DNA from: a virus
Taxonomy: Duplodnaviria; Caudoviricetes
Reading direction: 5' to 3' (one strand)
Length of the DNA: 24,480 nucleotides
IMG/VR virus record: IMGVR_UViG_3300026187_000088
Coordinates: 1-24,480 of that record
Under the pieces are notes generated by a model. It worked only from the letters and a program-made list of their open reading frames with translations, did not search any database and had not been told where the DNA came from. Positions 1 through 24,480 of the stretch are shown in pieces (positions within the stretch are counted from its first letter, which is position 1; the number at the start of each line of letters is the position of its first letter). A program made the translations under genes and the position numbers.

Positions 1-4
1 GGTT

Positions 5-370
5 ATGCTGGCGCTCGCTAACGACTATCTATCCGGCAAGGCAATTGATGAATTGGCTGATGAGTATGGAATCTCCGAGGATCGAGTTACATCTGTGATT
101 GAGAAAAAAGAGGTAAAAAACTATATTGATTCAGTGTTTGCCACGCAAGGATATCTTAATCGTATCAAGCGCATCAACCTCATCAATGCAGTGATTGACC
201 AAAAGATTCAAGAAGCAGTGGAGACTGGTATCTACTCGAAGAAGGACCTTCTCGACTGGATGAAACACCTTCAAGAGGTGGAAGCTTCACTTAAGCCTAA
301 AACACAAGGTCCTCAAGTGGCGGTACAAATCAACAACTATGACAAACTTATGAAGGATTTGATGGAATGA
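5..370 (+). CDS. terS: Terminase small subunit, T5-like (5' end may lie upstream of the window)
   Basis: N-terminal HTH-like segment, then VKNYIDSVF..GY.NR, IDQKIQEA.E.GIYSKKDLLD and a VQINNY.KLM..L tail, as recalled for T5-like TerS. The frame is open to the window edge. Confidence 0.75.
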   Translation: MLALANDYLSGKAIDELADEYGISEDRVTSVIEKKEVKNYIDSVFATQGYLNRIKRINLINAVIDQKIQEAVETGIYSKKDLLDWMKHLQEVEASLKPKTQGPQVAVQINNYDKLMKDLME

Positions 371-450
371 ACGACTGGTTTTGGGTAGCGTTGGGAGTGA
401 CCATCCCTGCTGTCATCTTCTACGGATGTTGGATAGTTTATGGCGGATGA
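367..450 (+). CDS. Putative 27-aa single-pass membrane peptide (MNDWFWVALGVTIPAVIFYGCWIVYGG)
   Basis: Read by hand. Its ATG overlaps the terS stop (ATGA, 367-370), the usual translational-coupling arrangement, and the peptide is one continuous hydrophobic stretch. Confidence 0.55.
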   Translation: MNDWFWVALGVTIPAVIFYGCWIVYGG

Positions 451-604
451 GTATAAAATTACATGGATGATGTGGTACGTGGAACACTGTAAAAAGATGG
501 AAGCGAACAGAACATCATGGGCCGAGCGCGAAAAAATTCGCGGCGAGCTTCGCTCGAAATGGTGGGCGTATGTGGCGCGCACCCGCTGGAACCGTTGGTG
601 GTAA
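440..604 (+). CDS. Putative 54-aa Trp/Arg-rich peptide (MADEYKITWMMWY...KWWAYVARTRWNRWW)
   Basis: Read by hand: ATG 440 to TAA 602-604. It fills the gap up to the RBS of the 617 gene; 8 Trp; only a weak SD. Confidence 0.45.
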   Translation: MADEYKITWMMWYVEHCKKMEANRTSWAEREKIRGELRSKWWAYVARTRWNRWW

Positions 605-616
605 TAAGGAGAAACA

Positions 617-955
617 ATGTCAAAACAACCGCGTGATGATGGAAATGAAGCAATTCCAGTACTAGCCTTACGCACGAATCGTGGGCTGCAAGTTCCTTAT
701 ACTGGCACATCTAATACATCCCCTGAAATCTCACAATCTGTACGCGTAGTCTCGCTCTATGCTACATCCGACTGTTTTATTGAAACTGGAGGCGCATCAG
801 TTGAGGCGAACACTACAAACTCACACTTTCTTCCTTCTGGGTTTATTTATGACATTTCTCTTGGAGCGGAGACTGATCCTTCGCAGAATGATAAATATAT
901 AGCTGTAATTCAATCTACCACCGCTGGAACTCTATATATTTCTGAGAGAAACTAA
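617..955 (+). CDS. Hypothetical virion-associated beta-rich protein
   Basis: Strong SD (AAGGAG) before the ATG; 112 aa; beta-strand pattern (VRVVSLYATSDCFI, YIAVI..GTLYISE); lies in the structural cluster. Confidence 0.7.
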   Translation: MSKQPRDDGNEAIPVLALRTNRGLQVPYTGTSNTSPEISQSVRVVSLYATSDCFIETGGASVEANTTNSHFLPSGFIYDISLGAETDPSQNDKYIAVIQSTTAGTLYISERN

Positions 956-1320
956 TGCCTCTAGGAGCGCATCGACTCCTACTTTCTATATCTGCGATGA
1001 GGCGTGCTCTTGGTGGAGTTGCGGCTGACCATCTATTAACTCAGGCTGATGATGTTCTCATTGCCCAAGACGGGCGACTGATTCTTGCTGAACAGAGTAC
1101 GTTTGATACAGGCGAAGCTGAAGTTCCAGTATTTACCATATCAGAGATTTTAACCCAATCAGGCGATATGTTGATTACACAATCTGGTGACGCAATTATC
1201 GCAGAACAGTTTGTTGATCCTGAAGATGTAGGCATCAACTTTATATTATCACAATCACTAGACATCTTAACCACTCAAGACGATCAAAGGATTTTAGCTA
1301 ACCAAAGTGAGCTAACTTAA
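955..1320 (+). CDS. Hypothetical virion protein with three ~21-aa LxTQxxDxLxxQ repeats
   Basis: TAATG overlap with the upstream stop; repeats LLTQADDVLIAQDGRLILAEQ, ILTQSGDMLITQSGDAIIAEQ, ILSQSLDILTTQDDQRILANQ. Confidence 0.7.
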   Translation: MPLGAHRLLLSISAMRRALGGVAADHLLTQADDVLIAQDGRLILAEQSTFDTGEAEVPVFTISEILTQSGDMLITQSGDAIIAEQFVDPEDVGINFILSQSLDILTTQDDQRILANQSELT

Positions 1321-1330
1321 ACATTCATTT

Positions 1331-1359
1331 TTGACAGGGTAGCGAAACTGTGCAAAAAT
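1331..1359 (+). promoter_or_regulatory. Putative sigma70-type promoter
   Basis: Intergenic TTGACA-N14-TG-C-AAAAAT (17-nt spacer, extended -10 TG), preceded by a T-tract; the -10 is imperfect. Confidence 0.5.
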
Positions 1360-1395
1360 GCATTAATCAGTGTAGAAATTTTTTGAGGAGATATA

Positions 1396-4293
1396 ATGGC
1401 AAACGTAAAAATTACCGAACTTACGGAACTCGCGGCAGTTGATGTTGCCGATAATGACGTTCTTCCTATTGTTGATGTAGGCGGTGATACCACTAAAAAA
1501 GTAACAGCAGCTTCGCTACGTACCTCACTCGCAGCAGCTAATGATTATGCCACCTATATTTCCTTAAATGCTAATATTGACCTTGTTCAAGACAATGTTG
1601 CCTCTGTAACCGTTGGTACAGCTGCAGACACTGAAACACGTTTAAACGCAAACCTTGATATTGTTCAAGACAATGTAGCGACTAATGCTACAGACATCAC
1701 CTCACTTGAAACTCGTCGTGCAGACAATACTACCATCTTTATTAATGCATTCACAGGCACCAATACTAACCTAGATACAGTTTCTGCTAATGCTGATTCT
1801 TACTATACACAGCTCAATGCCAATATTGATGTGATACAAGACAATGTTACAGCTCAAAACTCTTATATTACCTCTACTTATGCTACTCTCACACTCTTAG
1901 ACTCTGTACAGGACAATGTTGCTTCAGCTGAGTCGAATGTTAACGCACTTCGAGTTGAATATCTTGCTAATGTGGCTTCAACTGAGGCTAATGTTAATGC
2001 TGTTGAGTTAAGGCGAGATTCTAATACTTTTTATACTTACAATACTGATGGCGACCAAGCGAACATTCAAGCTTTTGCAAATGTAGAACCTTTTTCTAAT
2101 AATATATACTCTCTAGGCGCACCAGATTTAGTCTGGAAAGATGTGTATGTAGGTCCAGGCACTCTACATCTAGGACCTCTCCGTCTTCATTCAAATGACG
2201 ATGGGACAGGTCTTTTAATTAGAGATGTTAACGATGCACAAGTAACTATCGATACTGGCGTTGCTAATATCACTGCAAACCTCAATTTACTTCAAGATAA
2301 TGTAGCATCAGCTGAAGCTAATGTGGTATCAGCTGAAACCAGACTCAATGCTAATGTTGATGTGGTGCAAGACAATCTCGCAGTTTACACAAGTTCATCA
2401 AATGCTGGCATTCGTGTAGCTGTAGAACAGTTTGGTAATCTGGCTCTGCAGTCTAATACCATTGACTTTGCTATTTTAGATTCATTCGCTCCTGAACACG
2501 CAGAAGGTCGTGTACACTATAACGCAGCAAGAAATGCACTAGAAGTTATGGGTCCTGGAATATCTGCTAATGTTATGGTAGGCCAGGATGAAATGGTTTA
2601 CGTTAAAAATACTTCTGGCGCTACCATTGACCAGTTAAAACCTGTATATCTTGTATCAGAAGACGGTGGAACACCTACTATCGCCCTTGCAAACGCAGCT
2701 ACTGAAGCTACTTCATATGCCGTTGGTTTAACAGCCGAATCTATTGCTGATGATGCTTTTGGTTTTGTTCAGCGAGCTGGTATTGCGTTTGGTGATACTA
2801 CGGGATTGACTTCAGGTCAACGAGTTCACGTAGGTCCCACAGCTGGTTCTTTACAAAATCTTGCCCCAACTTATCCTTATTTTGCCGTTGATTTAGGTAT
2901 TGTGCTCATCACTGATGGAACAAATGGTTGTATTTATTTAGATGTACAAAACCAAACAGCTGAATCGTTCCGAGTAACAGGTTCTGCTTATGTAGATGCT
3001 GATTTAACTGTTGCTGGTAACCTTGCAGTTTTAGGTTCAGAGTCTATTACCTCGGTCAATTCTCTTGCAGTTGCTAACTCACTTATGTATTTAAACTCTG
3101 GCGATACAATCGGTGATTCTGCAACAGTATTTATCGGATCTGGTTTAGATGATGCTACCCTATTGGGACACTATACTGGACCAATTACAGAACAGTTTAA
3201 TGTAAAAATTAATGCTACAGGTACTCCTGATACCTTTGACTGGTCTCTTGATAACTTTACTTCTCGTGAGGCAGTTGGCGTTGAGATAACTGGTGGGCAG
3301 CAGTCTCTTGCTAATGGTATCTCAGTTACATTTGAAGCTACCACAGGACACACAATAGGAGATGAGTGGGGCGGTGTTGCTGCTCCTACACAAGTTGATA
3401 CAGGTTGGGTGTCTAACCGTAATGCTGGACAGTCAGAACCTGGATATACACATCTTGGCATGTTCTTTGACATTTCTGATGCAAAATTTAAAATGTTTGA
3501 TGAATACGACCCAGAACCAAATGCTTCAATCGATATCACCGACGGCTCGTTCTCATATGGCGATCTTGTTCTATCAACTCTTGAATCTACAGTTGCTACA
3601 GGCACTGCACCATTTACAGTTGCTTCAACAACTCTTGTCACAAATCTGAACGCAGATCTGTTAGACGGGGTTCAAGGGTCTGTATACGATACGCGTGCTA
3701 ATGCATCAGCTGGCTTTATTCAACTTAATTCTAATATTAATGTAGTGCAAGACAATGTAGCAACCCTTACTACAACTGTTGATAACTTTGGTACTTATGC
3801 TAACTCTACTTTTTCTACTGTATCAAATGCAGGTTCTTTAGCTACTGGGATTGCTACCAAGCTTGATGCTGCTGACTATACAGCCTCTGATGTGTTGACT
3901 AAAGTTAAAACTGTAGATGGTGCAGGGTCAGGATTAGATGCAGATTTACTTGATGGTCAATCATCAGCTTATTTTGCAGTTGAGGCTACTCGTTCCTCTA
4001 ATGCAGCTGCTTTAGCTGCTGGAATCGCAACAAAACTTGATTCCTCTGATTATACAGCTTCTGACGTGCTAACAAAAATTAAAACGGTAGACGGATCAGG
4101 CTCTGGATTAGATGCTGATCTTTTAGATGGACAATCTTCTGCTTACTATGCAGTTGAGGCGACTCGTTCTTCTAATGCAGCTGCACTTGCAGCTGGTATA
4201 GCAGGAATTACACCAATTGGAACATCTGATATTTCAGATAATGCAGTTACAGTTGACAAGTTAGCTGCAACACTCGACTTAGGGGCACTCTAA
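1396..4293 (+). CDS. Large mosaic fibre / virion appendage protein (965 aa)
   Basis: SD GAGGAG; N-terminal MANVKITELT..DVLPIVD..TKKVT anchor-type motif; seven QDN[VL] coiled-coil repeats; GSGLDADLLDG fibre motifs; tandem 58-aa repeat near the C-terminus. Confidence 0.8.
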   Translation: MANVKITELTELAAVDVADNDVLPIVDVGGDTTKKVTAASLRTSLAAANDYATYISLNANIDLVQDNVASVTVGTAADTETRLNANLDIVQDNVATNATDITSLETRRADNTTIFINAFTGTNTNLDTVSANADSYYTQLNANIDVIQDNVTAQNSYITSTYATLTLLDSVQDNVASAESNVNALRVEYLANVASTEANVNAVELRRDSNTFYTYNTDGDQANIQAFANVEPFSNNIYSLGAPDLVWKDVYVGPGTLHLGPLRLHSNDDGTGLLIRDVNDAQVTIDTGVANITANLNLLQDNVASAEANVVSAETRLNANVDVVQDNLAVYTSSSNAGIRVAVEQFGNLALQSNTIDFAILDSFAPEHAEGRVHYNAARNALEVMGPGISANVMVGQDEMVYVKNTSGATIDQLKPVYLVSEDGGTPTIALANAATEATSYAVGLTAESIADDAFGFVQRAGIAFGDTTGLTSGQRVHVGPTAGSLQNLAPTYPYFAVDLGIVLITDGTNGCIYLDVQNQTAESFRVTGSAYVDADLTVAGNLAVLGSESITSVNSLAVANSLMYLNSGDTIGDSATVFIGSGLDDATLLGHYTGPITEQFNVKINATGTPDTFDWSLDNFTSREAVGVEITGGQQSLANGISVTFEATTGHTIGDEWGGVAAPTQVDTGWVSNRNAGQSEPGYTHLGMFFDISDAKFKMFDEYDPEPNASIDITDGSFSYGDLVLSTLESTVATGTAPFTVASTTLVTNLNADLLDGVQGSVYDTRANASAGFIQLNSNINVVQDNVATLTTTVDNFGTYANSTFSTVSNAGSLATGIATKLDAADYTASDVLTKVKTVDGAGSGLDADLLDGQSSAYFAVEATRSSNAAALAAGIATKLDSSDYTASDVLTKIKTVDGSGSGLDADLLDGQSSAYYAVEATRSSNAAALAAGIAGITPIGTSDISDNAVTVDKLAATLDLGAL
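3823..4203 (+). repeat. Tandem 174-nt (58-aa) intragenic repeat, about 2.2 copies
   Basis: Units start at 3823, 3997 and 4171 (SNAxxLAxGIATKLDxxDYTASDVLTKxKTVDGxGSGLDADLLDGQSSAYxAVEATRS). Confidence 0.9.
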
Positions 4294-4303
4294 TAAATAT
4301 ATT

Positions 4304-4332
4304 TTGACCTGTGGTTAAAATTATGATAGAAA
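4304..4332 (+). promoter_or_regulatory. Putative sigma70-type promoter
   Basis: Intergenic TTGACC-N14-TG-A-TAGAAA; same geometry as the site at 1331. Confidence 0.5.
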
Positions 4333-4339
4333 GGTAATT

Positions 4340-4777
4340 ATGTCACAAAAAGTTACACCATTTATGGGCGGTCTCGGAAGAGACGTTACCTCAAAGTTTG
4401 AAATCACTGATGATGCTACTGTTACAGTTGGTAACGGTACAACAACTGGTAATCTTACTATCGGTGGTAGTACTCAGATGGGCAGTTTTACTGCTAATGG
4501 ACAAGCTATATTTGGTAATATTGAAGGCACTAATCTAAGAAATAGATTTGTATATTCTGCTTATAATGATCAAATGTATCAACAAATTGGTGATGGCACT
4601 GCTGGGTCTGGAGGCACTTTTAACTTCAGCAGGTATCTAGAATCACTGCCTGAACATATCGCCGTGTCAATTAATACAATTACTTTATCTAGCACTTTTA
4701 CGGCAAATGTAGCGATAGGCACTAATTCATCTAACACATTTACAGTTACAGGCATTTTTGATTTAGGAACACTATAA
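4340..4777 (+). CDS. Hypothetical fibre-associated protein (145 aa)
   Basis: Gly/Thr-rich beta repeats (TVTVGNGTTTGNLTIGG); C-terminal FDLGTL resembles the LDLGAL end of the upstream fibre. Confidence 0.7.
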   Translation: MSQKVTPFMGGLGRDVTSKFEITDDATVTVGNGTTTGNLTIGGSTQMGSFTANGQAIFGNIEGTNLRNRFVYSAYNDQMYQQIGDGTAGSGGTFNFSRYLESLPEHIAVSINTITLSSTFTANVAIGTNSSNTFTVTGIFDLGTL

Positions 4778-4787
4778 GGAGTAAACG

Positions 4788-5843
4788 ATGGCTACACAGC
4801 TACAATTTAGACGAGGAACCTCAGCACAAAACAACGGCTATACAGGTCTAGTTGGTGAGATAACACTCGATACAGATACTAACAACATTCGAATTCATGA
4901 CGGTTCTACTGCAGGTGGAGCTGAGATTATCCCAGCAGGAACTATTATGGCATATGGTGGTGCAGCAGCTCCAACAGGTTACTTACTCTGTGATAATTCA
5001 GCTGTATCGCGCACAACTTATGCTCGTCTTTTTGCTGTAATCTCAACTACTTTTGGTGTAGGAGATGGTTCAACAACCTTTAATGTTCCTGATTTAAGAG
5101 ATAAAGTTCCACTCGGCAAAGGAACTAACAATGCTACGCTTGGCACTACTACAGGATCTGCGGGTGCTTCTTCAGTTCTTACCTCAGCTTCAAAAACTGG
5201 AGTAACCACTGCAGCTTCTAATACAGGCACAGCTAATACTGGAACTGGAAATACAGGTACTGGTAACACTGGTACAGCTACGTCGGGCGGTTCAAGCGTA
5301 ACTATAACTGGAGACACTGATGGCTCTGGAGTTACTATTACAGGATCTACAGCTAACTCAACAGCAACTACTGCGGCGGATAGCACAGGAACAGGTAATA
5401 CAGGAACAGGTAATACAGGAACAGGAACTACAGGCGCAGATGGCGCTGGTGATTTAACTCCGACTAACGTAACAGTTGCTGCGTCTGCAAAAGACTCCTC
5501 TGTAACGTCAGCAATTGCTTCAATTACTCAGGCAAACCACACCCACACAATCCCTGCACTTACAGTACCAGCTTTGTCAATTCCAGCTTTGACGATACCT
5601 TCGTTAACTGTTAACAACCATACGCATGGAGTTGGAAACTTAGCTGGTTCAAGTCATACGCATGGAGTCGGGAACTTAGCTGGTTCGAGCCATACACACT
5701 CTGTACCTGCTCTTTCAATCCCAGCTCTTTCAATCCCAGCATTGTCAATCCCTGCACTTACAGTTCCTTCTCTAAGTGTTAATTCTTTTACAGTTAATAC
5801 TACTCTACCGAGCGAAGTAGTAAACTATATTATTAAGACTTGA
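4788..5843 (+). CDS. Tail fibre: Mtd_N-like N-terminus, phage tail collar domain, HxH needle region
   Basis: MATQLQFRRGT..GEITLDTDT..IRIHDG.TAGG (Mtd_N-like); PAGTIMAYGG..APTGYLLCD..AVSRTTYARLFAVI...FNVPDLR (tail collar); four HTH motifs; ends VVNYIIKT; SD AAGGAG. Confidence 0.88.
   Translation: MATQLQFRRGTSAQNNGYTGLVGEITLDTDTNNIRIHDGSTAGGAEIIPAGTIMAYGGAAAPTGYLLCDNSAVSRTTYARLFAVISTTFGVGDGSTTFNVPDLRDKVPLGKGTNNATLGTTTGSAGASSVLTSASKTGVTTAASNTGTANTGTGNTGTGNTGTATSGGSSVTITGDTDGSGVTITGSTANSTATTAADSTGTGNTGTGNTGTGTTGADGAGDLTPTNVTVAASAKDSSVTSAIASITQANHTHTIPALTVPALSIPALTIPSLTVNNHTHGVGNLAGSSHTHGVGNLAGSSHTHSVPALSIPALSIPALSIPALTVPSLSVNSFTVNTTLPSEVVNYIIKT
5220..5780 (+). repeat. Intragenic 15-nt (NTGTG; IPALS) and 33/36-nt repeat arrays
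   Basis: Visible directly, e.g. the 36-nt tandem catacgcatggagt..aacttagctggttc at 5619-5699 and ctttcaatcccag repeats near 5710-5750. Confidence 0.9.
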
Positions 5844-5849
5844 GATATA

Positions 5850-6152
5850 ATGTCAGATACTGAGCGCGAATTAGATCAAATACAACTTGATATAGATAGG
5901 CTGCATGAGCGTTCACAGTCTAATAAGTCTTTGATATCAGCTCACGAAGCTGTTTGTGAAGAACGTTATAATACAATTGTTATAATGTTTGAGCGGTTTG
6001 AAAGCCGTATGGATAAAATGGAGCAAAAACTAAACACAATCAGTGAAATGGCAACACAAGGCAAAACTTCTCTCAAAACTCTGCTATGGATAGGCGGTGT
6101 AACAGCAGCTTTAATTTCCCTTCTCTCAATGATAATTCCATATTTTAGGTAA
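5850..6152 (+). CDS. Coiled-coil protein with C-terminal TM helix (XhlA/holin-like architecture)
   Basis: HEAVCEERY motif, heptad coiled coil, hydrophobic LLWIGGVTAALISLLSMII tail; the stop overlaps the terL start (TAATG). Confidence 0.65.
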   Translation: MSDTERELDQIQLDIDRLHERSQSNKSLISAHEAVCEERYNTIVIMFERFESRMDKMEQKLNTISEMATQGKTSLKTLLWIGGVTAALISLLSMIIPYFR

Positions 6153-7399
6153 TGTCAGATAAATTTTTTCGTATTAAAATTCAACGTCTTCTAGATCGTC
6201 TCCCAAACCCAGTTCAATTTAATGAGTCTCAATGGGCAATGGTTGAAAATCTAGACTCTCACCGATTTGTTGTGCATATTGCTGCACGTCGTACTGGTAA
6301 GTCTTATGCAGCTGCTATTCTAGCATTTGCTAAACTTTTAGAGCCTGGTCAACAAGTTATGGTTGTTGCTCCTAACTTTTCTCTTTCTTCAATTATTTGG
6401 GATTATGTTACAGACTTAATTAGACAACTTGATATTGAAGTTGAGCGTTTCAACCAAAAAGATAAGGTGGTGAAATTAATAAATGGCTCAGTTTTTAGGT
6501 TGCTTTCAGCTAATAACCGAGATTCACTAGTAGGTCGTGCAGCAAACCTCTTAATTGTAGACGAAGCTGCAATTATTCCTAATGATGAGTATTATACGCG
6601 AGATTTACGTCCTGCACTGTCAACTTTTACAGATTCTCGTTGTTTATGGATTTCTACACCTCGTGGCAAAGGCAACTATCTATATGAGTATTTTTTACGT
6701 GGAGAAGATCCAGAATATCCAGATTGGTCCTCTTCAATACATACTTGGAGAGCTAATCCACTTCTTTCAGAAAAAGACGTAGACGAAGCTCGACGTTCTA
6801 TTACCAAAGCTCTTTATCTTCAAGAGTACGAGTGTGAGTGGACTACGACTGAATCTCAAATTTATCTTGATTTAGATGAAGAAAAACATGTAGGTGATTA
6901 TATTGGAGAACGATTTGCTGAAGTTATAGGAGGACTTGATGTAGGCTATCGTGATGAAAATGTATTTGTCGTGATTGGTACAGATGGAGATAACTATTTT
7001 ATTATTGATGAGTTCGTCTCAAAAGAATCTACAACATCTGAACTAGCAGCTGAAATACAAGAAAAAATTAATGAATGGGGAATAGATACTATTTATATAG
7101 ACTCTGCAGCACAACAGGTAAAAGCTGATTTTGCTTATGATTATGACATCTACTGTGAGAACGCTATTAAATCAGTAAATGATGGGATAAATTCTATTCA
7201 AGTATTGATAGAACAAGATAGACTTTTCTTTGATACAGAGGGAGCTCGCCATACTTTTTCTGCAATGAGTTCTTATAAGTGGAATCCTAATACAGAAAAC
7301 CCAAAACCAATTCATGATTGGGCATCGCATCCTTGTGACGCAGTAAGATATGCTATTTATACACATCAGAAAATGAGTAATATATCAATTTATGCTTAG
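6152..7399 (+). CDS. terL: Terminase large subunit (T5-like)
   Basis: Q motif (NESQ), Walker A ARRTGKS, Walker B LLIVDEAA, ISTP.G motif III, RNase H-like nuclease GLDVG...HPCDAVRY. Confidence 0.96.
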   Translation: MSDKFFRIKIQRLLDRLPNPVQFNESQWAMVENLDSHRFVVHIAARRTGKSYAAAILAFAKLLEPGQQVMVVAPNFSLSSIIWDYVTDLIRQLDIEVERFNQKDKVVKLINGSVFRLLSANNRDSLVGRAANLLIVDEAAIIPNDEYYTRDLRPALSTFTDSRCLWISTPRGKGNYLYEYFLRGEDPEYPDWSSSIHTWRANPLLSEKDVDEARRSITKALYLQEYECEWTTTESQIYLDLDEEKHVGDYIGERFAEVIGGLDVGYRDENVFVVIGTDGDNYFIIDEFVSKESTTSELAAEIQEKINEWGIDTIYIDSAAQQVKADFAYDYDIYCENAIKSVNDGINSIQVLIEQDRLFFDTEGARHTFSAMSSYKWNPNTENPKPIHDWASHPCDAVRYAIYTHQKMSNISIYA

Positions 7400-8021
7400 A
7401 ATAATTGTTTTAAACTACAAAAGACCTGATAATGTTCGTGCTATTTGTGATGCATTTCATCGAACTGTTCCAATAACTGTTATAAATAATAATCCTTATG
7501 AAACCTTTGAGTATCGTTCTCGTAAGGTAACGGTAATAAATAATGACAGTAATAAATATTGCATAGAACGTTGGTTACAGTGTTATAACTATACAGAGCC
7601 TTTTAAATTAATATTAGATGATGATTTAGTTCCTTCTCCTTTATTAATACAAAAGTTAAAGCGAAGAAATCAACCGCTAATAGGTATTTATGGAAAATCA
7701 GGTGTAGATAAGGCTAAAAAATATAATGATTTACGAGATCATTGGTGTAATAATTCACGTGTTGATTTTCTTGTGGGTTCTGTTTTAATGGTAAAACAAG
7801 AAGCTCTTGATGCCATAAAAGAAGATCTACTGACTTTTAAAGGGTTAAAGAGGGGTGATGATATAGTTGTAAGTTATTTAGTCAAAAAATATTATAAACT
7901 TGAAAATCTAGATACTGTAGTTGGTAAGGTATTAAATTTGCCAGAAGGAAATGTAGGTCTTAATCGTCATCCTGACCACTTTAAACTGCGCTGGGAGGTG
8001 CTTCAACAGTGTCTGAATTAA
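7392..8021 (+). CDS. GT-A fold glycosyltransferase (GT2/GT64-like)
   Basis: N-terminal IIVLNYKR nucleotide-sugar-binding strand, VINNN, ILDDDL (DxD) motif and GDDIVVS catalytic-region motif. Confidence 0.75.
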   Translation: MLRIIVLNYKRPDNVRAICDAFHRTVPITVINNNPYETFEYRSRKVTVINNDSNKYCIERWLQCYNYTEPFKLILDDDLVPSPLLIQKLKRRNQPLIGIYGKSGVDKAKKYNDLRDHWCNNSRVDFLVGSVLMVKQEALDAIKEDLLTFKGLKRGDDIVVSYLVKKYYKLENLDTVVGKVLNLPEGNVGLNRHPDHFKLRWEVLQQCLN

Positions 8022-8386
8022 AAAGATTTCCAATAAAATATATAAGAGATTATATTAAAAAAGATTATAAATTACGAGATGAGTGTTATATTTGCGGTTC
8101 AACAGAAAAATTAGAACTTCATCATCTGTTTTCAGTCAGTCAACTATTTGAAAACTGGTGCGCAGAAAATAAGGTGAGTGAAATTGATACTGTTGAAAAA
8201 ATTACTTCCCTTCGTGAGAATTTTGCTATAGACTGTAAGGAAAGTTTAGACCATCATAATCTTTATACTTTGTGTAAATCTCACCACGTGAGGTTACACA
8301 CTATATATGGTCAAAGATATTCAAATCATTTAGTACCAAAAATTAAAAACTGGTTAGAAATTCAGAGAGAAAAAAATGGCAGATGA
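8009..8386 (+). CDS. HNH endonuclease, T5-type nicking/packaging nuclease
   Basis: LKR.PIKYIRD, CYICG..EKLELHH and LYTLCKSHH..LH..YG motifs; position between terL and portal as in T5. Confidence 0.85.
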   Translation: MSELKRFPIKYIRDYIKKDYKLRDECYICGSTEKLELHHLFSVSQLFENWCAENKVSEIDTVEKITSLRENFAIDCKESLDHHNLYTLCKSHHVRLHTIYGQRYSNHLVPKIKNWLEIQREKNGR

Positions 8387-9632
8387 AGATAGAAAGACTT
8401 GGAGAGAATGGGCAGCTGAAAAGCTTAATCCAGCACAACCCTCAATCTCATCTTTAGAACCTTTTGCACTTCCCGAAACAATTGTAGATTTTGAACAAGC
8501 TTATCGTGAGATTGAGGTTGTCCATCGTGCAGTTGAAATGAATATTAATGCCATGAATGAGATTCCGCTCATAGTTGATGGTGGTGCTTCAAAAAAAGTA
8601 AATAAGATACTTAATGTAAAACCGAACCCCTTTGAAGACCGAGCTAGATTTTTTAGGCGTGCTTTTTTAGACTTTCATTTAGATGGTAACGCTTTCTTTT
8701 ACTACGATGGAGCAGATCTCTACCTTCTCCCAGCAAATGATGTGGAAGTAGTCCCAGATTCAAAAACTTTTGTTTCTCATTATAACTATATAGTATCAAA
8801 CCAACAACAAAGTGATTATTATGGCTTTGGAAGAGGTGCTCAAACACGTAAGGCTGAATCAATTCAGTTTGCTCCACAAGAAATAATTCATGTTATGAAT
8901 GAGAATGAAAATTCAATTTTTAGAGGCACATCAAAGCTTAAACCTATTCTAAATTTAATGGAGCTTTACTTCTACATGATTAAGTTCCAACGTCAATTCT
9001 TTAAAAATAATGCTCTTCCAGGTTTTGTTCTTACTACAGACAATATTTTATCAAAACGAGTCAAAGAACGTCTATTAGAATCTTGGAGATCTAACTATAC
9101 AACTCTTTTTGATGGTGCTCGTAATCCTGCAATTTTAGACGGCGGTTTAAAGATTGATGAATTCTCAACAAAGTCTTTCGACCAGCTTGATTTTGAAAAT
9201 TCAATTGAACGTATTCAACAAGATATGTCTAAAGCTCTTGGCGTGCCTTATGTTTTATTAAAATCAGGTAATAATGCAAACATTGATGCTAATCAAAAGT
9301 TGTACTATCAACATACTATTCTACCTATGTTAACTCAGTTTTGTTCCGCGTTTCAACATTTCTTTAATGGGGGAGTTACTGTTCGTCCAGACAAGCTTTC
9401 AGTTCCTGCACTTCAACCAGATAATAGAACACAGGCTGTATATTACTCTACTCTGGTTAATACAGGAATTATTACCCCAAATGAAGCTCGTGAAGGATTA
9501 AGATTTCCAAAACTTGAAAATAATGATAACATAAGAGTACCACAAAACATCACAGGTAGCGCTACAGATGCTACTCAAGGTGGAAGACCCTCATCCGAGG
9601 AATCTATTAATGAGGAAGTACCCAATGAATAA
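8376..9632 (+). CDS. Portal protein (HK97/T5 pb7-like)
   Basis: EKLNPAQP, LNVKPNPF, LDGNAF, EIIHV, FFKNNALPG, ALGVP, GIITPNEAR, P.NITGSA...GGRP motifs. Confidence 0.95.
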   Translation: MADEDRKTWREWAAEKLNPAQPSISSLEPFALPETIVDFEQAYREIEVVHRAVEMNINAMNEIPLIVDGGASKKVNKILNVKPNPFEDRARFFRRAFLDFHLDGNAFFYYDGADLYLLPANDVEVVPDSKTFVSHYNYIVSNQQQSDYYGFGRGAQTRKAESIQFAPQEIIHVMNENENSIFRGTSKLKPILNLMELYFYMIKFQRQFFKNNALPGFVLTTDNILSKRVKERLLESWRSNYTTLFDGARNPAILDGGLKIDEFSTKSFDQLDFENSIERIQQDMSKALGVPYVLLKSGNNANIDANQKLYYQHTILPMLTQFCSAFQHFFNGGVTVRPDKLSVPALQPDNRTQAVYYSTLVNTGIITPNEAREGLRFPKLENNDNIRVPQNITGSATDATQGGRPSSEESINEEVPNE

Positions 9633-12354
9633 AACATTTTATCTTAACAGTGCTTTCGAAAATAAAGGCATTTCTAAAAAAACTCGTGGTCTTAAAATCG
9701 CGGGTTATGCTAATACTATCGTTAAAGATCGTGCTGGTGATGTTGTAACAGCAGAAGCATGGGCTAAAGGAGTAAATAACTTTCTCCGAAATCCTGTTAT
9801 GCTTTATCAGCACAAGCATGATTGTCCAATTGGACGCTTTGACCAAGTAAAGGTTGATAAGAAAGGCATTTATGTAGAAGGAACTGTGAGTGATGCTGCT
9901 GAAAAGAATCACGGCGTTCAGACACTCATTAGAGATGGAGCTCTTAAGAGCTTTTCCGTTGGATTCAGAGTAAAAGATGGTAAATATAATCGTGAAGATG
10001 ATTCTATGTTGATTACAGATGTTGAGCTGTTAGAAATTTCAGTTGTCTCTGTACCTTGCAATCAAGATTCATTATTTTCGATTCGTAAATCTTTTGACAA
10101 TGAAGATGAGTACAACGAATTTAAAAAATCTTTAAAAACAGCTTCTGAAGAAGAAGTAAAAATGATGCGTAAAATAAAAGCAGGAATCACCGATATGAGC
10201 GACGGTCATTACCACACAGTCGAAATGGACGAAAAAGGTAATGGTGTAACGACCTACGCATCGCACATGAAAAACCATGCTCATAAAATTGTTGGTGGTG
10301 TTGTGTTGGAGGCCGAAGGTCATACACATGATATTACCATGTCTGGTGTTCCAGTCCACAATATGGAGGAGGGCGAGGTTATTAACGAACGTCCAATGTC
10401 TCCAACCGAGGAGGAAGCAATGAGTAACTCAAAATCTGAGGAAGTTGTTGAAACTAAAGCTGAAGAAGCTGAAGTAGAAACAACAGAACTTGAAGTTACT
10501 GCTGAAACCGAAATAGAAACAACAGAAGAAAAAACTGTTGAAGATATAGAGGAAAAAGCAGAGACTGACGAGATTGAAGTCAAAGCTAACGCCGAGGAAG
10601 CTATTGAAGACGAGATGGAGAAGGATGATTCAGAAGAAGACGAGTTTGTAGCTCGTGATCCTAATGAGTCTATCCCGTTTGTTAATTTGCTTTCCGCAGA
10701 CGCAAACTCACTTCAAAATGGAGACCTTGTAAATTATAATGAAAAAATGTACAAGGTCGCAAAGATCGCTACCGCCCAATCGCCAATCTTTAAATTTTTA
10801 GAGGTTGACGCAGAAGGCAATGATTGTGATAATGTTCTTAATGTGAATGCAGATGATCTTTCACAATCAAATCAAATTCAAAAAAGTGAAGACACGGTTT
10901 CTAACGAAAGTCTGACTAATGAGCTTCACGATCATTCTACAAAGGAGAACGACAACATGGCTGACCAAGTCGTAGATACAATCGACCTCGATACTGTTGC
11001 TAAAGAAGCCAATATCGAAGTTAACAAAGAAGCTACTCCAGTAGCTGAAGTGTCTGAGCCTCAAGTTGCAGAACTGGTTAAAAAGACCGGTGAAGCTATT
11101 ATGAAAGAGTCAGACGCTCAAGATATGCAGAATCTTAAAGAAGAAAAAACTGCATATACCCCAAAAGAATCTGAAGAAGTTGCTGAACTTAAAGCTCAGA
11201 TGAGCAAGTATCAGGAAGAAATTAACGCTCTTCAGCGTTCAAAAATGCATTATCAAGAACAGTCCCGTAAGGAACAGTTCTCTGAAAAAGAAATGGCTAA
11301 TGCTGTAATGCTTGCTAAAATGCTTAACAAACGTGACGTATTCGATACCAAAATTGGTAATCGTATGAAAGCTGTCACATCTGTTGATCAGTTCCTTAGC
11401 AACTTCTCAAGCAACATTTACACTGAAATGGAACAGCAGCTCGTTGTAGCTCCTCTGTTCAACCGTGTATCTGTTGACGCGAAAACATTCCGCGTACCAG
11501 TCGCTGATGAAGACACCGATGGTGATGTAGCACAATTTGCTTCTGGCACATTTGCTACAGGCATTGCCGATGCAACTCGCGTACCAACCTCAAACCAGAA
11601 CACCATTAGCTCTGTGGACTTTACTCCACACAAGTTTATGGCAACCACCCACCTCGCAAAAGACGAAGAAGAAGATACCGTTCTTCCTCTGCTCGACTTC
11701 TTGCGTGCAGCTGCAACTCGTCGTTTAGCACGTGCTATCGATAAGTCAATCCTTCGTGGTACTGGTGCTTTGACTGGCTTTACAGCACAACCTACCAACG
11801 CTATTACAGCTGGTACTGGTTATGCTTCTGTCATCGAAGGTATCACTAACCTGACAGGTGATGTCGGTGCTGGCTTGACCGTTGACACTGGTTCTGCTAA
11901 CGATAAAGCTGATCCTTCAGACATCGCTGCAGCTCGTACAAAGCTTGGTAAATATGGTCTTCAGCTTGGTAATGACCTTGTGTACCTTACCACTATTGAA
12001 GGTTATAACAACCTTGTAACAACTTCTGACTTCCAGACAGTTGACAAGTTTGGTCCAAACGCTACCTACCTCACAGGTTCAGTTGGTGCCGTTTACGGTA
12101 TTCCAATTGCAATCACTGAATTCTTGGATGTTGTCGGTTCTACCAACAACGACCTTGGTGTCCTGCTTTATAAGCCTGGCTTTATGATTGCAGAACGTCG
12201 TGGTATCGAGATTGAGAGTGAGTACGAACCACGTCAGCAGGTTACTGCTATGTACATGAGCACTCGTATTGACTTTAAAGCTCTTACAACCAATGCAAGT
12301 TCAGCTCTGGATGCTACTAAGTACCCATATGCTGTTACTGTTGAAGCTGGTTAA
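9625..12354 (+). CDS. Fused prohead protease (HK97/S78-type) - acidic linker - major capsid protein (909 aa)
   Basis: IAGYAN...DRAGDVV, NPVMLYQH, SFSVGFRV, ELLEISVVSVPCNQDSLFS (protease); HK97-fold capsid C-terminal half (GSVGAVYGIPI). Start moved from 9568 to ATG 9625, which has SD GAGG and overlaps the portal stop. Confidence 0.93.
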   Translation: MNKTFYLNSAFENKGISKKTRGLKIAGYANTIVKDRAGDVVTAEAWAKGVNNFLRNPVMLYQHKHDCPIGRFDQVKVDKKGIYVEGTVSDAAEKNHGVQTLIRDGALKSFSVGFRVKDGKYNREDDSMLITDVELLEISVVSVPCNQDSLFSIRKSFDNEDEYNEFKKSLKTASEEEVKMMRKIKAGITDMSDGHYHTVEMDEKGNGVTTYASHMKNHAHKIVGGVVLEAEGHTHDITMSGVPVHNMEEGEVINERPMSPTEEEAMSNSKSEEVVETKAEEAEVETTELEVTAETEIETTEEKTVEDIEEKAETDEIEVKANAEEAIEDEMEKDDSEEDEFVARDPNESIPFVNLLSADANSLQNGDLVNYNEKMYKVAKIATAQSPIFKFLEVDAEGNDCDNVLNVNADDLSQSNQIQKSEDTVSNESLTNELHDHSTKENDNMADQVVDTIDLDTVAKEANIEVNKEATPVAEVSEPQVAELVKKTGEAIMKESDAQDMQNLKEEKTAYTPKESEEVAELKAQMSKYQEEINALQRSKMHYQEQSRKEQFSEKEMANAVMLAKMLNKRDVFDTKIGNRMKAVTSVDQFLSNFSSNIYTEMEQQLVVAPLFNRVSVDAKTFRVPVADEDTDGDVAQFASGTFATGIADATRVPTSNQNTISSVDFTPHKFMATTHLAKDEEEDTVLPLLDFLRAAATRRLARAIDKSILRGTGALTGFTAQPTNAITAGTGYASVIEGITNLTGDVGAGLTVDTGSANDKADPSDIAAARTKLGKYGLQLGNDLVYLTTIEGYNNLVTTSDFQTVDKFGPNATYLTGSVGAVYGIPIAITEFLDVVGSTNNDLGVLLYKPGFMIAERRGIEIESEYEPRQQVTAMYMSTRIDFKALTTNASSALDATKYPYAVTVEAG
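10805..10833 (+). promoter_or_regulatory. Putative intragenic promoter upstream of the capsid moiety
   Basis: TTGACG-N14-TG-T-GATAAT with a 17-nt spacer, about 125 nt upstream of the internal start at 10957. Confidence 0.6.
10957..12354 (+). CDS. Major capsid protein from an in-frame internal start (465 aa, N-terminal coiled-coil delta/scaffold domain)
   Basis: AAAGGAG-N9-ATG in frame (MADQVVDTIDL...); size close to T5 pb8 precursor; coiled coil EVAELKAQMSKYQEEINALQ. Confidence 0.75.
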   Translation: MADQVVDTIDLDTVAKEANIEVNKEATPVAEVSEPQVAELVKKTGEAIMKESDAQDMQNLKEEKTAYTPKESEEVAELKAQMSKYQEEINALQRSKMHYQEQSRKEQFSEKEMANAVMLAKMLNKRDVFDTKIGNRMKAVTSVDQFLSNFSSNIYTEMEQQLVVAPLFNRVSVDAKTFRVPVADEDTDGDVAQFASGTFATGIADATRVPTSNQNTISSVDFTPHKFMATTHLAKDEEEDTVLPLLDFLRAAATRRLARAIDKSILRGTGALTGFTAQPTNAITAGTGYASVIEGITNLTGDVGAGLTVDTGSANDKADPSDIAAARTKLGKYGLQLGNDLVYLTTIEGYNNLVTTSDFQTVDKFGPNATYLTGSVGAVYGIPIAITEFLDVVGSTNNDLGVLLYKPGFMIAERRGIEIESEYEPRQQVTAMYMSTRIDFKALTTNASSALDATKYPYAVTVEAG

Positions 12355-12382
12355 TCTTAGATTAAACATCTTTGAACTACAC

Positions 12383-12410
12383 AGGGGGAGGCGGTCATCG
12401 CCTCCCTTTT
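12383..12410 (+). terminator. Rho-independent terminator after the capsid gene
   Basis: GGGAGGCG (12386-12393) / CGCCTCCC (12399-12406) stem followed by TTTT. Confidence 0.85.
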
Positions 12411-12428
12411 CATTATAAGGAGAATAAT

Positions 12429-12641
12429 ATGTCTAAAATTCCAAGTGATATTACAACTGCAGAAGCAGCCCGTCATTGGTTACGAGTAAATGGTCACAGT
12501 GTAGAAAAAACTGAAGCTCTTGTAGCCGAGTGGATTAATTCTGGACCAGACTTAGCAGCAGCCCCCGCTCCTGTTGAAGAAGAAGCAGCAGATGAAGAAG
12601 AACAATCTTCAACTTCTATTTGGAAATCTAAAAAGAAATAA
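12429..12641 (+). CDS. Hypothetical 70-aa protein between capsid and head-completion genes
   Basis: SD AAGGAG before ATG 12429 (MSKIPSDITT...); helical N-terminus, acidic linker, basic IWKSKKK tail. Confidence 0.75.
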   Translation: MSKIPSDITTAEAARHWLRVNGHSVEKTEALVAEWINSGPDLAAAPAPVEEEAADEEEQSSTSIWKSKKK

Positions 12642-12652
12642 GTGAGAGATAA

Positions 12653-13987
12653 ATGGTAGATCGTTTAGAAGAGAATCAAGGAAAATATCCTTATGTAACA
12701 CTAGCTCAGGTAAAAGATTACTTGAGCATTTCTTCCAATACTCAAGATGCTCGTTTATCTAACATCATCAATTATGCAACTGGTGTAGTAGAGCACTATA
12801 TCGGGCAAGAAATTTTAGCTAATGATTATGTAGAGGTATTTGATGGAGGGAAATCCTCTGTCATGATTTCTCGTCTTCCACTTTCTAATGTATATCAAGT
12901 AACAGAGTTCAATGGGTCAGAGGATGTAATTTTAGCTGACCCAACTACCATTGGGCGCCCTGTAAGAACTCAAGACACTCAAGCAGTTTCTTTAAGTTTT
13001 AAAAACGATGCACACTTAAATTCAAGAGTAAAAAAGTTTGGAAAATCTTCTCTCGAAGTAGATTTAAATGATTTAGTTTCAGGTGACATTCCTGAAAATT
13101 TAGAATTCGAAGATGGTGATTTTACAGTTGAATTATTTGTTCGCAGTGATAAAGCGACTCCACCTCAAAACAACCTTATCAGATTTAACACAGATGCGAC
13201 AAATTATATGGAATTTGGTTTTGATGCTAACGATACAACAATTTTTCAAAGTCGTTTTGGAGGAGCTGCTACTTTAGTAAGAGGTACAGGAGTTACAACA
13301 ACTGCGAATTATGTTCCAAGATTTTTTACACACGTAGCATGGTCTTTTGATTCACAAAATCAACGACTATATACTCATTTAAATGGTAATTTATTTACTA
13401 ATGCAAGTTATACTGAATCAAACCACACTTTTACAGCAAATGTGGAGATAGGCGGTAATTTTGCTGGATATATTGATGAAGTAAGATTCTCTAATAAAGC
13501 TCGATATAAAGAAGCTACTATTACTCCTCCAACACAGCGTTTTAGACCAGATGGTGAAACTGTATTTCTGTGTCATTTTGATGGAAAAAACGGTGCTACA
13601 GAAGCAAAAGATGCTCATAATGCTACAAATGAATATAATTTCTCTCGTGATATGGGCGAAGTAACTCGTGATACAGGTGCCGTTGGAGTAAGAGGCTCAT
13701 ACCCAACAGTTCGTAACAACTATCCAGCAATGACTTTATCCGGTCCTCCTTCGTTTGCACCATTTCCTTCAGGAGTAAAAGTAGAATACCGTGCAGGATA
13801 TGAGTCTGCTGATGTTCCACAAGATATTCAACTTGCTACACTTGACATGATTAAACTACTCTACAAACAAGATCAAGAGAAAAAAGGTTTCTCATTTGAG
13901 GGAGAACGCGGAGATAATTATCCTTTAGCTGGAAACTTTCCTCCACATATTCGCCGTATTCTAGATCTATATAGGATTATTTCATAG
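12653..13987 (+). CDS. Head completion / head-tail connector (T5 p144-like) with inserted LamG (ConA-like) domain
   Basis: YVTLAQVKDYL..I....QDARL N-terminus and VKVEYRAGY..VPQDIQLA...FPPHIRRILDLYR C-terminus flank KFGKSSL..DFTVE..HVAW..GYIDEVRFS..ARY. Confidence 0.85.
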   Translation: MVDRLEENQGKYPYVTLAQVKDYLSISSNTQDARLSNIINYATGVVEHYIGQEILANDYVEVFDGGKSSVMISRLPLSNVYQVTEFNGSEDVILADPTTIGRPVRTQDTQAVSLSFKNDAHLNSRVKKFGKSSLEVDLNDLVSGDIPENLEFEDGDFTVELFVRSDKATPPQNNLIRFNTDATNYMEFGFDANDTTIFQSRFGGAATLVRGTGVTTTANYVPRFFTHVAWSFDSQNQRLYTHLNGNLFTNASYTESNHTFTANVEIGGNFAGYIDEVRFSNKARYKEATITPPTQRFRPDGETVFLCHFDGKNGATEAKDAHNATNEYNFSRDMGEVTRDTGAVGVRGSYPTVRNNYPAMTLSGPPSFAPFPSGVKVEYRAGYESADVPQDIQLATLDMIKLLYKQDQEKKGFSFEGERGDNYPLAGNFPPHIRRILDLYRIIS

Positions 13988-15396
13988 TGGCACGTCCAGT
14001 TTTACGTAGGAAAAATCCAAACTTAGCAGCATTAGGTAAATCATCTGCAGTCAAAGGAAAAATGACTGTTGATATAAATTCTCCTATTGTTCCAGGACGT
14101 GCTCTTGCTCTTCGTAAAAAATATGATAAAGAAACCACTGCTCTAAGAAACGTTGCTATACGAATTGTATCTGATTTTATATCTGAAGAACTTGTAGGAT
14201 TTGGTAAAAAGCTAACAAAACAACAAGAAGCTGCTTTTGCTACACCTAAAGCAGCTCCTGACGGTGTTGTTGATGTTAATGAATTTGAACGAACAACAGG
14301 TCAAAGAATTTCTCAGACTAATGTTTTAAAAGGCACAGCAGCTAGAAATGTAGGGTTTTTTGAAGCTAAATTAAAAGGATTAGGTCAAACTGCTGAACCT
14401 GAGATTACTTCTGTAAGTATTGGTAGAGCTTCAGGTCAATTTGAAGAAGTTACCAGCGCTTTACGGCAGGGAGGAACAAAAGGACTGACAGGTGCTGCTG
14501 CCGTTAATTTATTGTTTTCACCTTCTTTAATAAAACAAAGAGAAGCTTTATTAACACAGACTAAACAAAAGTTTGAAAACTTTTTGTTAATTCAGGTAAC
14601 AGATGCAGATAAAAAACCTACGCAAGAATTGCTTTTTTCTCCAACTCCTCTTGCAGGTGTAAGATTTGATGAAGCATATTTAAATCAATATTTTGATGTA
14701 CGATTTCGTAGTGCTTACTTTGGGTCTAAATCTCCAAAAGCTGGAGAGATAGAAAGATATCGAGTTTCTATAACACCAAAACCCTCTCTTTTTAACTCTT
14801 TTAAATTAGCTCCTATAACAAAAAAAGTATTTGAAACTCAAAAGAAGGCTGGATTTAAAGTTTCAAGTGAGTTTGATAAGTATATAAGAAAAAGAGGTGC
14901 TGAACTTTCAGCTAAAGGAACTTCTAAAGACAAGGTTGACAGAATTTTAGGTTTTTTAATTGCTTTTGCAGAAGAGTTTAAAGAAGGCGGATTGACCCCT
15001 CTTACAATAAAAACTAAAATTCAACAGCCAAAAGTCTCCAAAATTCCAGGCTTTAATATTGCTGTTAAAGGTAATCAGCGTCAGAAAACACAAAAATTTA
15101 TTTCTGGAGCTCAAATATCAGCTCTTGTTCGTAAAAGACTTGGCGATAAAATGCCAAAAGGCCCTAGAAGAGGGCCACCACTGGCTGCTGATATTTTAAC
15201 TGAACGTTCAGGTCGTTTTAGATCGAGTGTCCAGGTTATACCAGATTACAGAAGATCTGTTATGGCATTCTTTTATGACCCTATTTATAGAGTATTTAAT
15301 AATACTCCAAGAGACCCTGACAGATTTGTTGGTGAAACAGTTCGTGAAGTAGTGCAGGGACTGTATAGCAGAGCATTTTATATAACGAGAACATAA
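13987..15396 (+). CDS. Tail completion / neck protein (T5 p143-like), basic, 469 aa
   Basis: GTG start overlaps the upstream TAG; C-terminal LTERSGRFRSSV...Y..F...RDP...V.E.VREV motif; synteny. Confidence 0.7.
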   Translation: MARPVLRRKNPNLAALGKSSAVKGKMTVDINSPIVPGRALALRKKYDKETTALRNVAIRIVSDFISEELVGFGKKLTKQQEAAFATPKAAPDGVVDVNEFERTTGQRISQTNVLKGTAARNVGFFEAKLKGLGQTAEPEITSVSIGRASGQFEEVTSALRQGGTKGLTGAAAVNLLFSPSLIKQREALLTQTKQKFENFLLIQVTDADKKPTQELLFSPTPLAGVRFDEAYLNQYFDVRFRSAYFGSKSPKAGEIERYRVSITPKPSLFNSFKLAPITKKVFETQKKAGFKVSSEFDKYIRKRGAELSAKGTSKDKVDRILGFLIAFAEEFKEGGLTPLTIKTKIQQPKVSKIPGFNIAVKGNQRQKTQKFISGAQISALVRKRLGDKMPKGPRRGPPLAADILTERSGRFRSSVQVIPDYRRSVMAFFYDPIYRVFNNTPRDPDRFVGETVREVVQGLYSRAFYITRT

Positions 15397-15848
15397 TGGC
15401 ATCTAGACGCAAAGAAATTGTAGAGTATATAGTAACACAACTAAAACAAATTGATGGAGAAACCTCTGGTTTTAACCCATCATATACGTATTTTAATAAC
15501 CTCTTTAATAATGTTTTTCGCAAGTTGAAGTTTTTAGATGAAGTAAACGATTTTCCATCTATTTACGTCAGCGCTGGTACCGAAATTAGAGATTTTAATT
15601 CTAAAAGTTTGACGGTAGGAACATTAGACGTTACCATAAGAGCATACGTATTTGGAGAAGATAATTCTCAAAACCTCTCTGATAGCTTAGTTCAAGATAT
15701 TGAACATGTTATTTATTCATTAGGGGACAATCCTGATAAAGGGATATTAGATATAACCATAGATAATATTTCTACTGATGAAGGATTAGCCACTCCTTAT
15801 GGGCTCGCAGAGGTAGAACTAACAATAGTCTATAGAATAGACGGATAA
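15396..15848 (+). CDS. Tail terminator (T5 p142-like)
   Basis: SRRKEIV, LKFLDEVNDFPSIYV.AG.E.R, IRAYV, DIEHVI, ISTDEG.L.PYG.AE; lies directly before the tail tube. Confidence 0.85.
   Translation: MASRRKEIVEYIVTQLKQIDGETSGFNPSYTYFNNLFNNVFRKLKFLDEVNDFPSIYVSAGTEIRDFNSKSLTVGTLDVTIRAYVFGEDNSQNLSDSLVQDIEHVIYSLGDNPDKGILDITIDNISTDEGLATPYGLAEVELTIVYRIDG
15609..15637 (+). promoter_or_regulatory. Putative intragenic promoter for the tail tube gene
   Basis: TTGACG-N17-TACCAT preceded by an A/T tract, about 220 nt upstream of the tail tube ATG. Confidence 0.55.
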
Positions 15849-15859
15849 GGAGAAAAGGG

Positions 15860-17131
15860 ATGGCATCTCTTAATTTACAAAGAAATTCAGAGGTCTTTAT
15901 GTCCACTGTTGATTTGCTCAACGGTGCTGCAGTAACTGCTATGACCCCAGAAAACACTTGGAAACTTGAAGTGTTAGCAGGTTTTGCAGCTACATCTACC
16001 TCTGCTACACAGGACATTACAAGCCTTGAATCAGGTACAAATCCTGATCGCTCACAGCAGCGTTTTAATACTGCTATTAACCCAGTAGATTGGAATCTTC
16101 AGGTTTATCTTCGCCCAACCGGTGTAGTAACTGGTGCTACTGCTGGAGGTACAGATGCAGGTACAACTCAGACAGGTAACGTAAAACCAGTAGCTGACTG
16201 GTTTATGTGGCAGTCATTAGTATCTAATACTCAAGTAGCTGATGGTACAGATGAGCAATCAGTTTGGGAATCAGGCGGAAAACTTCAAACAACGAATGTT
16301 GCAGCCGGTACAGGCTCACACTCAACTCGTTCAAACTTCTCAACCGCTGTTGAAAACCATATGTACTTTAAGATGGATAACGTTGTCTATCAGGTATCTA
16401 ATGCTACTATTAATCAGGCAAGTGTTGATGCAGGTATTGAAGAGATCGCAACAGTAACATGGACTGGTTTTGGTACAACATTGAAAGAACTGACTAGCAC
16501 TCAACGTGATAATGCAATTTCAGTATTTGGCGGTGTGTTAAATGATGGTTCTTCTGTAACTGCTAACTCAAATGCTAGCGAAGCTACAGTAACTGCACAC
16601 TATCACCCATTTAATCAGATGAATGTTGCTGGTTCTGTTGGAACTAACTCATTCATTAAGAATCGTTTGAGCGCAATTGAATTCCATCATCAGCCTTCAG
16701 CTGGTGGAGCAGATGTGAAATATACGTTCCCAGTTACAGCTGTTAGCTTTGATTACAATAACAATATTACATATTTAACACCAGAAGAACTTGCTAATCT
16801 GAATGAACCAATTGGTCAGTTCACTGGTACACGTGCTGTAACAGGTTCAGCTACTATGTATCTTCGTGCTGGAGATACTGAATCAGCTCAGTTCCTGAGA
16901 AACATTCAGAATGATTCTCGTACAGCTTCTGCACAAACATCTAATGCTAACATCATCATTGGTGGGACAACTGCTCCTTATGTAGCGTTCCAGCTTGATG
17001 CTGTTCAGTTTGAGTTCCCATCACTGGCTGTTGAAGACGTAATTTCAATGTCAGTCAACTTTGTGGCTCAAGAAACTACTGCCAATAAAGGCACAGGTGG
17101 TGAAGTAACAATCTTTGCTGCTAAATCTTAA
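15860..17131 (+). CDS. Major tail tube protein (T5 pb6-like)
   Basis: LQRNSEVF.ST, TWKLEVLAGF, R.QQRFNTAINPVDW...YLRP, FIKNRLS, NNITYLTPEEL..LNEPIGQFTGTRAVTGS...YL; strong SD. Confidence 0.9.
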   Translation: MASLNLQRNSEVFMSTVDLLNGAAVTAMTPENTWKLEVLAGFAATSTSATQDITSLESGTNPDRSQQRFNTAINPVDWNLQVYLRPTGVVTGATAGGTDAGTTQTGNVKPVADWFMWQSLVSNTQVADGTDEQSVWESGGKLQTTNVAAGTGSHSTRSNFSTAVENHMYFKMDNVVYQVSNATINQASVDAGIEEIATVTWTGFGTTLKELTSTQRDNAISVFGGVLNDGSSVTANSNASEATVTAHYHPFNQMNVAGSVGTNSFIKNRLSAIEFHHQPSAGGADVKYTFPVTAVSFDYNNNITYLTPEELANLNEPIGQFTGTRAVTGSATMYLRAGDTESAQFLRNIQNDSRTASAQTSNANIIIGGTTAPYVAFQLDAVQFEFPSLAVEDVISMSVNFVAQETTANKGTGGEVTIFAAKS

Positions 17132-17133
17132 TT

Positions 17134-17258
17134 AAGTGTTTCTGAGGGGGAACACTAACACTTTTTAACCAGAAGAGTGCCCATCACTTGCAAATCAAGG
17201 TTCCCCCTCACCTTTGAGAAGCAGATATGTGATGGGCACTCGTATTTTACGAGGGGAA
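17134..17258 (+). ncRNA. Structured cis-acting RNA element (crossing-helix pseudoknot or switch), family unknown
   Basis: TGAGGGGGAAC 17143-53 / GTTCCCCCTCA 17200-10 (11 bp) crosses GAGTGCCCATCAC 17175-87 / GTGATGGGCACTC 17229-41 (13 bp). Confidence 0.7.
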
Positions 17259-17261
17259 ATC

Positions 17262-17693
17262 ATGAGTAAAATCAAAAATCTAATTGCGAAAGAAACTACA
17301 AGCTGGATTCCTTTTCCAGATGTTGAGGGTTTTGAGGTACATCTTTGTTTTTTAACTAGAGAAGACCTGTTAAAGATTCGCAACCAATCACTAACATTCA
17401 AGTTCAATAAACGTACTCGTCAACGAGAAGAAGAAATCGATAATGATCGTTTCTTAGAAGCCTATGCAGGAAAAGCTATCATGGGCTGGCGAGGACTAAA
17501 GATTAAACACTTACCTATGCTACTTCCAGTTGATATTTCAGGTGCTGACGGAAATGAAGAAGTTGAATACTCAGAAGAAGAAGCAATTGACTTGCTCAAG
17601 TCTTCTACGGTATTTGACCAATTTATCACAGATGCAATGAATGACTTTGAGCAGTTTTCAAAAAAGAAAGCTGACGAAGCAGCAAAAAACTAA
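17262..17693 (+). CDS. Tail assembly chaperone (gpG-equivalent), 143 aa
   Basis: SD GAGGGG before ATG 17262; GFEV.L.FL.RE.L.KIR....KFNKRTRQ.EEE.D...F...Y....I.GWRGLK motif; lies between tube and TMP; ends in a slippery site. Confidence 0.85.
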   Translation: MSKIKNLIAKETTSWIPFPDVEGFEVHLCFLTREDLLKIRNQSLTFKFNKRTRQREEEIDNDRFLEAYAGKAIMGWRGLKIKHLPMLLPVDISGADGNEEVEYSEEEAIDLLKSSTVFDQFITDAMNDFEQFSKKKADEAAKN

Positions 17694-17730
17694 CTGAATA
17701 CCTCCAGAACTCTTTACACGCTGGAGGTAT
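17684..17730 (+). promoter_or_regulatory. Programmed -1 ribosomal frameshift signal
   Basis: A_AAA_AAC heptamer 17684-90, 7-nt spacer, perfect 10-bp stem ATACCTCCAG 17698-707 / CTGGAGGTAT 17721-30; the -1 frame is open into the 17729 ORF. Confidence 0.88.
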
Positions 17731-18061
17731 GAACGCTGAACAGTATATTGATATGTGTGAGCAGATGGGTTGGGAAGTTGATGAAAATCAAATACCAAAA
17801 GACCCATCTGATTTACCATTAGAAGCTCAACAAGCTTTAATCCTTTTAAATTCTCTGCCCGACAATTGGGAAGGTATGAATGGAACTTGGTTAGGTAAAG
17901 ATTATAGTGGTCTTGGAACTATAATGGATATTTATGAAATTAGTAACCGTAAAACAGTTTTTGAACTATTAAAGGTTGCGGAATCAGAAATGTCCAAGTA
18001 TTATAGTGATAAAGCTAAACAACGTGAGTCTTTAGCAAAGACTCAGAGAGGAAGAACTTAA
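17729..18061 (+). CDS. Tail assembly chaperone C-terminal part (gpT-equivalent; made as a ~266-aa frameshift fusion from 17262)
   Basis: Y..MCEQMGWE....QIP.D..DLP.E.QQA......LPD.WEGM.G.W.GKDYS motif; the -1 frame reads LTEYLQNSLHAGG into MNAEQ. Confidence 0.85.
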   Translation: MNAEQYIDMCEQMGWEVDENQIPKDPSDLPLEAQQALILLNSLPDNWEGMNGTWLGKDYSGLGTIMDIYEISNRKTVFELLKVAESEMSKYYSDKAKQRESLAKTQRGRT

Positions 18062-21000
18062 TTGGCCAGCCAAACAATCACCACTAGATTTAAAACTGAA
18101 GGCGCACAAAAAGTTGTAAAAGATACTGATCGAATTGGTAAAGCCCAAACTCGATTAGGTCAAGCTTCTGCATCTTCTGGTCGTCAGTTCTCCGCTCAAG
18201 CTGCTGGTTTAGGTGGTGTAGTAGGTGTCTATGCAGCCGCTGCTGCAAACATCTTTGCTCTCACCGCCGCTTTCACAGCTCTTAACCGTGCAGCTCAATT
18301 TGAAACAATCATTCGTGGTACACAACAGTTATCTGCAGCAGTTGGCACATCTGCTAACTCTGTTATTAAACGTCTTCAAGATATTACGGGCGGTCAGCTT
18401 TCTATTGTTCAAGCTGCTGAAGCTGCCAACCTTGCATTATCTGCAGGTTTTAATACCGATCAAATTGAACAACTCGGTCAAGTAGCTTTTAAAGCTTCAA
18501 GAACATTAGGTAGAAGCTTACCTGACGCTATTGAACGTGTTTTTAGAGGTACAATCAAATTAGAACCAGAACTTTTAGACGAACTTGGTATTTTTACTCG
18601 TCTTGACCCTGCAGTAGAAAAGTATGCTGCGTCTCTCAACAAATCTACAACAACTCTTACTGCGTTTGAACGTCGTCAAGCATTTGCTAACGGCGTTATA
18701 GGCGATGGTACTGCTGCTTTTTCTGATGTTATTATCTCTACTGAAGATGCTACTGCCTCTTTTCAACGACTAGCTGCGCAGTTTGCTGACCTTGCGATTA
18801 AATTTGGTAATATTATTGCAAACATTCTAGCACCTTTTGCAGACTTTTTAGGACAAAATTTAGGTAATAAACTTTTACTTTTAGGAGCTATTGGTGCTTT
18901 AGTGTTTAATCAGCTAGGGGCCAGTATTGGAGGATTTGTTACAACAGGTTTAACAAAACTTTCTCAAGGATTAGTGAATGCAACAGAGCGTTTAACTACT
19001 TTTGGTAGAACAGCAAAAGCTCTTGCTCCAGAGTTTCAAGCAGCAGGTCAAGCTTTTGTAGGCGGTGGAGCTCTTCCAGGAGCTGGTCGAGCTGCGGGTG
19101 CGGAAATTAAAAGAGTTTTTGCAGAAGGCACAGTTTCTACACAACAGGCACAGGTCTTTGCAAGAGATTTAAAGGATTTAAAACAAAATGAATTAAACTT
19201 ACAAAAAACATTAAATGAAGAAAAGAAAATCGCTGGTAAATTAACAGAATCACAACAGAAACAATATGATCAATCTGTACAAAGACTAGGTGCAATAGAA
19301 CAGTCACAAAAAGTAGTCAATCAAAGGCTCAAAGCAGCAGGACCATTTGCGAGTGCATTAGCTTCTGGATTAAATCTTGCGGCTACTGCCATGAGAAATT
19401 TAGCCGCAGCTGCAAATGCAGTTTTAGCTGTTCTTGGTCCCATATTTGCTATTATTGGTATAATTCAGCTAGTAGGTTCTGTATTTGGTGTTGATGTGCT
19501 TGGCGGCATAACAGACTTTTTTAAAAACTTAACTAAAGATTCGCGAGATGCTGAAAAAGGGTTAAAAGACTTTGGAGCCGCAGCTGCTTCTGTTAGTGCT
19601 GGACCTTTAGCTGACTTAAGAGAAGAGCTTGGGTTAACTCGCTCTGAATTTGCAGGAGTAGTCGAAGAAGCTATAAAATTAAGAGAACAAGGTGGCTATG
19701 ACTTTGGGGCATTTGGTCCTGATCTATTGGACTTACAGACCTCTCTCAAAGTTTTAGAGGCTGATTTAGAAAGACTTACAGCCCAAAAAGAAGCTGGAAC
19801 AGGAACTTTTTTTGGATTACTTGATAAAGACAAACAAATTGAAGATACAAAAAAAGAGATCCAAGCACTTGAAGTTGCTATAAGTGATTTACAGCTTCCT
19901 ACAGGAGAAGCTGGTCTTGCAATTACTCGTCTAGCAGAGGCTGGTGAGATAGAAATTGAACAGCTTCAAAAAGCTTTTGCAAGAGGTATTCTTAATATTA
20001 ATAAAGATACTAATGATTTACAATTGACTTTTGAAACTTTTTCTCAAACAGTTCTTGAGTCTGGAGAAAGTATAGATTCTCTTACAGAGGAAGCTAAAGC
20101 ACTCTCTGCAACTTATGCTACTGCAGCACTAAAAGTTCAAGAATTTTATGAAAATTTTGAAGGCGGTAGATTAAGTGCTGATAGAGCTGCAAAAGACTTT
20201 GGAGTAATTAATAATGTAGTTAATGACTTGAGAGCACAGATAGATGATTTACCTGATGGACCTTTTAAAGCAGAGTTTTTAGAGTTTATTAACAATTCAT
20301 TAGATGGAACAGTTAGTCGTGCTGAAGAATTAAATGATAGATTTCAGACTCTTGATAAGTTTGCACAACAACTTCGTAAAACATTTTCAGGAGAGCTTGG
20401 TTTAGCAGATTCTGCTATTTTTACTGGTGATGTAGGTCTTTTTGGTGATATAGCCAAAAATGATTCAGAGCGTTTATTAAATCTTTCTGAAGTTGTAAAT
20501 TCTGTATTTACAGAAGCAGCAAAGATTCGTTCTGATTTTGAACAAGCATCAATACGAGGAGGTGGAGTCTTTGATAGAGAAAAGCTTGAGGCTGATGAGA
20601 AAAAGATATTTGAAATTAGAGACATTTTGATCAAAGGCTACTTAGGCTCTATCATTAAAATTACTCAAGAACAAGAAAAATTAAATCAGTCACTAGAAAA
20701 GCAGAAAAAAATATCTCAATCTACTATTGAAGTTCAACGTGCTAATCTACAGGTTACAAAAGCAAACACAGCTCTTACAACAGCACAACAAAAAAACAGA
20801 ATTAATGCAGCAGAGCGAGAGCGTGACTTTATTCTTCAAAACCGTGATATCACAGAGCAAGGAATCTCACTCAGACAAATAGAAAACAGTGCTTTAGAAG
20901 CAACTCTTAACACTCAAAAAGAACTTCTCTCATTAAAAGGGCAAGAGTTAAAGTTAAGTCAAGATTTAGCAAAAACTCAAATCGAGATAGGATTTGCAGC

Positions 21001-23500
21001 AGCTGAAGGTAGAGACGCTCAAGCACTGGCTAGAGCTCAAGGAGCTCTTCAAACTGCAGAAATGAGAGGCATTTCTACTCGACGTGAATTAGTTCAGCTT
21101 CGACTTAATGTAGCTGAAGTAGAATTTAGAAATGCTAACAATGCTTTTGATCGTCAAGAAGCTCTTGCACAAGTTGAGGCACAAAATGCTCGTGAAAATA
21201 TTGCTCAAAGATCGATGATGATTGAACAAGAACGAGTAATTGCTGAAGCAAGAATTATAAATGAACTTGAAATCTTAAGAGCCCAAGAACAGGCAAGAGT
21301 AAAACAAGCGAAGATCGAACAACAAGCTCTAAATGATGAGGAGGGATTGATAGAGTTAAGAAGGAATGCTGCATCCGCTTCTCAAACAGCTGCTAAAAAG
21401 TCAGCAGAAGCTGCAAAACTACAACGAGATCTTGCCTTGAAACAGCAGATTGCTGAATTAGAGTTAGTAAAACAACAAGCTGCAGTGTTTAGTGGGTTTA
21501 TCTCTAACTTTGGTTCTTTGATAGAAGGTCTTGCTGAAATTGCTAGTGTTTTAGGCGGAGATGTTGGGTTTGACTTTGAAGCATCTGATATTTCAGCTGA
21601 CGTAGATGCAAATATTGCCGCCTTACAGCAGTTATTAACTGATAGTTCTACAGTTTACAGTATTCAAGTGCTATCAGCCAAAGAAGCAAGAAAAGCAACA
21701 GAGGCACAAATTCAAGCTGATAAAATATTAATCGATATTAACAAGCAAAAAACCGAAGAAGTTGAATCTTCTCTTGTAAGAATCTTTGAAGCTCGTCAAG
21801 ATTCACTTTTAGATGAACTTGACGCAACTAATTTAACTTCTCAAGCAAAACAAAAGCTTTTATCCCAAGAATTAGCTCAAACAGAAGCTAATTTAGTACT
21901 ACAACTTGAAAAAGTTGGTATTGAACGCACAGCTGCTGAAGAGATTGTTCGCATTGCTCGCGACCGCGCAGCCTATGAAATATCTGAACAAAGACGTATT
22001 GATGCTGCCTACGCAGCTTCTAAAGGCATTGTAATGAACTATGTCGAAAACGGCTTGATGGAATTGAATACAGCTCTAATTGAGGGCGATCTTACATTCA
22101 AAAACATAGCTAAAGGTTTCAGAGATATGCTTGGCTCAATGCTTCGTGAAATTCAATCAGCTGTATTCCGCCAAACTATTGCTGCTCCGATAGCAGAATT
22201 TGTTGGCGGATTGTTTGCAGCTGGTGGTCGAGTACATCTTGCTGGTGGAGGATCTATGAAGCGCGACCGTGTCGCGGCTATGCTCGAACCTGGTGAATAT
22301 GTAATTCGTAAAGAAGCTGCAAAAAAGCTTGGCATGAGCAAACTGCAAGAATTAAATGCTGGAGTTTCAGACGATCCTATAGCTCGTATTATAGCTTATG
22401 CTTATGGCTCAAAAGTAAAGAGTAAAGCAGCTGGCGGAGGCCTGGGGTTTGGCAATCCTGCTGACATAGGTTATGGAGGAACAGGCATTGGACCAACAGG
22501 AGTAGGACCAAGCACAAGTCCTGGTGGGTCATTTTCTTCAGGAGCAGGAGAGTCAATCACCTCCTTTGCTCCAAGCTCTAGCATAGGTCCAACTTCTGTA
22601 ACTCAAGGATTCTTTGCTAATGCTACAGATACAGGTTTTGGTTCACTAGTTTCAACCACACCTTTTGGTCCTCCAACTGTAACCGATAGCATAATCGGTA
22701 AATTGGGTGGTAGCACCTACATGAATACTCCTCAAATCACTGAAGGCAAAATGAATCAGTTAAATGCAGATGCTCAACAGGCTCAACAAATGGCAGAAGA
22801 AGCTGCATCACTTATTTCAGAAGGATATACTGATAGTCAAATATCTGCTTTCCAAACTATGCAAAATATAGCTAGTGAGATTGGCGCACCTGGAGACTTT
22901 GGTCCTGAAGAAGCTCCAAGTCTTTTGAGTGAGGTTCAAAATAATCAAAAGAGTGGGCAAGGTTTACAACAAGCGTATAACAACGCGTTTAAAGGTGCTC
23001 CTCAACAGTTTATAGAATCATTAGCTCCAACAACTCCTTTACAAGGACTAAGCTTAATAGCTGGTACAGGATTGATCGGTGAAACTGCTCAAGCCATTTC
23101 ACAGATATCAGGTGCTCTTGGCTTTGCATCAGATGTAGCAGAAGGTGAAAATGCTATTGGGCAAGCTCTTGGACTAGGTAAAGCATCAGGAGGCAAAATT
23201 ATGCGCATGGCTGGTGGCGGTTCTGTTAATTCACGCGATAGAGTACCAGCTTTGTTAGAGCCTGGTGAGTTTGTAATTCGTCGTCCAGCTGCAAAAGCTA
23301 TTGGAGGTGCTGCATTAAATCAAATGAATGCTACAGGAAAGGCTCCAAGCATTTCTGTTAACATGACAAATCAAGGAGCTCCTAAAGATGTTGCTGTTGG
23401 GGCTCCAAAAATTAATGGCGATAAGATCATTCTAGATATTATCACTCGTGATTTACGAAACAATGGCTCAATTAAAAAGACACTGAGAAAGGGTAAATAA
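18062..23500 (+). CDS. Tape measure protein (T5 pb2-like N-terminus), 1812 aa
   Basis: TTG start right after the chaperone stop; FSAQAAGLGGVVGVYA..AANIFALTAAF.AL and KLEPELLDELGI motifs; hydrophobic helices; long coiled coil; C-terminal GG...D.V.A.LEPGE.VI motifs. Confidence 0.93.
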   Translation: MASQTITTRFKTEGAQKVVKDTDRIGKAQTRLGQASASSGRQFSAQAAGLGGVVGVYAAAAANIFALTAAFTALNRAAQFETIIRGTQQLSAAVGTSANSVIKRLQDITGGQLSIVQAAEAANLALSAGFNTDQIEQLGQVAFKASRTLGRSLPDAIERVFRGTIKLEPELLDELGIFTRLDPAVEKYAASLNKSTTTLTAFERRQAFANGVIGDGTAAFSDVIISTEDATASFQRLAAQFADLAIKFGNIIANILAPFADFLGQNLGNKLLLLGAIGALVFNQLGASIGGFVTTGLTKLSQGLVNATERLTTFGRTAKALAPEFQAAGQAFVGGGALPGAGRAAGAEIKRVFAEGTVSTQQAQVFARDLKDLKQNELNLQKTLNEEKKIAGKLTESQQKQYDQSVQRLGAIEQSQKVVNQRLKAAGPFASALASGLNLAATAMRNLAAAANAVLAVLGPIFAIIGIIQLVGSVFGVDVLGGITDFFKNLTKDSRDAEKGLKDFGAAAASVSAGPLADLREELGLTRSEFAGVVEEAIKLREQGGYDFGAFGPDLLDLQTSLKVLEADLERLTAQKEAGTGTFFGLLDKDKQIEDTKKEIQALEVAISDLQLPTGEAGLAITRLAEAGEIEIEQLQKAFARGILNINKDTNDLQLTFETFSQTVLESGESIDSLTEEAKALSATYATAALKVQEFYENFEGGRLSADRAAKDFGVINNVVNDLRAQIDDLPDGPFKAEFLEFINNSLDGTVSRAEELNDRFQTLDKFAQQLRKTFSGELGLADSAIFTGDVGLFGDIAKNDSERLLNLSEVVNSVFTEAAKIRSDFEQASIRGGGVFDREKLEADEKKIFEIRDILIKGYLGSIIKITQEQEKLNQSLEKQKKISQSTIEVQRANLQVTKANTALTTAQQKNRINAAERERDFILQNRDITEQGISLRQIENSALEATLNTQKELLSLKGQELKLSQDLAKTQIEIGFAAAEGRDAQALARAQGALQTAEMRGISTRRELVQLRLNVAEVEFRNANNAFDRQEALAQVEAQNARENIAQRSMMIEQERVIAEARIINELEILRAQEQARVKQAKIEQQALNDEEGLIELRRNAASASQTAAKKSAEAAKLQRDLALKQQIAELELVKQQAAVFSGFISNFGSLIEGLAEIASVLGGDVGFDFEASDISADVDANIAALQQLLTDSSTVYSIQVLSAKEARKATEAQIQADKILIDINKQKTEEVESSLVRIFEARQDSLLDELDATNLTSQAKQKLLSQELAQTEANLVLQLEKVGIERTAAEEIVRIARDRAAYEISEQRRIDAAYAASKGIVMNYVENGLMELNTALIEGDLTFKNIAKGFRDMLGSMLREIQSAVFRQTIAAPIAEFVGGLFAAGGRVHLAGGGSMKRDRVAAMLEPGEYVIRKEAAKKLGMSKLQELNAGVSDDPIARIIAYAYGSKVKSKAAGGGLGFGNPADIGYGGTGIGPTGVGPSTSPGGSFSSGAGESITSFAPSSSIGPTSVTQGFFANATDTGFGSLVSTTPFGPPTVTDSIIGKLGGSTYMNTPQITEGKMNQLNADAQQAQQMAEEAASLISEGYTDSQISAFQTMQNIASEIGAPGDFGPEEAPSLLSEVQNNQKSGQGLQQAYNNAFKGAPQQFIESLAPTTPLQGLSLIAGTGLIGETAQAISQISGALGFASDVAEGENAIGQALGLGKASGGKIMRMAGGGSVNSRDRVPALLEPGEFVIRRPAAKAIGGAALNQMNATGKAPSISVNMTNQGAPKDVAVGAPKINGDKIILDIITRDLRNNGSIKKTLRKGK

Positions 23501-24480
23501 TGGCAACGTATCCAGATAATGCAACAGCTCCTATTACGGCTTTTCCAGTAGTTACTACAGTAACTTACAATAACACTGGAGCAGAAACAGTATTCAATCT
23601 TTCTGGCACTGCAGATCATTCAGGCGAAATTGTAGCTTTTGCTGATGGTGTGACACAAGCTACAACTGGTTACTCTGTATCTAACGGAGGAGCTACAGTA
23701 ACTTTTGTAACAGCTCCAAATGCGTCAAACTTAACTCTTCAAACTGTTTCAATTCCATCAAAGTTACGTACACTAAGATCAACTTTTTCTGCTCGTGCTC
23801 AAGAGTATTCTAATACAGCGGCTGATGTTGTAGATGGAAACACATATCTTATAAACGGAAATACCGTTACTTTTGCAATGCCAGCGGGCACTAATGTAGC
23901 TTCTCTATCAGATTTTCAAGTATTTGTTTCAGGTGTATATCAACAAGACACTGCCTATGTATGGCCATCTACAGTTCTAGGTAGCAGAGGAATTGATATT
24001 GCAGATAATGGAGCAACAAAACTACTATTAAACTTCACATCTAATATAACTGATGAAAGTGAATCTGCTCACACAGTCCTTAAAACAGGAGGAGCTGCTA
24101 CCTACACTACATATGGAACAGATACGTTTATTACTTTTGACGGTTCAGATGATGTATTAGATATTGCTTCTTCAGACGATTTTAACTTGCAAGATAGTTC
24201 TTTTACTTTTGACACTTGGGTTCGTCCTGACACAGGAACTCAAATGACCTCAAACCAAACACTATTTGCTCGATATGATGATGCAGATAATTACTACGTG
24301 TTACGAATTGTGGGATCTAATTCTAATATAGGTTATGTTGTAAGCACTACTGAGGGAGGAATCAATGAAGTTTATGGTGGTAATGCTAATGGAGGTTCGA
24401 ATTATCATGTAGCTGTATCTTATGATTCTCACGTGTCAAATCTAAGATTGTATGTTAATAATGTTAATGTAGGTCATCTT
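23500..24480 (+). CDS. Tail-tip protein at the distal-tail (Dit) position with beta-sandwich and LamG domains; truncated by the window end
   Basis: Read by hand: TAATG overlap, MATYPDNATAPITAF...; open for 327 codons; FADGVTQ and FVSGVYQ repeats; TKLLLNF..FDGSDD.L..DDFNL...FTFDTWVRP...YHVAVSYD...LRLYVN (LamG). Confidence 0.8.
   Translation, partial: MATYPDNATAPITAFPVVTTVTYNNTGAETVFNLSGTADHSGEIVAFADGVTQATTGYSVSNGGATVTFVTAPNASNLTLQTVSIPSKLRTLRSTFSARAQEYSNTAADVVDGNTYLINGNTVTFAMPAGTNVASLSDFQVFVSGVYQQDTAYVWPSTVLGSRGIDIADNGATKLLLNFTSNITDESESAHTVLKTGGAATYTTYGTDTFITFDGSDDVLDIASSDDFNLQDSSFTFDTWVRPDTGTQMTSNQTLFARYDDADNYYVLRIVGSNSNIGYVVSTTEGGINEVYGGNANGGSNYHVAVSYDSHVSNLRLYVNNVNVGHL

Follow-up and report, generated by a model that had tools for sequence, protein, structure and literature searches.

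What occupies the unusually long gap between the tail tube and tail assembly chaperone genes of an uncultured T5-like phage, and does it act as RNA? The stretch of DNA analysed here, referred to as the window, is 24,480 nt long and comes from a record that is itself a fragment, carrying a head and tail module in the order terminase, portal, protease-capsid, head-tail adaptor, tail terminator, tail tube, chaperone and a long ORF. According to the ORF list, the 130 nt between tube and chaperone form the longest gap from the capsid gene to the end of the window, and over that range the initial annotation was right to call it the longest of the tail operon. Two perfect stems, A with A′ (11 bp) and B with B′ (13 bp), are interleaved here in the order A-B-A′-B′, at the positions first annotated (Table 1). 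Judged by comparison among relatives, the element is a real, widely conserved, pseudoknotted cis RNA between tail genes of uncultured aquatic T5-like phages, and it fills the tube–chaperone gap in at least 153 distinct gaps of one T5-like clade.

Table 1. Features of the tube–chaperone junction, in positions of the window
Feature	Position	Strand	Basis or remark
Tail tube (major tail protein), T5 pb6-like	15860..17131	+	ORF; phrog_3575, E 5e-46; stop TAA 17129-31
H1: 17135-38/17153-56 and 17140-42/17150-52, one bulged U; loop UGAGGGG 17143-49	17135..17156	+	MFE
A, strand mimicking the SD; its core GAGGG(G), invariant, lies in the H1 loop and its 3′ flank in the H1 stem	17143..17153	+	Core in 64/64
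B, 5′ strand of H2 outer stem	17175..17187	+	Covariation
H2 inside	17188..17228	+	MFE; conserved inner helices
H2 stem, often with U-G pair at base; 3′ bulge 17225-28	17188-91/17221-24	+	MFE
H2 A-rich internal loop	17192-95/17217-20	+	MFE
H2 apical stem; loop 17201-10	17196-17200/17211-16	+	MFE
A′, anti-SD-like, invariant (C)CCCUC in H2 apical loop; partner of A, possible partner of SD	17200..17210	+	
B′, 3′ strand of H2 outer stem	17229..17241	+	Covariation
U-rich tail 3′ of H2; GUAUUUUA in the window, poor as a terminator tail, whereas many relatives have a good one	17242..17249	+	
Chaperone SD GAGGGG, identical to core of A, atypical for these phages	17251..17256	+	
Tail assembly chaperone G, 143 aa from ATG 17262	17262..17693	+	phrog_313, E 1e-12; same ATG in relatives
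Slippery A AAA AAC (17684-90) and open −1 frame, G-T extension	17684..18061	+	phrog_3914 tail assembly chaperone
Long ORF, 1812 aa, tape-measure position	18062..23500	+	ORF; role from position and length

The nearest cultured relatives are Demerecviridae, at ~29 % identity for the tube (29 % to the tubes of Demerecviridae Vibrio phages) and 35–37 % for the chaperone. By analogy with the known G/GT pattern, a −1 frameshift at the slippery site would yield GT; a perfect 10 bp stem at 17698–17730, 7 nt 3′ of that site, may stimulate it. The long ORF that follows is probably on the same transcript as the chaperone. Elsewhere in the window, the prohead protease and major capsid protein are one fused ORF (9568–12354, ~900 aa) with an acidic linker, and a G-C-rich hairpin with a short U-run 3′ of the capsid gene (12384–12410) is probably an ordinary partial terminator. 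The terminase–portal interval holds a gene at 7392–8021 which, judged by eye, we take to have a glycosyltransferase-type fold, and one at 8009–8386 with what is presumably an HNH-like motif.

The two stems are exceptional for their surroundings. None of 3000 dinucleotide shuffles of the 130 nt gap contained two perfect stems of at least 10 bp; a single perfect stem of at least 11 bp arose in 6 and one of at least 13 bp in 2. When local stems are sought in spans of 130 nt, A:A′ and B:B′ are the longest perfect ones in the entire 24.5 kb. The gap folds with a z-score of −4.2 on the + strand, which folds better than the minus strand, and among relatives G-U pairs outnumber A-C pairs in B:B′ by 35 to 7. 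This excess identifies the structured molecule as + strand RNA, and a function as DNA or on the minus strand was rejected on the same grounds. Likewise rejected was a longer chaperone that would begin at a TTG upstream and run through the element; relatives keep the ATG at 17262, and gap length varies freely (120–159 nt). Inside the tube gene, a near copy of B (15/17) at 17012–17028 could pair with B′ at 12 of 13 positions, probably by chance.

Relatives were gathered by chaperone-based scans of viral and metagenome contigs plus one DNA pattern scan. Among the matches listed, the chaperone was matched in at least 414 sequences; 16 of these were excluded as truncated or lacking a readable gap, and the remaining 398 gave 155 distinct gaps. 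Removal of phage Stubb, which has an extra gene upstream and lacks the element, and of one incomplete gap left 153, window included, a sample of the clade drawn among the matches listed. Clustering at 90 % yielded 64 representatives, 59 found by protein alone and 5 motif-selected via the pattern scan, with chaperones 51–100 % identical to that of the window. The pattern scan takes no account of context, and of its 80 loci among the matches listed the chaperone was present at 60, one more represented the same locus in truncated form, and the other 19 were chance-like or repeats.

The element is present once in each of two complete genomes (173 and 117 kb); no second copy stronger than E 0.005 was found in either, and the match at E 0.005 is the capsid-gene hairpin (G001). 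The cultured T5-like phages Stubb and Ceto gave no model match and have another gene between tube and chaperone. A blastn search with the element as query in 50,697 phage records returned a single match, attributable to chance, and the P0134 scan found no locus from intermediate clades with chaperones 40–50 % identical. Three loci of this phage family (L442, L443 and L444), the first two element-bearing, are placed in SAR86 and Melainabacteria genome bins; binning error is the probable cause, and the placement is a weak host lead at most.

The initial annotation's proposal of a cis-acting structure is borne out by these relatives, in which B:B′ covaries along its length and A:A′ covaries in its flanks, on the + strand. 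In a sequence-only alignment RNAalifold predicts B:B′ alone, with double changes in 12 of 12 pairs. A structure-fitted alignment, which leans towards the fitted model, has double changes in 28 of 28 pairs and 86.6 % of cells paired, against 37–46 % in slid controls; within it B:B′ shows double changes in 13 of 13 pairs and 95.7 % of cells paired. The next inner stem (helix 5) is 89 % paired with double changes in 4 of 4 pairs, and apical helices 6–7 are 70–77 % paired. Since the inner stems pair along with B:B′, the latter forms the basal stem of a single long hairpin, H2, of 62–75 nt and median −29.9 kcal/mol in the 64 representatives. At least four of the five nucleotides of CCCUC, the core of A′, are unpaired in the H2 MFE structure of all 64.

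The partner of this loop lies close to the tube stop codon. CCCTC occurs in 153 of 153 gaps, and GAGGG near the stop in 151, the other two having GGGGG there. A hairpin enclosing this core is found in 62 of the 64 representatives, starting +1 to +14 nt past the stop (median +6) and within 10 nt of it in 55 of the 62. This is H1, in the window the AGTGTT/AACACT hairpin that had been noticed shortly 3′ of the tube stop and that is kept among relatives. In 48 of 64 it is better than shuffled flanks (p ≤ 0.05), in 16 it does not rise above them, and it is absent from 2. On the structure-fitted alignment, H1 has double changes in 6 of 6 pairs and 73–80 % of cells paired.

A:A′ comprises at least 6 Watson–Crick pairs in 64/64 representatives and at least 7 in 61. 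The core never varies, so that covariation is impossible there; the flanks do covary. Among the 64 representatives, offset −1 is UA in 51 and CG in 2, offset +5 is GC in 63 and AU in 1, and offset +6 is GC in 36, AU in 10 and GU in 10, part of this last signal reflecting G and C runs that shortened together. Offset +7 is AU in 20, UA in 14, CG in 7 and GC in 2, giving Watson–Crick pairs in 43/64 against a shuffle maximum of 33; offsets +8 and +10 show no excess over shuffles. State changes were counted on a rapidly built protein tree with 62 rows, where changes of Watson–Crick type occur at least 7 times at +7 (42 Watson–Crick rows) and at least 5 times at +6 (44 such rows). The duplex extends at least two pairs into the H1 stem in 38 of 62 cases, and H1 therefore has to open; it fits the loop without any opening of H1 in 11 of 62, and one pair alone must open in 13 more.

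The core of A also matches the chaperone SD in most lineages, as expected of the SD mimic within a local hairpin that the initial annotation had described. This SD is GAGGGG in 47 of 64 representatives and contains AGGAG in just 6; among readable tube SDs, AGGAG is present in 56 of 56. On the + strand of the window GAGGGG occurs three times, two of them inside the element. An atypical SD that mirrors A suggests that the SD has been selected for its match to A′. The median pairing energy with A′ is −13.3 kcal/mol for the chaperone SD and −3.5 kcal/mol for the tube SD, the former being stronger in 55 of 56. In the window, the reported complementarity between A′ and the SD is present, though as 6 contiguous Watson–Crick pairs in either of two registers, or 8 with a bulged C, and not 9.

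SD:A′ reaches at least 6 bp in 52 representatives and falls below 6 bp in 12. No flank covariation was detected at offsets +6 and +7 (p 0.99 and 0.12; GAGG in 61/64 rows), and the state of SD:A′ changes at least five times on the 62-row tree. One locus (L433) has a plain AAGGA SD with just 3 bp of SD:A′ and the other parts of the element intact. This absence of covariation and the loss in some lineages argue, on the comparative evidence, that A:A′ is the primary contact, with SD:A′ common but dispensable. In six loci (L064, L067, L070, L157, L176 and L178), AGGAG overlaps or precedes GAGGG(G) 20 nt upstream of the chaperone start, like stacked ribosome sites.

Three smaller hairpins of the initial annotation are present in the window sequence but are not conserved. 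CTTG/CAAG, a mini-hairpin placed between B and A′, is replaced in relatives by the covarying inner stems of H2. AAGTGTT/AACACTT followed by a T-run, and CTCGTA/TACGAG over the SD, are not kept either. Across the 64 representatives, CTTG/CAAG and CTCGTA/TACGAG are paired in 59–71 % of cells, against up to 60 % in slid controls.

A sister clade, with chaperones 36–44 % identical and the same gene order, has a tube–chaperone gap of 105–170 nt. Among the matches listed, both motifs occur together in 0 of its 56 distinct gaps, and 30 of the 80 listed loci, tested with the model, gave no match (best E 0.15). A sigma-70-type promoter scoring 10–12 of 12 is present in all 56 distinct gaps among the matches listed. 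In the element clade, gap promoter scores of 11–12 of 12 occur in 0/64 and a score of 10 in 2/64; in the window, a promoter was sought in or near the gap and no promoter-like site was found on either strand. A promoter in 56/56 sister gaps and no strong one in the element clade suggest that the junction may be a control point in both clades, through transcription restart in the sister clade and RNA structure here. Some sister gaps among loci L451–L530 (e.g. L451 at about 2365–2490, L495, L499 and L510) have a tetraloop terminator before the promoter. Others have, just past the start site, a conserved hairpin and U-run that could act as a separate attenuator.

How might such a structure work? 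The favoured reading, given about an even chance of being correct, is a cis mRNA switch that would couple chaperone to tube translation, the ribosome stopping on the tube gene opening H1. Its hub would be A′, in the apical loop of H2, with A and the chaperone SD as two alternative partners. In the OFF state H1 would be closed, A would expose just 6–8 loop bases and the chaperone SD would hold A′; where a good U-tract follows, H2 could also end transcription. In the ON state a ribosome at the tube stop codon would melt the 5′ arm of H1, letting A extend its pairing with A′ to 9–13 bp, releasing the SD and hindering H2-dependent termination. A terminating ribosome covers roughly 9–12 nt beyond the stop, and such coverage would suffice to melt the 5′ arm of H1 while mostly sparing A. 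The coupled output would be chaperone G/GT and probably the tape measure, across the 130 nt gap. A:A′ might also close B, the 5′ strand of the H2 outer stem, into a ring, hindering B:B′ without any overlap of stems. Comparison supports H1, H2, A:A′ with covarying flanks, an SD mirroring A in most lineages and H1 within reach of the ribosome; the formation of SD:A′, the ribosome as trigger, the direction of the output and any termination we infer.

Energetic calculations lend this switch mixed support. In a crude energy ledger for the finished mRNA, which applies no pseudoknot penalties, the SD captures A′ with H1 intact in 49 of 64 representatives and A captures it with H1 removed in 53; both outcomes hold in 38, window included, and the ledger fails in 26. 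In nascent folding before B′ appears, A:A′ forms with P > 0.5 in 44 of 64 without a ribosome (window 0.997) and in 60 of 64 with one. Formation without a ribosome in 44/64 suggests that H1 may present A and not hide it. Late in B′ synthesis, the probability of A:A′ in the window is 0.70 with the ribosome and 0.001 without; in the whole set, A:A′ forms in 24/64 with and 17/64 without. A 12 nt ribosome footprint would cover the core of A in 13/64. The tip of H2 would need a sharp bend to reach an SD 9 nt from the H2 base, which counts against the switch.

The chief competing account treats the element as static: H1 would present its loop, the kiss would be constitutive and the likeness of the SD secondary, with H2 and its U-tail acting as a pseudoknotted terminator or 3′-end stabilizer, that is, as a fixed transcription step-down or protection of the 3′ end of the tube message. 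This is rather unlikely, though several features fit it. A G-C-rich stem of 12–15 bp is followed by at least 6 U in 8 nt in 37 of 64 representatives, and the window itself has the stable G-C-rich stem of an intrinsic terminator in the 13 bp of B:B′. A:A′ is kept in 64/64, whereas several lineages with strong H1 have a decayed SD:A′, the length of H2 is as narrow as a fixed geometry would require, and 24 of 56 sister-clade gaps have a plain tetraloop hairpin with a U-run. However, tails are poor in the window and its close kin (GUAUUUUA, GCAUUUUA and ACCUUAUG), and UUU comes first in just 26/64. Termination at H2 is plausible in some lineages and doubtful in the window. U-tract quality shows no link with SD:A′ strength (rho −0.03). 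A static terminator also leaves unexplained the atypical SD in 47/64 and the flank covariation within the H1 stem. The element is spanned by contigs assembled from RNA libraries of relatives (X1 record 3, X4 record 27), which counts weakly against termination because such contigs show neither strand nor level.

Other readings account for less. In an autogenous switch that senses protein, a tail protein, for instance free chaperone or tube, would shift the balance between A, A′ and SD by binding H2 at its bulge or internal loop, or by binding the GAGGGG loop. Feedback on assembly proteins would be biologically sensible, and the layout of bulge, U-G pair and A-rich loop is conserved, with G17221 in 62/64 and C17191 in 55/64; yet the invariant bases in the 64 representatives are confined to the two pairing cores and the internal-loop sequence differs from clade to clade, leaving this reading improbable. 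Less probable again is a constitutive bridge, in which A:A′ and H2 would bring the tube stop near the chaperone start for the ribosome to re-initiate, with no OFF state. The gap has no promoter, and the distances are narrow (8–26 nt from tube stop to A core, 50–68 nt from A to A′); re-initiation is described for a plasmid pseudoknot (PMC4705826). A bridge would, however, leave the likeness of the SD to A, and the U-tails, unexplained.

The initial annotation had also remarked on a loose resemblance to HDV-type ribozymes. In HDV-like ribozymes a P3 hairpin lies between the 5′ strand of P2 and the 3′ strand of P1, with an additional P1.1 pairing, and in the window the strand order does fit P1-P2-P3-P1′-P2′ if A:A′ is P1, B:B′ is P2 and CTTG/CAAG is P3. 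The likeness does not survive comparison: the P3-like pairs are only 59–68 % paired in the plain alignment, with one pair unpaired in 33/64, and give way to the covarying inner stems of H2; no C between A′ and B′ is invariant (best 41/64). Rfam returned no match to any ribozyme at gathering score or E ≤ 10. HDV-like ribozymes are double pseudoknots with an essential cytosine in J4/2, and minimal forms without P4 are found in phages (PMC10879173). Self-cleavage is very hard to credit here. The element resembles HDV-like and theta ribozymes in its phage setting and in the interleaved long helices of the window sequence, and differs from them in having no conserved P3 and no invariant catalytic C and in not being tRNA-linked.

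To return to the switch, its nearest counterparts are found among known RNA controls. Intrinsic terminators have a G-C-rich stem and a U-tail, and ribosome-controlled attenuators have alternative 1:2 and 2:3 pairings by a stop codon. The element shares with these a G-C-rich stem and U-tail behind an abundantly made gene and alternative 1:2 and 2:3 pairings adjoining a stop codon. What sets it apart is a 62–75 nt hairpin with internal loops, a U-tail that is good in only about half of relatives, and a putative antiterminator pairing made through the loop, clear of the terminator stem. In the rep system of plasmid ColIb-P9 (IncI-alpha, repY/repZ), a pseudoknot that forms once a ribosome has reached an upstream stop makes the following SD available (PMC4705826); the loop there lies upstream, the freed strand adjoins the SD and an antisense RNA, Inc, competes for the loop. 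The working proposed here is similar: a ribosome at an upstream stop would open a local hairpin, a short G/C-rich strand would pair with the loop of a long stem-loop (as A:A′ can in 64/64, with covarying flanks) and the SD would become usable. In contrast to ColIb-P9, the freed strand is upstream, the loop is the anti-SD and the flanking genes encode virion tail proteins. Neither an antisense RNA nor a promoter to drive one could be found on either strand, in the gap or close to it. No sequence relation to ColIb-P9 rep was detected (no Rfam match); the element may work in a similar way but is not a member.

The thiM platform likewise works through three short strands, one of them the shared partner of the other two, and its SD is freed by anti-anti-SD pairing (PMC2018614). 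The present element is not a member of that group; it has no aptamer-like conserved core, sits between two genes, and its pairings are loop–loop or pseudoknot contacts with the long hairpin intact. A new class of switch could be suggested, if only tentatively and with some doubt, in which a single loop would pair by turns with an SD decoy upstream and with the SD itself, would be read by the ribosome finishing the tube, and would block a terminator by the loop contact without overlapping its stem.

Catalogues agree with the first impression that no named family applies: Rfam 15 gives 0 matches at gathering score in the window, and in 9 relatives a single unrelated match (E 0.42) outside the element. 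Sub-threshold likenesses in the window are to potC and mir-743. The best, potC RNA (RF01751; 19.1 bits, E 0.26), arises via a GUGCCCA/UGGGCAC stem, lies well below the gathering score of 44, has no match in the 9 relatives at E ≤ 1 and is a chance likeness of one stem. No such motif appears in the accessible portions of Weinberg 2010 (PMC2864571), Weinberg 2017 (PMC5737381) or the Minerva preprint (10.64898/2026.09.22.753630). Fremin et al. 2023 (PMC10690425) list 8,495 anonymous candidate RNAs from IMG/VR, compared here through rows of two tables; H2 could be one of those left without a label. Four of those candidates, among the matches listed, lie upstream of other chaperone families, with hosts or lengths unrelated according to the table descriptions available. 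A literature search covering few subscription journals returned no published account of structured RNA lying a gene ahead of the G/GT frameshift. The element has no Rfam family and is a new form within a known kind of control; the switch proposed for it is probable.

Long-tailed phages need tube, chaperone and tape-measure proteins in set ratios, and the G/GT frameshift is a known RNA-level control of tail proteins. The element is small, is kept across a wide clade (chaperones 51–100 % identical) and has clear compensatory pairs, and the sister-clade promoter at the same junction would represent a second solution to one problem. If the switch reading is true, chaperone and tape-measure synthesis would be metered against tube synthesis by RNA alone, upstream of the G/GT frameshift, and the element would constitute a compact part for coupling the translation of two genes.
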